Positions 1-64,000 of a stretch of 64,000 nucleotides of DNA are shown piece after piece. Position numbers and translations under genes: made by a program. Source of the DNA: Cellvibrionales bacterium UBA1854 (GTDB lineage: Bacteria; Pseudomonadota; Gammaproteobacteria; Pseudomonadales; Porticoccaceae); the NCBI GenBank assembly GCA_002338445.1, contig DDII01000042.1, forward strand, positions 5,023 through 69,022. The letters run 5' to 3'. Below the pieces are notes generated by a model. It saw only the letters and a list, made by a program, of their open reading frames with translations. It ran no database searches and was not told the DNA's origin. The number at the start of each line of letters is the position of its first letter. Position 1 is the first letter of the stretch.

Positions 1-11
1 ATTTAGCATGC

Positions 12-605
12 TTAAATTTTTATTTTTGACCATTGTGAAATGATTAGTTTAAATGATCGCTCTTTGTTTGAGCCTAAAATTTTTTTAGGCATACTTCCAA
101 ATGGCGTCGGTTTATATTTGTCAAATTCTAACGACCAACCAGCTTGCTCAAACTTATGTGCTTGCCCCTCAGGATGAATTAACAAGTTTGTTTGGATTAA
201 ATTTGGAGAAGGAATACCCCTTAGCCAATATGCTAAGGCGCTGATTTGGAGAGGAATACCGATAATTTCTTTTATTAACAAATTAGGTGATCCCACTTTG
301 CTTTTCCCTTTATAGTGTATCACTGCCTCATCACTATCCCCCGTCATCAATATATTTTGAAGCCCGAGTGGACCTGCCAGTATAATTGAGAAATTTTCAT
401 CTAATTGTTTCCAGTCAAGCCGCACCGATCCCGAGTATTGTGGACTTTGCACCGACATTTTAGCGACTGCCTGCCATCTGTTATGAGAAAATATTGAAGC
501 CTGATGAATTTTCCAATTGCTTGTTTGGGTCGTGTCATGGCCCGGTGTAATGGTGCCACAGCCATAAAGAATAGTTATGATTGAGATTACGGCTATTTTT
601 CTCAA
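12..605 (-). CDS. lolB: Outer-membrane lipoprotein LolB
   Basis: 197-aa ORF with a lipoprotein signal (ILYGC lipobox). Similar to E. coli LolB (GIPLQISALAYWLRGIP vs GMPIPLNSLRQWILGLP; FKLIISQW vs IKLKMDNW). Lies in the conserved lolB-TPR / hemA arrangement. Confidence 0.85.
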   Translation of the reverse strand: MRKIAVISIITILYGCGTITPGHDTTQTSNWKIHQASIFSHNRWQAVAKMSVQSPQYSGSVRLDWKQLDENFSIILAGPLGLQNILMTGDSDEAVIHYKGKSKVGSPNLLIKEIIGIPLQISALAYWLRGIPSPNLIQTNLLIHPEGQAHKFEQAGWSLEFDKYKPTPFGSMPKKILGSNKERSFKLIISQWSKIKI

Positions 606-2362
606 TTATCGTTTCGCTCCTGTAAAGAGATCCCCAAACGTTTCATTGTGCTCATGATTTGTAATGCGTCAGGATTGTTTTTTAACCCTTTACGCCATGC
701 TTCGATTGCTTGCGCTTCATCACCTAAAGCCCAATAAACCTCACCAAGATGCGCTGCGATTTCAGGATCTGGCATTTTTGCCATAGCTTGCTTTAAAAAG
801 TCGAGAGCCTCTTTAATTTTACCTCGTTTAAACAGCGCCCATCCCATGCTATCAATAATTGCAGGGCTTTCTGGTTTTAAAATATAAGCTCGTTTAATTA
901 GTTGGGACGCCTCATCCAACCGATCAGTGTGTAGTAGCATCAAATATCCAAGGGCATTGAGCGCATGGGCATTATCTGGATCACGCGAAATGATGTTTAG
1001 CAAGTCAGATTCAGCTAACGAAAAATCGCCCTGCTGTTCTGCCAACATTGCCCTGGTGTAAAGCAAGCCAACGTCATGGGGGTGGGTGTCTAAACCTCTT
1101 GCAAGAATCTCAAGCGCTATATAAGGTTTTTTGATATTTATTAATATGTTAGATTCCAACTCAAAAAGATCTTTACTTAGTTCGGGAACTTTAGAACGCA
1201 ACATATTGATATGGTTGCTTGCATTTGCAAGGCTGCTGGTTTGTATTAGTAAGTTAAAAACACGCGATGTAGCAGCTAAGAAATTGCTTCCTCCTAACAC
1301 TTTTTTGTAGTTATGTATTGCTTCACTGAAGTTTTCGTTCTTATCGTGTATGTAGCCGAGATAGTAGTGAGCCTCCGAAGAATATCGGTAACTTGCTGTT
1401 AATGGATTTAAGAGTTTTTCGGCTTTTATATATTTGTTATCATCTAAGTACAGTAATGCCAATAAAAAGTTAATTTCTTCGCTTTTCTTGTAAGTTTTTC
1501 GTAATAGTTCTAATTGGTGTAAGCCTTTGGAGCGGTCAAAGGTCGTGAGTAAACGCGCGTACTGCAGACGAAGTTTTTTATTGTCTGGGAAACTTTGTAA
1601 GGCTTGCTGAAGGAGTAGTATAGCGTCTTCAGTTTGTTTTTGTTGTTGAAGTATCTGCGCCAGAATCTGTGGCCCTCGAACATCATCTGGTTTTTTACTG
1701 ATGTAATCTTTTACAACATGTTTTGCCTCGACTAGTTCGCCGGCTTCTCTTAATAACATTGCTACAGCCAGTTCACTGGTTACTTTCTTTTCCGCTGGCA
1801 GATCAACATTTCTATATGCCTGTATTAATTGTTTTATTTGTGTTTTTTTTCTACCCTCTGCGATAGTCGTTACCGCTAAAAACGCGCTATCAATTCCCTC
1901 TTTTTTGTAGAGCCAGGCTGCGTATGGTAGGGCTTCTACTGCATTTTCGAGGATGGAATATGCTTGGAGCATTGCCCTATATGCATCGTTATTTAGAGGA
2001 TTTATATCTAGCCACAACGCCGCCATATCCAGTGATGCTTCACCGTCTTGCGCATGCTGCGCTATCCCAAATGCCATTGCCGTTATCGCCTCATCACGAG
2101 TATATTTTGCTTGTGACCTGTATTTTGACAAAGCGGTGGTGTATTGCCCGCGGATCAATGCGATATCAGCCACCAGCAATTGGTATAGTGTTTCTTCATC
2201 GAAAGGTTTGATGGTGTCCTGTCTGGTCTTATTGAGTGCCGGCTGAGCATCCAACTCCTCAGAAAGATCGTCGGCAGGATCTGAATTCAAAAGATAAGAA
2301 CATCCATGCAGAGCAGGAACAAATAACAGGCACATTAATATCAAGGGTAAAAAGTGTCTCAT
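602..2362 (-). CDS. TPR-repeat lipoprotein, conserved neighbour of lolB/hemA
   Basis: Long ORF made of repeated TPR-like helical units (A..Y..AL / G....A motifs throughout). The internal Met at 2362 gives a signal peptide with lipobox ALHGC. Overlaps the lolB start by 4 nt. The start could instead be 2404. Confidence 0.7.
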   Translation of the reverse strand: MRHFLPLILMCLLFVPALHGCSYLLNSDPADDLSEELDAQPALNKTRQDTIKPFDEETLYQLLVADIALIRGQYTTALSKYRSQAKYTRDEAITAMAFGIAQHAQDGEASLDMAALWLDINPLNNDAYRAMLQAYSILENAVEALPYAAWLYKKEGIDSAFLAVTTIAEGRKKTQIKQLIQAYRNVDLPAEKKVTSELAVAMLLREAGELVEAKHVVKDYISKKPDDVRGPQILAQILQQQKQTEDAILLLQQALQSFPDNKKLRLQYARLLTTFDRSKGLHQLELLRKTYKKSEEINFLLALLYLDDNKYIKAEKLLNPLTASYRYSSEAHYYLGYIHDKNENFSEAIHNYKKVLGGSNFLAATSRVFNLLIQTSSLANASNHINMLRSKVPELSKDLFELESNILINIKKPYIALEILARGLDTHPHDVGLLYTRAMLAEQQGDFSLAESDLLNIISRDPDNAHALNALGYLMLLHTDRLDEASQLIKRAYILKPESPAIIDSMGWALFKRGKIKEALDFLKQAMAKMPDPEIAAHLGEVYWALGDEAQAIEAWRKGLKNNPDALQIMSTMKRLGISLQERNDN

Positions 2363-2517
2363 GTAGACATTGTCACGGTTATTTGAAGTGAAGACAACGT
2401 ACAAAACAGATTACGATAATAAAACTTGAATACTGTGACGACCGTACATTGATACTGTGAGATATAAAAATTATCTACATGATTTTGTTCCCCAAGCTAT
2501 AATCCCTGGGTGAGAGC

Positions 2518-3825
2518 ATGTCTTGTGATATCACAAGTAATTTGTTAGATCTTGTTTTGAAGAGAGGGGCAACGCATATCTTAGTTTTTGGTGTCAATCA
2601 TAAATCGGCGGGTATTGAGATTCGAGAGAAAATTCATTTTTCTCCAGAAGAAATCATTGAGGCGTTACACTCGGCTGTGCGTGAGACTGGATTGAAAGAA
2701 GTTTCATTATTATCAACTTGTAATCGCACTGAACTATATGGTGTGGGTGACGTTTGCGATTATGATTTATTACTCTGGCTTGCGAGGAACCGAAACCTGC
2801 AGTTTGATAAGCTCAAACATGCTTTTTACTGCCACAAAAACTTACTTGCACTCAAACATCTGATGCTGGTGTCAAGTGGATTGGATTCAATGGTATTTGG
2901 CGAACCGCAAATTTTTGGGCAAATCAAGTCTGCTTATTCTGTGGGTCGTGAAGCTGGCACAGTATCCTCTGGCTTAAATCAGGTCTTCCAACACGTCTTT
3001 TCCACTGTCAAACGTATTCGCACTGAAACGGCCATAGGTCAGAATCCAGTTTCAGTAGCGTACGCGTCTGTTCGGTTAGCAAGACAAATTTTTTCCGATT
3101 TTGAATCTAAAACTGCACTTCTTATTGGCGCAGGTGAAACAATAGAACTTGTTGCTCGGCACCTTGGAGATCAGGGATTGGGTGAAATTATCGTTGCAAA
3201 CCGAACTCACAGTCGGGCAAGGGATGTTGCACAAGATTTCGCCTCTAAAATTATTTTACTCTCTGATATTCCCGAACATTTGCATAAAGCAGATATCTTG
3301 ATCTCATCTACAGCCAGTCAGTTACCCATCTTAGGCAAAGGTGCTGTAGAAGATGCTGTAAAAAAGCGCAGAAAAAAACCAATGTTGCTGATTGATTTAG
3401 CAGTGCCTAGGGACATAGAGCCGCAGGTCGATGAAATGTCAGATGTGTATTTATATAACGTGGATGATTTGACTAATGTTATTCAAGATGGTTTGGAATC
3501 CAGACGTTCAGCGGCTGATGCGGCTGATATTATTATTGAGCAGGAGATAAAAAGCTGGACTCGGCATCAAAAAGCCTTAAATGCTGTGGATACTATAAGG
3601 GCATTTCGGAAAAGTATAGAAATGCTTCGCGATGTGGAAGTTGAAAAAGCGCTGTCGTCTCTAAGACGTGGTCAAGATTCAGAGGAGGTTATCAACACGC
3701 TCGCTCGTAATTTGACAAATAAATTGATGCACAAGCCTACCACTCGACTAAAGTTGGCTGGTGAAGAGGGTCGTGAAGATACAATACACGTAACCAAAGA
3801 CTTGTTTGGGTTGACTGCCGAGTAA
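2518..3825 (+). CDS. hemA: Glutamyl-tRNA reductase
   Basis: 435 aa. Has the active-site motif STCNRTELY and the Rossmann motif LIGAGETIELVARHL. Followed by prfA-prmC. Confidence 0.95.
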   Translation: MSCDITSNLLDLVLKRGATHILVFGVNHKSAGIEIREKIHFSPEEIIEALHSAVRETGLKEVSLLSTCNRTELYGVGDVCDYDLLLWLARNRNLQFDKLKHAFYCHKNLLALKHLMLVSSGLDSMVFGEPQIFGQIKSAYSVGREAGTVSSGLNQVFQHVFSTVKRIRTETAIGQNPVSVAYASVRLARQIFSDFESKTALLIGAGETIELVARHLGDQGLGEIIVANRTHSRARDVAQDFASKIILLSDIPEHLHKADILISSTASQLPILGKGAVEDAVKKRRKKPMLLIDLAVPRDIEPQVDEMSDVYLYNVDDLTNVIQDGLESRRSAADAADIIIEQEIKSWTRHQKALNAVDTIRAFRKSIEMLRDVEVEKALSSLRRGQDSEEVINTLARNLTNKLMHKPTTRLKLAGEEGREDTIHVTKDLFGLTAE

Positions 3826-3885
3826 CCAAAATATGGTCAAATTTTTCGTTGTCCTCGTCAACATTTTCAATAGTGCAGTGTTGTG

Positions 3886-4968
3886 ATGAAAGAATCGATC
3901 GCAGCGAAATTAGAGGCGCTGTGTGATCGTTTTGATGAGTTATCAGCCCTTTTAAGCGACAAAAGAACCCTCAATGAGACAGACTCCTTTAAGCTTCTTT
4001 CGAAAGAATACGCTGAGTTGAATCCTGTAGTAACATTATACCAGACTTATACCAAAGTCTTAGATGAAGTTAAGGGCTTGAATAGTATGTTGCAAGATCC
4101 TGATCACGGTATCCGTGAGTTGGCACAAGAAGAGTTGCGAATCAACAACAAAAGCCTTAGGAGACTTGAAAATGATCTGCAACAATCTTTACTCTCAAAG
4201 GATCCAAATGATGACAAGAATGTGTTTTTGGAGATTCGCGCAGGCGCGGGAGGTGATGAAGCAGCGATTTTCTCGGGAGATCTTTTCAGGATGTATAGTA
4301 AATATTCTGAGCGTCAGGGCTGGAAAGTGGAGATCGTTAGTTCCCATATGGGAGACCATGGTGGGTTTAAAGAAGTTATCGCAAGGATTAGCGGTAGGGA
4401 TGTTTATTCAAAATTGAAATTCGAATCTGGCGCCCACAGAGTGCAGAGGGTACCTGAAACCGAATCACAGGGTAGAGTTCACACCTCGGCATGCACAGTG
4501 GCTATACTTGCAGAGCCTGATCAACGAGACGTAATTGCAATTAGCAAGTCAGACCTTCGTATAGATACATTCAGAGCCTCAGGTTCGGGTGGACAGCATG
4601 TAAATAAAACTGACTCTGCGATTCGACTGACTCATATACCCACTGGTTTCGTGGTTGAATGTCAAGATGAGAGGTCACAGCATAAAAATCGTGCTAAAGC
4701 CATGGCAGTACTTCAGGCTAGATTAAGTTCGGCTCAAAATGATGCACTTGTTCGTGAGGAGGATGAAAAACGACGAATTCTAGTAGGAAGTGGTGATCGT
4801 TCAGAGCGTATCCGAACTTATAATTTTCCTCAGGGACGACTCACTGATCATCGCATCAATCTAACGCTTTATAAGCTTCCCGAAATTGTAGAGGGCGATT
4901 TGGACGAGATTGTGCAAGAGCTTACAAACGATTTTCAAGCATCACAATTATCAAAAATTGCGGAATAG
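3886..4968 (+). CDS. prfA: Peptide chain release factor 1
   Basis: GGQ motif ([14 protein letters not shown]) and a PxT-type tripeptide ([10 protein letters not shown]). Colinear with E. coli RF1 from [15 protein letters not shown] at 3886; a GTG at 3883 is also possible. Confidence 0.95.
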
Positions 4969-4979
4969 GTAGTTTTCTT

Positions 4980-5822
4980 TTGACATCAATCTTAGACTTA
5001 CTAGGGCGAGCTTCCGAGCTTCAAAAAATAAGCGATTCTCCAGTCTTGGATACACAAAGAATTATTTGTAGAATCATAGGCCGTGATACTAGCTTCTTGC
5101 ATACTTGGCCTTATGCTGAAATTACACCCAATAATCTGAAAAATTTTGAGTCATTATTTGCTCGGAGATTAATGGGAGAACCAATTGCCTATTTAACTGG
5201 AGAACATGGATTTTGGTCGTTGATTCTACAAGTTAATTCACACACATTGATACCTCGTCCTGAAACAGAGTTGCTCGTGGAGATTGCTTTGACGGTCAGT
5301 TTAGGACCACACGCTTCGGTGCTTGATTTGGGCACCGGCAGCGGTTCGATTGCTTTAGCCTTAGCTAGCGAACGAACGAATTGGAGCATAGTTGCGGTTG
5401 AAAAAAATACCAATGCTCTAGCAATAGCAAAATCAAATGGGTTTCGTTTGAGGTTGAAAAATGTCGATTTCTTGGCGGGTGATTGGTTTAGTCCATTGGT
5501 GGCGCGTCGATTTCATTTAATTATAAGTAATCCTCCATATGTGGCAATGGGCGATGAGAGCCTGAACGGCGATGGAGTCCGCTTTGAGCCCAAGGAGGCA
5601 TTGGTGTCTGGTGTCGATGGTTTAGATAGTTTACGGTATATTATTTCCCAGTCGCCTAATTTTTTGCATCACGGTGGATGGCTTCTTGTGGAACATGGAT
5701 GCGATCAAGGTTTAGAGGTCCGAAAATTATTTTTGTCCAGAGGATATTCAGAAGTTTCGACTCACTCGGATTTAAACGGACGGGAGCGAGTCACGCTCGG
5801 ATGCACAAGACGTTCATGTTAA
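4980..5822 (+). CDS. prmC: Release factor glutamine N5-methyltransferase
   Basis: SAM-binding motif LDLGTGSGSIA and catalytic NPPY. Immediately downstream of prfA. TTG start. Confidence 0.9.
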   Translation: MTSILDLLGRASELQKISDSPVLDTQRIICRIIGRDTSFLHTWPYAEITPNNLKNFESLFARRLMGEPIAYLTGEHGFWSLILQVNSHTLIPRPETELLVEIALTVSLGPHASVLDLGTGSGSIALALASERTNWSIVAVEKNTNALAIAKSNGFRLRLKNVDFLAGDWFSPLVARRFHLIISNPPYVAMGDESLNGDGVRFEPKEALVSGVDGLDSLRYIISQSPNFLHHGGWLLVEHGCDQGLEVRKLFLSRGYSEVSTHSDLNGRERVTLGCTRRSC

Positions 5823-5919
5823 AGAAATATCAGTTATTTGGATTGCTTTTAGAACGGATAAAACATATTCCTCAAGAAATGGTACAATTAAATTCTCAAG
5901 CAGATAGTGAGAAGATAAT

Positions 5920-7305
5920 TTGACCGCACAGCCAGACAAGGCAAAGCATAAACTCAATGATGAAACACGTGCGGAGTCCAGAGAAGTTAAAATACAGGAT
6001 GCAGCTGGACCAGCTTGGTCTTTAGATCAGTTTGTCGTAGAACCGAGTACGAATAAAGTTCGTTTTCATGATTTTTCCCTCCCATTAGAATTGATGCGAG
6101 GATTGGCAGCAATGAAGTTTAAATATTGCACCCCAATTCAAGCACAATCTTTGCCATACTCTCTCAACGGTCACGATATAGTTGGTCGAGCACAGACTGG
6201 AACGGGTAAGACCGCAGCCTTTTTAATAAGTATTGTGAATGATTTGATAAACTATGCAATTGAAGGAAAGCGTTATGTCGGAGATGCGCGTGCCTTGATT
6301 TTGGCCCCGACTCGAGAGCTTGCGTTACAAATAGCAGAAGATGCGTTAAAGCTTACGCGATTCACCAATATCAAAGTTCATGCTCTTGTGGGAGGTTTGG
6401 ATTATGGTAAACAACTCAAGCAAATAGAATCAGAACACTGTGATATTCTTGTTGGAACTCCCGGACGTTTATTAGATTTTGCGAATAACCAAGACATACA
6501 TTTGGACCAGATCGAGATTCTGGTGATTGACGAAGCGGATAGGATGTTAGACATGGGCTTTATTCCTCAGGTACGCAGAATAGTGCGTTTGACGCCACGT
6601 AAAGAAGATCGTCAGACGCTGTTATTCTCTGCAACCTTTTCCGAGGATGTTATTCGACTGGCAGAACAATGGACAGAACAATCGGTACGTCTTGAGCTAG
6701 GTGCTGACAAAGTAACTACGGACACAGTACTTCAAAAAGTATATATTACGACGGCTGTCGAAAAATTTGCTCTGTTGAATCAAATTTTAAGCCAAAAAAA
6801 AGTAGAAAGTGTGATGATTTTTGCGAATAGAAGGGATATTTGTAAAGATCTCCACTACAAATTACGCAAAAAGGGTTTCAAAGTTGGTATTTTGTCCGGC
6901 GAGGTACCTCAGTCTAAGCGTCTGAAAACTTTAGATTCTTTTAAAAGTGGATCAATCAGGATATTGGTAGCTACAGATGTTGCTGGGCGCGGCATACATG
7001 TTGACGATGTTAGTCACGTGATAAACTACACCTTGCCTGAAGAACCGCAGGACTATATTCATCGCATCGGCCGCACTGGAAGAGCGGGGCACACAGGTGT
7101 TTCTATCAGTTTTGCGTGCGAGGATGATGCATTTCTGCTAGAGCCAATTGAAAACCTTCTGGGTCATAAACTGGCTTGCGTCATGCCAGATATAAGGAAC
7201 AATTCAGATTCTCTTTTGGGACAAGAAGCGAATGGAACCAATTTTGCTGGTGAGTGCTTTCCGTCTAGACAGAGTTTAGAGCCAGGACGAAAGACTAAAG
7301 TCTGA
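5920..7305 (+). CDS. rhlB: ATP-dependent DEAD-box RNA helicase (RhlB-like)
   Basis: Motifs AQTGTGKT, PTRELA, VIDEADRM, SAT and HRIGRTGRAG. Extended similarity to E. coli RhlB across the C-terminal domain. Apparent TTG start, so the N-terminus is uncertain. Confidence 0.75.
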   Translation: MTAQPDKAKHKLNDETRAESREVKIQDAAGPAWSLDQFVVEPSTNKVRFHDFSLPLELMRGLAAMKFKYCTPIQAQSLPYSLNGHDIVGRAQTGTGKTAAFLISIVNDLINYAIEGKRYVGDARALILAPTRELALQIAEDALKLTRFTNIKVHALVGGLDYGKQLKQIESEHCDILVGTPGRLLDFANNQDIHLDQIEILVIDEADRMLDMGFIPQVRRIVRLTPRKEDRQTLLFSATFSEDVIRLAEQWTEQSVRLELGADKVTTDTVLQKVYITTAVEKFALLNQILSQKKVESVMIFANRRDICKDLHYKLRKKGFKVGILSGEVPQSKRLKTLDSFKSGSIRILVATDVAGRGIHVDDVSHVINYTLPEEPQDYIHRIGRTGRAGHTGVSISFACEDDAFLLEPIENLLGHKLACVMPDIRNNSDSLLGQEANGTNFAGECFPSRQSLEPGRKTKV

Positions 7306-7514
7306 CACAGCTGTATTAGCACAGGGTGTTCCGCTTAAAAGAGAATCAACATGGTCTACCCTTTAATTTTAAGTTTAAGAACGCCAATTGATGAAACCAT
7401 TAGTGGCCATTTTTCCATCCGTCGCAACGGTGACAAATGATTTCTGTCATCCAGATGCTCAAATTAAATACAGCTCAATTATTTTCTTTGGGATTAGTTT
7501 TTAGTTCATATCTT

Positions 7515-7991
7515 TCAGGTTGAAGTCCGCAAAAGTCGCCGTCTTTGAATTTCCCAATCGCGCTTTTTATCATCGAAGCGTTTATCATGAAGTCTTTTTC
7601 CTTTCGCTAGCGCTATCTCACATTTGACAAGGTAACGCTTCCAATACATTGCAATACATACACATGTAAAACCTTTTTGGTCAACTTGAGTTTGCAGATC
7701 AGATAGTTCGTTTCTATTAAGTAATAATTTTCTTACGCGCGCTGGTTCAATCATACTTGTTGAGGAAGTAGTCGCCAATGGCGTGATTAACGCCCCTATC
7801 AACCATGCTTGATAGTTTCTTATGTGAATGTAACTTTCAGTAATAGAGATTTTCCCTGCCCGAAGACTCTTTACTTCCCAGCCGAGCAAGGCAATCCCTG
7901 CTTCATATTTTTTATCAATAAAGTAGTCGCGGTTACTTTTTTTATTAAGGGCTATTGTTTCGGTAAGTTTTTTTGCTTTTTGCGTCGACAT
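7515..7991 (-). CDS. smpB: SsrA-binding protein
   Basis: 158 aa, colinear with E. coli SmpB (GWEVKSLRAGK, RKLLLNRNEL, YWK...KCEIALAKGKRLHDKR). Confidence 0.95.
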   Translation of the reverse strand: MSTQKAKKLTETIALNKKSNRDYFIDKKYEAGIALLGWEVKSLRAGKISITESYIHIRNYQAWLIGALITPLATTSSTSMIEPARVRKLLLNRNELSDLQTQVDQKGFTCVCIAMYWKRYLVKCEIALAKGKRLHDKRFDDKKRDWEIQRRRLLRTST

Positions 7992-8165
7992 TGCGTAATT
8001 ATACGCTTGACGCTACTATTGTCACCGTTTTTCCCTTTTTACTTTCAGTCTGGTTATGATACCTATACAGGTTTCATGATAGGAAGGTTCGATTATTAAT
8101 TTAACTGATCTTCCCGAAATATAGTGGTACGAATTTATTAAGACAGTTTGAGTTAGGAAAAAAAA

Positions 8166-9542
8166 ATGGATGTTCAGTCAAAGAGTACGCATGGTATTTG
8201 GAGTAGTCGTTGGACTTTTATACTTGCTGCTACTGGTTCAGCTGTTGGTCTTGGAAATCTTTGGAAATTTCCGTACGTAGCAGGGACATTTGGCGGCGGA
8301 GCTTTCGTGCTTATTTACTTGGTTTGTATTTTATTAATTGGAGTACCGGTGATGATGGCTGAAGTTCTTTTAGGCAGAGCAGCTCGTAAAAGTCCTATTA
8401 ACGCGATGCACCACGCCGTCGTTGTAAGTGGGAGTCGCTCTGGTTGGCGGCATATTGGGTGGGTTGGTATTTTTTCTGCTCTTTTGATTTTATCCTTTTA
8501 TGCTGTCATTGCTGGGTGGGCGATGGATTACTTCACGTTAACCGCTAAGGGTGTTCTTGATAAATTAAGTGGCGATGATGCAGTGCTTGTATTTTCAAAT
8601 TTGGTGGGTGATCCGCTTCGCTTAGTTTTGTGGCAGAGTACCTTCCTTGCATTGTGTTTGTTTGTAGTTGCCGCTGGTGTTCAGAGAGGATTGGGAAGGG
8701 CAATCACTATTTTAATGCCCATTTTATTCCTATTGTTGATCGTTATGATGTTACTCGCTGTTGTGAAGGGTGACTTTTATTCGGCATGGATGTTTTTATT
8801 TGCTTTTGACTTTGAATCCATTACTTGGAGGGCAGTTCTAGAGGCAATGGGTCTTGCTTTTTTTACTTTGAGCATCGGAATGGGCGCGATTATGGCATAC
8901 GGAGCTTATATGCCAGCTGAGGCTAGTATAGGTAGAACGGTTCTTACAGTAGCCATTTTAGATAGTGTCGTAGCTATTGTTGCAGGTTTGATGATTTTTT
9001 CAATTGTTTTTGCAACTCCTGGTATAGAACCAAGTGCGGGCCCTGGATTGATGTTTATTAGTTTACCAGTAGCCTTCGGTAATATGGCTGGTGGACAACT
9101 GTTAAGTTTTTTATTCTTTTTTCTTGTGGTTATTGCGGCTTGGAGTTCAGCAATTTCACTTCTGGAACCGGCTGTTGCATGGTTAATAGAAGAAAAAAGA
9201 ATTTCTCGCCCAAAAGCAAGTATCTTTTTATCCTTTATAGTCTGGACTCTGGGACTTGGGACAGTTTTATCTTTTAATATTGCTAAGGATATAAAAGTTG
9301 CCGGATTCACGTTTTTTGATGCATTAGATTTTTTGACTGCAAATATCATGTTACCGCTAAGCGGCTTTGCGATAGCCGTTTTTGCCGGGTTTATAATGCG
9401 GCGTGATCTTGTAAGAGCACAAATGATTGATTTAAAAGCTAAATATCTATGGCTATGGCTATGGCTGTTGCGTTACGTTGCTACCATTGCTGTGCTAATC
9501 ATTTTTTTGATGGGCATTTATGATAAGTTTTCTTCGGTGTAA
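8166..9542 (+). CDS. Sodium-dependent transporter, neurotransmitter:sodium symporter (SNF/NSS) family
   Basis: 458 aa and polytopic. N-terminal NSS signature WSSRWTFILAATGSAVGLGNLWKFPY. Confidence 0.85.
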   Translation: MDVQSKSTHGIWSSRWTFILAATGSAVGLGNLWKFPYVAGTFGGGAFVLIYLVCILLIGVPVMMAEVLLGRAARKSPINAMHHAVVVSGSRSGWRHIGWVGIFSALLILSFYAVIAGWAMDYFTLTAKGVLDKLSGDDAVLVFSNLVGDPLRLVLWQSTFLALCLFVVAAGVQRGLGRAITILMPILFLLLIVMMLLAVVKGDFYSAWMFLFAFDFESITWRAVLEAMGLAFFTLSIGMGAIMAYGAYMPAEASIGRTVLTVAILDSVVAIVAGLMIFSIVFATPGIEPSAGPGLMFISLPVAFGNMAGGQLLSFLFFFLVVIAAWSSAISLLEPAVAWLIEEKRISRPKASIFLSFIVWTLGLGTVLSFNIAKDIKVAGFTFFDALDFLTANIMLPLSGFAIAVFAGFIMRRDLVRAQMIDLKAKYLWLWLWLLRYVATIAVLIIFLMGIYDKFSSV

Positions 9543-9544
9543 CT

Positions 9545-9979
9545 GTGACTCGAATTAAACGTTCGCTAGTAGTAAAACATTCATCAAGGAAAATGTATGA
9601 TTTGGTAAATGATGTAGAACGTTACCCTGAATTTGTGACGTATTGTTCTTCGGCAGAGGTTGTCAAAAGTAGCAATCAAGAAATGTTAGCCAGGCTAGAT
9701 TTAAAAAAAGCAGGAGTGAATATCAATGTCTTGACGAGAAATACACTCAATCCTCCGTTTGGCATAAATATGTTGTTGGAAGAGGGGCCTTTTAATTTAT
9801 TGGATGGGCGGTGGACCTTCCAAGAAGTAAGTGAATCAGCTTCGAGGGTCTCATTAGTTCTGGACTATGAGTTCAAAAGTTTTGCGATGCATGTATTAGC
9901 CTCAAATATACTTACAAATATTGCAAGTGACTTGGTTGAAACGATCTGCCGACGTGCTGATTATCTTTATTTGGAGTGA
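9545..9979 (+). CDS. ratA: SRPBCC/RatA-family (Coq10-like) protein
   Basis: 144 aa, colinear with E. coli RatA/YfjG (MYDLVNDVERYPEF vs MYQLVNDVQSYPQF). In the usual smpB neighbourhood. GTG start. Confidence 0.8.
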   Translation: MTRIKRSLVVKHSSRKMYDLVNDVERYPEFVTYCSSAEVVKSSNQEMLARLDLKKAGVNINVLTRNTLNPPFGINMLLEEGPFNLLDGRWTFQEVSESASRVSLVLDYEFKSFAMHVLASNILTNIASDLVETICRRADYLYLE

Positions 9980-10192
9980 GTAATTAAGCCGTGTTATTTA
10001 AAGGTTGAACCCACGGAATCGATTAATTGTGAAGGACCTTTTATCCCTACAGTCGTAATGTCAAAAAAGGAGTGCCTTGATTAACGCCAAGTGAGGAGCG
10101 TTAAAAATTTATTCATACTGGTTTCAACATTGTTCATTGAAAATTTAGTGGTGCTTAATAAGCAAAGCATTCAAGATTTCCGGCCGCCCGCT

Positions 10193-10570
10193 TTAGTGAC
10201 CCTCAGTTTCTGATAGAGAATTACCGAGTTTGGCATCACTAGGACGGTAATCTCCTCGAAGCAAACTCAGTTTATTTTGTTCGCTAAAGAATACTTCCAA
10301 CCGTTTTTCTTTTTTTTGAGAACGAGCGTTAGTAACATTGTTTAGATATATCCAATGATTTTGATTAAAGCTATCTTTAATCAGCGGTGTTCCCAAGATA
10401 AACTTTACTTGTTCTTTTGTCATCCCAGGTACTAGCTGATTTACCATATCTTGTGTCACAATATTTCCCTGTTGAATGGAAACTTTGTGGACGCTCGGAA
10501 ATTGTGGTGTACTACATGCAAAGGAGACAATAGCCAAGCTTATTGAGACTATTTTCGCGGGTGTTGACAT
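10193..10570 (-). CDS. bamE: Outer-membrane protein assembly factor BamE (SmpA/OmlA)
   Basis: Lipoprotein signal ending in SFAC and the SmpA/OmlA core (QQGNIVTQDMVNQLVPGMTKEQVKFILGTP). Divergent from fur, as in Pseudomonas omlA-fur. The ORF extends to 10603, but Met at 10570 gives the signal peptide. Confidence 0.85.
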   Translation of the reverse strand: MSTPAKIVSISLAIVSFACSTPQFPSVHKVSIQQGNIVTQDMVNQLVPGMTKEQVKFILGTPLIKDSFNQNHWIYLNNVTNARSQKKEKRLEVFFSEQNKLSLLRGDYRPSDAKLGNSLSETEGH

Positions 10571-10642
10571 AAACATTGGTCTTTTCAATAACTGCAAAAA
10601 CAAAACTATAAATTAAATTAACTCTTGTTTGAAGCTTTAAAA

Positions 10643-11053
10643 ATGGAAACTAGCGATAAAGAGCTAAAGAAAGCAGGACTTAAAGTTACTTTGCCTAGAG
10701 TAAAGATCCTTCATATCCTTGAGCAATCAGAGCTTCATATGACTGCGGAGGATATATATTTGAGGCTTATTGATGCTGAAGAGGATGTCGGAATCGCTAC
10801 TGTATACAGAGTCCTAGCTCAATTTGAGAGTGCTCATTTAGTGAATAGGCATAATTTTGACAATGGGCCGGCTGTCTACGAATTGAATAGAGGTGAACAT
10901 CACGATCACATGGTGTGCTCGGAAACGGGGACAGTGATAGAATTTCATGATCCTGAGATAGAGGAAATACAGAGAAAAATCGCCGCAAGGCATGGATACG
11001 AATTAGTTGACCACAATTTGGTATTATACGTTAGGAAACAAAAAACACCCTGA
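10643..11053 (+). CDS. fur: Ferric uptake regulator
   Basis: Colinear with E. coli Fur (LKKAGLKVTLPRVKIL, ATVYRVL, HHDHMVC). ATG at 10643 lies inside a TTG-initiated ORF starting at 10625. Confidence 0.95.
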   Translation: METSDKELKKAGLKVTLPRVKILHILEQSELHMTAEDIYLRLIDAEEDVGIATVYRVLAQFESAHLVNRHNFDNGPAVYELNRGEHHDHMVCSETGTVIEFHDPEIEEIQRKIAARHGYELVDHNLVLYVRKQKTP

Positions 11054-11174
11054 ATAATCTCTCTGGAGATGTTGGTTTCAAACAAATTGACTTTACTGCA
11101 CAAATTGTAGTTCATCAACCCAAATCCAAACGAGTGTCATCGACTTAAAGACAAACGTTTATCTAACAAAAATG

Positions 11175-11963
11175 TCATTCCACAAAGTGCTCTGAAGTTG
11201 GAAATGTTGAGTTTCGGACAGCCGATGCATAATTTTTTAATGCGGATATAATTGAGTTATTATCGAGCAAAAAATTTCTAGCAAACCTTGGTATTTGGCC
11301 CGAAATTCCAAGGATGTCATAGAGAACAAGTATTTGTGCGTCAGTGCAGGGCCCAGCACCGATACCAATCACAGGGATTTGTAGTTTTTTTGTGATTAAT
11401 TTACTCAGGCTTGAAGGTATACACTCCACGACTAACAGCTGCGCCCCGGCCTGTTCCAGAGTCATGGCATCACTAAAAATTTTGTCAGCGGCTTTTGAAT
11501 CAGCCCCTTGGATTGCATATCCTCCAAGTTTGTGGACTGATTGGGGTGTTAGCCCTAAGTGACCGCACACTGGAATACCACGCTCAGACATTTGATAAAC
11601 CGTTTCGGATAACCAATGTCCGCCTTCAAGCTTTACCATTTTTGCCCCATTTTGCATTAGTTTACTAGAATTTTTCAAAGCATTCTGGGTAGTACCGTAG
11701 GACAAAAATGGCATGTCAGCTATGACAAAAGTTTCCTTTACTCCTCGGGATACGGAGGCGGTGTGATAGACCATGTCACCGATCGATACAGGAATTGTTG
11801 TTTGGTGTCCTTGGCATACATTGCCCAGCGAATCCCCAATTAGTATGATTTCGATACCCGCGCTTTCAATGATTTTAGCGAAACTATAATCATAAGCTGT
11901 AAGCGCGGTAAATTTTTCTCCCCGAGTTTTCATTTTATTTAAATCGGTGATTGTAACCATCAA
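11175..11963 (-). CDS. panB: 3-methyl-2-oxobutanoate hydroxymethyltransferase
   Basis: 262 aa. PanB hallmarks LTAYDY, GDSLGNV, VKLEGG and GHLGLTPQS. Confidence 0.93.
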   Translation of the reverse strand: MMVTITDLNKMKTRGEKFTALTAYDYSFAKIIESAGIEIILIGDSLGNVCQGHQTTIPVSIGDMVYHTASVSRGVKETFVIADMPFLSYGTTQNALKNSSKLMQNGAKMVKLEGGHWLSETVYQMSERGIPVCGHLGLTPQSVHKLGGYAIQGADSKAADKIFSDAMTLEQAGAQLLVVECIPSSLSKLITKKLQIPVIGIGAGPCTDAQILVLYDILGISGQIPRFARNFLLDNNSIISALKNYASAVRNSTFPTSEHFVE

Positions 11964-12050
11964 TAAAAACCTAGCTTTCAGTTGTATTGTTTCAAATCAA
12001 TTAGTTTATATTAAAATCACTACGCGAGTAAAAATCACACCATCAAAATT

Positions 12051-12737
12051 TCAATCAAGTGGTATAGGATTGAAGTAATGCCGACCTTTTTTTACTTTAC
12101 TAATTTGTTGAGCAAGATAAAGAAAATCAGATTTGTTCTCAGAAAAATTTACTTGATTGGTATTCACTATCAGCAGCGGTGTTTCAGAATAATGATGAAA
12201 ATATTGAGTGTAAGCATCATTGATCTCCGCTAAATATTCAAATTCGATTTCTTTTTCAATAACTCTCCCACGCTTTTTTACCCTATCAAAAAGTGTTTTT
12301 GTCGATGCTTGCAAATAAACTACTAAATCGGGTTTTGGTAACTCTCTGATAACATTGGTAAAAACTTTCTGGTAGAGTCGATACTCATCATTATTTAAAT
12401 TTACCCCGGCAAATAATGGATCTTTTTGGATAAAAAAATCGCTAATAAATATTTTTTTAAAAATGTCTACTTGACGCATTTCTTGAAGCTGTTGAATTCG
12501 TTGGAAAAGAAAGTAGAGTTGCGTTGGTAATGCTGCACTCAACCTATCTTTGTAAAAGTTTTCAAGAAACGGATTTACACTCGCATCTTCTAACAAAGTT
12601 TCAGCACCAAAGTTTTGAGCTAGTTCTAAAGTTAATGTGGTTTTGCCGATACCTATGGGACCCTCGATTACAATATAGTTCGGGAGAGAACTCTTTGAAG
12701 AGTTAATTTGCTTTAACTGTTCGATATGGGTTTTCAA
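12051..12737 (-). CDS. Deoxynucleoside kinase family protein
   Basis: P-loop IEGPIGIGKTTL followed by the dNK-typical NPFLENFY motif. Length of about 228 aa fits the family. Overlaps the folK stop by 4 nt. Confidence 0.7.
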   Translation of the reverse strand: MKTHIEQLKQINSSKSSLPNYIVIEGPIGIGKTTLTLELAQNFGAETLLEDASVNPFLENFYKDRLSAALPTQLYFLFQRIQQLQEMRQVDIFKKIFISDFFIQKDPLFAGVNLNNDEYRLYQKVFTNVIRELPKPDLVVYLQASTKTLFDRVKKRGRVIEKEIEFEYLAEINDAYTQYFHHYSETPLLIVNTNQVNFSENKSDFLYLAQQISKVKKGRHYFNPIPLD

Positions 12738-13246
12738 AAAGATCTCCGAGCTTTTAAGTCATAACGACGAATAAGTTTTACTTTACTCTTGTCTCGACAT
12801 TTGTCCAATAGTTGGGAGATAGATTCATTGCGTAAAACAAAATTTTCTGTTAGCAAATCACTCAGTGGTTTTAGCACGAAAGCGCGTTTGTGCATTCTTG
12901 GATGCGGAAGTAGTAATTGTCGACATGTTGAAGATAATTGGTCATACATTAATATATCAAGATCTATTGTCCTTGCAGCCCATTTCCTTTCCCGCTGCCG
13001 CCCCTGATTTTCCTCTACTTTTTGTAATACTTTGAGGAGTTTTTCAGAAGAGAGAAGTGTGGATATTTGCGCGACTGCATTACAGTATGATGGTTGTACG
13101 CCAGGCCCGATGGCTGGACTACTGTAAAATGCGGATACCTTTTCAAGTTTTATTAAATAATGCTTGTCAATCGCACATAATGCCTTTTCGACTTGCGACA
13201 CTGGCTTACAGAGGTTACTGCCAAGAGCAATAAAAGCTGTTGACAT
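12734..13246 (-). CDS. folK: 2-amino-4-hydroxy-6-hydroxymethyldihydropteridine pyrophosphokinase
   Basis: 170 aa. Motifs IALGSNL, RTIDLDIL and LPHPRMHKRAFVL. Sits in the pcnB-folK arrangement. Confidence 0.92.
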   Translation of the reverse strand: MSTAFIALGSNLCKPVSQVEKALCAIDKHYLIKLEKVSAFYSSPAIGPGVQPSYCNAVAQISTLLSSEKLLKVLQKVEENQGRQRERKWAARTIDLDILMYDQLSSTCRQLLLPHPRMHKRAFVLKPLSDLLTENFVLRNESISQLLDKCRDKSKVKLIRRYDLKARRSF

Positions 13247-14589
13247 TAAGAGCCATCCTTAAATTTTGGGAGAAAGTACCTCCGTCGCCTCGATATGTTA
13301 GGTGAAATTGCTTTTGGGGTCTTGCAATTGTTCAGCCGATTCTGTGGATATTGTTCCTGATATTTTGTCCACCATATTCCTGCGCCACCAAGAGACTCAC
13401 CAGATTCCTCGCGTAAAAGCAACAAATCATAAGCAGCTCTGAATCGTGGGTGACCCATTAAACGCGCTGCTCGTTCTTTTTTTTGTAGGGGGCCTTGTAA
13501 TTGCCAGATCTCTTTCATGGCAGTTGTGTAGCGCCTAGGAATCGCAATAATTTGTATTTGTTTTGAGATCACGCCATCAGCTGCAAGCATTTTTAAGATT
13601 TGGACAGTCTTTCCGTTTCGCATATGTTTGAGTGATTCTTTTTGCACCGCGGGCCACAATAAGGCAGCGAAAGTAAATGCTGGTGTGACGGGTTTACCAG
13701 CGTGAACTCTTTGATCTGTGTTGGTTAATAATTTTGAAACCAACCGTTTGGCGCGATCTGCTTCGACTTTGCTCTCTGCAAAAAAGGGCATTAAGTAGGA
13801 CATAAAATTATATTTGACTAAGAGCTTATAGTTCGCATAAGCATGACCACCTAAAAAAAGTTTTAAGCATTCCTCGAACAGACGGGGGGCAGGGATTTGT
13901 TGTAGTGTGTTGGCTAGCCTGTGCATAGGTTCAGCGGTTTTTTTATCTATTTTAAAGTTCAATTTTGTGGAAAATCTCACTACTCTGAGAAGTCGAACTG
14001 GATCCTCCTTAAATCGAACGGTTGGGTCTCCGACTATCCTTATGATATTTTTTTTAATATCGGTAAGACTGTCAAGGAAATCGTGGATACTATTATCAGA
14101 AGGATTATAATAAAGGGCATTAATTGATAGATCTCGACGGTTCGCGTCATCTTTGATACTCCCAAAAACATTGTCTCGGGTCAGCATTCCGGTTTTAGTT
14201 TGGTGACGCAAATGGTCAGAACGGTGGTGTTTTTGATTTGATCTAAACGTAGTAACTTCAATGATTTCTCTGTTAAGTTGAACATGCACTATTTGGAATC
14301 GACGACCAATGATTTTAGCTCGATTAAATAATAGTTTTATTTCTTTTGGATTTGCATTAGTGGCAATATCAAAATCTTTTGGATTTAAACCCAGGAGAGC
14401 ATCGCGGACGCACCCTCCCACGAGGAAGGCATCAAAACCTGATTTTTGCAATTTGGTGACAATTTCACATGACCCTGAACTCATGTGCATCGGCGAAAGT
14501 GGGTGATTACCGTCAGGAATGATCACTCCTATGGCGTTTTTCTTTAAAAGATTTCTGGGTTTAGGTTTTTTTTTGACGCTGTAAAGCAT
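13246..14589 (-). CDS. pcnB: Poly(A) polymerase I
   Basis: 447 aa. Nucleotidyltransferase motif FLVGGCVRDALLG..PKDFD and RRDLSINALYY. Sits in the gluQ-pcnB-folK order. Confidence 0.92.
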   Translation of the reverse strand: MLYSVKKKPKPRNLLKKNAIGVIIPDGNHPLSPMHMSSGSCEIVTKLQKSGFDAFLVGGCVRDALLGLNPKDFDIATNANPKEIKLLFNRAKIIGRRFQIVHVQLNREIIEVTTFRSNQKHHRSDHLRHQTKTGMLTRDNVFGSIKDDANRRDLSINALYYNPSDNSIHDFLDSLTDIKKNIIRIVGDPTVRFKEDPVRLLRVVRFSTKLNFKIDKKTAEPMHRLANTLQQIPAPRLFEECLKLFLGGHAYANYKLLVKYNFMSYLMPFFAESKVEADRAKRLVSKLLTNTDQRVHAGKPVTPAFTFAALLWPAVQKESLKHMRNGKTVQILKMLAADGVISKQIQIIAIPRRYTTAMKEIWQLQGPLQKKERAARLMGHPRFRAAYDLLLLREESGESLGGAGIWWTKYQEQYPQNRLNNCKTPKAISPNISRRRRYFLPKFKDGS

Positions 14590-14601
14590 AACTACATTTA
14601 A

Positions 14602-14740
14602 CTTTCAGTAGGTAATGAGGATGTGAACAGCGCCAGGAGGCATTTTTTGCTTCACTCAGCCGATACGTAATGAGGGGCTAAAAAATAGCCCCTCCCAAAG
14701 GTCGAAGACTAGTCTTTCAGTCTGAGACCACTCTTTCAGT
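14602..14740 (-). repeat. Three copies of the octamer ACTGAAAG (minus-strand reading) in the pcnB upstream region
   Basis: Plus-strand CTTTCAGT occurs at 14602-14609, 14714-14721 and 14733-14740. Confidence 0.3.
14672..14694 (-). other. GC-rich stem-loop (9-bp perfect stem, 5-nt A/T loop) in the gluQ-pcnB spacer
   Basis: GAGGGGCTA-AAAAA-TAGCCCCTC. No flanking U-tract on either strand, so it is not a canonical intrinsic terminator. Confidence 0.35.
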
Positions 14741-14937
14741 ATCAAAAGTTTTTTATAGTTATTTATTGTTATTTTAGCGTCTACTTTTACTAGAAAAATA
14801 TCCACGTAATAGATTTTAACAGAAGATCAACCGATTACAATAACTATCTTTATGGTTCGACAAGATTTGAGAATTGAATTTCTATTTTTATAGTATTAGA
14901 CCATATTAAATTCCAATTAGTCTTCGCCACTCCCTCT

Positions 14938-15849
14938 TCAGAATGCACTTCGAGAACTAATGTCATTTATAACACATTGGTTTTGTGTGGGAACTAATGA
15001 AATATCCCATTTCCATACTGCCCAAGAAAGTATCTGATCTAAAGGAGCACCGAAAAGATAGCTAGGTGGTTTCTGATGGAGTATATTGAGCGCATGCCAT
15101 ATTGTTTTATTGGCATCTTTATTTCGCAGGGCAGGTGCTTTTCTTTGCTTGCTGAGTTTTTGGTTATCGAGATTAACCACGAGGGGTAGATGAGCATACC
15201 GGAGGCTTCGGTAATTTAAACATTTTTGTAGGTATCTTTGCCTTGGCGTGACTGGAAGAAGGTCACTGCCGCGAACGACATGGGTAATTTGTTGCTTCTC
15301 GTCGTCAACAACTGAAGCTAGCTGGTATGAAAAAAAACCGTCTCGCCTCTTTAAAATAAAGTCCCCGACACACCTATAAACATCTTGATAATAATCGCCG
15401 AAGACTTCATCGTTTATGAAAATTTTCGTTTCCTCGGTTTTGGCAACAAGCAAACGAGTGGAGACATCCCCTCGAAACTTTATCTTATTTCTGCATTGTC
15501 CATCATATACTCCACCTAATTCTTTGACTCTTTTACGATTACAGTCACAGTCAAATGCGAGGTTGTTTTGTTTTAAGTCCTCTATAATATCTTGATAATG
15601 CGGCAGACGATTACTTTGATATAAGATTTCACCATCCCAATGTAAACCATGAATATCAAGCTGATCTTGTATTGTTGACGCGTGTCTGATACTTTCTCGC
15701 AGCGGGTCTAAATCTTCTATTCGTAACAACCAAGTACCATTACATTTTTTTGCGTCAAGATAACTAGCCAGTGCACAAACTAAAGAGCCGAAATGCAAAG
15801 GTCCAGTGGGAGATGGGGCAAAACGTCCGATGTATTGTGGGAGAGACAT
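14938..15849 (-). CDS. gluQ: Glutamyl-Q tRNA(Asp) synthetase
   Basis: 303 aa. Truncated GluRS-like protein with GRFAPSPTGPLHFGSL (HIGH region) and the dksA-gluQ context. Confidence 0.9.
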   Translation of the reverse strand: MSLPQYIGRFAPSPTGPLHFGSLVCALASYLDAKKCNGTWLLRIEDLDPLRESIRHASTIQDQLDIHGLHWDGEILYQSNRLPHYQDIIEDLKQNNLAFDCDCNRKRVKELGGVYDGQCRNKIKFRGDVSTRLLVAKTEETKIFINDEVFGDYYQDVYRCVGDFILKRRDGFFSYQLASVVDDEKQQITHVVRGSDLLPVTPRQRYLQKCLNYRSLRYAHLPLVVNLDNQKLSKQRKAPALRNKDANKTIWHALNILHQKPPSYLFGAPLDQILSWAVWKWDISLVPTQNQCVINDISSRSAF

Positions 15850-15867
15850 TCGATTAGGTCTATCAAA

Positions 15868-16365
15868 TTAACCACCAGTAATCTGTTTTTCTTTAATCTC
15901 ATCAAGTGTCTTACAGTCGACGCATAAGTTTGCCGTTGGTCTTGCCTCAAGTCGCCTTACACCGATATCGACTCCGCATTGGTCACAAAAGCCATAATCG
16001 TTGTCGTCCACTCTGACTAGAGTCTTATCAATTTTTTTAATTAGCTTCCGCTCACGATCCCGCGTTCTCAGTTCTATACTAAACTCCTCTTCTTGAGAGG
16101 CTCGGTCTGCTGGGTCTGGAAAATTTGCAGCCTCATCTTGCATGTGGTTGACCGTTCGATCCACCTCCTCCATAAGTTCTTGACGCCAAGCCTTCAGAAT
16201 TGCGCGAAAGTGATTTCGTTGAGATTCACTCATGTATTCTTCACCGATTTTTTCCTCGTATCGGGGTAATCCATGAATTGTTAAGACTGTAGTCTTTTTA
16301 TTATTTGTATTAACTGCATTGTTTTGTGTTGTCTCTGACTCATTCGACTGCCCTGATAGTGCCAT
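15868..16365 (-). CDS. dksA: RNA polymerase-binding transcription factor DksA
   Basis: C-terminal C4 zinc finger (CDQCGVDIG...CVDCK), coiled-coil region and DPADRASQEEE tip motif. Confidence 0.93.
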   Translation of the reverse strand: MALSGQSNESETTQNNAVNTNNKKTTVLTIHGLPRYEEKIGEEYMSESQRNHFRAILKAWRQELMEEVDRTVNHMQDEAANFPDPADRASQEEEFSIELRTRDRERKLIKKIDKTLVRVDDNDYGFCDQCGVDIGVRRLEARPTANLCVDCKTLDEIKEKQITGG

Positions 16366-16543
16366 TGCTTAACCCATCCTTGTGTGTTAACACTTAAATC
16401 TACGCCAGCGTTATAGATTGCTTAGCCACAATTTTCAAGAAGAATTTTTAAAACATAGAAATTTCCTGTGTCTTCCTTTATCTTTCCATAATTGATACCT
16501 ATTTCTTGTCATGCCAGCTTAATTGGGAGCAACTTTCTATAAA

Positions 16544-17281
16544 ATGCTCGAAAACAAAAATGGAGGTTTCAAATTTTTGCGATATAAGACTCCATTACAA
16601 CAAGGTGTGTTTCTGAGACGCTATAAACGTTTTTTTGCTGAGGTCGAAACCCTGGATAAGGATGTTTTGACTCTGCACTGTCCAAACACGGGTGCAATGA
16701 GAAATTGTATGGTCGAAGGATCGGATTGTTGGTACTCTTTATCAGATAATCCGCGCCGCAAACTTTCGGGAACACTTGAGCAGGTCACCACTTCTTCAGG
16801 AAACTTGGCTGGTATTAACTCGGCATTGGCAAACACCATAGTTTTTGAAGCATTGCAAGATGAACGAATTGAACAGTTGACTAACTATAGAACAATTGCG
16901 CGGGAGGTAAAATTTGGTGTAGAAAATAGTAAAGTCGATTTTTTATTAAAAGGGAAAAACCAAAATTGTTTTGTTGAGGTGAAAAGTGTTTCGTTCGATA
17001 TGGGTAATCACTTCGCCCTTTTCCCTGATGCTCGGACTTCAAGGGGAAAAAAGCATCTAAGGGAGCTTGCACATGTCGCCGCCTCGGGACACCGAGCTGT
17101 ACTCTTTTTTTGTGTGCAAATAAGTTCTGTAACTTCTCTAGGCTTAGCGAAACAAATAGATCCCGATTATGTGACGGCTCTGAAGGCTGCGATAAAAGAT
17201 GGAGTTGAAATTTTAGCTATGAGATGTAGTTTGACGAGATATGGCATTACTTTGACACGGGCAGTCGATTTATTAATCTAA
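16544..17281 (+). CDS. sfsA: Sugar fermentation stimulation protein SfsA
   Basis: Colinear with E. coli SfsA (RYKRFFAEV, LHCPNTGAM, EVKSV, RGKKHLRELA). ATG at 16544 lies inside a longer TTG ORF. Confidence 0.9.
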   Translation: MLENKNGGFKFLRYKTPLQQGVFLRRYKRFFAEVETLDKDVLTLHCPNTGAMRNCMVEGSDCWYSLSDNPRRKLSGTLEQVTTSSGNLAGINSALANTIVFEALQDERIEQLTNYRTIAREVKFGVENSKVDFLLKGKNQNCFVEVKSVSFDMGNHFALFPDARTSRGKKHLRELAHVAASGHRAVLFFCVQISSVTSLGLAKQIDPDYVTALKAAIKDGVEILAMRCSLTRYGITLTRAVDLLI

Positions 17282-17379
17282 AAGCACGCACGTGGATGAG
17301 ATTAACGGTTTGGCAAGTAACAACAGATTACATCATATGTGCTGGAGCTCTTGTTTGGTGAAATTTTGGAAAATTGATA

Positions 17380-18114
17380 ATGATTGAATTTGAAATAAAC
17401 CATAAGAATCTGGAGATCGATGATAGTGATATTGTAACGGGTATGACGGATCGACATGTTGTGGAGTGGACGGCATATGAATCGCCCGGAGTGTGCAAAA
17501 ACATTTTCATTCATCATCAATTAGTCAACCCTTTGAATGAGTTGAAATCGGAAGCAGCGAAGGAAGGATTTAATTTGTGTGTTTGCAGTGGGTATCGATC
17601 ATTTTCCCAGCAAGCCTCAATATGGAATGGAAAGCTATCGGGTCAAAGAGATGTTTTGAGTAGTGACGGTAAAGTTTTGAGTCTTGAAGGACTGTCTGAT
17701 TTTCAGAAAATTGAAGCAATTTTAAGGTGGTCTGCTCTCCCGGGAGCATCTCGACATCATTGGGGTTCGGACATTGATGTTTTTGATGGTGCTGCTATGC
17801 CAAATAACTACCAATTAAGATTGGTTCCCGAAGAAACAATTGAAGGTGGTATGTTTGCGCCTATGCATTCTTGGTTGGACAAAAAATTGGATTCTGACAA
17901 TGGATTCTTTAGACCATATAACATTGACAATGGGGGATTAGCGCCGGAAAGATGGCATCTAAGCTATGCTCCGATAGCCAGGAATTTTGCTAACTTATTG
18001 ACGCCAGACCTAATAAAAAAGTGCTTGATGACTCATAAGATTAGCCTTCACGCGACTGTTATTAAAAATTTATATGAGATTTATCGACGCTACATCTTTG
18101 TTGATATTAGCTAA
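17380..18114 (+). CDS. Peptidase M15 (VanY/D-Ala-D-Ala carboxypeptidase-like) family protein
   Basis: SGYRSF..Q, SxHxxGxxxD-type zinc motif (SRHHWGSDIDV) and ExxH (ERWHLSY). Confidence 0.7.
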   Translation: MIEFEINHKNLEIDDSDIVTGMTDRHVVEWTAYESPGVCKNIFIHHQLVNPLNELKSEAAKEGFNLCVCSGYRSFSQQASIWNGKLSGQRDVLSSDGKVLSLEGLSDFQKIEAILRWSALPGASRHHWGSDIDVFDGAAMPNNYQLRLVPEETIEGGMFAPMHSWLDKKLDSDNGFFRPYNIDNGGLAPERWHLSYAPIARNFANLLTPDLIKKCLMTHKISLHATVIKNLYEIYRRYIFVDIS

Positions 18115-18130
18115 TTTTGGGAGGTAAGAT

Positions 18131-18922
18131 TTGATTGATGCCAAAGACTTGTGGAAGACAATGCTTGAAGAAGCAAGGATGATGCAAACGCTAGAACCCT
18201 CACTTCGGGACTTTCTGGAAGCGCGAATACTTAAGAAACCAAATTTTGCGGATGCTTTGGCAAAAAATTTAAGTTCACATTTTTTTAAAATAACTGAGTA
18301 TGACATTAATTTTGAAAATATATTTTCAGAGTTGTTGGATTTCGACAATAAGATTGTGCAATGCGCATGTCGGGACTTGCAAGCATATCTAGATCGCGAC
18401 CCAGCATGTGATCATTACGTGACTCCACTTCTTTTTTACAAGGGATTTCAAGCTCTACAACTATACCGAATCTGTCATAGCTTGTGGATTCGAGATCAAC
18501 GTTATCTAGCTAGGTATTTACAAAGTAAGATGTCAGAGTATTACGGGGTAGATATTCATCCCGGAGCAATTATTGGTGGTGGTGTTATGCTCGATCATGC
18601 AACTTCTCTCGTAATCGGAGAAACTGCGGTTGTCGGTGATGATGTGTCAATTCTTCACTCAGTAACACTGGGAGGAAGTGGGTTGCAATCGGGTGATCGA
18701 CATCCAAAAATTGCTAATGGTGTTCTTATTGCAGCAGGTGCTAAAGTGTTGGGGGATATCGCCGTGGGAGAGGGGGTGAAAATCGGTGCTGGAAGCTTAG
18801 TATTAGAGTCAGTACCGGCATATGTGACCGTTGCTGGGGTGCCAGCAAAGATAATTGGAGGTACTACCTCCGGAATGCCTGCTTTAAACATGGATCAGCA
18901 AATAAATGATGAAGGAAATTGA
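18131..18922 (+). CDS. cysE: Serine O-acetyltransferase (copy 1)
   Basis: N-terminal SATase helical domain (RDPA..., LLFYKGFQALQLYRICHSLW) plus hexapeptide repeats (VDIHPGAIIGGGVMLDHATSLVIGETAVVGDDVSILHSVTLGG...DRHPKI). TTG start. Confidence 0.9.
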   Translation: MIDAKDLWKTMLEEARMMQTLEPSLRDFLEARILKKPNFADALAKNLSSHFFKITEYDINFENIFSELLDFDNKIVQCACRDLQAYLDRDPACDHYVTPLLFYKGFQALQLYRICHSLWIRDQRYLARYLQSKMSEYYGVDIHPGAIIGGGVMLDHATSLVIGETAVVGDDVSILHSVTLGGSGLQSGDRHPKIANGVLIAAGAKVLGDIAVGEGVKIGAGSLVLESVPAYVTVAGVPAKIIGGTTSGMPALNMDQQINDEGN

Positions 18923-18969
18923 CAATTTTGAGTTAAGTTACCGATCATCTATTTGTCAAGGTAAGTGCG

Positions 18970-20181
18970 CTATACTATTTTGGTCAAGCACACATCTGCT
19001 AAATACTGAATCTGTTTATCCATGAGATCCTGACGATTAGGAGTAAAAGCCTTAAAAGTAAAAAAATTGTCATCGCTTTGAGATAGCACAGCGATAGTTG
19101 ATAGCTCGTCGCAGGAAAAACCGTCAGTGAAAATCGAGATTGCTCCTGGCTCCAGCTTACAAGACAATCGAGCACAAAATTTCTTGAGATCATTTACTTG
19201 CTCTTGGTATTGGAAGAGGGGTGTTGTGACGACTGTGTTACCGGCTGCAGTAAAACCAACTTTTAGCTCAATGCCCATTTGGCTAGCAAGGTTGCTTAGA
19301 AGTCGTTTCATGGCATACATGCACATCATGCTCGCTAAAAGGTGCTTTTTAGAGCACTCAGCGGATTGTATTTCGAAGTAAAGCACGCCCTCCTCGCCCT
19401 CTAAACGCCTTGCCCCATACAACGCTGTTGTGTGCGTTATACAAAGGTCTAATTTCTCAAAAAGTAACTCTTGATTTTCCCTGTTAAGTTGGTTTGCAAT
19501 ACATTTTCGATTAAAGAGCGTAACTCTCACGATAGAGCAATATCTCGTTCTTTTTCCGTGACCCTCAAGATCATCGGATGGAGTTATCAGAGTTTCAATT
19601 TGTTGCTCAAGAATTTTTAATTCATCACCACGCAATGCCTTTTTGTTTGGTAAACGGTTGCTTAAATGGGTTATTCGACTGGATATTTTTTTGGTGAATT
19701 TAAAGCACGTGATTGCTATTGTGACGGTAAATATTGTCCAAAATGATAAGCATGCGATTATCACCCAGCGATAAGGTAATAAGGCGCTCTCTTTATCCAA
19801 AGATAATTCAATAAATCCTGACGGATTTATTTTTGATTTGACGGGTACTCTTAAAATTTGCAACTGAGATGGGATGTTACCGCCCCGTTGGCTGTGGACT
19901 CTCATGTCATTTGTACGATTATATAAACTTGCACTATAAATTAGGGGATCCTTTGTGATTTGATTAAGTGAAACCTGTATACTGATATTATCGTTATTAT
20001 CCATTGCAGTGGAAAGTCGCTCTGGCAGATTTTTGAGTAGTAAATTTCCTTTTGACGTGAGTATTTCATCTGCGTGTTGATGGGAAAGGTGCGATACGAA
20101 ACTTAAGTTGGTTAATCCGAAAATAAGATATGTCAATACCACGAAGGCGGTAGTTTTCCTCGTCAAAGTGTTGAGGCGCAT
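18970..20181 (-). CDS. Two-TM membrane protein: Smp/YtjB(AhpA)-like N-terminal half plus an uncharacterised cytoplasmic C-terminal domain
   Basis: TM1 TAFVVLTYLIFGLTNLSFV, a periplasmic segment of about 110 aa, then TM2 WVIIACLSFWTIFTVTIAITCF. Divergent from serB, like E. coli smp (ytjB). An additional C-terminal region of about 220 aa is not present in E. coli YtjB. Confidence 0.5.
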   Translation of the reverse strand: MRLNTLTRKTTAFVVLTYLIFGLTNLSFVSHLSHQHADEILTSKGNLLLKNLPERLSTAMDNNDNISIQVSLNQITKDPLIYSASLYNRTNDMRVHSQRGGNIPSQLQILRVPVKSKINPSGFIELSLDKESALLPYRWVIIACLSFWTIFTVTIAITCFKFTKKISSRITHLSNRLPNKKALRGDELKILEQQIETLITPSDDLEGHGKRTRYCSIVRVTLFNRKCIANQLNRENQELLFEKLDLCITHTTALYGARRLEGEEGVLYFEIQSAECSKKHLLASMMCMYAMKRLLSNLASQMGIELKVGFTAAGNTVVTTPLFQYQEQVNDLKKFCARLSCKLEPGAISIFTDGFSCDELSTIAVLSQSDDNFFTFKAFTPNRQDLMDKQIQYLADVCLTKIV

Positions 20182-20278
20182 TTGTTATTTTTATCCGGAA
20201 TAAAATCTTAATCGATATTCTATCCTATTATTGACGCGTTTATATAACACTCTTAAAAATTTCAGGGACCAGATTCAA

Positions 20279-21502
20279 GTGAAAAAAATACTATTACTCA
20301 ATGTCTTTGGTGTTGATAAACCAGGAATTACTAGTGAGGTCATGACTGTGCTTGCAAGATTTAATGCAGACATTTTAGATATTGGACAGGCAGTCATCCA
20401 TGACCAATTGAATCTGGGTGTTCTCGCGGCTCTAGTTGATGGGCAGACTGAATCGATGGTTGTCTCAAAAATTTCGGAGAGAATGGTGGTATTGGATATG
20501 CGGGTAAAGTGTTTTTCGATTGCGCCTGAACGGTATTCAAATTGGGTTGATCAGCAAGGCAAGCCGAGACATGTTGTTACCTTATTGGCTCGAAAATTAG
20601 AGAGTCGGCATTTGGCAGCCATTACTCAAGTCATGTCTGGTGTTGGTTTGAATATCGATAAGATTACGCGGCTGTCTGGTAGGGTTCCATTAAAAAAAGA
20701 TGAAGTTTTGAGGAGAACTTGCATTGAATTTTCGGCGCGGGGTACACCGAATAATTTGGATCACTTTCGTCGTTCATTATTAGAACTTGCAGGAGCATAT
20801 AATATTGATCTAGCTTACCAAGAGGATAATATTTATCGACGTAATAGACAGTTAATTGTTTTCGACATGGATTCAACCCTCATAGATGCAGAAGTAATTG
20901 ACGAGTTGGCAAAGGAAATGGGCGTAGGCCGTCAGGTAGCATTAATTACGGCCGCAGCAATGCGAGGAGATATCGATTTTGATGAAAGTTTTCGTCAGCG
21001 TTTGGCGCTCATCAAAGGCTTAGATTTTAAAGCTTTAAACTCTGTTGCGAACCGTTTGAGCCTGAATGAGGGAGCTGAATATTTAGTGAGGAGATTGAGT
21101 CAACTTGGATTTAAAACTGCAATAGTATCTGGCGGCTTCGATTACTTCGCACGTTATTTACAGTCGATTTTAGGAGTCGATTATATTTTTGCCAATGAAT
21201 TAGAGATAGAAAAAGGGTTGGTTACTGGGAGAATAAAAGGTCCAATTATTGATGGTCATCGAAAGGCCGAATTGCTGCGAGAATTAGCAAAAAAAGAGGG
21301 ACTGCGATTAGAGCAAGTAATTGCTGTTGGTGACGGCGCTAATGATCTGCCAATGCTAGCTATCGCTGGTTTGGGCATTGCATTTCGAGCGAAGCCGTTA
21401 GTTAAAGCGACAGCGAGACAATCTATCTCAAATCTTGGTTTGGATGGGATTCTATATTTACTTGGATATAGTGACCGCGAGATCAAGTGTTTAGATGATT
21501 GA
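20279..21502 (+). CDS. serB: Phosphoserine phosphatase with N-terminal ACT domains
   Basis: HAD motif I FDMDSTLI and motif III/IV GDGANDLPM. ACT-like N-terminus (LLLNVFGVDKPGITSEV). A GTG at 20279 matches Pseudomonas-type N-termini; the ORF opens at 20231 (TTG). Confidence 0.9.
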   Translation: MKKILLLNVFGVDKPGITSEVMTVLARFNADILDIGQAVIHDQLNLGVLAALVDGQTESMVVSKISERMVVLDMRVKCFSIAPERYSNWVDQQGKPRHVVTLLARKLESRHLAAITQVMSGVGLNIDKITRLSGRVPLKKDEVLRRTCIEFSARGTPNNLDHFRRSLLELAGAYNIDLAYQEDNIYRRNRQLIVFDMDSTLIDAEVIDELAKEMGVGRQVALITAAAMRGDIDFDESFRQRLALIKGLDFKALNSVANRLSLNEGAEYLVRRLSQLGFKTAIVSGGFDYFARYLQSILGVDYIFANELEIEKGLVTGRIKGPIIDGHRKAELLRELAKKEGLRLEQVIAVGDGANDLPMLAIAGLGIAFRAKPLVKATARQSISNLGLDGILYLLGYSDREIKCLDD

Positions 21503-21570
21503 GCAAAATCTAGCTTTAAATGTACTTATATCACATACTGCATATCAAACATTAGCGGAGACCTTAAACT

Positions 21571-22161
21571 ATGACTGTTTACTCAACGAGTGATTTGCGT
21601 TCAGGGTTAAAAGTTATGTTTGAGCGAGAACCTTGTTTAATACTCGAAAATGAATTCGTGAAACCAGGGAAGGGACAAGCCTTTAGTCGTATAAAAATCA
21701 GAAACCTCAGAACGGGCAGAGTGCTTGAGAAAACTCTTAAGTCTGGGGATTCCCTCGAGTCAGCTGATGTTGTTGATACAGAAATGCAATTTTTGTATGA
21801 GGATGGAGAATTTTGGTATTTCATGGAACCAAACACGTTTGAACAATATCAGGCTGACAGTAAAGCGGTAGGGCATGCCTGTAACTGGTTGAGTGAGCAG
21901 GATTTATGTGTAGTGACGCTTTTTAATTCGGTACCGCTGACGATAACGCCTCCAAATCATGTTGAATTAGAAATTAAAGAGACTGATCCGGGATTGCGCG
22001 GAGATACTGCATCGGGCGGTACGAAGCCAGCTGTGTTGAGCACTGGAGCCTTGATAAAAGTACCGCTATTTTTAGAATGTGGAGAGAAAATTCGAGTTGA
22101 TACAAGGTCTGGAGATTATTTAGGTCGAGTAAGGGATTTAAAAAAAATTAAAACTGATTAA
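21571..22161 (+). CDS. efp: Elongation factor P (Lys34 type)
   Basis: 196 aa with the KPGKGQAF loop carrying the modifiable lysine. Confidence 0.95.
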
Positions 22162-22171
22162 GGATTTGTTG

Positions 22172-23134
22172 ATGACTACTGAAGTTGCCCAGAATTGGGA
22201 GCCTACAGCTGAAATTTCTGCGTTAGTCGAGAGAAGTCGTATTGTAGCCAAATTGAGAACTTTTTTGACCGACAGAGGTGTTTTAGAGGTGGACGTTCCA
22301 ATTCTGGGAAACTACTCTGTCAGTGACCCTTACATTGACAGTTTTGAAGTCCTTAATGAGCGTGTTGAAGGTTTTTTACAAACCTCACCAGAGTCATTTA
22401 TGAAACGTTTACTGGCGGCAGGTAGTGGAGATATATTTTTCCTAGGTAAGGCTTTTAGGGCAGGAGAAATTGGAGTTAATCATAATCCAGAATTTACCAT
22501 GCTGGAGTGGTACAGAGTGGAATGGAACGAGCATGAATTAATGGCTGAAATCGCCGAGCTTATAAATATACTGGCGCCAAACATTGGCTGTTTGACAATG
22601 AGTTATAGAGATGCCTTTAAGCAACACTTGGGCATAGATCCGCACGATGCATGTTTATCAAATTTGCAGAGACATGTTTCCTCAATTGCTGGACGTAAAT
22701 GGAGGCCAGAATCACGTTTCAATTGTTTAAATTTCCTTTTTGCAAATGTTATTGAACCCAAGCTTCCGAGAGGCTTGGTATTCTTGTATGACTACCCCGA
22801 GTGTCATGCTGCTTTTGCTCAGTTGCATTGCAACCGAGAGGGTCAGCTTGTAAGCAGGCGGTTTGAGGTTTACTTGAACCGCTTAGAGTTGGCGAATGGT
22901 TATTTCGAGTTAACTGACCCAAAAGAGCAACATCGTAGGTTCGACAGGGATAAACGGGCGAGAATTGCGATGAATAAAAAAATCCTAGAGGAAGACGAAA
23001 GTGCTTTGGCAGCTTTGAATGTTGGACTACCCAGTTGCGCGGGCGTCGCCTTGGGTGTTGATAGATTAATCATGCAGCTTCTAGATAAAAATAGCATTCA
23101 ACAAATAATGGCATTTAGCTGGGCCCAACGATAA
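22172..23134 (+). CDS. epmA: EF-P-lysine lysyltransferase (GenX/PoxA)
   Basis: Class II LysRS-like catalytic core without an anticodon domain (FRAGE..., HNPEFTMLEWY, ELANGY, GVALGVDRL). Directly downstream of efp. Confidence 0.9.
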   Translation: MTTEVAQNWEPTAEISALVERSRIVAKLRTFLTDRGVLEVDVPILGNYSVSDPYIDSFEVLNERVEGFLQTSPESFMKRLLAAGSGDIFFLGKAFRAGEIGVNHNPEFTMLEWYRVEWNEHELMAEIAELINILAPNIGCLTMSYRDAFKQHLGIDPHDACLSNLQRHVSSIAGRKWRPESRFNCLNFLFANVIEPKLPRGLVFLYDYPECHAAFAQLHCNREGQLVSRRFEVYLNRLELANGYFELTDPKEQHRRFDRDKRARIAMNKKILEEDESALAALNVGLPSCAGVALGVDRLIMQLLDKNSIQQIMAFSWAQR

Positions 23135-23165
23135 AGAGTAAAATGCAGTGATATCAAAGTAATTA

Positions 23166-23963
23166 CTAGACCTCAAAATAATGATTCATATCCAAAGCAG
23201 GGTGTTCTGAGAGAGCGGTTCCTATTGTCTGGCCGGGCACACCTACAACCAAGGAGTGGGGCCTCACTGATTTTAACACAACACTACAAGCTCCAATCAT
23301 GGATCCCTCACCTATTTCAATATTTCCGAGAATTTTTGCACCTGCACCAATAAGTACTCCGCACCGAATTTTAGGATGGCGCTCTCCATCCTCCTTACCA
23401 GTTCCTCCGAGAGTTACACCTTGCATAATTGAGACACAATCCTCTACAACTGCAGTTTCTCCCACTACTAAGCCAGTGGCATGATCTAGCATTACAGAGG
23501 CCCCAATTTTAGCTGCTGGATGAATGTCTACTCCATAATATCTTGAAGTATTTGATTGAATCAAAAGAGCAAGCACCTTAAAGCCATCGCACCACAAGCT
23601 GTGCGCTAATCGGTGGGCTTGGAGAGCTAAAAAACCGTTATAAAAGAGAAATGCCTCTAGATTGGAATTACATGCTGAATCTCTGTTGTTAATGGCCAAT
23701 ATGTCCAGAGTTGCTGATTTTACTCTGTGTGCCTTTTGGTTTTGAGTCAAGTGATAGTTCAAAAGATCTTCAGGTAAATGATCATTCATAAGTGCGTTCA
23801 ATAAACGGCAATGAAGAGCCGTTTCAAAATCTTTGTGGTTTAAAACTGTTCGATTCAAAAACATCCCAAGTAAAGGTTCATTTTTTATTACAGCTTTCGC
23901 TTCTGCGGTTATGTTTTGCCACACTTCGTTCATAAAATTTGCTGGTTCAGATTTCATTGCCAA
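23166..23963 (-). CDS. cysE: Serine O-acetyltransferase (copy 2)
   Basis: Colinear with E. coli CysE (VWQNITAEAK, FLFYNGFLALQAHRLAHSLW, VDIHPAAKIGASVMLDHATGLVVGETAVVEDCVSIMQGVTLGGTGKEDGERHPKI). Confidence 0.9.
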   Translation of the reverse strand: MAMKSEPANFMNEVWQNITAEAKAVIKNEPLLGMFLNRTVLNHKDFETALHCRLLNALMNDHLPEDLLNYHLTQNQKAHRVKSATLDILAINNRDSACNSNLEAFLFYNGFLALQAHRLAHSLWCDGFKVLALLIQSNTSRYYGVDIHPAAKIGASVMLDHATGLVVGETAVVEDCVSIMQGVTLGGTGKEDGERHPKIRCGVLIGAGAKILGNIEIGEGSMIGACSVVLKSVRPHSLVVGVPGQTIGTALSEHPALDMNHYFEV

Positions 23964-24127
23964 TGATAAGCCAAAAGTGGTTGTTGATTCTTTTCTTTTT
24001 TTTGTAGTTTTTAAGAATACGAATTACCATATTAAGTCTCAATCCATGTGCATGTTTAGCCAAAATCCTGTTTGATAAATTATGAAAGAAATCAGAAATT
24101 TAAAAATTCGGTCAACGGAGTCTCATG

Positions 24128-24664
24128 CTAGACGGCACTTTTAAAATTAAAAGCTGGTTTGGACGGTTTATGAATGCTGTTTTCATCTTTACTATCAACG
24201 TTTTGGTCAGTGATTCCCGGATTTTGTTCACTGTCTTGAAGGCCATATTCTTCGCTGAGAATTCCTCCGGGAACCTTAGGCGCATAATCTTTAGGGGGCT
24301 CGACTCTTGCTTTTTGAGAGCTTGAAGATTCTTTAAAGTGGTCTGGAAAGAAATATGATCCATGATTTTGCAGAATTTGGTTGCTAATTTCTTGGCTTGC
24401 AAGACGGGTGGAGCTAATTGCAACTTGTTCATGAATTTCTTGATAATATTTTGCTACTTTGCGAGTTTGTTGGGACAGATTGATCATATGTTGATTAACC
24501 GAATCTTGGTATTCTGCGTATTCTTTTTGAATCCTCGTCAATTCTTCAGACGTGTTTCTGCTAGACTCCGTGCTTTTTGAAAATTTGTATTTGGCAAAAT
24601 AACCAAGAGTGATCCCGGCAATGAATGTCATGGCTAGAATTAAGATAGTTTCTGTGTTTAACAT
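24128..24664 (-). CDS. zapG: YhcB/ZapG family inner-membrane protein (DUF1043)
   Basis: N-terminal TM helix, coiled-coil segment and PKDY motif as in E. coli YhcB (PRDY). Divergent from zapE, as in E. coli. Confidence 0.7.
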   Translation of the reverse strand: MLNTETILILAMTFIAGITLGYFAKYKFSKSTESSRNTSEELTRIQKEYAEYQDSVNQHMINLSQQTRKVAKYYQEIHEQVAISSTRLASQEISNQILQNHGSYFFPDHFKESSSSQKARVEPPKDYAPKVPGGILSEEYGLQDSEQNPGITDQNVDSKDENSIHKPSKPAFNFKSAV

Positions 24665-24857
24665 TAAGAGAGCCTCAAAAAACTTTTGTGTAGTTTCGTT
24701 TAAAATTACTTAATTTAGCAACAAGTATTTACGATACACCTAGAACACTTAATTTTAAACTTATTTGGGTGTGTAGTAATTACCTTCGACTAATTGCGTA
24801 AATTTGGCCCTTAAGTTTAAATTATACAAATTTCAGAGGCGTGTCTAAAAGTTGAGT

Positions 24858-25958
24858 ATGTCAAGTCCAAGAGAACTTTATTTAGAAGACGTAAGACTCA
24901 ATAGTGTGTCTTTGGATCATTCTCAATTGGAAGTTATTGACGGCCTTGACAAGCTCTACCATAAGTTAAAATCACCAGCGTTACCGAATTTCACTGCTGC
25001 CAAACGCTTTCTTAACTGGTCTGGATTTTTGAAACGGGAAAAGGGACTCTATTTATGGGGTAGTGTTGGTCGCGGAAAGACATATTTGATGGATATTTTT
25101 TTTGAAGCTCTCCCTTTTCAAAATAAAATGAGGACACACTTTTATCGTTTTATGAAAATGGTACACGATGAATTGAGGCTCTGTAACGGTAGTCCTAATC
25201 CAATAAACATGGTAGCGAATCGATTAGCCAAAAAGGTCAGGGTTGTATGTCTCGATGAATTTTTCGTGAATGACATAACTGATGCTATGATACTGGGCTT
25301 GTTATTAGATGCTTTATTCGCTAAAGATGTCTGTATGGTGTTTACCTCAAATAGCTGCCCTGATGATCTTTACTTAAATGGTCTTCAACGACAACGCTTC
25401 ATTCCTGCGATTCAACTTCTTAAATTGAATTGTACCGTTTATAACCTCAAGGGAACAATTGATTATCGACGAAGAGCTCTTACCCAAGCACCGCTATTTT
25501 ACAGCCCGCTCTGCTTTAGTTCGGATCATGCGCTAACCATATTATTCGACAATTTATTAAACGAAAATTGTCAAGTTTTAGAGACCACTACGGTTCAAAT
25601 CGCGAAGCGGGAGATTCAGGCATACCGACTTTGTGACAAACAAGCTTGGTTCAAGTTTTCCGATTTGTGTGAAGGACCGAGAAGTCAACTTGACTATATC
25701 GAGATTGCCTGCCTTTTTCACACGATTTTTATATCTGGAGTGCCAGAGATGAATGAAACCAAACAAGATGTCACTCGTCGCTTCATATGCATGGTGGATG
25801 AATTTTATGATCGCGGGGTAAAGTTGGTTATATCGGCAGAATTACCTTTGGAAAGATTTAATTGCGGAGGGGTTTTATCCTCAGAGTTTCAGCGGACTAA
25901 AAGCCGTTTGATCGAGATGCAAAGTCATAAGTATTTATCCAAAGGACATCGCCGGTAG
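24858..25958 (+). CDS. zapE: Cell division protein ZapE (AFG1-like ATPase, YhcM)
   Basis: Walker [13 protein letters not shown] and Walker B VVCLDEF. Upstream of rplM-rpsI, as in E. coli. Confidence 0.88.
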
Positions 25959-26073
25959 TTTCTGGGTTACCTTTGCTGATAAATTGATTAACTCTTTACC
26001 AGTGGGACTTGTAAAAAATAATCAAGTCGTTACAATCCCTCCGAAGATAACACGCACCCCATTGGTCGATCAC

Positions 26074-26523
26074 ATGAAAACTTACATGGCTAAAAACGAG
26101 AGCATACAACGCTGTTGGTACCTTGTGGATGCTGACTCACTAAAACTTGGAAGACTAGCAGTCGCGATAGCGTCTTACCTTCGAGGAAAGCACAAGCCTG
26201 AATATACTCCGCATGTTGATACCGGCGATTATGTTATAGTGATTAATGCGGAAAAGATTATTGTTACAGGAAATAAAGAAAAAAATAAAATTTATTATTC
26301 TCATACTGGGTATCCAGGGGGTATCAAAGAGATTAATTATGGCGATCTCAATAAAAAGTCGCCTCAAAAAGCTATTCGATTGGCTGTGAAAGGTATGATG
26401 CCTCGTGGGCCGTTGGGAAGGGAAATGCTTAAAAAGTTGAGAGTCTATGCTGGAGATGCTCACCGCCATGGAGCGCAGCAGCCACAGAGGCTGGATCTTA
26501 AAGGAATGAGTAGTGTCATTTAA
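26074..26523 (+). CDS. rplM: 50S ribosomal protein L13
   Basis: Colinear with E. coli L13 from MKTYMAK...RCWYLVDA. The ORF track extends 30 codons further upstream, which is not conserved. Confidence 0.95.
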
Positions 26524-26905
26524 TCATTATTATGGGACGGGTAGACGAAAAACGTCTTCCGCGAGAGTCTTCATGACTTTGGGCATTGGTGACATCAGAA
26601 TAAACGATAGATCACTTGAAACTTATTTTGGCAGAGAGGTGGCACGAATGATCGTCAGACAACCGCTTGACGTCGTTGAGGCGCCTCAAACCTTTGATAT
26701 CAAAATTACCGTAAATGGTGGTGGAAGTTTTGGACAAGCTGGCGCAATCAGACACGGTATTGCGCGCGCACTAGTGAAATATGATGAAAGTTTTCGCGCA
26801 CCTCTCCGGAGAGCAGGATTTCTTACAAGGGATGCAAGGCAAGTAGAGCGAAAAAAAGTGGGTCTTCATAAAGCCCGTAAGCGACCTCAATTCTCCAAAA
26901 GGTAG
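26513..26905 (+). CDS. rpsI: 30S ribosomal protein S9
   Basis: [15 protein letters not shown] near the N-terminus and C-terminal [13 protein letters not shown] start overlapping the rplM end. Confidence 0.95.
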
Positions 26906-27086
26906 GCTGATTTATTTGGTTATTAAACCTCATTATCACGGTATTTTTCTTTAAATTCATAGATTTGCGGCGTTTAATGTTCCCATACTGTATTGCGTTG
27001 TAAGGGCACTTCAATTATCATATTAACGATATGGAGCGCGGAATATCTCGATTCGCGTTATCATTAGATTGGGAGGTATTACTCCA

Positions 27087-27722
27087 GTGGATATTAAGCA
27101 AGGAATTGTTTCTGATCACTCTGCCATTCCTGTTAACTCAACTCGGCGCAAATTTTTAGCGGGTGCTACGTCTGTCCTGGGCGGAATAGGTTTAATAGGA
27201 GCTTCGGTGCCTTTTGTTGCATCCTGGAAACCAAGTGCTAAAGCAAAAGCGGCGGGAGCACCCGTTAGGATTGACATAGAGAAGCTTGAGCCCGGCGGGA
27301 GAATTGTAGTGGAGTGGCGCGGAAAACCGGTTTATGTTATCCGAAGAACCAAAGAGGCACTGGATTCTGTTGCTAATTTCCCTCAACAAGCACTCAAAGA
27401 CTCGGACTCTGTGGCTGCGAATCAGCCAAGTTATGTTAGTGGTTTTGCACGAACACAACCCGGCAAGGAAGAATACCTGGTGCTAATTGGGTTGTGCACT
27501 CATCTCGGTTGCGCACCCATTTATCGCCCAGAAGTTGGAGCTGAAGATCTTGGTGGTGATTCTTGGCTTGGGGGATTCTTTTGTCCCTGTCATGGATCTA
27601 AATTCGATTTATCTGGACGAGTTTTTGCGGGAGTTCCTGCACCCACTAATCTAGAAATTCCGCCTCACTCGTATGAAACAGACTCAATTATTGTAATTGG
27701 AATTGACGCGGAGACCGCCTGA
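27087..27722 (+). CDS. petA: Ubiquinol-cytochrome c reductase Rieske iron-sulfur subunit
   Basis: Tat-like signal (TRRKFL) and Rieske boxes CTHLGC and CPCHGS. A GTG at 27087 is preceded by GGGAGG; the ORF opens at 27069. Confidence 0.92.
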   Translation: MDIKQGIVSDHSAIPVNSTRRKFLAGATSVLGGIGLIGASVPFVASWKPSAKAKAAGAPVRIDIEKLEPGGRIVVEWRGKPVYVIRRTKEALDSVANFPQQALKDSDSVAANQPSYVSGFARTQPGKEEYLVLIGLCTHLGCAPIYRPEVGAEDLGGDSWLGGFFCPCHGSKFDLSGRVFAGVPAPTNLEIPPHSYETDSIIVIGIDAETA

Positions 27723-29755
27723 TGGATAAGCATCCAGATTTTGCGAGCTGGCTAGATGCTAGGCTACCCACTCTAAAAAGAGAGTGGAATCGGCATATGG
27801 CCGAATATTATGCCCCAAAAAATTTTAACTGGATGTATTATTTTGGAGTATTGTCAATCGTAGTACTTTTGATCCAATTGGTTACTGGTGTCTGGTTACT
27901 TATGAGCTATCAAGGTTCTGCAGAACAGGCATTTGCATCAGTAGAGTACATAATGCGAGATGTAGAGTATGGCTGGATAATACGATATGCACATTCGACT
28001 GGAGCATCGGCGTTTTTTATTGTGGTGTACATGCATATGTTCCGTGGTTTAGTTTACGGTTCATACAAAGCTCCAAGAGAATTAGTTTGGGTTTTTGGCA
28101 TGTCTATCTATGTTGTGCTAATGGCAGAAGCGTTCCTTGGTTATGTGCTCCCTTGGGGTCAAATGTCTTATTGGGGCGCTCAGGTGATAATTTCGTTATT
28201 TGGAGCGATTCCGATTGTTGGAGAGGATCTAGTGCAATGGATCCGCGGTGATTATCTGATCTCAGGTATCACTCTTAACCGTTTTATGTCACTTCATGTA
28301 GTTGCCATGCCAATAATTTTAATAGCACTTGTTGCCATGCATATTATAGCGTTGCATGATGTAGGGTCTAATAATCCAGATGGAGTTTCGATTAAGAAGT
28401 ATACTGACGCTGCTGGCAAGCCTATTGACGGAATTCCATTTTACCCATATTTCGTAATTCATGACTTGGTCCCAATAACTGTTTTTTTGTTTGCGTTTTG
28501 CTCAGTCTTATTTTTTATGCCAGAAATGGGAGGATACTTTCTAGAACACGCAAATTTTGAGATAGCAAATTCGCTGAAAACCCCAGAGCACATTGCCCCA
28601 GTTTGGTATTTTACGCCCTACTACTCGATGTTGAGGGCAGTGCCCGATAAGTTGGGAGGTTTCGTCACAATGGCCGCAGCAATTGCCATACTATTCGTTT
28701 TACCGTGGCTTGATCGAAGCCCAGTCAGATCAATGCGGTATAAAGGGAATGTGAGTCGAGTGATGATTCTTCTATTTGTTACTAGCTTTATCATCCTGGG
28801 TTTTCTTGGCGTAAAAGCCCCTACTCCAGCTCGCACAATATTAGCTCAAATATGTACTATTATTTATTTCTCATACTTTATCGGCATTTATTTTTGGACG
28901 CGTTATGAGAAAACTCGCATCGAACCAGACAGAATAACGATGGATGGAGGAATTGGCACATTTAAAACGTTATGCGGCTTCGGCTTAGTAGCGTTTTTAG
29001 TTTTTGTGCCACTACGCGTTGTCGGCGCAGAAGGCAAAGATTGTGGCACAATCAATTGTGATAACTTCCGGTCCAGCTTGGGTGATGAGGCGTCTTTACA
29101 AAAAGGGGCAAAGCTTGCTGTTAATTATTGCATGGGCTGTCATTCTTTCAAGTACTCGCGTTGGGAGCGAGTGGCAGATGATTTGACGATACCGCATGAC
29201 TTAATGATGAAAAATTTGGTATTTACGGAACAGAAGATTGGCGATTTGATGCATATCGGTATGAGCGAGGAGAAAGCTGCATCTTGGTTCGGCGCGGCAC
29301 CTCCCGATTTGACCCTTGTCGCGCGATCTAGATCGCCGGCATGGATATACACTTACCTCAGAAACTTCTATGCTGATGACTCTCGTCCTTTAGGTGTCAA
29401 CAACAGAGTGTATAAAGATGTAGGAATGCCTCATGCATTGTTGGACCTACAGGGACTAACTAAATGTGCTCCAGGCCCCGTTCTGGCGAGCAACGGAGGG
29501 GTGAAAAGAGACCTGCTCACTGGTGAGGATTTGTTAGATGATGCTTGCGGGCGTTTTGAACAAATTTCCGAAGGAAGTCTCTCCCCGTCCGAGTTTGATG
29601 ATGCTGTTTATAACTTGGTAAATTTTCTAACCTACATTGCAGAGCCGATGGCACAGCAGCGCCAGCACATTGGAAAGTTGGTGCTTTTTTTCTTGGCATT
29701 ATTACTTGTATTCGTCTACCTTCTGAACCGAGAATATTGGAAGGGCATCCATTAG
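27722..29755 (+). CDS. petBC: Fused cytochrome b / cytochrome c1 of the bc1 complex (single 677-aa ORF)
   Basis: The N-terminal part (about 400 aa) is typical cytochrome b (RYAHSTGASAFF, PWGQMSYWGAQVI, PEWYF-like PVWYFTPYY). An internal hydrophobic signal-like segment follows. The c1 part has CMGCH heme motif, APPDLTL and a C-terminal TM anchor. ATG overlaps the petA TGA by 1 nt. Confidence 0.9.
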   Translation: MDKHPDFASWLDARLPTLKREWNRHMAEYYAPKNFNWMYYFGVLSIVVLLIQLVTGVWLLMSYQGSAEQAFASVEYIMRDVEYGWIIRYAHSTGASAFFIVVYMHMFRGLVYGSYKAPRELVWVFGMSIYVVLMAEAFLGYVLPWGQMSYWGAQVIISLFGAIPIVGEDLVQWIRGDYLISGITLNRFMSLHVVAMPIILIALVAMHIIALHDVGSNNPDGVSIKKYTDAAGKPIDGIPFYPYFVIHDLVPITVFLFAFCSVLFFMPEMGGYFLEHANFEIANSLKTPEHIAPVWYFTPYYSMLRAVPDKLGGFVTMAAAIAILFVLPWLDRSPVRSMRYKGNVSRVMILLFVTSFIILGFLGVKAPTPARTILAQICTIIYFSYFIGIYFWTRYEKTRIEPDRITMDGGIGTFKTLCGFGLVAFLVFVPLRVVGAEGKDCGTINCDNFRSSLGDEASLQKGAKLAVNYCMGCHSFKYSRWERVADDLTIPHDLMMKNLVFTEQKIGDLMHIGMSEEKAASWFGAAPPDLTLVARSRSPAWIYTYLRNFYADDSRPLGVNNRVYKDVGMPHALLDLQGLTKCAPGPVLASNGGVKRDLLTGEDLLDDACGRFEQISEGSLSPSEFDDAVYNLVNFLTYIAEPMAQQRQHIGKLVLFFLALLLVFVYLLNREYWKGIH

Positions 29756-29837
29756 AGATAGGTAGAGCGATGCTACGTCGCTATGCTTGAAACTCATAAT
29801 TGAGTATATTAATGTTTTTTTTGTTTAAGGGGTTAAT

Positions 29838-30458
29838 GTGAGACGTTCGTCAATGACGTTATTCTCTAATCCGGTTTGTCAATATAGCCATCGCGTCCGT
29901 TTAGTATTGGCAGAAAAAGGAGTGACTGTAGATATCGAGGATGTGAGTGCTAACCATGTAACTGAGGAGATCTTCGAGGCCAATCCTTACGGAAGTCTCC
30001 CAACGTTGGTAGACAGAGACCTGGCACTTTATGAATCCAAGGTTGTTATGGAGTATTTAGATGAGCGTTTTCCGCATCCGCCGCTCTTACCGGTGTACCC
30101 CGTTGCACGGGCCCAAAGCAGGCTTTGGATTTTCCGAATTGAGAAAGACTGGTGTAGCCTTTCAGACATCATTTTATCGGATCCGAATGGTGATTCCGGA
30201 TGGACTGCTCGAAAAGAACTCAAAGAATCTCTTATTGGCGTTTCATCGATTTTCTCGGACCTTCCATTTTTTATGAGTGAGGATTACACTCTTGTAGATT
30301 GTTGCTTGGCTCCTTTATTGTGGAGGTTGTCGCAACTGGGAATTGAAATTCCCGAAACGTCTCAAACTCAGCCATTGCGAGATTACATGAAACGAGTGTT
30401 CGAGAGAAGTGCGTTTGATGAGAGTCTAACTGATTTGGAACGCGAGTTAAAAATGTAA
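29838..30458 (+). CDS. sspA: Stringent starvation protein A
   Basis: Colinear with E. coli SspA (MTLFS, VRLVLAEKGV, MEYLDERFPHPPLLPVYPVAR, LVDCCLAPLLWRL). Confidence 0.95.
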   Translation: MRRSSMTLFSNPVCQYSHRVRLVLAEKGVTVDIEDVSANHVTEEIFEANPYGSLPTLVDRDLALYESKVVMEYLDERFPHPPLLPVYPVARAQSRLWIFRIEKDWCSLSDIILSDPNGDSGWTARKELKESLIGVSSIFSDLPFFMSEDYTLVDCCLAPLLWRLSQLGIEIPETSQTQPLRDYMKRVFERSAFDESLTDLERELKM

Positions 30459-30471
30459 AAAGGACACAAGC

Positions 30472-30891
30472 ATGAAATCCAACCGTCCATATCTAATCCG
30501 TGCTTTTTATGAATGGATTGTGGATAATGAGTGCACGCCATATGTGGTTATAGACGCCCATCATGAAAACGTTGAAGTGCCTCAGAACTTCGTGACTAAT
30601 GGGCAAATAATTTTAAATATAGCGCCAAGAGCCGTGACGAATTTTAAAATGAATAACGAGTGCATCAAACTTTCAACCAGATTTGGGGGGATCCCCATAG
30701 ATATTTTTTGTCCGATGGGTTCAATACTTGGTATATACGCCCAAGAAAATGGTCAGGGAATGATGTTTGAGCCAGACCCTGATGATGAGCCGCCTCCCCA
30801 AGGGCAAACTCCAAAGATTTTGTCATCGTTGTCAAAAACTAAGCCTCGGGACACTGTGAAGGGGAAACCATCTTTACGTGTTATTAAGTAA
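30472..30891 (+). CDS. sspB: ClpXP adaptor SspB
   Basis: N-terminal RPYLIRAFYEWIVDNECTPYVV and C-terminal LRVIK ClpX-binding-like tail. Follows sspA. Confidence 0.92.
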   Translation: MKSNRPYLIRAFYEWIVDNECTPYVVIDAHHENVEVPQNFVTNGQIILNIAPRAVTNFKMNNECIKLSTRFGGIPIDIFCPMGSILGIYAQENGQGMMFEPDPDDEPPPQGQTPKILSSLSKTKPRDTVKGKPSLRVIK

Positions 30892-30943
30892 AAAATGTTG
30901 TAGTCCGATATTCAGTTTAGGTACGGAGCATCATTACTGATGT

Positions 30944-31510
30944 TCAATCTATGTATTCAAATACCTTAACTACTCTTCTAACGCCGCTAGTTTCTCGAGC
31001 TAAATTCACTGCCTTATCGCTTTCTGACTTTGAAATAATTGCCATCATGTATACTATGCTGTCCTCAGTTATTATCTTAATATCGCTACCCTTCACTTCC
31101 TCATTTAACCTTAACTTTAGCTGAATTTTTTTAGTGATCAGGCTATCGTTGGTTCTAGAAATTAGTGATGTATTATTGCGCACTTGGAGTTCATTATGAA
31201 CAATCCTAACTCGATTGAATTTTCTTGCTGTTTCGCCAGCTAATTTTTTTAATTTGGTATTGGGTACTTCGCCTGTGAGAAGGACGATTGAATTATATAC
31301 ATTGACATTTATATGAGATTTCTCCAACTCGGGTTCAGCTTTCTTAATGTTTACGCCTATTCCAGTGGCCATGTGTACATCATTTAAATAAGATCCCGGC
31401 CCAATGTCGGTTAGATCTTCCCCGATTGGTTCTTCCGTGAGATTGTGCATTACAGATGTGCAACTGGAAAGAAATATGCTCAGAATAAAAATAGGAATTA
31501 GTTTTTTCAC
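30944..31510 (-). CDS. dolP: Dual-BON-domain outer-membrane lipoprotein (DolP/YraP)
   Basis: Lipobox LSSC and two BON-like repeats. Last gene of the lpoA-diaA-dolP cluster. Confidence 0.8.
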   Translation of the reverse strand: MKKLIPIFILSIFLSSCTSVMHNLTEEPIGEDLTDIGPGSYLNDVHMATGIGVNIKKAEPELEKSHINVNVYNSIVLLTGEVPNTKLKKLAGETARKFNRVRIVHNELQVRNNTSLISRTNDSLITKKIQLKLRLNEEVKGSDIKIITEDSIVYMMAIISKSESDKAVNLARETSGVRRVVKVFEYID

Positions 31511-32197
31511 TTATTTGCCACCTAATATTATCGAATCAATAAGCTCTGATAGACACTCCAGCATCTGAAGGTGCAATACACTAATCACAGTATCTTCGTA
31601 ATCGCTCATGTCTATGCGAAGATCTTTATAACTTAATTTCTCTGCCAATATAGTATCATCTTTATGGCTGATTAGTAGGATCTTAATGTCTCTTTCAACA
31701 GCTGCATCTGCAGTTTTTAAGAGCGCCGGGTGACTGCCGCCTCTACTAATGATTAATAATAAATCTGATTGGTTTCCATGTGTAAACAGAGCATCAGCGA
31801 AGCGATTTTCGCCTAATCGATTTTGGCACAATTGGTTTAGACTCAAAGCTGGGAAACCTGGGCGTTCAATTTGCGTGCCTACAGCTAGATTATAACTGAA
31901 AAGCTGTCCTAATAGGCTGGCAGGACCATCGATACCGCAGGTAAAGATCGTGTGGCCATGCAAAAGGGAAGATGAGATCATTTGTGCCGCATTTAAAATT
32001 TCAGAAGCTGATGAGTCACCCATTGAAATCGTCGCTTCCACAAGACGCTGATGGAAATTAAAAATTCTTTGATTCACTCTAAAAACCTTATCTAAGGGTG
32101 AATTTAAACCAAAATTATATCTTCTAGTTATGCTCCCTTCGATAGCTATTTGAAATTTGGGTGCTTTTTTAGTCGCTGAGCGGGTTAATGAGATCAA
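31511..32197 (-). CDS. diaA: SIS-domain protein, DiaA/GmhA-like
   Basis: Aligns to E. coli DiaA from about residue 41 ([20 protein letters not shown] vs [40 protein letters not shown]). An in-frame GTG at 32077 would give a canonical protein of about 189 aa, so the start is uncertain. Confidence 0.65.
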   Translation of the reverse strand: [228 protein letters not shown]

Positions 32198-32244
32198 GAT
32201 CTCTAATGTTTTTGTGTCGAAAAATGTTTACTTCGATAGTCGTC

Positions 32245-34158
32245 CTATTTAGTAGGCACTGAACTAGTTTCCTCCTGACTGTAAGGAGAGTTAATGGGAA
32301 TGACCTTACCATTCTTGAACTTAGCCCATCCAGTTTTTCGTTTCACCTTGCCATCGATCAGATTCAAAATTCCGGTGGCCGAAAATAAGGTATTGGGCGG
32401 ATATTTTTGTTGCATTTGAGGAAATTTTCTTGAGACTATAAAAGCATCATAACCGAGGACATAGAGGTGTTTTAAAGCTGTGTGCATCTCTTTGTTGGGA
32501 GAGACCTCATCGGGTAATTGATTAGTAAGTGTCCATGGCATTGCGCAGAATTCGATACCTGATAGATCGTTATCAAGAGAAATTTGTTGTGTACCGTTGT
32601 AAATATGTGAGGTAGCATAGATCGGGAGATCGTTGGCATATAAAAAATCTAGCGACGGTTTTATTTGTCTGCCCATTGATGGAAAGCTTACGATAACTAC
32701 AAGATCTATATCTTGACGACGACGAGAATTTAATTTTAGTCGGCTATTGACGTATTTAAGCAATTCTAGTCCACGCTCCTCACTAGCATCTATATTTAGG
32801 GGCTTTTTTAGGACGGTTATAAAATCTTTTATTTGCGCGGGATATCGCACCGAATTGGTGATAATGCCTCCCCTTTTTAGCCATTTTTGTTCAAAATGAT
32901 CAATCGCCCGTCCTCCCCAGCCAGTTTCTGGTGCTATCGTTAATACGTTTCTTTTTCCTAAGAGCCACGCTCTTTGAGCAATCTGATCCATTTCATCCAA
33001 AGGAGATAAACCGAATTGAAAAAAATATTTTGGTTTTTTTTCGATATTGACTTCACTTCGATTCAGAGTAACAACGGGAACACGAAAATCTGAGAATTTT
33101 AATAAATTCTGTACATTCTCGCTTCGTGCTGGTCCGATAATCATTTCAGCTCCATCACTTATTATCTCACTATAAAGCTTTTTAATGGGTGCTCTTGTAG
33201 TGTCGTATATTTTTACCAAAGGCACACTATTACCATAGCCCCATGCGCGATAATATGCAGTTAAAAAACCGTCCAATAAAGTTTTGCTTGCCGTTAGATG
33301 CGAGTCACTCATTGGCAATAATAATGCAATAGTTTTCGCCTCTTCGCCATACAACTTGGTCAGTTGCTCTGGAGGTACTATAGCTGCCGGGTGTTGAGGC
33401 CACTTGGTTCGCCAAATAGTCGTTTTCTCTGCGCTACTAATTTGATTATTTGGCATAAACCTATGTTTTATTGCCAATTGCAACCAGCCAGATAGGTTTT
33501 TTTCGTTTGTATTTTCGTCAAGTTTGATCAGCCTATTCAAAGGAATTTGGTTAAGCATATCCCAAATTTTATTATGTATCCTTTGGAGCTTATCCTCGGG
33601 GAGTGGTTTCGATAGCTCATAGGCTTGGTGAACTCCGGCCTCGTTATTGCCAATTGATATATTTAAATCAATTAGGAGACTTATCCAAGTCACCCTTTGT
33701 TCATGAGTTTGGTTTTGAACAAGTGCTTTTAGACGCGCGTCTGATATCCAAGAGTTAAAAGCTTCATAATCATGATAATGATTCAATATCTCAGCTTTTA
33801 GTAGGCCATATATTAGGTAATTGGCATCTGAAAGCAGTGCACCATTAATCTTCTTTAACACCTCACTACATAGAAAATAATTGCCTTCATTTTTATAAAG
33901 CAAAGCGCTCTCGAGAAAAAGTCTGTTCTTAATGGTTTCATCTGCTGCTTCGGCAAGCTCATGTAGATCGAGCGCTGAGGTACGATTTTCTTGCTCGCCA
34001 AGTGTGGATTTCCTGTCCATTGATATATCATCTGTGATAGTCGTTAGAGGTGAAGATGGCGCGCATGAACACATAAAGGCTAAAATACCCATAAACACAA
34101 AACTGCGATGGATCCAAAATTTAATGATTAATATCGAATCAATTGGGACTTTATACAT
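32245..34158 (-). CDS. lpoA: Penicillin-binding protein activator LpoA
   Basis: Lipoprotein signal (FMGILAFMCSC), N-terminal TPR-like domain and C-terminal periplasmic-binding-protein-like domain. Divergent from rsmI, as in E. coli yraM/yraL. Possible starts at 34197, 34158 or 34092. Confidence 0.8.
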   Translation of the reverse strand: MYKVPIDSILIIKFWIHRSFVFMGILAFMCSCAPSSPLTTITDDISMDRKSTLGEQENRTSALDLHELAEAADETIKNRLFLESALLYKNEGNYFLCSEVLKKINGALLSDANYLIYGLLKAEILNHYHDYEAFNSWISDARLKALVQNQTHEQRVTWISLLIDLNISIGNNEAGVHQAYELSKPLPEDKLQRIHNKIWDMLNQIPLNRLIKLDENTNEKNLSGWLQLAIKHRFMPNNQISSAEKTTIWRTKWPQHPAAIVPPEQLTKLYGEEAKTIALLLPMSDSHLTASKTLLDGFLTAYYRAWGYGNSVPLVKIYDTTRAPIKKLYSEIISDGAEMIIGPARSENVQNLLKFSDFRVPVVTLNRSEVNIEKKPKYFFQFGLSPLDEMDQIAQRAWLLGKRNVLTIAPETGWGGRAIDHFEQKWLKRGGIITNSVRYPAQIKDFITVLKKPLNIDASEERGLELLKYVNSRLKLNSRRRQDIDLVVIVSFPSMGRQIKPSLDFLYANDLPIYATSHIYNGTQQISLDNDLSGIEFCAMPWTLTNQLPDEVSPNKEMHTALKHLYVLGYDAFIVSRKFPQMQQKYPPNTLFSATGILNLIDGKVKRKTGWAKFKNGKVIPINSPYSQEETSSVPTK

Positions 34159-34987
34159 TGTGGCAACACCTATTGGGAATTTAGGAGATATGACCATTCG
34201 TGGTATCCAAATTTTGAGAGATGTTACTATTGTGGCCTGCGAGAACTCTCGCCATAGTAAACTACTCCTTGAACATTATCGCATACATTGTCAAACAATA
34301 AGCTATCGAGAGCAAAACGACCAAAAGGTTTTGAAAAAAATTATGTACTATCTGTCATGCGGAGAGTCTGTGGCATTTATTTCAGATGCCGGAACTCCAC
34401 TCATTTCAGATCCAGGATATCGATTAGTGTCGAGTGCGCGTGATGCTGGTCATAATGTAATCCCAGTACCCGGCTGCTCTGCTTTAATTGCGGCAATAAG
34501 TGTTTCCGGGCTACCGCCAAACCAATTCAGATTTATAGGATTTCTATCAGCTAAGGCTTCTCAGCGCAGATCCTCTATGAAATCCTTATGCAAATGCAGC
34601 GAAACTTTAATATTTTATGAGGCGCCGCATCGAATACTTGCTACTTTGCAGGATGCTTCCCAGATCTTTGGTGCGGATCGAAATGCTTTCATAGCCCGTG
34701 AAATTAGTAAAAAGTTTGAAACATATCATCGTGCTTTACTTGGAGATCTTTTCGCACTTGTTAAGTCCGATCTAAACCAACAACGCGGCGAAATTGTGTT
34801 AATTGTTGCAGGTACACAAGAAAAACTAGAGGTTCCTGAAATTGAGTCCGAGAGAATCTTGAAGCTTTTGATGGAAGAATTGTCCCCAAGTAAAGCGGCA
34901 GCTCTAACTTCAAAGATAACAGGGCTTCAAAAAAAACTGTTATATAACAGAGCGTTGGAATCTCAAACTAAGAAAAGGAACAACTAA
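34124..34987 (+). CDS. rsmI: 16S rRNA (cytidine1402-2'-O)-methyltransferase
   Basis: N-terminus GTLYIVATPIGNLGDMT and the tetrapyrrole-methylase-fold motifs DAGTPLISDPG and GCSALIAA. The ORF track start at 33932 would read through antisense lpoA. Confidence 0.9.
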   Translation: MINIESIGTLYIVATPIGNLGDMTIRGIQILRDVTIVACENSRHSKLLLEHYRIHCQTISYREQNDQKVLKKIMYYLSCGESVAFISDAGTPLISDPGYRLVSSARDAGHNVIPVPGCSALIAAISVSGLPPNQFRFIGFLSAKASQRRSSMKSLCKCSETLIFYEAPHRILATLQDASQIFGADRNAFIAREISKKFETYHRALLGDLFALVKSDLNQQRGEIVLIVAGTQEKLEVPEIESERILKLLMEELSPSKAAALTSKITGLQKKLLYNRALESQTKKRNN

Positions 34988-35081
34988 AATAACTGTCCAC
35001 ATAAAACAAAAATCCCATTTATCACATTGATTAAAAGCGCTTACCCAAAAATTTGCTCCGTAATTTACGGTGGAATTATTT

Positions 35082-35726
35082 TTATTTTGTCAGATTTGGT
35101 TCGTCCCATCCTACGACGTCTTGCCACAAATTAACAATCTCGCAAAATAATTCAGCAGTTTTTATTGCATCATATAAAGCATTGTGCGCTGCTTTATCAT
35201 TAAAGCTCATACCCGCCACTCGACAAGCTTTTGCCAGAACGGTTTGACCATAGGCTAGGCCTGCCAACGATGAAGTATCGAAACATGAAAAAGGATGAAA
35301 AGGATTACCTTTGATTTTAGTGCGCTTGATTGCTGCGTTCATGAAAGCCAAGTCAAAGTGAGCATTGTGACCAACTAATATGGCCCGACTACATTTGGTT
35401 CTGCTAATTTCACGACGGATTGACAAAAATATATTTCTAAGAGCATCAACTTCATCAACTGCTATCCGACGAGAGTCATGCGGATTAATCCCGGTAAATT
35501 CTAAAGAGGAGGGCTCAATCACCGAGCCGACGAATGGAGTGATATTCTTATTAATGCTACTTTTGATTGATAGCTTGAATTTATCATCCATCTCTAAGAT
35601 TACAATTGCTATTTCGAGAAGAGCATCAGTCTGGGCATTGAAGCCGCCACTTTCGATATCCACCACTACTGGTAAAAAACCTCTGAATCGCTGTGATATA
35701 GGATATAAATTTTCTTGGTGTGTCAT
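35082..35726 (-). CDS. rnt: Ribonuclease T
   Basis: Colinear with E. coli RNase T (RFRGFLPVVVDIESGGFN, GHNAHFDLAFM, HNALYDA). Confidence 0.95.
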   Translation of the reverse strand: MTHQENLYPISQRFRGFLPVVVDIESGGFNAQTDALLEIAIVILEMDDKFKLSIKSSINKNITPFVGSVIEPSSLEFTGINPHDSRRIAVDEVDALRNIFLSIRREISRTKCSRAILVGHNAHFDLAFMNAAIKRTKIKGNPFHPFSCFDTSSLAGLAYGQTVLAKACRVAGMSFNDKAAHNALYDAIKTAELFCEIVNLWQDVVGWDEPNLTK

Positions 35727-35732
35727 GTGTAT

Positions 35733-36767
35733 TTAGGTTTCAAGCCGCCAATTTAGAGTATGTCCTGCCGCTAACGGCACTAAATAGGAATCTCCGTAAT
35801 CCATCTGCTTCGGCACTTGCCATGGATCACGAACTAATGAGATAAGTTCAGAATTTTTTTCTAAGCCATAAAATTCGGCGCCATTTATACTTGCAAATTT
35901 TTCTAACTGATCTAACGCGCCTGCTCGCTCAAAAGCTTGCGCATACAATTCGATGGCTGCATGATGGCTAAAACAACCAGCACAACCGCAGGCACTCTCT
36001 TTATTTGCGCGAGGGTGTGGCGCCGAGTCTGTCCCTAAAAAAAATTTTTTTTCTCCGCTGGTTGCGGCTTTAATAAGAGCATTTTGATGCAGGTCTCGCT
36101 TAAGAATTGGTAAACAAAAGAGATGTGGTCTGATACCACCAGCCAGCATATCATTTCTATTAAAAAGCAAGTGTTGCGGCGTGATGGTGGCGGCGATATA
36201 TTTATCGTTGTCTCTCACAAACTCAACACTGTGTTCGGTTGTGATATGCTCCAATATAATCCTCAACTCGGGAAACCTATGTTTTATTTGTGTTAGGTGA
36301 CGATCAATAAATATTTTTTCGCGGTCGAAAATATCTACCGAACTGTCTGTCACTTCTCCATGGATTTGAAGTGGTATTCCCAGTTCTTGCATAATTTCAA
36401 AGACCGCATCTAAACCATTAAGATCTGTGACGCCAGATGCAGAATTAGTTGTTGCGCCAGCTGGGTAATATTTGCAACCAAAGATCAGACCTTGATTATG
36501 TGCGGTTCTTATACATTCTATTGATGTGTTATCGGTCAGATACATAACCATTAGGGGAGTCCAGTCGCTATCAGACGGTCTATGTTTAAGTATTGAGTCA
36601 CGATACTTTTTAATTGACTCCGCCGACGTGACGGGAGGCGATAAATTTGGCATTATGATGCAGCGTTTAAAACAACGCATCGCTGCAGGAACTGTTGTTT
36701 CTAACGCGTCCTTGTCGCGAAGATGTGAGTGCCAATCATCGGGCTTTATTATTGAAATTCTGTCCAT
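35733..36767 (-). CDS. pyrC: Dihydroorotase (E. coli-type, class II)
   Basis: 344 aa. Motifs DDWHSHLRD, carboxylated-Lys region FGCKYYPAGATTNS, HGE and GTDSAPH. Confidence 0.93.
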   Translation of the reverse strand: MDRISIIKPDDWHSHLRDKDALETTVPAAMRCFKRCIIMPNLSPPVTSAESIKKYRDSILKHRPSDSDWTPLMVMYLTDNTSIECIRTAHNQGLIFGCKYYPAGATTNSASGVTDLNGLDAVFEIMQELGIPLQIHGEVTDSSVDIFDREKIFIDRHLTQIKHRFPELRIILEHITTEHSVEFVRDNDKYIAATITPQHLLFNRNDMLAGGIRPHLFCLPILKRDLHQNALIKAATSGEKKFFLGTDSAPHPRANKESACGCAGCFSHHAAIELYAQAFERAGALDQLEKFASINGAEFYGLEKNSELISLVRDPWQVPKQMDYGDSYLVPLAAGHTLNWRLET

Positions 36768-36875
36768 TGGCTAGATCATCGAACTAAAATTGAAAAGATT
36801 AGTTTTGTCTTAATGATAGCCTCGTAATCACAATGGTGCATTCTCTTTTTGTAAATAGTCGAATAAAAATTACAC

Positions 36876-36889
36876 TCAGTCGCGACTGA
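36876..36889 (-). terminator. Possible terminator hairpin after rnfE
   Basis: Perfect 14-nt palindrome TCAGTCGCGACTGA, 55 nt downstream of the rnfE stop. On the minus strand it is followed by GTGTAATTTTTATT. Short stem, so weak. Confidence 0.3.
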
Positions 36890-36943
36890 AGGCTAACAAA
36901 ATTTTACGAATCTTTATCCTGAATGAGCGCTGTGTAAACTAAG

Positions 36944-37597
36944 TTATTTGGCGTATTTGTCCAAATATGAGTCGATAATATTTTTTAAAGCTAAAAGACT
37001 AGCTAAGATAAAGAATGCGCCACATGGAAAATTGAAAATCAATACTTCAAAGTTCTCGCCGAAAGGCTGTATTACCCAGTTTTTGGCTACTGATCCGAAT
37101 ATTAGATGCATATTTTTAAAAATCGTACCTGCACCTAAAAGTTCACGTAATATTCCCACAACTGATATAACGACTAAAAAAGCGGTGCCGCAAACTAATC
37201 CGTCATATGCCGCTTGCACGACAGTCTTGTTGTATGCAATTACCCTTAGTCGGTCCCATATGACTCCATTAGTGGCAATGAGAGGGACGAAGATTCCTAT
37301 CGAAGTGGATAGCGCGTAGGCAAAAGCTTGCATCACTAAATCGGTAATTGTCACCAGAGTAGCGACCACTAAAATGGCAAATGGAATCTTCGTTTTTTCA
37401 GTTAGTTTTTTACGATGTAATGAAATTAGAACATTTGAACCTATTAAAATGAGAAGGGTTGTAAGTCCCAAAGTAAGCGCATTAGACAAAGTGGTAGCAA
37501 TTGCCAGCACTGGAGTCATGCCTATGAGCTTTACCAGCGTTAAGTTATTAGACCAAAGTTGTTTATTGTTTTTTTTAAAGAAGGAGGTATCGTTCAT
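36944..37597 (-). CDS. rnfE: Rnf complex subunit E homolog (Cys ligands substituted)
   Basis: Colinear with E. coli RsxE (LWSNNLTLVKLIGMTPVLA vs LWKNNSALVQLLGLCPLLA; GIFVPLIATNG vs GIFIPLIVTNC). Confidence 0.85.
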   Translation of the reverse strand: MNDTSFFKKNNKQLWSNNLTLVKLIGMTPVLAIATTLSNALTLGLTTLLILIGSNVLISLHRKKLTEKTKIPFAILVVATLVTITDLVMQAFAYALSTSIGIFVPLIATNGVIWDRLRVIAYNKTVVQAAYDGLVCGTAFLVVISVVGILRELLGAGTIFKNMHLIFGSVAKNWVIQPFGENFEVLIFNFPCGAFFILASLLALKNIIDSYLDKYAK

Positions 37598-38238
37598 TAA
37601 TTTATTCCTTCCATTTTTTTGAGTGAATCGTAGCCCCTATCAAGGATAGTCTTACTAAAGTTTAGTGTCGCGAATACCTGTCGTACAACTGCTCTCGGCG
37701 TTATGGTTGCTCCTGTAAATGAGTCAAAAGTTCCGCCATCGGGTATTAAACCCCACTCGACGTCAGTTGTGTTTGAGAGAGATCGTCCGGAAAATTGACT
37801 GATCCAAGGGCTCTTAGTGATTTCTATCTTGTCTCCTAGTCCTAGTGTTTCTTTATGGGAAGTTACGCGGACTTCAATAATATTTCCCGCCATATCAATA
37901 CTAACAAGTATTTTGATGTCGCCACTGTATCCTTCTCCAACGGCTGGAATTATCAACGCTACCGGGATGCCGTTATTCTTAACAACATGATAATCGCTGC
38001 CGTTATCAAGCCCGAGTGACCTCAAGTGCGTTTCAGGCACCGATAGTGACTTAATAAAAACGTCCCCATTATAATAACTTTTGGGTATGAGTTTCAGTAA
38101 CTTTTCCTTTTTGGACGAGAGAATATTTGAAGAAATAATTTCTTTCGTGAGGGAGTGCACAAAACCCAATACCAGCATAAATAGAATAGCAGACACACTA
38201 ACGAGCACGATTCTTCGCAGGTTTGCCTTACTTGTCAT
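37597..38238 (-). CDS. rnfG: Rnf complex subunit G homolog
   Basis: Colinear with E. coli RsxG (GYSGDIKILV, HKETLGLGDKIE, FDSFTGATITPRAV including the FMN-threonine motif). Confidence 0.88.
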   Translation of the reverse strand: MTSKANLRRIVLVSVSAILFMLVLGFVHSLTKEIISSNILSSKKEKLLKLIPKSYYNGDVFIKSLSVPETHLRSLGLDNGSDYHVVKNNGIPVALIIPAVGEGYSGDIKILVSIDMAGNIIEVRVTSHKETLGLGDKIEITKSPWISQFSGRSLSNTTDVEWGLIPDGGTFDSFTGATITPRAVVRQVFATLNFSKTILDRGYDSLKKMEGIN

Positions 38239-39260
38239 CTATTCTTTTCGCTATCAGCAATTATAACGGTATATTTATCAATCGTTGGGGCTATGAAGTT
38301 GGCTGTGAGGACTGCAAAGGCTAAGCCGTCCGGATAATCACTCCAGCCTCGCAAGAAGAAAACTAAAATTCCAATGAGAATTCCAAAGGTAAGACGACCA
38401 GCTGCGCTCGTTGCAGAGGATACAGGATCAGTAATTATAAAAAAAGCGCCGATCATTGTCGCCCCGCTGAAAAGGTGGAAGATTGGGGACCCTAAACTCG
38501 CAGAGCTCCCAGAATCCCAAAAAACAAGTGATAAAATTGCGATGCTTCCTAACATTCCAGCGGGTGCATGCCAGGTAATTATTTTGGAGATGATTAAGAA
38601 CAAACCACCCAAAAGAAAACCTAGGTTAACCCATTCCCAACCAACTCCGGCCCACCCACTCTCCGAAAAGATTTCTTTTTCGGAGTAAAGTTGGGTTACA
38701 AGAAGACCATTATTTTGCTTGAAAACCTCAAGCGGGGTTGCGCCAGTAATACCATCGAATTGCTGTATGTTACCAATTATAATCATGATCGAATCAATCA
38801 GCGTCAGGTTCTGGGCCTCGCTAGAGTAAGATGGGTCCGCAGCAACCCATTGACTCATTGAAAAAGGAAAACATAATAATAACGTTGCGTAGCCCACCAT
38901 TGCAGGGTTGAAAGGGTTGGCTCCGAGGCCGCCATAGGCATGTTTTCCTATCAGAATTGCTACAAAGCACCCTATGATGGGTAACCACCAGGGGCAAAGA
39001 GGAGGTAGTGATAAGCCAATTAAGACGGCAGTTAAAACGGTGCTAAAGTCTTGCAGGCAATAATTAAGCGATTTTTCTCTAAGGCTGAGTGCAACAGCCT
39101 CAAAGATTACTGAACTGAAAATGCAGATAAAAACGTTTAAAGAAACACCCCAACCGAAGTGCCAAGAGAGTGCTAAGAAACCAGGGAAACAAGCTAAAAT
39201 GACTAGCAGGGCTATTTGGTCACCGGTTCGATCGGTGGCATTGAGCATAAAACTAGACAT
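38235..39260 (-). CDS. rnfD: Rnf complex subunit D homolog
   Basis: Colinear with E. coli RsxD (YGGLGANPFNPAM, DGITGATPLE flavinylation motif, LFSGATMIGAFFIITDPV, YPDGLAFAVL). Confidence 0.9.
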   Translation of the reverse strand: MSSFMLNATDRTGDQIALLVILACFPGFLALSWHFGWGVSLNVFICIFSSVIFEAVALSLREKSLNYCLQDFSTVLTAVLIGLSLPPLCPWWLPIIGCFVAILIGKHAYGGLGANPFNPAMVGYATLLLCFPFSMSQWVAADPSYSSEAQNLTLIDSIMIIIGNIQQFDGITGATPLEVFKQNNGLLVTQLYSEKEIFSESGWAGVGWEWVNLGFLLGGLFLIISKIITWHAPAGMLGSIAILSLVFWDSGSSASLGSPIFHLFSGATMIGAFFIITDPVSSATSAAGRLTFGILIGILVFFLRGWSDYPDGLAFAVLTANFIAPTIDKYTVIIADSEKNR

Positions 39261-39845
39261 TCACATTATCCCACGGAATCCAGAAAAAGCCATAGACATT
39301 AGTCCCATTGTAATCAAGGCAATGGGACCTCCTTGGAGGTGAATGGGGATGTGTGGGCCAGTTATTTTTTGCTGTAGGTTTGCAAATGAAATTAATACGA
39401 TGGAAAAACCAATTCCCGCGCCAAGGCCATGAGACGTTGCTTGAAAAACTGACGTAACGTTCTCAGAATTCTGCAAGGCGATTCCTAAAACTGCTGAATT
39501 AATAAATAAAAGTGGAAAGAAAATATTAAAAATTTTATCGGAGCACACGTTATATTTCTTGATAAAAAATTTGTGAAGCCATACGACTGCAGTAATTAAT
39601 AGCATGAAGGAAAGGGTGCGTAAATAAACAAGGTGTAGCGACTCAAGAATTATTTTTTCAAAACAATAATTAACGCCCGCGCTAATCGTCATCACTGAAG
39701 TTGTTATCAGGGATATAATGGGAACGGCTTTCCTATCTTCAGAAAGACGCATAGAATCAGACACGCCTAGGGTTTGCACTAATACATAGTTATTGCTGAG
39801 GCTAGCCACAAAAATTAAGTAAGTGAATTCTTCTATTGTGAGCAT
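39261..39845 (-). CDS. rnfA: Rnf complex subunit A homolog (Cys ligands substituted)
   Basis: Colinear with E. coli RsxA (NNYVLVQTLGVSD vs NNFVLVKFLGLCP; LFINSAVLGIAL vs ITTNCAVLGVAL; C-terminal GPIALITMGLMSMAFSGF). Directly downstream of metG. Confidence 0.85.
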   Translation of the reverse strand: MLTIEEFTYLIFVASLSNNYVLVQTLGVSDSMRLSEDRKAVPIISLITTSVMTISAGVNYCFEKIILESLHLVYLRTLSFMLLITAVVWLHKFFIKKYNVCSDKIFNIFFPLLFINSAVLGIALQNSENVTSVFQATSHGLGAGIGFSIVLISFANLQQKITGPHIPIHLQGGPIALITMGLMSMAFSGFRGIM

Positions 39846-39911
39846 CCTTTATCTCCAATAAACCAGAAATGTCAGCACCCAATTTTGCCAAGGTTTGACT
39901 CTTCAATGATT

Positions 39912-41930
39912 TTAGGTTACTCGCTGTCCCGGAGAGGCTCCAATGTCAGGTTCAAGTAAATAGATACCGGTTTCTGAGCTTGCGGCAAGCACCATTCCAT
40001 GAGAAGTACCAAATCGCATTTTGCGAGGAGCTATATTCGCTATCATCAATGTAAGCCTACCTTCCAGTTGCTCAGGGCGATAAGCAGATTTTATACCTGA
40101 AAAGACTTGTCTTTTTTCCGTGCCGATATTCAATGTAAGTTTAAGTAACTTATCTGATCCTTGAACTGTCTCAGCTTTAATGATTTTTGCGATCCGGAGA
40201 TCCATTTTTTGAAATTCTTCAATGTTGACCTCTTCAACTGCTTTTAGGTTGACTACGGCCTTGATTTCAGTTGTTGATGTTTCGTTTGAATCGACACTAT
40301 TTGATGCTAGCATTGAATTGATTGATTTTTTGTCGATTCTTTTGAGCATAGGTGAGAAAGTTTCAATATGGTGATTTTTCAGTGGCTCAGTTATACCACT
40401 CCAATTTAATTCATCATTCAAAAATATCTCACTGGCTTTAGCTGTCTTGGGAAGGATCGGCTTTAGGTAGATCATGAGTATGCGGAACAAATTGATTCCC
40501 AATGAACAGATTTCTTGCACTTCTTGCTTGTTTCTCGGATCTTTATTTAATTTCCAAGGCTCAGACTCCGCGATGTATTCATTTATTGAATCTGCCTGAG
40601 CCATGATCAATCGAACTGCTCCACTAAAATCTCGATTTTCGTAAAGACTAGCAATCTTATCGGAAACACCCGATACCTTTTCCAAAAGTTTAGCATTATG
40701 GATCTTTGCAGACAAAACGCCAGCATTACCATGGGTTATAAATTTTGCGCATCTACTGGCAATGTTCACCACTTTCCCAACGAGGTCACTGTTGACTTTT
40801 TGAACAAAATCATCGAGATTTAAATCCACATCATCGATTGAGCGAGATAGCTTACTCGCGTAGTAGTATCGGAGATATTCGGGATTTAAATGTTCTAAAT
40901 AGCTTCTTGCATTTATAAAGGTTCCTCTAGATTTGGACATTTTGAAACCATTTATTGTTACAAAGCCATGCACCGCAATTTCGGTGGGTGTGCGGAAACC
41001 AGTGCTTTTGAGAATGGCGGGCCAAAATAAAGCGTGGAAATTGACTATATCTTTGCCGATAAAATGATAGAGCTCTGCAGTGCTTTCGGGGCTCCAGAAA
41101 GCATCGAAATTGATATCATGTTTTTTGCATAAAGCTTTAAAACTGGCCATATAACCAATTGGTGCATCAAGCCAAACGTAAAAATATTTATCTAATGTGT
41201 CTGGAATTTTAAAGCCAAAATAAGGAGCATCTCGACTTATATCCCAATCTTTCAGGCCATCGTTTAGCCACTCACGCAACTTATTAGACACCTCTGTTTG
41301 TAAATGTCTGTCCGAGGTCCAAGATTTCAAGTAATCAGTAAATTCTGATAGCTTAAAAAAATAGTGTAGCGATTCTTTATTAATAGGAGTAGTGCCAGAG
41401 AGGACTGATATAGGGTTAATTAATTCTGTGGCTTGATATGTAGCACCGCAGGATTCACAATTATCACCATACTGATCAAGCGCCTTACACCTGGGACACT
41501 GTCCTTTTATATAACGGTCTGCTAAAAAGATTTTTTTCTTCGAATCGTAAGACTGCACAACGGCTCTTTGAGTGATGTAACCTCGGTCGACTAAACGTTT
41601 GTATATTAAATTGACTAATGTTTTGTTTTCATCAGTATGTGTAGAGTGATAGTGGTCAACATTAATCAAGAAGTCAGAAAAGTCAGCTTCGTGGGATGCT
41701 TGCATTTTCTTTATGTGTTCTTCCGGAGAAATCTTTTGCTCGTCCGCTTTTAGCATTATTGCCGTGCCGTGCGCATCATCGGCACACACGTAGTAACAAT
41801 TGTTACCGCGTAATTTTTGGAATCGGGTCCAAATGTCTGTTTGCGTGTACTCAAGTATGTGCCCAAGATGCAAAGGCGCATTAGCGTATGGGAGCGCGCT
41901 GGTGACAAGTATGTTTCGGACAGCAGACAT
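39912..41930 (-). CDS. metG: Methionine-tRNA ligase with C-terminal tRNA-binding domain
   Basis: HIGH-type motif ([11 protein letters not shown]), KMSKS, zinc knuckle CPRC...CESC and a C-terminal EMAP/Trbp111-like domain. Met at 41930 matches canonical N-termini; the ORF opens at 41972. Confidence 0.95.
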
Positions 41931-42057
41931 TAAGGTTGATGGCCAGACTAAGAAAATAAGAACTTTAATCATATATAGTTTGAACTAAATTTTCATTTGT
42001 TATTCTTGCAAATATTGTTAGTTTATTAGAGGGAAATTATATTTTGCGGGGTGAATT

Positions 42058-42858
42058 TTGATTAATAATGTAAAAAGTGTTGTTGCAGTTGCTTCGGGTA
42101 AAGGCGGAGTAGGGAAGTCGACGGTTGCAGTTAATTTAGCTTTAGGATTATGTCATGGAGGCTACGAAGTAGGGCTTTTAGATGCGGACATTTATGGTCC
42201 AAGTATTGCTAAGATGCTTGGTGTAAATGAGGGTACACGTCCAGAATCTATTGATGGAAAAAAAATTTCACCCATAAAAATTTTTGGGTTAAGTACCATG
42301 TCAATGTCTTACCTTGTAACAGAAACGACCCCAATGGCGTGGAGAGGTCCTATGGCCTCGGGTGCTTTAAAGCAGATGTTACATTGTACCGACTGGGGGA
42401 CTCTGGATGTTCTTTTGGTAGACATGCCTCCAGGTACAGGTGATATTCAACTCACGCTCTCGCAACAAATAGCTCTCGCAGGAGTGATTATAGTAACAAC
42501 GCCTCAGGATATCGCTCTGTTGGATGCTAAGCGTGGAATTGAGATGTTTAGTAAAATGCATGTTCCTATTTTAGGAGTGGTTGAGAATATGGCAATGCAT
42601 GAGTGTAAGTTTTGTGGTCAGAGCCAAGAGATTTTTGGGACTGGCGGTGGGATAGCGATTGCCTCGGAGTACAACACCGTTTTACTTGGACAATTAGCAT
42701 TGGATAAGGATGTAAGGGAGTATGGTGATCGGGGCATACCGGTGATAGCAGCGGATGCAACAAGCAAAGCTGCCCTCGCTTGCATAAGCATGGCAGATTC
42801 AGTAGGAAGAATTCTTTCAAGTGGACAAAAAAATGAACCGGAGTTAGTTATAGACTAA
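42058..42858 (+). CDS. apbC: Fe-S cluster carrier ATPase ApbC/Mrp (short form)
   Basis: Deviant Walker A SGKGGVGKST and CxxC (CKFCG). Divergent from metG, as in E. coli. TTG start. Lacks the long N-terminal extension of E. coli Mrp. Confidence 0.88.
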   Translation: MINNVKSVVAVASGKGGVGKSTVAVNLALGLCHGGYEVGLLDADIYGPSIAKMLGVNEGTRPESIDGKKISPIKIFGLSTMSMSYLVTETTPMAWRGPMASGALKQMLHCTDWGTLDVLLVDMPPGTGDIQLTLSQQIALAGVIIVTTPQDIALLDAKRGIEMFSKMHVPILGVVENMAMHECKFCGQSQEIFGTGGGIAIASEYNTVLLGQLALDKDVREYGDRGIPVIAADATSKAALACISMADSVGRILSSGQKNEPELVID

Positions 42859-42950
42859 TTTAATTAGAAGATAAAACTTTCTGCGATCGATGGCTATCTA
42901 TGTCAGCTTTTATCGCCAGATTGATAGTATACTGCTTGGAGCAATAACGT

Positions 42951-43517
42951 ATGAGTATAAAGTCAGATAGGTGGATCAGAAAGATGGCCACAGAAATGGG
43001 AATGATAGAACCATTCGAAGGAAGGCAAATCAAAGATATCTCCGGTAATAAAGTTATATCCTACGGAGTATCAAGTTACGGATATGATGTTCGCTGTGCT
43101 GACGAATTTAAAATTTTCACTAATGTGCATTCCAAAACAGTTGATCCCAAGCGTTTTGACTCGGACGCTTTCGTCGACATCTCTGGTGACTTTTGTGTAA
43201 TTCCACCAAATTCCTTTGCATTAGCAAGGACTGTTGAATACTTCAGGATCCCCCGCACAGTGCTCACCATTTGTCTTGGAAAATCAACTTACGCGAGATG
43301 CGGAATCATTGTGAATGTGACCCCCTTAGAGCCTGAATGGGAAGGGCACGTGACTCTTGAGTTTTCAAATACTACCAATCTGCCGGCAAAAATATATGCT
43401 AACGAAGGGGTGGCGCAGATGGTGTTCTTTGAATCGGATGACCACTGTGAAATTTCTTATGCCGACCGAGATGGAAAGTATCAGAAGCAACGGGGGGTAA
43501 CACTTCCCAGAGCATAA
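42951..43517 (+). CDS. dcd: dCTP deaminase
   Basis: 188 aa. Begins MSIKSDRWI, with SSYGYDVR and the E-containing active-site region [11 protein letters not shown]. Confidence 0.93.
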
Positions 43518-43536
43518 GTGTTGAATGATTACCTAG

Positions 43537-44382
43537 TCAGGGATTTAGGAGCGCGTCCCTTAACTCTAACGCCTGCTGCTGCAGTTTTTGTGTGTTCTCG
43601 GGACCGGTTCGCAATAATTGCTTTTGGATTGGAGATAAGTTTTCAAGATCTGGGTCAGCAAATTGATAAAGAACGGACTCCTGTGACAATGCAATTGGTC
43701 GCGCTATTATCGGCGTGGATAGAATTTGCTCAATTGATTGCAAGATAATCCCATCCATTTGTCGAGAGCTGTAGCCCATTTCTGCAAAAGCGGCCTCTAA
43801 TAGTGGCCGGGTGGTATGAAATATTTCTGCTATTAATTCCATGTCTAAGCCTAATATGACACCAATGGTTTTGTTGTAACGCTCGTAATTCCCTGCATTT
43901 AAGAGAAGCTCATTACCAGTCTTATGGACAGTAAACTCTCCCTCAGGCGTATTTAAAGGGAAGATTTTACTTAATATAACTCCGCGTGATAAACCATCAA
44001 AATAGCTTGCAGCTCTTCGGAAGAGGTCATCTTTGGTGATCCATCGAATAAAAGATGAGTCCGACGAAATATTAGTCAAACTATCTCTTAAGAAAGAGTC
44101 ACTTTCATTTAGTGCTGGCAGAATTACTTGTTCTGCGACCGTTTCGTCGCTTCCCTTGGAAACTAACCCTGCAGTTGATATGGGAATTTTCGCTTCGGGA
44201 ATTATTGGCTCTTTAGGTATTGCGGGGGCGGTTGCATCCGTTTCGTCGGTGGAAACAGGCGAGGAATCCATATTTTCGGCTTGGTGGGTAACAAAGGCTA
44301 AAGTTGAAACCAAAACGGCGATAGTTATACACAGTAAAATGATATAGACATTTGATCTTTTTAAAAGATTGGAATTGTTCAT
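43537..44382 (-). CDS. Membrane-anchored conserved hypothetical protein (possibly DUF3014 family)
   Basis: 281 aa with a single N-terminal TM (VYIILLCITIAVLVSTLAFV). The family assignment is from memory of purN-downstream synteny only. Confidence 0.35.
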   Translation of the reverse strand: MNNSNLLKRSNVYIILLCITIAVLVSTLAFVTHQAENMDSSPVSTDETDATAPAIPKEPIIPEAKIPISTAGLVSKGSDETVAEQVILPALNESDSFLRDSLTNISSDSSFIRWITKDDLFRRAASYFDGLSRGVILSKIFPLNTPEGEFTVHKTGNELLLNAGNYERYNKTIGVILGLDMELIAEIFHTTRPLLEAAFAEMGYSSRQMDGIILQSIEQILSTPIIARPIALSQESVLYQFADPDLENLSPIQKQLLRTGPENTQKLQQQALELRDALLNP

Positions 44383-45152
44383 TTGTCACCCAGATTTTTA
44401 GCAATCATTTGCTCACCATTTATTACAGCATTCTGAATTAACATATCATAGGAGTCATTATTTTCTATTTGTTCCGATTTTACTAGAAAATATGTCCAGT
44501 TTTTTGCGAACCATAAAGTTGTGTGACGATTTTTGTTGTCCCGTTTTCTTGATAGAACTATTGTTTCAATTGATCCAAGTGGGGTTTCAATGGTTTCTTC
44601 ACCAACTTTTCGGTATTTATAAAGTTGTTTTTTTCCACGGTTAATGACAACGTATTCAAAAACAAATTTCCCTTCAACTAAATCGCGCTTCAATTGCAAA
44701 CGATGAGTGATAGTGTCGTAAGCATGGGCTGGCACAAAGACTTCCGTAACCTCCCCCTTCTTTTTATATACAACTTTATTTTCGCTCCATAAGAACGTTT
44801 GCTCCTCGTGACGAATTACTCCAAAAAAAGAACGTTTATCATATGAGTACAAGGGTATCAATTTACCATTGTCATCAAACTCATATCTCGATAATTGAGT
44901 TAAAGTGCCAAAAAGAGATGATGCATCTAAAATATCTTCATAGATGTTGTTGGCTAAAGAGACAGTTCTTTTCGCTTTTATTGGGATGCCATTGTACGTT
45001 GCCGTATATTCTGCAATCGTTTCGACTATCACCGCGTCTGAGGTTGACACATTACAGAGAATAGGGGTTGCGGCTAAAAAACTTAGAAGAAGCAGGAATG
45101 CTTTTTCCGTCGCACCGTACGCTGGGATCAAATTGATTAGTTTCAAGGGCAA
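44379..45152 (-). CDS. Secreted conserved hypothetical protein (possibly DUF3108 family)
   Basis: 257 aa with an N-terminal signal-like segment and beta-rich composition. Overlaps the purN stop, an arrangement I recall for DUF3108 genes downstream of purMN. Confidence 0.35.
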   Translation of the reverse strand: MPLKLINLIPAYGATEKAFLLLLSFLAATPILCNVSTSDAVIVETIAEYTATYNGIPIKAKRTVSLANNIYEDILDASSLFGTLTQLSRYEFDDNGKLIPLYSYDKRSFFGVIRHEEQTFLWSENKVVYKKKGEVTEVFVPAHAYDTITHRLQLKRDLVEGKFVFEYVVINRGKKQLYKYRKVGEETIETPLGSIETIVLSRKRDNKNRHTTLWFAKNWTYFLVKSEQIENNDSYDMLIQNAVINGEQMIAKNLGDK

Positions 45153-45835
45153 AATCCACCATCGTGTGTCTGACTAGTTTTATTGAATTGTTGTCCCATT
45201 TTGGGTAGCGGAATGCCATCAAAGATAGCGATTCCATTTTTCAGCGCTAAGCGCTTATCGCAAAACCACTGAACTGCCAATGGGAAGATAATGTGTTCCA
45301 TTTTAAGCACTCTCTTGGCTAATGATTCTGGACTTTCATCGGGATGAATTTTTATTTTTGCTTGGAGAATGTAAGGCCCGTCGTCGAGGTTCTCATTGAC
45401 GAAGTGCACTGTCGCGCCTGCTGAAGAATCGCCAGCCTCTATTGCTCTTTGATGAGTCTTCAACCCTTTATGTTTTGGCAGGAGTGAGGGATGAATGTTA
45501 ATTATGTTGCTGTGGAAGCGGCTCAAGAATATATTGCTCAGAATACTCATAAATCCAGATAAAAGAATTAACGTTGGGTTGAATTTTTCCACAGTTTTGG
45601 CAAGGGTAAGGTCAAACTCATCGCGATTGTTAAATTGAGTATGATCAAGAGTAATTGCGGGGATGCCAGCGAGTTTTGCCCTTTCTAAGCCAAAGGCATT
45701 CGCTCGATTGCTGATTACAGCGACAATTTCGGCGTTAAATTTTCCTGCATTTCGGGCATCTATTATTGACTGGAGATTAGTGCCACTACCCGAAATAAGA
45801 ATAACGATCCGATTTGTAGCATTATTTTTTACCAT
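45143..45835 (-). CDS. purN: Phosphoribosylglycinamide formyltransferase
   Basis: Motifs ILISGSGTNLQ, NIHPSLLP and GATVHFV. Follows purM. Confidence 0.93.
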   Translation of the reverse strand: MVKNNATNRIVILISGSGTNLQSIIDARNAGKFNAEIVAVISNRANAFGLERAKLAGIPAITLDHTQFNNRDEFDLTLAKTVEKFNPTLILLSGFMSILSNIFLSRFHSNIINIHPSLLPKHKGLKTHQRAIEAGDSSAGATVHFVNENLDDGPYILQAKIKIHPDESPESLAKRVLKMEHIIFPLAVQWFCDKRLALKNGIAIFDGIPLPKMGQQFNKTSQTHDGGFCP

Positions 45836-45837
45836 AT

Positions 45838-46887
45838 TTATGAACGCTCAAAACAGACTCTGACCTCTGATGTATCTGTTGTTTGGACATGTCCAATTAA
45901 AAATGGTTCCTCACCTGATTTTTTGAGCACTGTTAATGCTTGGTCGATGTCTCGGGGAGAAACACAAATTACCATGCCAATTCCACAATTGAATGTGCGA
46001 TACATCTCATGCATGTCAAGGTTTCCTTTCTGCTTTATCCATTCAAAAACTTTTGGTATTTCCCAAGAAGAACAATTTATTTTTGCTTTACTATTTGGTG
46101 GAAGAAACCTCGGTATATTTTCGAGTAGACCTCCACCGGTGATATGAGCGAGGCCATGAATTGGTACCTCTTTATGAAGCTTTAGCACTGATTTTACGTA
46201 AATTTTAGTTGGTGTCATCAGTAAATCGATGAGAGGGTTATTGTCAATATGCTCATTGAAAACAGGCGTTTCACATTCCTCTAACACTTTCCGAATTAAT
46301 GAAAAACCATTAGAATGGGGACCGCTAGATCGGAGCGCGAGGAGAGAATCGCCTGGACTCACTTTGCTCCCATCTATAATCTTGTTTTTCTCAACGACTC
46401 CGACGCAAAATCCTGCGAGGTCATAATCAGTTCCCCCGTACATTCCTGGCATTTCTGCTGTTTCTCCTCCAATTAACGCGCATCCTGAGAGCTCACAACC
46501 ATTCGCGATACTCTTGATAACAGATGCTGCGGTTCGTATATTTAACTTTCCTGTTGCGAAGTAATCTAAAAAAAATAGAGGTTCAGCGCCGGAGCAAATA
46601 ATGTCGTTAACGCACATTGCCACAAGGTCTACGCCAACGTTTTGGTGCTTTTCATATGTTGTAGCTAGTTTTAATTTTGTACCCACGCCATCTGCGCTGG
46701 ATACAAGAACAGGCTGGCGATATGAGGTAGGCATTTCGAAAAGCCCCCCAAAACCGCCAAGACCGGATAAAACCTCTGGTCTATTTGTCCGTGTTACCGA
46801 GTCTTTGATTTCTTCTATGAGTTGTGCCCCCGCATCAATATCGACCCCGGAATTTTTGTAGCTAAGAGATTGATTTTTATTGTTCAT
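45838..46887 (-). CDS. purM: Phosphoribosylformylglycinamidine cyclo-ligase
   Basis: Motifs [34 protein letters not shown] and AHITGGG. Confidence 0.95.
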
Positions 46888-46972
46888 ATAGACTCATGGT
46901 ATTAAAAATACATTTATTTTAGGAGTAATAACCAAATTTTTCATCAATCTCTGGTATATTGATGTTGTTAAT

Positions 46973-48052
46973 GTGGAGATTAATTTGAAATCTTTCGCCT
47001 ACCTCATTTCTTTGTCTCTGACCTTGTTTTTTTATCCGTTAAGTATGGGAGAACAGGTCAATAACCTCTACAGTACAGAAGTTTTAATTCCCAATCAAAG
47101 CCGTCTCGCTAAAGAGCAAGGTTTACGGGATGCTTTACGAAAAGTGGTGGTCAAATTAACGGGGAATAGCAAGTTGGCCTCAGCAGATGAGCTTGTTGAG
47201 GCACTCAATAATCTTGATGATTACATCGAAGTGTGGGGTTATTCGGATGCGCCTGACACAACTTTGAATAACTCAGAAAAAATCGGTCTGAAAGTAAGTT
47301 TTTCTCCCACCGTTATGGAGAGATTTTTACGTGTTCAAAAATTTCCGCTTCTACCGTCGAATCGACCTTTGATATTGCTTTGGATATTAAGTGACGATCT
47401 GGAACTTGGACGTCAATTCGTTAACATTCAAACTCAGCCCAACATAGTGAATCTAGTGAAAAATAAGCTGGATCAGCGAGGTATCCCATTTGTATTTCCA
47501 AATTATGATCTTGAAGACGCTTTTGCTCTTCCCATCCAAAACGCTTGGCGACTAGATGCTGAAATTATTGCCGAGGCATCCCAAAGATATGAGAGTGATG
47601 TTTGGTTAATGCTGCGTTTTTACAAAACATCCACAGGTAAAATTCGAGGCGCATGGCTTTATCAAGCAGCGGGTGTCAGGAAATTAGGTGACTATCGGTC
47701 AGCCAATATTTCCGATTTTTTAAACGTTTCCTTAAACAAAATTATTGATGAGGTAGCTGATCATTACATCTTTATTCCTCAGACGGTACAAAATCGTGTG
47801 TTATTAACAATTAATGGGATTAGTTCCTATTCCGATTATAAAGAGTTAATAAGCAATCTTACGCGGCTGGAATTCGTAAAAAACATTCAAACTTCGGAAG
47901 TATATGCATCGAGAGTTTCAATTGCTGTTGATGTCGAGGACGAGGTTCACAGACTGTATAAGTCTCTATTGAGGAGCGGCACATTCCTTCCCGTTGTTTC
48001 TGAACAATCTTTTGATTCTGGTGAAATTGCACTGCGTTGGGTAAAAAAGTGA
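46973..48052 (+). CDS. Conserved hypothetical secreted protein (DUF2066-like by context)
   Basis: 359 aa with an N-terminal signal. Sits between divergent purM and hda, as I recall for Pseudomonas-type genomes. GTG start. Confidence 0.4.
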   Translation: MEINLKSFAYLISLSLTLFFYPLSMGEQVNNLYSTEVLIPNQSRLAKEQGLRDALRKVVVKLTGNSKLASADELVEALNNLDDYIEVWGYSDAPDTTLNNSEKIGLKVSFSPTVMERFLRVQKFPLLPSNRPLILLWILSDDLELGRQFVNIQTQPNIVNLVKNKLDQRGIPFVFPNYDLEDAFALPIQNAWRLDAEIIAEASQRYESDVWLMLRFYKTSTGKIRGAWLYQAAGVRKLGDYRSANISDFLNVSLNKIIDEVADHYIFIPQTVQNRVLLTINGISSYSDYKELISNLTRLEFVKNIQTSEVYASRVSIAVDVEDEVHRLYKSLLRSGTFLPVVSEQSFDSGEIALRWVKK

Positions 48053-48726
48053 GTCAGCTCAGCTTGGCTGTCGCGTTAGATACCGAAGCTACTTTCGAAA
48101 ATTTTTATGCTCCGTTTGGAACGCTTCAGCATACTGCAATGAAGTGTTTGTCGGAACGATCTGAGGAGTATATTTTTTTATCGGGTAATGCGGGGACTGG
48201 ATTATCTCATTTGCTGCAAGCTGCTTGTAAACTTGAAAGAGATTCAATCTATTTAAATTTGGGACTATTGGATGGTAATTCTACAGATAAAATTTTCGAC
48301 GGCTTGGAACAAATGTCTCTTGTATGTTTGGATGACATTCATATTATTTTATCAAACCAATGCAGGCAAAAAGCAATTTTCCACTTTTTTAACCGTTGCT
48401 CTGAAAACGGAACTCGTTTGGTCCTCGCCTCTCATAAAAGACTAAACTCAATAAATATTCGTTTTCCTGATTTAGTTACTCGGCTGAAGTCAGGAGTAGT
48501 GTTGCATTTCGAGGATTACAGAGATGATGATCTTCTAAACCTTATTAAATATAGAGCGACATTGATGGGATTAAATTTCACTCATGACTGGGCTGTTTAC
48601 ATATTTAACCGCACAAAACGGACTGCTGGTAGCGTAGTAGACGCTCTGAGGAAAATTGATCTTAAGGCTTTAACTGAAAAGCGACCGATTACATTACCCC
48701 TAATTAAGTCAGCATTAGATCTCTGA
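48049..48726 (+). CDS. hda: DnaA regulatory inactivator Hda
   Basis: Begins QLSL, like E. coli Hda (clamp-binding motif). AAA+ Walker A-like GNAGTGLSHLL and LVCLDDIH. GTG at 48049 overlaps the upstream TGA (GTGA). Confidence 0.85.
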   Translation: MSQLSLAVALDTEATFENFYAPFGTLQHTAMKCLSERSEEYIFLSGNAGTGLSHLLQAACKLERDSIYLNLGLLDGNSTDKIFDGLEQMSLVCLDDIHIILSNQCRQKAIFHFFNRCSENGTRLVLASHKRLNSINIRFPDLVTRLKSGVVLHFEDYRDDDLLNLIKYRATLMGLNFTHDWAVYIFNRTKRTAGSVVDALRKIDLKALTEKRPITLPLIKSALDL

Positions 48727-48743
48727 TCACTTGTCAAGTTTCC

Positions 48744-50591
48744 TCAAATAGGGCAGTCATGACAATAGAGGTAAAGCCCTCGGGGATCATTTAAATCGGA
48801 AGTCTTTATTATGTGATCGATAGTTAGGTCAATCGGGGCAACAGCCTTTGGATGGAAGACTTCATTAAGTGATAGCGCTTTCAATAACTGCAATCCATGT
48901 GCGCTAAAGCTTCTGACGAGTTGTTGAAACAGAGTGGTTGGCGATTCTTTAAATTCTATCTCGTACTGATCTAGTTTTGCGAGCTTTGCAGCAATTACAG
49001 TTGCATCCTTCAAGTCACCCAATTCATCAATTAGTCCGTATCTCAGAGCGTCTTCACCGGTCCAAACTTTTCCTTGAGCAATACTTGAAACATGCTCAGG
49101 CTCAAGGTTACGTCCACTTGAAACCAAGTTGATGAATCTGTCATAAATATTATTTACACTCAGTTGATAAAGAGCTTTTGCTTGGGATGTCATTGGTTGA
49201 TCGAGTTGCATAATGGACGCCATTGGCGATGTGTCTGGGCCATCTGAGTGGACGCCAAGGGAGGTAAGGCTTCTCGAGAAGTTTGGAATAACACTATAAA
49301 CCCCAATGGAGCCAGTGAGTGTTGTTGGCATTGCCAAGATCCTGTCAGCCTCTGCAGCTATCCAATAGCCCCCAGAGGCAGCGTAGCTTCCCATTGATAT
49401 GACTACTGGTATTTCTTTTGCCCTCACTGACGCGATAGCATCGCGTATTACCTCTGCTGCAAAGACCCCTCCGCCAGGACTGTCGATACGAAGAACTAAT
49501 GCAGATAAGCTCGGATCATCTCTCGACTGAGTGATAGCCGCTGCTAATGAATCACCACCAATTGTGCCAGGCGGCTGATGCCCATCTGAGATCGTTCCAA
49601 CTGCGGTTATTACTACTACTTTCTGTTGAGGACTTAATATTCTCCTAGAATTTTCTGAATCAATTTTGTTCAAATAATCATGATAACCTATACTATCCAT
49701 TTCGCCTTCAGGGTTGGTGATTAAATCCTCTAGATACTGTTTGGTCTCGGTACGAGATAATAACCGGTCGATCAGGCCTTTTGATTTGGCTAATTGCGCT
49801 GCGTCGCCGTTATGAGAATGCAAATGTATGTCCAATCGATTTGAGTAGTCTGCTACAGTTCCCGCGGGCAACTGTCTCAACTCTTCTATTTTTTCACAAT
49901 AAAACTGCCACAAGGAATCAATGAGTTTTTGACTTTGATTACGGGTTTCTGGTGACATTTTGTTAGATGTCAAAGACTCTGTGGCGCTTTTGAAGTTTCC
50001 CACTCGAAATACATGAACGTCAACTTTTAGTGTGTCTAAAGCTTCTCGAAAATAATTCCTGTATGCTCCGTAGCCAAATAACTGAACTGATCCAAGTGTA
50101 TTAAGAAAGATTTTATCCGCATGAGCCGCAAGAAAATATTGTTGTTGAGAGTAGTTATCGGCGAACGAAATGATTGGTTTTTTAGTCGCTTTGAAGCGCA
50201 AGAGCGCATTTCCGATTTCAGTTAATTTGCTTATTCCTCCATTCTCTAAGCTGTCTAAACTAAGTATTAGATGACTAATCCTACGGTCGTTTGCCGCAAC
50301 ATCGATTGCCCTTACCACGTCTCTTGTGAGAGTTTCTTGACGCTTCATAGCACTTTGGTCAAATATCTCTCCTATTGAATCAATACCTTTTTTTTGATCT
50401 ACTAGCTGACCTTCCAGCGTGACAATCAGTGCGCCTTGCTCGGGGACCGATATTCCTTGATTTGAAAATGCGGAAATGCCGAAAAAAATGATGATTATCA
50501 AAAGTGTCATCCCAAGTAAGGCCCTCACAAAGGTTACAACACCGTTGAAGAAATTGAGAATCTTTCTAAAAGCTGATTTCTTTCTCGTCAT
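48744..50591 (-). CDS. sppA: Signal peptide peptidase SppA (67K type, protease IV)
   Basis: 615 aa with an N-terminal TM and a duplicated ClpP/crotonase-like S49 domain (SMGSYAASGGYWIA). Confidence 0.88.
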   Translation of the reverse strand: MTRKKSAFRKILNFFNGVVTFVRALLGMTLLIIIIFFGISAFSNQGISVPEQGALIVTLEGQLVDQKKGIDSIGEIFDQSAMKRQETLTRDVVRAIDVAANDRRISHLILSLDSLENGGISKLTEIGNALLRFKATKKPIISFADNYSQQQYFLAAHADKIFLNTLGSVQLFGYGAYRNYFREALDTLKVDVHVFRVGNFKSATESLTSNKMSPETRNQSQKLIDSLWQFYCEKIEELRQLPAGTVADYSNRLDIHLHSHNGDAAQLAKSKGLIDRLLSRTETKQYLEDLITNPEGEMDSIGYHDYLNKIDSENSRRILSPQQKVVVITAVGTISDGHQPPGTIGGDSLAAAITQSRDDPSLSALVLRIDSPGGGVFAAEVIRDAIASVRAKEIPVVISMGSYAASGGYWIAAEADRILAMPTTLTGSIGVYSVIPNFSRSLTSLGVHSDGPDTSPMASIMQLDQPMTSQAKALYQLSVNNIYDRFINLVSSGRNLEPEHVSSIAQGKVWTGEDALRYGLIDELGDLKDATVIAAKLAKLDQYEIEFKESPTTLFQQLVRSFSAHGLQLLKALSLNEVFHPKAVAPIDLTIDHIIKTSDLNDPRGLYLYCHDCPI

Positions 50592-50949
50592 GACTCTCTC
50601 CGGGTAAAGATTTTATTTTTTGTTTACACCTCGCATGCGTCATTGCAGAAAGGAACAAAAGTATGACTATTATTAGCTCGACCAAATCAAGCGGATGAGC
50701 ATTAATACCAAAGACTTTTTCTGTTGCGATACAAAAATAAAGCAAAGTAACAAAGCACATCCATATAAATGTCCTTGTGTTTCCGCGTATGAGACCGCGA
50801 GTAAAAATAACTAATGGCAGGGAAAGCAGACAAAAAACCCAAGGAAGATCTTGTACAAGCGCACTAATCGGAATGATTAAAATCAGGGTGCCAAAGCACC
50901 AGAGTGTAAAATGCATCGATAAAGTCATAATAGTTTTAGTTTTCATCAA
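50566..50949 (-). CDS. Small polytopic membrane protein (DUF2069-like by context)
   Basis: 127 aa with four hydrophobic helices, downstream of wrbA. Confidence 0.4.
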   Translation of the reverse strand: MMKTKTIMTLSMHFTLWCFGTLILIIPISALVQDLPWVFCLLSLPLVIFTRGLIRGNTRTFIWMCFVTLLYFCIATEKVFGINAHPLDLVELIIVILLFLSAMTHARCKQKIKSLPGESHDEKEISF

Positions 50950-50955
50950 AGAGTG

Positions 50956-51537
50956 TCACATAAGCCTTTTTGTTAAACGGGCTATGGTTCTACCCTGCGT
51001 GCGGCAGATTTGCCGTTCTTCAGGTGACAATTCATCTGATTCTACATGTGAAGAGCCATAAGGTGTCCCGCCATGTTTTGTTTTGTTGAGCGCGGTTTCC
51101 GAATAAGGTACACCACACAAAATCATACCATGATGAAGAAGAGGAATCATCATAGATAGCAGTGTCGATTCTTGACCGCCGTGAAAACTTGAGGATGAAG
51201 TAAAAACACCGGCTGGTTTTCCAATTAAACCCCCGCTCAACCACACATCAGCCGTGGAATCGAAAAAATATTTTAATTCCGCAGCCATATTTCCGAAGCG
51301 TGTGGGGCTCCCAACTAAAAGTCCTGAACATTCAGCAAGGTCTGATTCCTTGCAATGTAAAGGGCCATCATAAGAATCCGCCACTGAGGTTAATTCGCCA
51401 TGTCTGTTGATGGTGGGAACAGTACGCAACCGAGCCTCCATCGCCTCAGATTCCACTCCCAGCCTCAACTGCTCTGCGAGTTTCTCTACGTGACCAAACC
51501 GACTATAGTATAAAATGAGTATATATGGGGGATTCAT
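50956..51537 (-). CDS. wrbA: NAD(P)H:quinone oxidoreductase, flavodoxin-like (WrbA family)
   Basis: ILILYYSRFGHVEKLAE flavodoxin-like N-terminus, GSPTRFGNM and HGGQEST motifs. Confidence 0.8.
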   Translation of the reverse strand: MNPPYILILYYSRFGHVEKLAEQLRLGVESEAMEARLRTVPTINRHGELTSVADSYDGPLHCKESDLAECSGLLVGSPTRFGNMAAELKYFFDSTADVWLSGGLIGKPAGVFTSSSSFHGGQESTLLSMMIPLLHHGMILCGVPYSETALNKTKHGGTPYGSSHVESDELSPEERQICRTQGRTIARLTKRLM

Positions 51538-51699
51538 AGGTTCTGCTTCGATTCTGATTTAATTGACGGTCTCGGCCTCCACGTTTTTAGTCAGCATTGC
51601 CCATTTAAAATGCGTCCTAGTAAGAAGTGCACTAATATACGATGTAAACGTTGTTGATGGAGCTATGATAGTAAACTTAGTCATAGTTTTTTTTAGGTT

Positions 51700-52155
51700 A
51701 TGAAAATTGTTGTGAAACTCAAAGCACTACTCTTCGTTATGACTCTAATTAGTTGCGAGTCACATGAAACGTATGCTTTGCGGAGTGGTAAAGTAGTAGA
51801 TTTTGATGATTTGCAAGGTCGATGGGTTCTCATCAATTATTGGGCTATTTGGTGTGCCCCTTGCAGAAAAGAAATTCCTGATCTAAATGAGTTTGCGAGA
51901 AATAACAGTAACAACGTCGCTGTGTACGGTGTTAACTTCGATGGAGTGCAAGGGAACGCGTTAGATGAGCAGGTGAAAAGCCTAAATATCAAGTTCGATA
52001 CGTTTCTTCTTGATCCGAGATTTCGTTGGGACCTAGAAAAAAGTGATATTTTGCCGGAGACATTGATAATCAACGAAAATGGAGAGCTGCGCCACAGACT
52101 AATTGGTCCTCAGACGATTGCAGACCTCAGTGAGTTGATACCAGGTACATTTTGA
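51700..52155 (+). CDS. TlpA/redoxin-family thiol:disulfide oxidoreductase lipoprotein
   Basis: Signal with LISC lipobox and thioredoxin-fold active site WAIWCAPC. Confidence 0.75.
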   Translation: MKIVVKLKALLFVMTLISCESHETYALRSGKVVDFDDLQGRWVLINYWAIWCAPCRKEIPDLNEFARNNSNNVAVYGVNFDGVQGNALDEQVKSLNIKFDTFLLDPRFRWDLEKSDILPETLIINENGELRHRLIGPQTIADLSELIPGTF

Positions 52156-52195
52156 TTTACGAGCGTAAATATTTTTGAGCGGAGTTGTTAAGACG

Positions 52196-52969
52196 ATGGC
52201 AGTGCTTTTTACGGAGATTGTGACTGAGGTGCATCACTGGAATTGCACTTTGTTTAGTTTTAAGACCACGAGGGAGAGGAGCTTTCGTTTCAGAAATGGG
52301 CACTTCACAATGATTGGACTCCCATCGGATGGAAAGCCACTGTTGAGAGCTTACAGTTTTGCCAGTGCCAATTACGAGCCGGAATTAGAGTTTTTTAGCA
52401 TCAAAGTGCCGGATGGGCCGCTCACTGCAAAGTTGCAGCTGCTTAAAGTAGGGGACAAGGTGCTTGTTGGAAAAAGATCCAACGGTACGTTAGTCACGGA
52501 TAATATGTTGCCGGGTAAAACCCTGTACCTAATAAGTACAGGCACTGGACTGGCACCATTTTTGAGCATCATCAAGGATCCAGAAATCTATGATCAATTT
52601 GAACGCATAGTTCTTACTCACTCAGTGAGATGGTTATCGGAGCTAGCTTATTCAAATTACTTAGAGGACGAGCTTCCGGGAGACGAGTATATGGGGGACA
52701 TTGTGCAAAGAAAGCTTGTATATTACCCCTCAGTTACTAGAGAACCCTTTCGTAATCAAGGGCGGATTACAGATTTGGTGAGGACCGGCAAGCTTTTTGT
52801 TGACTTGAAACTCCCTTTTCCAACCCTAGTAGATGATAGGTTTATGATTTGTGGGGGACCCAGCATGTTGAAGGAGTTTTGTGCTATTTTAGAATCAAAA
52901 GGGTTTGTGGAGGCAAGGAATGGACGACCGGGGCACTATGTTATTGAGCGTGCATTCATTGAATCTTGA
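52196..52969 (+). CDS. fpr: Ferredoxin-NADP+ reductase (Azotobacter/Pseudomonas Fpr type)
   Basis: Colinear with Azotobacter vinelandii Fpr as recalled (VHHWNCTLFSFKTTR, RAYSFAS, LEFFSIKVPDGPLT, STGTGLAPF, ICGGPSM, YVIERAF). Confidence 0.9.
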   Translation: MAVLFTEIVTEVHHWNCTLFSFKTTRERSFRFRNGHFTMIGLPSDGKPLLRAYSFASANYEPELEFFSIKVPDGPLTAKLQLLKVGDKVLVGKRSNGTLVTDNMLPGKTLYLISTGTGLAPFLSIIKDPEIYDQFERIVLTHSVRWLSELAYSNYLEDELPGDEYMGDIVQRKLVYYPSVTREPFRNQGRITDLVRTGKLFVDLKLPFPTLVDDRFMICGGPSMLKEFCAILESKGFVEARNGRPGHYVIERAFIES

Positions 52970-52985
52970 GTGTATTTACCTGTAG

Positions 52986-53444
52986 TTAAGGTTTAAAAAC
53001 TTCCATTGCACCAGGTCGTCTAAGCATCTTGTTGACCTCATCTAAATGCATTGTTTCCTCAGTGATCATTTCTCTCGCATATTCCTCTAACAGGACGGAA
53101 GCATTCGACTCGGCGAGCTTTAAGAGCCTGTAGTACATTTTCAAAACGCTCTTCTCATGCTCCAAACTCTCGCGAAGAATGTCACCAATATCGTGACGTT
53201 CGGTTTCAAGTAGCGCTCCGATTTTCAAGGATGGGTGGCCTCCCATTAAGGTCACCAGCTCACCTGCTCTATGCGCATGCATCAATCCCTCACTTGCATT
53301 AGCTTTCATCCAATCAACAATTGGTATCCGATTATATCCATATACCATCAAAGCATAATGAGAATATCGAACAACGCCGGCTAATTCTGCCTCCATAATT
53401 TCGTTAAGTATATCGATAGCAGGTTGATTATTTCTGTCATCCAT
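52986..53444 (-). CDS. Ferritin-like protein (bacterioferritin family)
   Basis: 152 aa four-helix-bundle pattern, alignable to E. coli Bfr (EAELAGVVRY vs GNELVAINQY; EETMHLDE vs EEGHIDW). The second-helix ExxH spacing looks shifted by one residue. Confidence 0.55.
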   Translation of the reverse strand: MDDRNNQPAIDILNEIMEAELAGVVRYSHYALMVYGYNRIPIVDWMKANASEGLMHAHRAGELVTLMGGHPSLKIGALLETERHDIGDILRESLEHEKSVLKMYYRLLKLAESNASVLLEEYAREMITEETMHLDEVNKMLRRPGAMEVFKP

Positions 53445-53553
53445 TGAGCAGTCCTAAAGAAGTCATTTAAATCACTAAAAACTATTACTACAATGGTATA
53501 TCCACTGAATGCGTGTGTCCACTCGGTTTTAAATTGTGATACGTAATTCTGTT

Positions 53554-54363
53554 CTATGATTTACTGGGTAAAGGCAGATTTTTGTGAATTGTTTGTAGAC
53601 TCGATTTAAATAATTTCGGTGTGCTCGCAAGAATATGTCCGGTTGATAGATATTTTTCTGCCCCTTGAAAATCACTTACCATTCCACCAGCCTCTGTTAC
53701 AATTAGAGCACCCGCGGCGATATCCCAGGGGTTTAAATACATTTCCCAGAACACATCCAAACGACCAGCAGCCACATAGGCAAGGTCGAGAGATGCTACT
53801 CCCATTCGTCGGATTCCCGCTGAGTTTTTTGCAAATTCACGCATCGTTTTTAGATAACCGCTCATATAATTGAATGATGGAGAATTAAAGGGAATTCCCG
53901 TACCGTAGAGGGCGCCCTCACTGGAACGTCGACCTGACACTCGAATGCGTCGTCCATTTAGAAATGCGCCGTTGCCTCGACTCGCGGTGAATTCCTCTCG
54001 TTTGAATGGTTCCAAGACTACGCCATGCTCCAAGTTGCCTTTTGACAAACATGCAATTGAAACCGCAACGTGTGGAATTCCTCTGATAAAGTTAGTGGTA
54101 CCATCCAGAGGATCTATTATCCATTCGAACTCGCTCTTGGGATCACCACTTTTTCCAGTTTCTTCCCCGCGGAAGCTATGGTGCGGGTAAGCTTTGCTGA
54201 TATTTTGAATGATGGATTGCTCAGAGATTCGATCTACGTCCGTGACAAAGTCGTTACGCCTTTTTTCGTCTACCCTCACGACATCCAGGTTGTCTGCAGC
54301 CTTTACAATCATCTCGCCAGCAGCTCTAGCGGCTCTGAGAGCTATAGTGCACATCGGTTGCAT
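53554..54363 (-). CDS. suhB: Inositol monophosphatase family protein SuhB
   Basis: WIIDPLDGTTNF, PHVAVSIA and WDIAAG motifs. Divergent from trmJ. Confidence 0.92.
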   Translation of the reverse strand: MQPMCTIALRAARAAGEMIVKAADNLDVVRVDEKRRNDFVTDVDRISEQSIIQNISKAYPHHSFRGEETGKSGDPKSEFEWIIDPLDGTTNFIRGIPHVAVSIACLSKGNLEHGVVLEPFKREEFTASRGNGAFLNGRRIRVSGRRSSEGALYGTGIPFNSPSFNYMSGYLKTMREFAKNSAGIRRMGVASLDLAYVAAGRLDVFWEMYLNPWDIAAGALIVTEAGGMVSDFQGAEKYLSTGHILASTPKLFKSSLQTIHKNLPLPSKS

Positions 54364-54473
54364 ATTATGAATCCGCGACTCACAGAATAAACCTCATGAT
54401 ACCAGATCATATCAATTCTGTTAAACTCTAGTGATTAGATCTATTTTATGTTTCGTATCTCCCGGGGGTTATA

Positions 54474-55241
54474 ATGTTTCAACAAGGGTGCCGTGCTAAT
54501 ATCCGTATCGTTCTGGTAAACACGAGTCACCCCGGAAACATTGGAGGTGTAGCCCGGGCTATGAAAAATATGGCCCTTGATCAGTTATATCTTGTGCAGC
54601 CGAGGGAGTTTCCGGCCTCAAGAGCAGTGTGGAGAGCAGCTGGGGCGACAGATGTTTTAAAGACAGCAAAGATATTTGAGTGTGTCGATGATGCGGTAAG
54701 AGATTGTGGTTTAGTAATTGGAACGAGTGCGCGCGGGCGAAGAATTCCTTGGCCAATTATTAATCCCCGAGATTGTGGAGCTATAGCTTGGAAAGAATCC
54801 TCGGTTCATCCAGTAGCGCTTTTGTTTGGTCGAGAGGATCGAGGACTGACAAATGATGAATTACATAAATGTCATTATCATGTTCACATACCCTCAAATC
54901 ATGAGTATAGCTCACTTAACCTTGCCTGCGCAGTGCAAGTGATTGTCTATGAAGTTTATTTGGCGTTTTTAGAGAAAAACGATTTAAACTTTAGTATGCA
55001 AACTGAGTGGGATCAGCCAGTAGCGAAAGTTGGAGATCTCGAAAGATTTCACACACATCTGGAGGAGACCATGAAAGAAGTTGGTTTCTACGATCCTAAT
55101 AATCCAAAACAATTAATGACTAGGATGCGGCGCCTTTTTAGTCGCGTGAGAATGGATGAGATGGAAGTGTCGATTCTTCGTGGTCTGCTCTCGGCGGTGC
55201 AACGTAAACTAAATGGCTACACTAAAAAGTATGGCGAATAA
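54474..55241 (+). CDS. trmJ: tRNA (cytidine/uridine-2'-O)-methyltransferase TrmJ
   Basis: Colinear with E. coli TrmJ (IRIVLVNTSHPGNIGGVARAMKNM, LFGREDRGLTNDEL, YSSLNLACAVQV). Confidence 0.92.
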   Translation: MFQQGCRANIRIVLVNTSHPGNIGGVARAMKNMALDQLYLVQPREFPASRAVWRAAGATDVLKTAKIFECVDDAVRDCGLVIGTSARGRRIPWPIINPRDCGAIAWKESSVHPVALLFGREDRGLTNDELHKCHYHVHIPSNHEYSSLNLACAVQVIVYEVYLAFLEKNDLNFSMQTEWDQPVAKVGDLERFHTHLEETMKEVGFYDPNNPKQLMTRMRRLFSRVRMDEMEVSILRGLLSAVQRKLNGYTKKYGE

Positions 55242-55570
55242 GGTAAAAGTTAGGTGAAAATACCTGTAGTTGGACGTCAAGAGCTTCACAATTTTATAAC
55301 AAATGGTGTGACAGATTGCATGTAGAGTCGCAGGCATACACACTGGGGGCGGAGCAGATGATGCGTTGTCCACGTTTGGTAGGTCTTAGAAGAACAGATT
55401 TTAAGCGAAACTTCCCGATGAAAATTTGGTATAGTTTGGACCGTTCTGATGGACAAAAGAAGGACACGTTTTTCTGGTGCTCTTGAGGGAGATTCAAAGC
55501 GAAAAGTTTTGCTAGCACAGTTAGTGAAGGAAAACAAACAACGTTAATTATGGAAAAGATGGAGCGATTT

Positions 55571-56785
55571 ATGACATTGCCAATTTACTTGGACTACGCA
55601 TCAACTACACCGGTCGACCCGGTCGTGGCAGATAAAATGATGGATTGCCTTACTACTTCAGGGAAGTTTGGGAATCCTGCATCCAGATCGCACGTGTTCG
55701 GTTGGGAGGCTGAATCCGCGGTGGAGGACGCACGTGCTGACGTGGCTAACATCATGGGTGCTGATCCGAGAGAGATTGTTTGGACTTCGGGAGCAACAGA
55801 GGCTAATAACCTTGCAATTAAGGGTTGTGCTCATTTTAACGTTCGAAGGGGAAAACATATCGTTACGTCTCGAATTGAGCACAAGGCTGTTTTGGATACT
55901 TGTAGGCAACTAGAGAGAGAGGGGTTCGAGCTGACATATCTGGATCCAGACGCAAACGGTCTTATTCAGCCAGAAATGGTGTCAGAAGCACTCCGAGGAG
56001 ATACCACCGTTGTTTCAATAATGCATGTTAATAATGAGCTCGGCACACGGAATGACATTGCCTCTATAGGAAAAGTCTGCCGCGATAGGAAGATATTTTT
56101 TCACGTCGACGCCGCGCAAAGCGCAGGGAAAACTCCTATCGATGTAGAGGAAATGAATGTGGACATGATGTCTTTTTCTGCGCACAAATTGTATGGGCCC
56201 AAAGGCATCGGAGCGCTCTATGTCAGGCGCAAGCCCCGAGTGCGAATTGAAGCTCAAATTCATGGTGGTGGGCACGAGAGGGGCATGCGGTCTGGAACCT
56301 TACCCACGCATCAGATCGTTGGTATGGGAGAAGCGTTCAGACTCGGACGCGAAATGCTTGAATCTGAAACGGACAGGATCACCCGTCTTCGACATAGGCT
56401 TTGGGCGGGTGTTTCCGATATGGAGGAAGTCTATTTAAATGGGTCTGCTCAGCAAAGTGTCCCAGGAATTATTAACATCAGCTTTGCCTTTGTTGAAGGT
56501 GAGTCGCTAATTATGGCTCTGAGGGATTTGGCTGTCTCTTCAGGTTCTGCGTGCACCTCAGCGAGCCTTGAGCCCTCATATGTTTTACGCGCATTGGGGT
56601 TGAATGACGAAATGGCGCACAGTTCTATCCGATTCAGCATTGGAAGATATACCACAAAAGAGCAGATTGATGATACCATTGCAAAGGTCCGTAGGGCGGT
56701 AGAGAAGTTGCGTGAATTATCCCCGCTTTGGGATATGTTTAAAGATGGTATCGACCTTAATCAAGTGGAGTGGTCGGCTCACTAA
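55571..56785 (+). CDS. iscS: Cysteine desulfurase IscS
   Basis: [13 protein letters not shown]-terminus, PLP-lysine region [12 protein letters not shown] and active-site loop [11 protein letters not shown] at 55571 matches E. coli; the ORF opens at 55550. Confidence 0.96.
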
Positions 56786-56883
56786 CGTTAATGTACTTTT
56801 AGTGCAAATTGCAACGAGTATGTTAAAGTATTAGGAATGGGCCATTGAATATAGCTAAATATTAAACTTTAGGAGGATTTGGA

Positions 56884-57267
56884 ATGGCGTATAGTGACAA
56901 AGTCATAGATCACTACGAGAATCCAAGAAATGTGGGAAAACTAGACGATACGTCTAAATTTGTTGGTACGGGTATGGTTGGAGCGCCCGCTTGCGGGGAC
57001 GTGATGCGGCTCCAGATTCAGGTGGATTCTGATGGTGTTATTGAAGACGCTAAATTTAAAACTTATGGTTGCGGCTCTGCAATAGCCTCCAGTTCTCTCT
57101 TAACAGAGTGGGTGAAGGGTAAGAACATAAACGACGCAGAGCAAATCAAAAATACAGAAATCGCGCAAGAACTAGCTTTACCGCCTGTAAAGATTCACTG
57201 TTCTGTGTTGGCTGAGGACGCCATAAAGGCCGCAGTTCGAGATGTGAGAGATAAGCAGGGGATATGA
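56884..57267 (+). CDS. iscU: Fe-S cluster scaffold IscU
   Basis: Motifs [27 protein letters not shown] and [19 protein letters not shown]. Confidence 0.97.
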
Positions 57268-57274
57268 AACTGTA

Positions 57275-57598
57275 ATGGCTATAACTATGACAGAGGCGGC
57301 TCAACTTCATGTGGCGAGGAACCTTTCAGCGAGAGAGAAAGGTATAGGAGTTCGATTAGGGGTAAAGACCACGGGCTGTTCCGGGCTATCTTACCTTCTA
57401 GAGTTCGTTGATGAGGCATTGAAAGAAGATCGTATATTCGATGTAGGCATAGTCAAGGTCTTCGTAGATCCTAAAAGCTTATTATTCCTTGATGGTACCG
57501 AGCTAGACTACGTCAAAGAAGGTATCAACGAGGGCTTCGAATTTAAAAACCCAAATGTAAAAAATGAGTGTGGGTGTGGAGAGAGCTTCCACGTCTAG
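57275..57598 (+). CDS. iscA: Fe-S cluster insertion protein IscA
   Basis: 107 aa with GCSG and C-terminal CGCGESF. Confidence 0.95.
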
Positions 57599-57618
57599 TA
57601 TATTCATTGACGCTTCAA

Positions 57619-58173
57619 GTGATTAAGTCGAAATCATATTTTGCAATATTTTCTCTTGAGATGGACTGGGCCATTGATCTGCTGTTGCTGAAATCCCGGT
57701 ATCTCAATCTTCAGAAACAATTTCATCCCGACAAGTTTTTAATGAAAAGTAGTTTGGAAAAAAGATTAGCCATGCAAACCGCATCATTGATTAATGATGC
57801 CTATGACACATTAGCATCCCCTTTAAAACGTGCACAGTACCTTCTTGACCTTAGAGGTTATGATGCTCAGCCGGAGAGGCACACATCTTGTGATGGTTTG
57901 TTTTTAATGGAGCAGATTGAATTGCGAGAAGAACTCGAAATGATTGAGGGCCAGAACCAGAACCAGAATACGTGCAAGGATTTAAGTGAAAGATTGGGAT
58001 CTTTTTCGACCAAAATTCAGCATCGATACGAAAGTTTGCAGAACGATTTTAGTGAAAGCTACGCAAAGGGGCTACTCGATAATTCCTTCAGCGTGCTTGG
58101 CAAAATGCAGTTTTTTGCCAAGCTATTAGATCAGGTTGAAGATCTGGAAAGTCGTCTGATTATTTGCGATTAA
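57619..58173 (+). CDS. hscB: Co-chaperone HscB
   Basis: J-domain (YFAIFSL...[10 protein letters not shown] with HPD) and [14 protein letters not shown] as in E. coli HscB. No ATG at the conserved N-terminus; GTG at 57619 or TTG at 57607 is likely. Confidence 0.88.
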
Positions 58174-58189
58174 TCTAATTGGAGCTCAA

Positions 58190-60058
58190 ATGGCACTAAT
58201 GCAGATAGCAGAACCGGGAGGCTTCCCCAGCGAAAGACGACAACAAATGCGTGCCGTTGGCATAGATCTCGGCACTACCAATTCTCTGATTGCAGTTGTC
58301 GAAGACGGTGCTCCAAAAGTACTGCCTGATAGCAATGGTGCTTTTCTTATCCCATCTGTTGTCCATTATGAAAAAGATGGAGATGTACTTGTTGGAGCCA
58401 ACGCGCAGTCAAGGGTGTTAACGGATCCTTTGAATACTCTCAGCTCTATAAAGCGTTTATTGGGTCGAGGAATTACGGATATGCCGAGGCTTGGAAATAA
58501 GCTGCCCTATGAGGTTGAAGTGAGGGAAGGTGGCATGCCGACAATTCTCACGCGTTATGGTCCCGTAAGTCCCGTACAGGTATCCTCTGAAATTTTACGA
58601 TGTGCAGTATCCGCAGGAAAGGCGTACTTTGGATCTGAGATTGACGGGGCTGTTATCACGGTCCCAGCTTATTTTGATGATTCGCAGCGTCAGGCTACCA
58701 AAGATGCTGCGACGCTCGCAGGGATCAAGGTGTTACGGTTACTTAATGAACCAACCGCCGCGGCAATTGCATATGGTCTTAATGAGTCGGAAGAGGGTAT
58801 TATCGCTGTCTATGATCTTGGCGGAGGGACCTTTGATATATCAATTTTACGGTTGACTAAAGGTGTATTCGAGGTGCTTGCCACTGGAGGAAACTCGGCA
58901 CTCGGCGGCGATGATTTTGATCGCGTAATAGCAGATTGGTTATGTGAGCAGACAGGTATAGGACCTTCGATAGATCCGTCAACCCAGCGATTGGTAATGA
59001 CGGCTGCTAGGTCCGCTAAGGAGGATTTGACTCTGGCTGAGTGTACATCAATTACGACACTGGGGTGGCGGGGTGTCCTTAGCAGGGAACACTTTTATAA
59101 AATGATTGACTCTCTAATTAGTGAAACTATGCGGACTTGTAAACGAGTGATGAGTGACGCTAATGTTAAATCAAATCAGATAAGAGAGGTAGTTCTGGTT
59201 GGAGGTTCTTCCCGGATTCCATTGGTAAGGGAAAAAGTGAACGACTTGTTTGGGTGTAAAGCGCGCAGTGAGCTAGACCCAGATCAGGTTGTGGCGCTCG
59301 GTGCTGCAATCCAGGCTGACAATTTAGCCGGTAACCGTCAGTCGGAGGATATGCTTCTGCTCGATGTTCTTCCCTTGTCTCTCGGTATAGAGACAATGGG
59401 AGGATTGACAGAAAAAATTATACCTCGAAACACGACAATTCCCGTTTCAAAGTCGCAAGAATTCACCACTTTCAAAGATGGACAGACTGCAATGTCAATT
59501 CATATTGTACAGGGTGAGAGAGAATTAGTCAGTGACTGCCGTTCTCTAGCACGTTTTGATTTGCGAGATATTCCTCCTATGGTTGCCGGGTCTGCTAAGG
59601 TACTTGTAACTTATGAAGTAGATGCTGATGGATTACTAAATGTGAGTGCCATGGAAAAAACAAGTCAGGTAGTATCTCGAATCGAGGTTAAACCTTCTTA
59701 CGGTCTAGACGAAAATGAGATACTACGGATGCTGGATGATTCGATTCGGTATTCCAAAGATGATATCTTAATCCGAAACCTACGTGAACAGCAGGTGGAG
59801 GCTGATCGGTTGATCGAGGATCTCACCTCGGCGCTTGATAGAGATAGTGACATGTTAACTAAAAACGAATTACTATCCCTTCAACAAAGCATAGCTGACT
59901 TGCGTATTTTTAGAGCTGAATGCAGCGACCACAATGAGTTATCGGTGCGAATTGGCAACGTAGCTAAAACAAGCGAGTCATTTGCTGAACGGCGTATGAA
60001 TAAAAGTATTCAGTTAGCACTGGCTGGACAAACTTTAGAAGCATTAGAAAAGGGTTAA
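58190..60058 (+). CDS. hscA: Fe-S chaperone HscA (Hsp70 family)
   Basis: Motifs [17 protein letters not shown] and [10 protein letters not shown]. Follows hscB. Confidence 0.96.
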
Positions 60059-60063
60059 TTATT

Positions 60064-60402
60064 ATGCCTAGACTTGTTTTTTTGCCCCATCATGAAATAT
60101 GCCCAGAGGGCGCGGTAGTGGACGCTGAGCAAGGAGAAAGTATCTGTGAAGCGGCCCTTCGCTGTGGTTTGGATATAGAACATGCATGTGAGATGTCGTG
60201 TGCATGTACGACCTGTCATGTGCATATTCGAAAGGGTTACGATGACCTTTCTGAAGCTGAAGAACTTGAGGATGACTATCTCGATAAAGCATGGGGCGTC
60301 GACCCTGATTCCAGGTTGAGTTGTCAAGTGATTCTTGGGGATAAAGACTTAGTTGTTGAAATCCCCAAGTACACTATCAATATGGTGTCCGAACGTCATT
60401 GA
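60064..60402 (+). CDS. fdx: [2Fe-2S] ferredoxin (ISC-type, adrenodoxin-like)
   Basis: 112 aa with Cys pattern C..ACTTC...C(Q) (EHACEMSCACTTCHV, SRLSCQV). Confidence 0.93.
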   Translation: MPRLVFLPHHEICPEGAVVDAEQGESICEAALRCGLDIEHACEMSCACTTCHVHIRKGYDDLSEAEELEDDYLDKAWGVDPDSRLSCQVILGDKDLVVEIPKYTINMVSERH

Positions 60403-60415
60403 CGGGAGAGAATTT

Positions 60416-60610
60416 ATGAGATGGAGTGATATTAACGATATTGCCATTGAATTATGTGAACAATACCCCGAAACTGATCCGCAATATGTTAATTTTGTTG
60501 ACTTGAGAGGGTGGATTGTGTCGCTAAGTGAATTTGATGATGATCCCGAACGTTGTGGTGAAAAAATCCTCGAGGCGATCCAAATGGCTTGGATCGATGA
60601 GAGAGATTAA
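60416..60610 (+). CDS. iscX: Fe-S assembly protein IscX
   Basis: 64-aa acidic protein starting MRWSDINDIAIEL. Terminal gene of the isc cluster. The ORF track start at 60353 overlaps fdx. Confidence 0.85.
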   Translation: MRWSDINDIAIELCEQYPETDPQYVNFVDLRGWIVSLSEFDDDPERCGEKILEAIQMAWIDERD

Positions 60611-60901
60611 TTTTTCCAGCTAGCGACCGCAAATATTTTCAAATGACACCCTTGGGTTGCTAGCAATCTAATACTTTTTGTCCACCTTTCCGGTGTAGAC
60701 AGCAGAACTGATTCAAGAGAAGGGTTTTTTGTTCTTGTCTGGTTTCCAGTTTGACACGCAACAGAAAAATGATCCTATACACCTGCATCCCAATCCTTTA
60801 TATTTCTATAAGTTTGGGTAAGTGCAAAATCTTATTCTTTGAGATCTGCGGCGATTTATTTGCTTAGTATTATGATTCAAAAAAATATTTTGTGCCGGCG
60901 A

Positions 60902-60927
60902 GGTAGCAGAGTCTGCTATCTTTTTTT
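60902..60927 (+). terminator. Intrinsic terminator-like hairpin plus T7 tract
   Basis: GGTAGCAG-AGT-CTGCTATC (8-bp stem with one G-U pair, triloop) followed by TTTTTTT. About 290 nt downstream of the iscX stop, with no ORF in between. Confidence 0.5.
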
Positions 60928-61454
60928 CACGCAAAATATGCCGCCCAATAGTTGCTTCTTCGTTTAATTTGAAAAACTTACATCCAACAACAAATTCGTT
61001 TGAGTCAAGATGCCATGCCGATAAATTTTTCGTTGGATTTTACCTAGCTAGTATATTAATTGAACATTCTTTCACCGGCCGATATTATTTTTGGTTGGTC
61101 GCATTAAAGGCGCCAGAACCTAATGCTAATTCGAACCTAGGGGAAGGTTGTCTTATTAACATCAAATCTATTCTAGAAGAGGGTGATCGGCATAGGAGCT
61201 TTAATAAGGCTGCACTATATCCTAGTTGAGGTCAGTGCCGTTTATTCAAGTGTTACATCTCGTAATTCATTTACTCATTTGCCTTTTAGTTTTCCCCATA
61301 TAGCGTAAAAGGCGCAGTACTTTGCGTAAATTATAGGAGGTGGGTCTTGGCTCAAAGTATGTTATGTGAGGCTCAAAAAAATGATCACCAGTATAAAGTG
61401 TTTCAAGGGGCGCTTGTTTAAATAGGTTCACCTATCTTTAATAGGTAACATCAA

Positions 61455-62147
61455 TTAGGCGGGCTTTAGATGGTTTTCTCCACAAGAGCAAGCGCAGATT
61501 AGACTTAATTTAGTGAGTGAGAAACCCGTTTGATCTCGCCAGTTATTGAATTGGGCTTGAATTTTTTTGAGGTCTGTCTTGCTATTAGGATGGTCTGCAA
61601 TCTCCAACCCACTCTGTCTTAGACAGGTGACCACATCTCTACTCAAGTTAAAGCCATCTTTTCCCATATAACGCAACATGCGTGGTCCGCTTCGTCCTCC
61701 GAGTCGACTCCCATGTTGTTTTAAATGCGCACAAAGACCCACAAAGTCTTCCTCTGGCCAGTGGTCTATAAAAGTTGCAAAATTGCCATGTAGAGAACTT
61801 ATATCTAAAATATAAGCAGCATTAAAAGGAACGCTTTGAACTTTCTGCCGGTTTCGAACAATGCGCTTATCAGATGCAATTCTTTCTAATTGATCAGGAT
61901 TTAATATGCTGATGGGTAACGGCTCGAAGCCAAAAAATATGGACTCGAAGTCAGGCCACTTTTTTTGAATAATTCCCCATACAAATCCTGCTTGAAAAAC
62001 GCACCGCGTCATATTACTCAAAAATCTATGATCGGGAATCTGCAAGAAATCCTTACGCGGTAATGGTTCATAAATCCACTGCGCCAACGATTCCTCGCTA
62101 CCCTTTCTGAAGAGTGCTCTTGATAATATTTTGTTAAAATCTGACAT
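61455..62147 (-). CDS. Tag-like (DNA-3-methyladenine glycosylase I / Adenine_glyco family) protein, variant form
   Basis: Core aligns with E. coli Tag (VFQAGFVWGIIQKKWPDFESIFFGFEP vs LEGQQAGLSWITVLKKRENYRACFHQFDP; IVRNRQKVQSV..NA vs IIRHRGKIQAIIGNA). The N-terminal Cys/His zinc-snap residues are not evident. Confidence 0.6.
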   Translation of the reverse strand: MSDFNKILSRALFRKGSEESLAQWIYEPLPRKDFLQIPDHRFLSNMTRCVFQAGFVWGIIQKKWPDFESIFFGFEPLPISILNPDQLERIASDKRIVRNRQKVQSVPFNAAYILDISSLHGNFATFIDHWPEEDFVGLCAHLKQHGSRLGGRSGPRMLRYMGKDGFNLSRDVVTCLRQSGLEIADHPNSKTDLKKIQAQFNNWRDQTGFSLTKLSLICACSCGENHLKPA

Positions 62148-63343
62148 ATGAATTCAAAATCATTCGGCTTTAAAAATATCTAAACTGCTTTACTGTAACC
62201 TATTCTGTAAATTCATAAAGTAGGCGGAGTGTTGTAGTTTAATACATAATATGCATAGCTAATCAAATAAGCATCTATTTGACCCCAATATTGGTTATAA
62301 AAGCTTTTTAATTAACCAATCAATTCGTATGTTTTAACGGCTGTTCCACTGGTGATGATTGAATTGAAAACGATGCTATTTGGTGATACGCCACGTCTGG
62401 GCATGCAATATTTGGTATCCATTGGCGGCTCACTAATACTTCGTTACCATAAGCCATTTGCAACAGAACAATTTTCGAGATCAGTCTCTTGTTATTGAAG
62501 GCGAAATGAACAATATTGATCTTAATGGACTGAAGTCTTATTGAGTTCTTTTCACTGTCTCTACACATGCTAAGTTTAATTTATAATGCTGGTTTAATAC
62601 ACAGTTTTATTGACTGCTTTCTCAAAACGTTTTTATGTCTGATCGGTTCACGTGGTCTTCTTCCTATTCAAAAAATCTAACACTAATTATCAGTGGGATG
62701 GAGGTCCTCTTTTAATCTTGATCGCATAAAATTAAGATTTAATTTTGCTTTATACCTTCCGGCTTATAAAGTATTAAATGATGAGGCAGATAATAAAACT
62801 ATATTATGAGTGACTAGGGAACTCATCATTTGTCAATGTTGATGACGGGATTAAAGAAACTCTTTGAGAGCATGTCAAATTACTTAATTTACACCTCAAA
62901 AATATAGTCGGGTTAATATTACTACTAAGAACTTGAAGTTGTAATCTTAGCATCTGTTATTATGAGATCACTTTGTATCATGACTAAACTTTTCTATTTC
63001 AGATAGATTCAATGAGAATTATGTATAGCGAAGTGGAGATGGATATTTTGAAGTTCTGAGTCATTAAGGAACATTCCGATTATTATAGGTGTATGGCTTC
63101 GATGAGCCTATGTCCGAGGACATCAATCAAATTAGATTGGCTGATATGTTATTTCACTTTGTAATAAAGCGTGGCGCCAGATATTTATAGTTGAGGCTTT
63201 TAGGGACTTGAGTTAATGCTCGATACTTTTAAAAAACTTACAAAGCAGTTGTGGAGATCTCCTTCGACGGATAAACTCGCCCCTTTTCCGAAGTGTTAAA
63301 ATTTTACGATAGCGCACTGACTTTTTAATATGGAGATTTTTTC

Positions 63344-63769
63344 ATGTCAATCGAACACACCCTCTCAATTATAAAACCAGATGCCGTTTCAAAGAACGCG
63401 ATCGGCAGTATCTTGGCTCGTTTTGAGGGAGCGGGTCTAAGAATAATCGCTTGTAAAATGCAGCAATTATCAACTGAAAAAGCTGAAGGCTTTTATAATG
63501 AACATCGAGAGCGTCCTTTTTTTCGGGATCTTGTGAAATTTATGACTTCTGGACCGGTTGTAGTTCAGGTGTTATCCGGCGATCACGCGATTTCTCTTAA
63601 TCGAAAGCTCATGGGTGCAACTAATCCGCAAGAGGCTGAGCCAGGAACTATTAGATCAGATTTTGCTACATCAATTGATGCTAACGCCGTACACGGATCC
63701 GACTCGGCTAGCTCTGCAAAGCGTGAAATTGCATATTTTTTCCGTGAAGATGAAATATGCGGTCGGTGA
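63344..63769 (+). CDS. ndk: Nucleoside diphosphate kinase
   Basis: 141 aa. Motifs [18 protein letters not shown] and active-site NAVHGSDS. Confidence 0.97.
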
Positions 63770-63790
63770 CAAACGAGAAGTGATGCATTT

Positions 63791-64000
63791 ATGTCATTTT
63801 CATTTGAGGTAAGAGAAAACCGTAAGCCTGCTAAGAAAATCAACTTGATGGGTATGCCAACCGAGAAAGTGGAGAATTTCTTTGCAGAATTAGGGGAAAA
63901 GCGGTTTAGAGCAACTCAAATACTTCAGTGGATCCATCAGAAAGGCGTCTTAGATATCGAAAGTATGACGAACTTTTCCAAACCGCTTCGTCGAAAACTG
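63791..64000 (+). CDS. rlmN: 23S rRNA/tRNA (adenine-C2)-methyltransferase RlmN, 5' fragment (runs off window)
   Basis: My own translation of an open frame not in the ORF track: MSFSFEVRENRKPAKKINLMGMPTEKVENFFAELGEKRFRATQILQWIHQKG... This matches the RlmN N-terminus (FRA.QI..WI) and the ndk-rlmN synteny. Confidence 0.85.
   Translation, partial: MSFSFEVRENRKPAKKINLMGMPTEKVENFFAELGEKRFRATQILQWIHQKGVLDIESMTNFSKPLRRKL

Follow-up and report, generated by a model that had tools for sequence, protein, structure and literature searches.

The Rnf complex (RnfABCDGE; Rsx in E. coli) is a Na+/H+-translocating ferredoxin:NAD+ oxidoreductase, and mutating the ligands of the iron-sulfur cluster held between RnfA and RnfE abolishes its activity in Acetobacterium woodii; a variant without this A/E cluster contains 2 Fe fewer and has lost all ferredoxin:NAD+ activity (PMC11889175). 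The related Na+-NQR (NqrABCDEF) has the same four-subunit membrane core, in which NqrE, NqrD, NqrB and NqrC correspond to RnfA, RnfE, RnfD and RnfG. Na+-NQR arose from Rnf, with loss of RnfB and of cofactors from the RnfC homologue NqrA (PMC4014512), which provides a precedent for remodelling of the peripheral arms. Two-subunit NQR/RNF-like systems have also been described (Meheust et al. 2021 eLife, PMC8238504; Huang et al. 2024 mSystems, PMC11334425), and their RnfD/RnfG-like pair has been proposed to carry out one-way, flavin-only electron transfer to extracytosolic acceptors. Because their RNF definition needed RnfB, gene clusters consisting of only rnfA, rnfD, rnfG and rnfE (ADGE) would have gone unclassified. 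Here, we analysed a 64-kb stretch of DNA (hereafter the window) from an abundant open-ocean bacterium, a free-living marine member of the Porticoccaceae, and found that its ADGE locus is a reduced Rnf derivative. A reading of the letters without database searches (the sequence-only reading) knew of no described ADGE-only Rnf, and we likewise found no description of one in the literature searched.

According to the open reading frames of the window, the order on the minus strand is metG, rnfA, rnfD, rnfG, rnfE and pyrC (Table 1). All four rnf genes are free of frameshifts, and neighbouring genes abut or overlap: the rnfD start directly follows the rnfA stop (ATG TGA ATG), rnfD and rnfG share a 4-nt ATGA overlap, and rnfG and rnfE overlap by 1 nt (TAATG). 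A GGAG Shine-Dalgarno sequence lies ~7 nt ahead of the rnfA ATG, and no terminator-like site was found in the metG-rnfA spacer that contains it. Judged from sequence alone, the four genes remain translationally coupled. The gene identities are supported by Pfam and NCBIfam profiles. RnfD (TIGR01946, 362.5 bits versus a cut-off of 207) and RnfG (TIGR01947, 143.3 versus 102; PF04205 E = 4.9e-15) clearly exceed the family cut-offs, and RnfG shows an N-terminal membrane anchor followed by a periplasmic FMN_bind domain. RnfE passes one cut-off (NF009070, 209.1 versus 184) and falls below another (TIGR01948, 181.8 versus 213.4), while RnfA stays below both of its own (TIGR01943, 141.6 versus 229.3; NF003481, 145.1 versus 240).

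Table 1 Features of the reduced rnf locus and its surroundings in the window. Primes mark homologues lacking the ligand cysteines.
Feature	Position	Strand	Remark
metG, methionyl-tRNA synthetase	39912..41972	-	conserved neighbour upstream of rnf operons in this taxonomic order
metG-rnfA spacer	39846..39911	-	66 nt; sequence inspection
rnfA' (RnfA homologue)	39261..39845	-	194 aa, PF02508; lacks both [2Fe-2S] ligand cysteines
RnfA' Ser29, codon TCT	39759..39761	-	ligand Cys25 column; LGV-S29-DSM
RnfA' Ser117, codon TCA	39495..39497	-	ligand Cys113 column; FIN-S117-AVL
rnfD	38235..39260	-	341 aa, PF03116
RnfD Asn118	38907..38909	-	matches riboflavin-binding N123 of A. woodii RnfD
RnfD Thr175, predicted covalent-FMN site	38736..38738	-	motif DGITGATPL
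RnfD Asp278	38427..38429	-	matches riboflavin-binding D249 of A. woodii RnfD
rnfG	37597..38238	-	213 aa, PF04205
RnfG Thr178, predicted covalent-FMN site	37705..37707	-	motif DSFTGATITP
rnfE' (RnfE homologue)	36944..37597	-	217 aa, PF02508; lacks both ligand cysteines
RnfE' Thr28, codon ACT	37514..37516	-	ligand Cys25 column; IGM-T28-PVL
RnfE' Gly111, codon GGA	37265..37267	-	ligand Cys108 column; ATN-G111-VIW
pyrC, dihydroorotase	35733..36767	-	downstream neighbour after a 176-nt spacer; operon end

No rnfB or rnfC, the genes of the two cytoplasmic iron-sulfur subunits, and no nqr or apbE gene was detected in the window, which is only part of the genome. Nor does any new gene sit consistently beside the operon in place of rnfB or rnfC. 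Within the 64 kb, the locus thus fails the criterion for a six-subunit Rnf (A, B, C, D, G and E encoded together), since it consists of A, D, G and E alone. A trivial explanation would be an assembly or binning artefact, namely a mis-join between rnfA and rnfD that dropped rnfB and rnfC. This explanation is all but excluded: the same RnfD protein in the same gene neighbourhood was recovered on at least 22 marine metagenome contigs, assembled independently from different projects and samples, and the ADGE junction was also seen in one single-cell genome (AG-907-E05) and three metagenome-assembled genomes of different species. Moreover, the stop codon of rnfA and the start codon of rnfD meet undamaged at the junction, and we found no evidence supporting an artefact.

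The ligand columns of the A/E cluster, an intramembrane [2Fe-2S] centre, were located by residue-by-residue alignment to the solved Rnf structures 9ERI, 7ZC6 and 8AHX, using the A. woodii numbering (C25 and C113 of RnfA; C25 and C108 of RnfE). These columns hold Cys in 52/52 canonical RnfA and in 55-56/56 canonical RnfE sequences, the sole exception being an alignment gap; in the window, they hold Ser, Ser, Thr and Gly, and the residue after Ser29 of RnfA' is Asp instead of the invariant Pro. The replacements extend beyond the ligands. In RnfA, the canonical-invariant P26, T110 and R154 as well as the near-invariant E88 and T111 have all been replaced, as have R67 and D/E115 in RnfE; position 32 of RnfA is Glu here and Lys in A. 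woodii (K32), and is not conserved among canonical sequences. The replaced residues include ones implicated in Na+ binding, gating and RnfB docking; of the five ADGE genomes, four have another residue in place of R154, the RnfB-docking residue. Overall, only 34/70 (49%) of the canonical near-invariant residues are kept in RnfA and 32/48 (67%) in RnfE.

The flavin subunits are far closer to canonical, retaining 60/64 (RnfD) and 25/27 (RnfG) near-invariant residues (each ~93%). The covalent-FMN threonine is kept in all 78 RnfD and all 77 RnfG sequences surveyed, and both window proteins match the ApbE acceptor motif D-x-x-[S/T]-G-A-[S/T] (FDGITGAT in RnfD and FDSFTGAT in RnfG), although this is a match of sequence only. 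At this level, the RnfD/RnfG criteria of Rnf (covalent-FMN threonines, riboflavin-binding Asn and Asp, membrane anchor and FMN_bind domain) are met.

Most of what the sequence-only reading had claimed about the locus was confirmed by these analyses. Its coordinates, strand, junctions and gene order held exactly; the substituted columns that it took for ligand columns proved to be so in the structure-based alignment; and the covalent-FMN motifs that it called intact are intact. The possibility it had left open that the rnfA/rnfD junction is an assembly deletion is ruled out by the independent contigs and genomes. Its claim that rnfB and rnfC are missing holds for the operon and the window only, and its remark that nth is missing as well is true yet irrelevant to the reduction, since nth is absent downstream at every Cellvibrionales locus examined, canonical loci included.

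The same ADGE arrangement, with the same S/S/T/G substitutions, was found in four other Porticoccaceae species, whose RnfD proteins are 90% (L007 and L009), 80% (L008) and 76% (L010) identical to that of the window. Two further loci still have largely intact rnfB and rnfC, with 87-91% of the canonical invariant columns and every Fe-S cysteine of these subunits kept; despite this, three of the four A/E ligands are lost in one of them (L019) and both RnfA ligands in the other (L048). In a third locus (L011), what separates A from DGE is a 215-aa stretch left over from the tail of RnfC (E = 1e-8). This non-catalytic tail is a trace of the event and shows that rnfB and rnfC were deleted in place, not relocated. 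The reduction recurs: single-cell genomes of SAR92 also have ADGE, with G/S/S/S in the ligand columns, and in the metG tree L019, with its rnfB and rnfC, nests between the two ADGE groups. The relatives show a stepwise series within one clade, which leads from ABCDGE with the ligands already lost, through the rnfC remnant, to a clean ADGE. Whatever the fate of rnfB and rnfC, A'DGE' is kept in every lineage examined, including SAR92 and the whole Pseudomonas fluorescens lineage described below. The survey therefore recovers the ADGE architecture in further species, and it goes beyond the sequence-only reading in revealing that the ligand cysteines have been lost widely, also in operons that still hold rnfB and rnfC.

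A referee may ask whether this could be a still-working Rnf, with rnfB and rnfC elsewhere in the genome and the A/E cluster held by Ser/Thr or by other cysteines (C61 of RnfA; C136 and C192 of RnfE). In its favour, the absence of rnfB and rnfC covers only the 64 kb, and these cysteines are conserved in the clade: both RnfE residues are found without exception in all five ADGE genomes, and RnfA has Cys at position 61 in L011 and in the four ADGE genomes readable there (L007 has an N). Nevertheless, we consider this explanation very unlikely. The RnfC tail in L011 points away from relocation, no ligand column contains Cys, R154 is mostly replaced and position 32 is Glu, and natural Fe-S clusters are not known to form without at least one Cys ligand. 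Furthermore, neither L019 nor SAR92 has any of the three alternative cysteines, L011 also lacks the two of RnfE, and C136 (TM5) and C192 (TM6) are inferred from their sequence position to lie in outer helices, at a distance from the half-helices in the centre where the cluster is bound. The other cysteines that the sequence-only reading had raised as candidate ligands show no conservation outside the five closest genomes, or sit in outer helices.

Selection on the locus bears on a second objection, that the four membrane genes are a slowly decaying vestige whose function vanished with the cluster ligands and the deletion of rnfB and rnfC. Such a view is supported by the loss of 51% (RnfA) and 33% (RnfE) of canonical invariant residues, by the resemblance of the series from ABCDGE through the C remnant to ADGE to progressive gene loss, and by dN/dS values about twice those of neighbouring housekeeping genes (0.16-0.39 versus 0.05-0.20), which indicate a constraint weaker than that on core genes. 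On the other hand, these values are highly significantly below 1 (dN below dS, Fisher p = 7e-4 to 2e-25), showing that the four genes are under purifying selection. With dS of ~0.55-1.0 between the window, L008 and L010, a neutral reading frame of 585-1026 nt would be expected to gain many stops; no stop codon or frameshift was found in A, D, G or E in any lineage examined, and the protein lengths vary by no more than 2 aa. Translational coupling, the nearly canonical RnfD and RnfG and the universal retention of A'DGE' likewise speak against a vestige, which we regard as unlikely. The sequence-only reading had named neutral evolution or disruption in close relatives as grounds for refutation; neither was seen, and purifying selection was found instead.

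A third alternative is non-redox repurposing, in which A'DGE' would be kept for a membrane function without electron transfer and the flavins would be structural only, for example by letting ions or solutes pass through the RnfA'/RnfE' pair (with Ser, Asp, Thr and Gly at the helix-break centre) or through RnfD. Several observations favour it: RnfA and RnfE of canonical Rnf form an alternating-access, water-accessible ion path; RnfD is related to the Amt/urea (ammonium/urea) transporters; the replacements at the cluster site are small, polar and invariant in the five ADGE genomes; and 17 canonical-invariant columns in RnfA and 11 in RnfE have been replaced by another clade-fixed residue, which suggests a new constraint, not drift. 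However, the replacements are not convergent across independent cysteine-less lineages, where site 1 is S, G, D, T, A, E, Y, P, N, Q, K or R and site 2 is S, T, G, A or V, so that a site appears to have been lost and no defined site gained. The Na+-coordinating and gating residues (T110, T111 and E88 of RnfA; R67 and E115 of RnfE) are also gone, and the strongest conservation lies in RnfD and RnfG, not in RnfA and RnfE. This alternative thus appears improbable as well.

Since only four membrane genes remain, the four cysteines are lost and the genes are nevertheless conserved, the locus almost certainly has a role that differs from the textbook reaction. As judged by analogy with the inactive A. 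woodii variant, and without biochemistry of its own, the remnant is very likely not a ferredoxin:NAD+ oxidoreductase; the sequence-only reading of a selected four-subunit core that has ceased to be one is supported by sequence evidence, with no activity data. Our main reading, to which we assign a probability of roughly 0.5, is that the locus encodes a selected flavin-only remnant; both its function and its expression are inferred. The working part would be the flavin pair, with RnfD contributing a covalent FMN site and a riboflavin pocket and RnfG a covalent FMN on a mobile periplasmic domain, and both would need flavinylation by ApbE. RnfA' and RnfE' would survive chiefly as a membrane scaffold that seats RnfG. 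In the absence of RnfB, RnfC and the A/E cluster, the U-shaped path from ferredoxin to NAD+ and redox-driven ion pumping would be impossible, and what is left may be a short relay of flavins on the periplasmic side of the inner membrane that exchanges electrons with partners encoded outside the operon. RnfG could have a periplasmic partner that either accepts or donates electrons (the direction of flow is not specified), and the riboflavin site of RnfD could serve a redox carrier in the cytoplasm or the membrane. Several points count against the relay. RnfD lacks the NqrB-type N-terminal quinone-binding helices and a fused NAD-binding domain, which leaves electron entry or exit on the cytoplasmic side unexplained; no electron donor or acceptor was identified; the window contains no apbE; the constraint is weaker than on core genes; and the conserved FMN sites could possibly be structural.

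Comparable operons exist in the P. fluorescens lineage, where both cysteines are missing in all 120 listed RnfA relatives and the ligand columns are D/A in 118 of them. Like the window locus, these operons lie downstream of metG, have a cysteine-less RnfA' and a degenerate RnfE', and lack RnfC, and their RnfD and RnfG depart little from canonical (92% and 89% of the invariant columns kept). Unlike it, they keep an RnfB, which lacks the N-terminal membrane anchor but carries a long C-terminal tail, and have nth after rnfE and the RnfD motif AQAT instead of TGAT; the order in the two genomes examined from this group is A'-B-D-G-E'-nth. The proteins are annotated as 'Rnf-Nqr domain containing protein', and no description of these cysteine-less operons was found in the literature searched. 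A bolder reading, which we offer tentatively and would not favour on present evidence, is that ligand-less Rnf operons form a widespread and repeatedly evolved class of flavin-only membrane complexes whose physiological role differs from ferredoxin:NAD+ oxidoreduction, such as electron delivery or acceptance at the periplasmic face. Under this reading, RnfB and RnfC would become dispensable after cluster loss and be lost repeatedly, A'DGE' would always be kept, and ADGE would be the minimal form. If true, the class would span both the P. fluorescens group, which is genetically tractable, and ocean bacteria of high abundance, namely SAR92 and the Porticoccaceae clade studied here.

Canonical Rnf is among the closest known systems. 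The four membrane subunits of the locus are clearly homologous to those of the solved Rnf structures (phmmer E-values of 1e-24 to 1e-51), gene order and the metG neighbour match those of related Gammaproteobacteria, and the FMN threonines and riboflavin ligands are kept; the locus differs in lacking RnfB and RnfC (operon and window) and the four ligand cysteines, and in an RnfA below the family cut-off. An assignment as Na+-NQR was rejected, because no NqrA or NqrF is encoded in the 64 kb and Rnf models match each of the four proteins with much higher scores than Nqr models do (RnfD, 362 versus 120-130 bits); Na+-NQR also retains the four cysteines and the intramembrane cluster, together with the NqrF input module and a quinone site on the N-terminal helices of NqrB, none of which is present here. 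Nor does the locus represent the two-subunit system of Meheust et al. 2021, which occurs mainly in Actinobacteria and CPR, has no RnfA/E homologues, and fuses its RnfD-like protein, devoid of the flavinylation threonine, to a cytosolic NAD-binding domain (PF00175). Here, RnfD is unfused (PF03116 only) and has T175, RnfA' and RnfE' are kept, and there is no cytoplasmic input module, so this assignment was rejected too. What the two share is a natural reduction that retains an RnfD/NqrB-like membrane protein together with a flavinylated (in our case, predicted) RnfG/NqrC-like extracytosolic protein.

The six-frame listing of open reading frames (ORFs) at 36944-41972 agreed with the sequence-only reading, which had described an rnfA-rnfD-rnfG-rnfE operon lacking rnfB and rnfC (ADGE) on the minus strand behind metG; this observation held, and rnfE is followed by pyrC and rnt. 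The rnfA/rnfD junction reads ATG TGA ATG, rnfD and rnfG overlap in ATGA and rnfG and rnfE in TAATG, and a GGAG ribosome-binding site lies upstream of rnfA. In the Pfam/NCBIfam comparison, RnfD and RnfG exceeded the curated Rnf cut-offs and RnfE exceeded one of two, while RnfA, at 141.6-145.1 bits, fell short of its cut-offs (229.3-240). A search of the 64-kb window, not extended to the rest of the genome, found no rnfB, rnfC, nqr or apbE. The window otherwise contains housekeeping genes only (bc1 complex, isc operon, purine genes and similar); its tRNA and Rfam scans gave no match, and its promoter/terminator scan gave no signal above shuffled background. The bc1 complex (27069-29755) comprises a Rieske protein and then a single 677-aa ORF fusing domains of cytochrome b and of cytochrome c1. 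An overlap of about 265 nt between the longest ORFs of two divergent genes, an lpoA/LppC-like gene (32245-34197, minus strand) and rsmI (33932-34987, plus strand), is likely a start-codon artefact of the ORF listing because gene calls on related contigs start later.

Coordinates of the window operon and of compared loci carrying cysteine-less RnfA (RnfA')
Feature	Locus	Position	Strand	Description
metG	window	39912-41972	minus	first in order, before rnfA
rnfA	window	39261-39845	minus	194 aa; Rnf-Nqr (Pfam/NCBIfam)
rnfD	window	38235-39260	minus	341 aa; NQR2_RnfD_RnfE (Pfam/NCBIfam)
rnfG	window	37597-38238	minus	213 aa; FMN_bind/RnfG (Pfam/NCBIfam)
rnfE	window	36944-37597	minus	217 aa; Rnf-Nqr (Pfam/NCBIfam)
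rnfA'-rnfB-rnfD-rnfG-rnfE'-nth	L053	8486-12737		RnfA' ligand columns Asp/Ala
rnfA'-rnfB-rnfD-rnfG-rnfE'-nth	L081	7001-11642		RnfA' ligand columns Asp/Ala
varied rnfA' setting	L083	2765-8529		
varied rnfA' setting	L084	4013-6349		
varied rnfA' setting	L085	138-6269		

One concern is that this layout could be an assembly artefact. Marine assemblies made independently (Tara Oceans and others) carry the exact window RnfD protein on at least 22 contigs, and six places among them all have the order metG-A-D-G-E-pyrC. A genome scan with one genome per GTDB species yielded 72 loci, the nearest being from Porticoccaceae: the single-cell genome AG-907-E05 and the MAG SP293 (90% RnfD identity), MAG MED754 (80%) and MAG NP1052 (76%). 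All four have ADGE and share with the window Ser/Ser/Thr/Gly in the ligand columns, that is, the two RnfA and then two RnfE positions holding the cysteines of the intramembrane [2Fe-2S] cluster in canonical Rnf; protein lengths across these five genomes (the window clade) are constant within 2 aa. An assembly deletion at the rnfA/rnfD junction, which the sequence-only reading had named as a possible refutation, is ruled out, since many independent contigs share the junction, as do one SAG and three MAGs, and an artefact is thus all but excluded. No conserved new partner gene lies beside ADGE, the downstream genes being pyrC and rnt in the window clade versus glyoxalase-like and PhzF-like genes in SAR92. 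The same reading had also counted the missing nth (endonuclease III) as part of the reduction, and this claim failed. A comparison of loci L012-L052 with L053-L078 placed the nth gene behind rnfE in Pseudomonas, Halomonas, members of Aeromonadaceae and several of the marine Pseudomonadales, and next to it in no Cellvibrionales locus, whether the rnf operon is canonical or reduced; its absence is a trait of the Cellvibrionales lineage.

Three solved Rnf complexes, from Acetobacterium woodii (9ERI), Clostridium tetanomorphum (7ZC6) and Azotobacter vinelandii (8AHX), served as references for the phmmer alignments that identified the ligand columns. LGV-S-DSM and FIN-S-AVLG of the window RnfA align to LGI-C-PFL and TTN-C-AVLG, while IGM-T-PVLA and ATN-G-VIW of RnfE align to LGM-C-PTLA and VVN-C-IIL, respectively. 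Across the canonical relatives in a multiple alignment, Cys occupies these columns in 52/52 RnfA and 55-56 of 56 RnfE sequences, the sole exception being an alignment gap. In A. woodii, the cluster, named AE1, is ligated by RnfA C25 and C113 and RnfE C25 and C108, and a variant without it has two Fe fewer and no ferredoxin:NAD+ activity (PMC11889175). The flavin sites are retained, namely T175 (DGITGATPL) and the riboflavin ligands N118 and D278 in RnfD, and T178 (DSFTGATITP) in RnfG. Other cysteines proposed earlier as substitute ligands (RnfA C61 and C101; RnfE C136 and C192) were rejected because their conservation is too narrow: C101 varies even inside the window clade, C136 and C192 occur only in the five closest genomes, C61 occurs additionally in the Porticoccaceae locus L011, and none of the four is present in L019, another Porticoccaceae locus, or in SAR92. 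The window-clade RnfD has clade-specific cysteines at 24, 46, 98 and 130, where canonical residues are Thr, Ala/Gly, Val/Ile and Ser, respectively; these gains are common to L011 and partly to L019, and clade-invariant cysteines are also seen in RnfE (C136, C192) and RnfA (C61) of the cluster-less Porticoccaceae clade. RnfD cysteine counts are high (5-9), and only L011 and L019 (8-9) lie above the canonical range of 0-7. Whether the RnfD cysteines form a new Fe-S site remains no more than a possibility, as no coordinates are available and the geometry was not assessed.

Nei-Gojobori estimates gave dN/dS values for the four rnf genes of 0.16-0.39 against the 90% relatives (dS 0.14-0.25) and 0.16-0.25 against the 76-80% relatives (dS 0.55-1.0), compared with 0.05-0.20 for five neighbouring housekeeping genes. 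The purifying selection that the sequence-only reading had proposed to check held, with dN below dS (Fisher p 7e-4 to 2e-25); therefore, these genes are constrained, about twofold more loosely than core genes. No stop codon or frameshift was found in any rnf gene copy. Set against these data, the rival explanation that the operon is a slowly decaying vestige is unlikely. Among the near-invariant columns (invariance of 95% or more among 52-61 canonical sequences), the window keeps 60/64 in RnfD and 25/27 in RnfG but 34/70 in RnfA and 32/48 in RnfE, an asymmetry also seen in SAR92 and Pseudomonas. The replaced residues include RnfA T110, T111 and E88 and RnfE R67 and E115, to which Na+ binding and gating are tied in A. 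woodii (PMC11889175). RnfA R154 and the proline beside the first ligand are lost as well. R154 and K32 of A. woodii RnfA are tied to RnfB docking (PMC11889175); the K32 position is Glu in the window and is not conserved among canonical sequences. Furthermore, 17 canonical-invariant columns in RnfA and 11 in RnfE have a different residue fixed in the five ADGE genomes. The retained-column counts and fixed replacements therefore show that the flavin module (RnfD and RnfG) is essentially canonical, and that RnfA and RnfE are freed from their old role yet still selected. A non-redox membrane role for the operon appears unlikely.

In the RnfD tree, L011, L019 and L048, three more Porticoccaceae loci at earlier stages of reduction, fall together with the window clade. 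L019 and L048 have both rnfB and rnfC, with all Fe-S cysteine motifs as well as the NADH-site motif intact and 87-91% of the canonical invariant columns kept; their ligand columns are S,T,S,C in L019 and, for RnfA, S,T in L048, whose rnfE is off the contig. Because ligands are already gone in these loci, cluster loss came first and rnfB/rnfC loss second. In L011 (ligand columns S,C,S,C), the rnfA-rnfD interval at 9163-9992 contains only a 61-aa ORF and a 215-aa ORF, and the latter matches L019 RnfC in its non-catalytic C-terminal tail (E = 1e-8). This ORF is a fossil of the rnfB/rnfC deletion; as it is an RnfC tail remnant, the deletion of rnfB and of the catalytic portion of rnfC took place in situ. 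The window clade has a clean junction without any remnant, and in the window lineage, too, rnfB and rnfC were deleted in place. The SAR92 single-cell genomes L056 and L057 also have ADGE (ligand columns G,S,S,S), and the metG tree places SAR92 as sister of the L019-containing group. Given this placement and the retention of both genes in L019, rnfB/rnfC were lost at least twice, probably three times, although single-gene neighbour-joining trees are weak for an exact count.

Cysteine-less RnfA proteins are not confined to these lineages. A HMMER search with the window RnfA, exhaustive over 1.84 billion cluster representatives, gave 1937 relatives, and among the 150 closest to the query about 90 are missing at least one of the two ligand cysteines, the replacement residues being many and varied; this sample is skewed to the query and gives a lower bound, not a frequency. 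A 46-sequence alignment of cysteine-less RnfA, used for a profile search, brought back canonical RnfA for the most part, owing to the word filter. In the Pseudomonas fluorescens lineage, all 120 listed relatives lack both cysteines (gingeri, chlororaphis, fluorescens, frederiksbergensis, brassicacearum and others) and are annotated as "Rnf-Nqr domain containing protein". The two genomes examined, L053 and L081, have the operon behind metG and lack rnfC, an arrangement for which no published description was found in the literature searched. In their RnfB the N-terminal membrane anchor is missing and the C-terminal tail is long and rich in Ala/Gln/Lys, and the FMN motif of their RnfD is AQAT, not TGAT. 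Other cysteine-less rnfA genes belong to complete A-B-C-D-G-E operons or to a Firmicute-like C-D-G-E-A' operon, or stand alone beside metG. L083, L084 and L085 include a complete A'-B-C-D-G-E set, an orphan rnfA' beside metG with rnfC on the opposite strand, and a Firmicute-like rnfC-D-G (375 aa)-E-A' followed by an unannotated 285-aa protein in the usual rnfB place. These cases show that the A/E cluster has been lost repeatedly, not always together with rnfB and rnfC, and ADGE is the most reduced form observed. Thus, beyond the original observation, cluster loss is widespread, precedes rnfB/rnfC loss and has a tractable Pseudomonas parallel. Separately, marine "Pseudomonadales bacterium" MAGs have metG-rnfA-X-rnfD-rnfG-rnfE-nth with all four A/E ligand cysteines (L065:9108-9998; also L066, L067, L068, L077 and L069), X being a fusion of about 296 aa that joins RnfB to the two-[4Fe-4S] domain of RnfC without the NADH/FMN module. 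This is a different kind of Rnf reduction, in which electrons would enter and leave through a single Fe-S protein.

Overall, the A'DGE' operon (A' and E' denote homologues without ligand cysteines) is intact and selected, without any A/E cluster ligand and with conserved flavin sites. Because the cluster-less A. woodii mutant is inactive and the electron path is U-shaped, it follows by analogy with established knowledge that A'DGE' should be unable to act as a ferredoxin:NAD+ oxidoreductase or a canonical redox-driven pump; the earlier interpretation of a selected membrane core without this activity is supported. On a gene search confined to the window, an Rnf that still works, its rnfB and rnfC lying elsewhere in the genome, is very unlikely. 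We infer that the retained activity may be a flavin relay from riboflavin to the FMN of RnfD and then the FMN of RnfG at the periplasmic face, for which A'/E' would serve as the scaffold and the partners would be encoded elsewhere. This reading is as likely to be wrong as right (probability about 0.5), as no electron entry or exit point was identified and no expression data are available.

According to recent structures and reviews, the Rnf/Nqr membrane subunits and their cofactors, including the [2Fe-2S] cluster, form a strictly conserved core, and a 2025 review describes the four membrane subunits as the energy-converting core with strictly conserved cofactors (PMC12174285). The window operon departs from this: cluster ligands are gone and both cytoplasmic arms (RnfB and RnfC) deleted, yet the remaining genes are conserved from one species to another within an abundant ocean lineage, with parallel cases in SAR92 and Pseudomonas. 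If functional, the remnant would reveal what the RnfD-RnfG flavin pair does alone, and would represent a natural dissection of Rnf and a living analogue of the arm-swapping step from Rnf to Nqr. With the Pseudomonas analogue, the question of function can be put to a direct genetic test. In annotation and metabolic models, calling Rnf present from rnfA, rnfD, rnfG or rnfE matches would misassign ferredoxin:NAD+ coupling to such organisms. No ADGE-only Rnf was described in the literature searched, which covered incomplete or partial rnf operons and Rnf in SAR92 or Porticoccaceae. In the NQR/RNF-like survey a cluster counted as RNF only if it contained RnfB, which would have left ADGE clusters unclassified. 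Closest among published ideas is the two-subunit "NQR/RNF-like" system, proposed to pass electrons one way to extracytosolic acceptors, which consists of an RnfG-like protein and an RnfD-like protein that is fused to an NAD-binding domain and lacks the FMN threonine (PMC8238504, PMC11334425).
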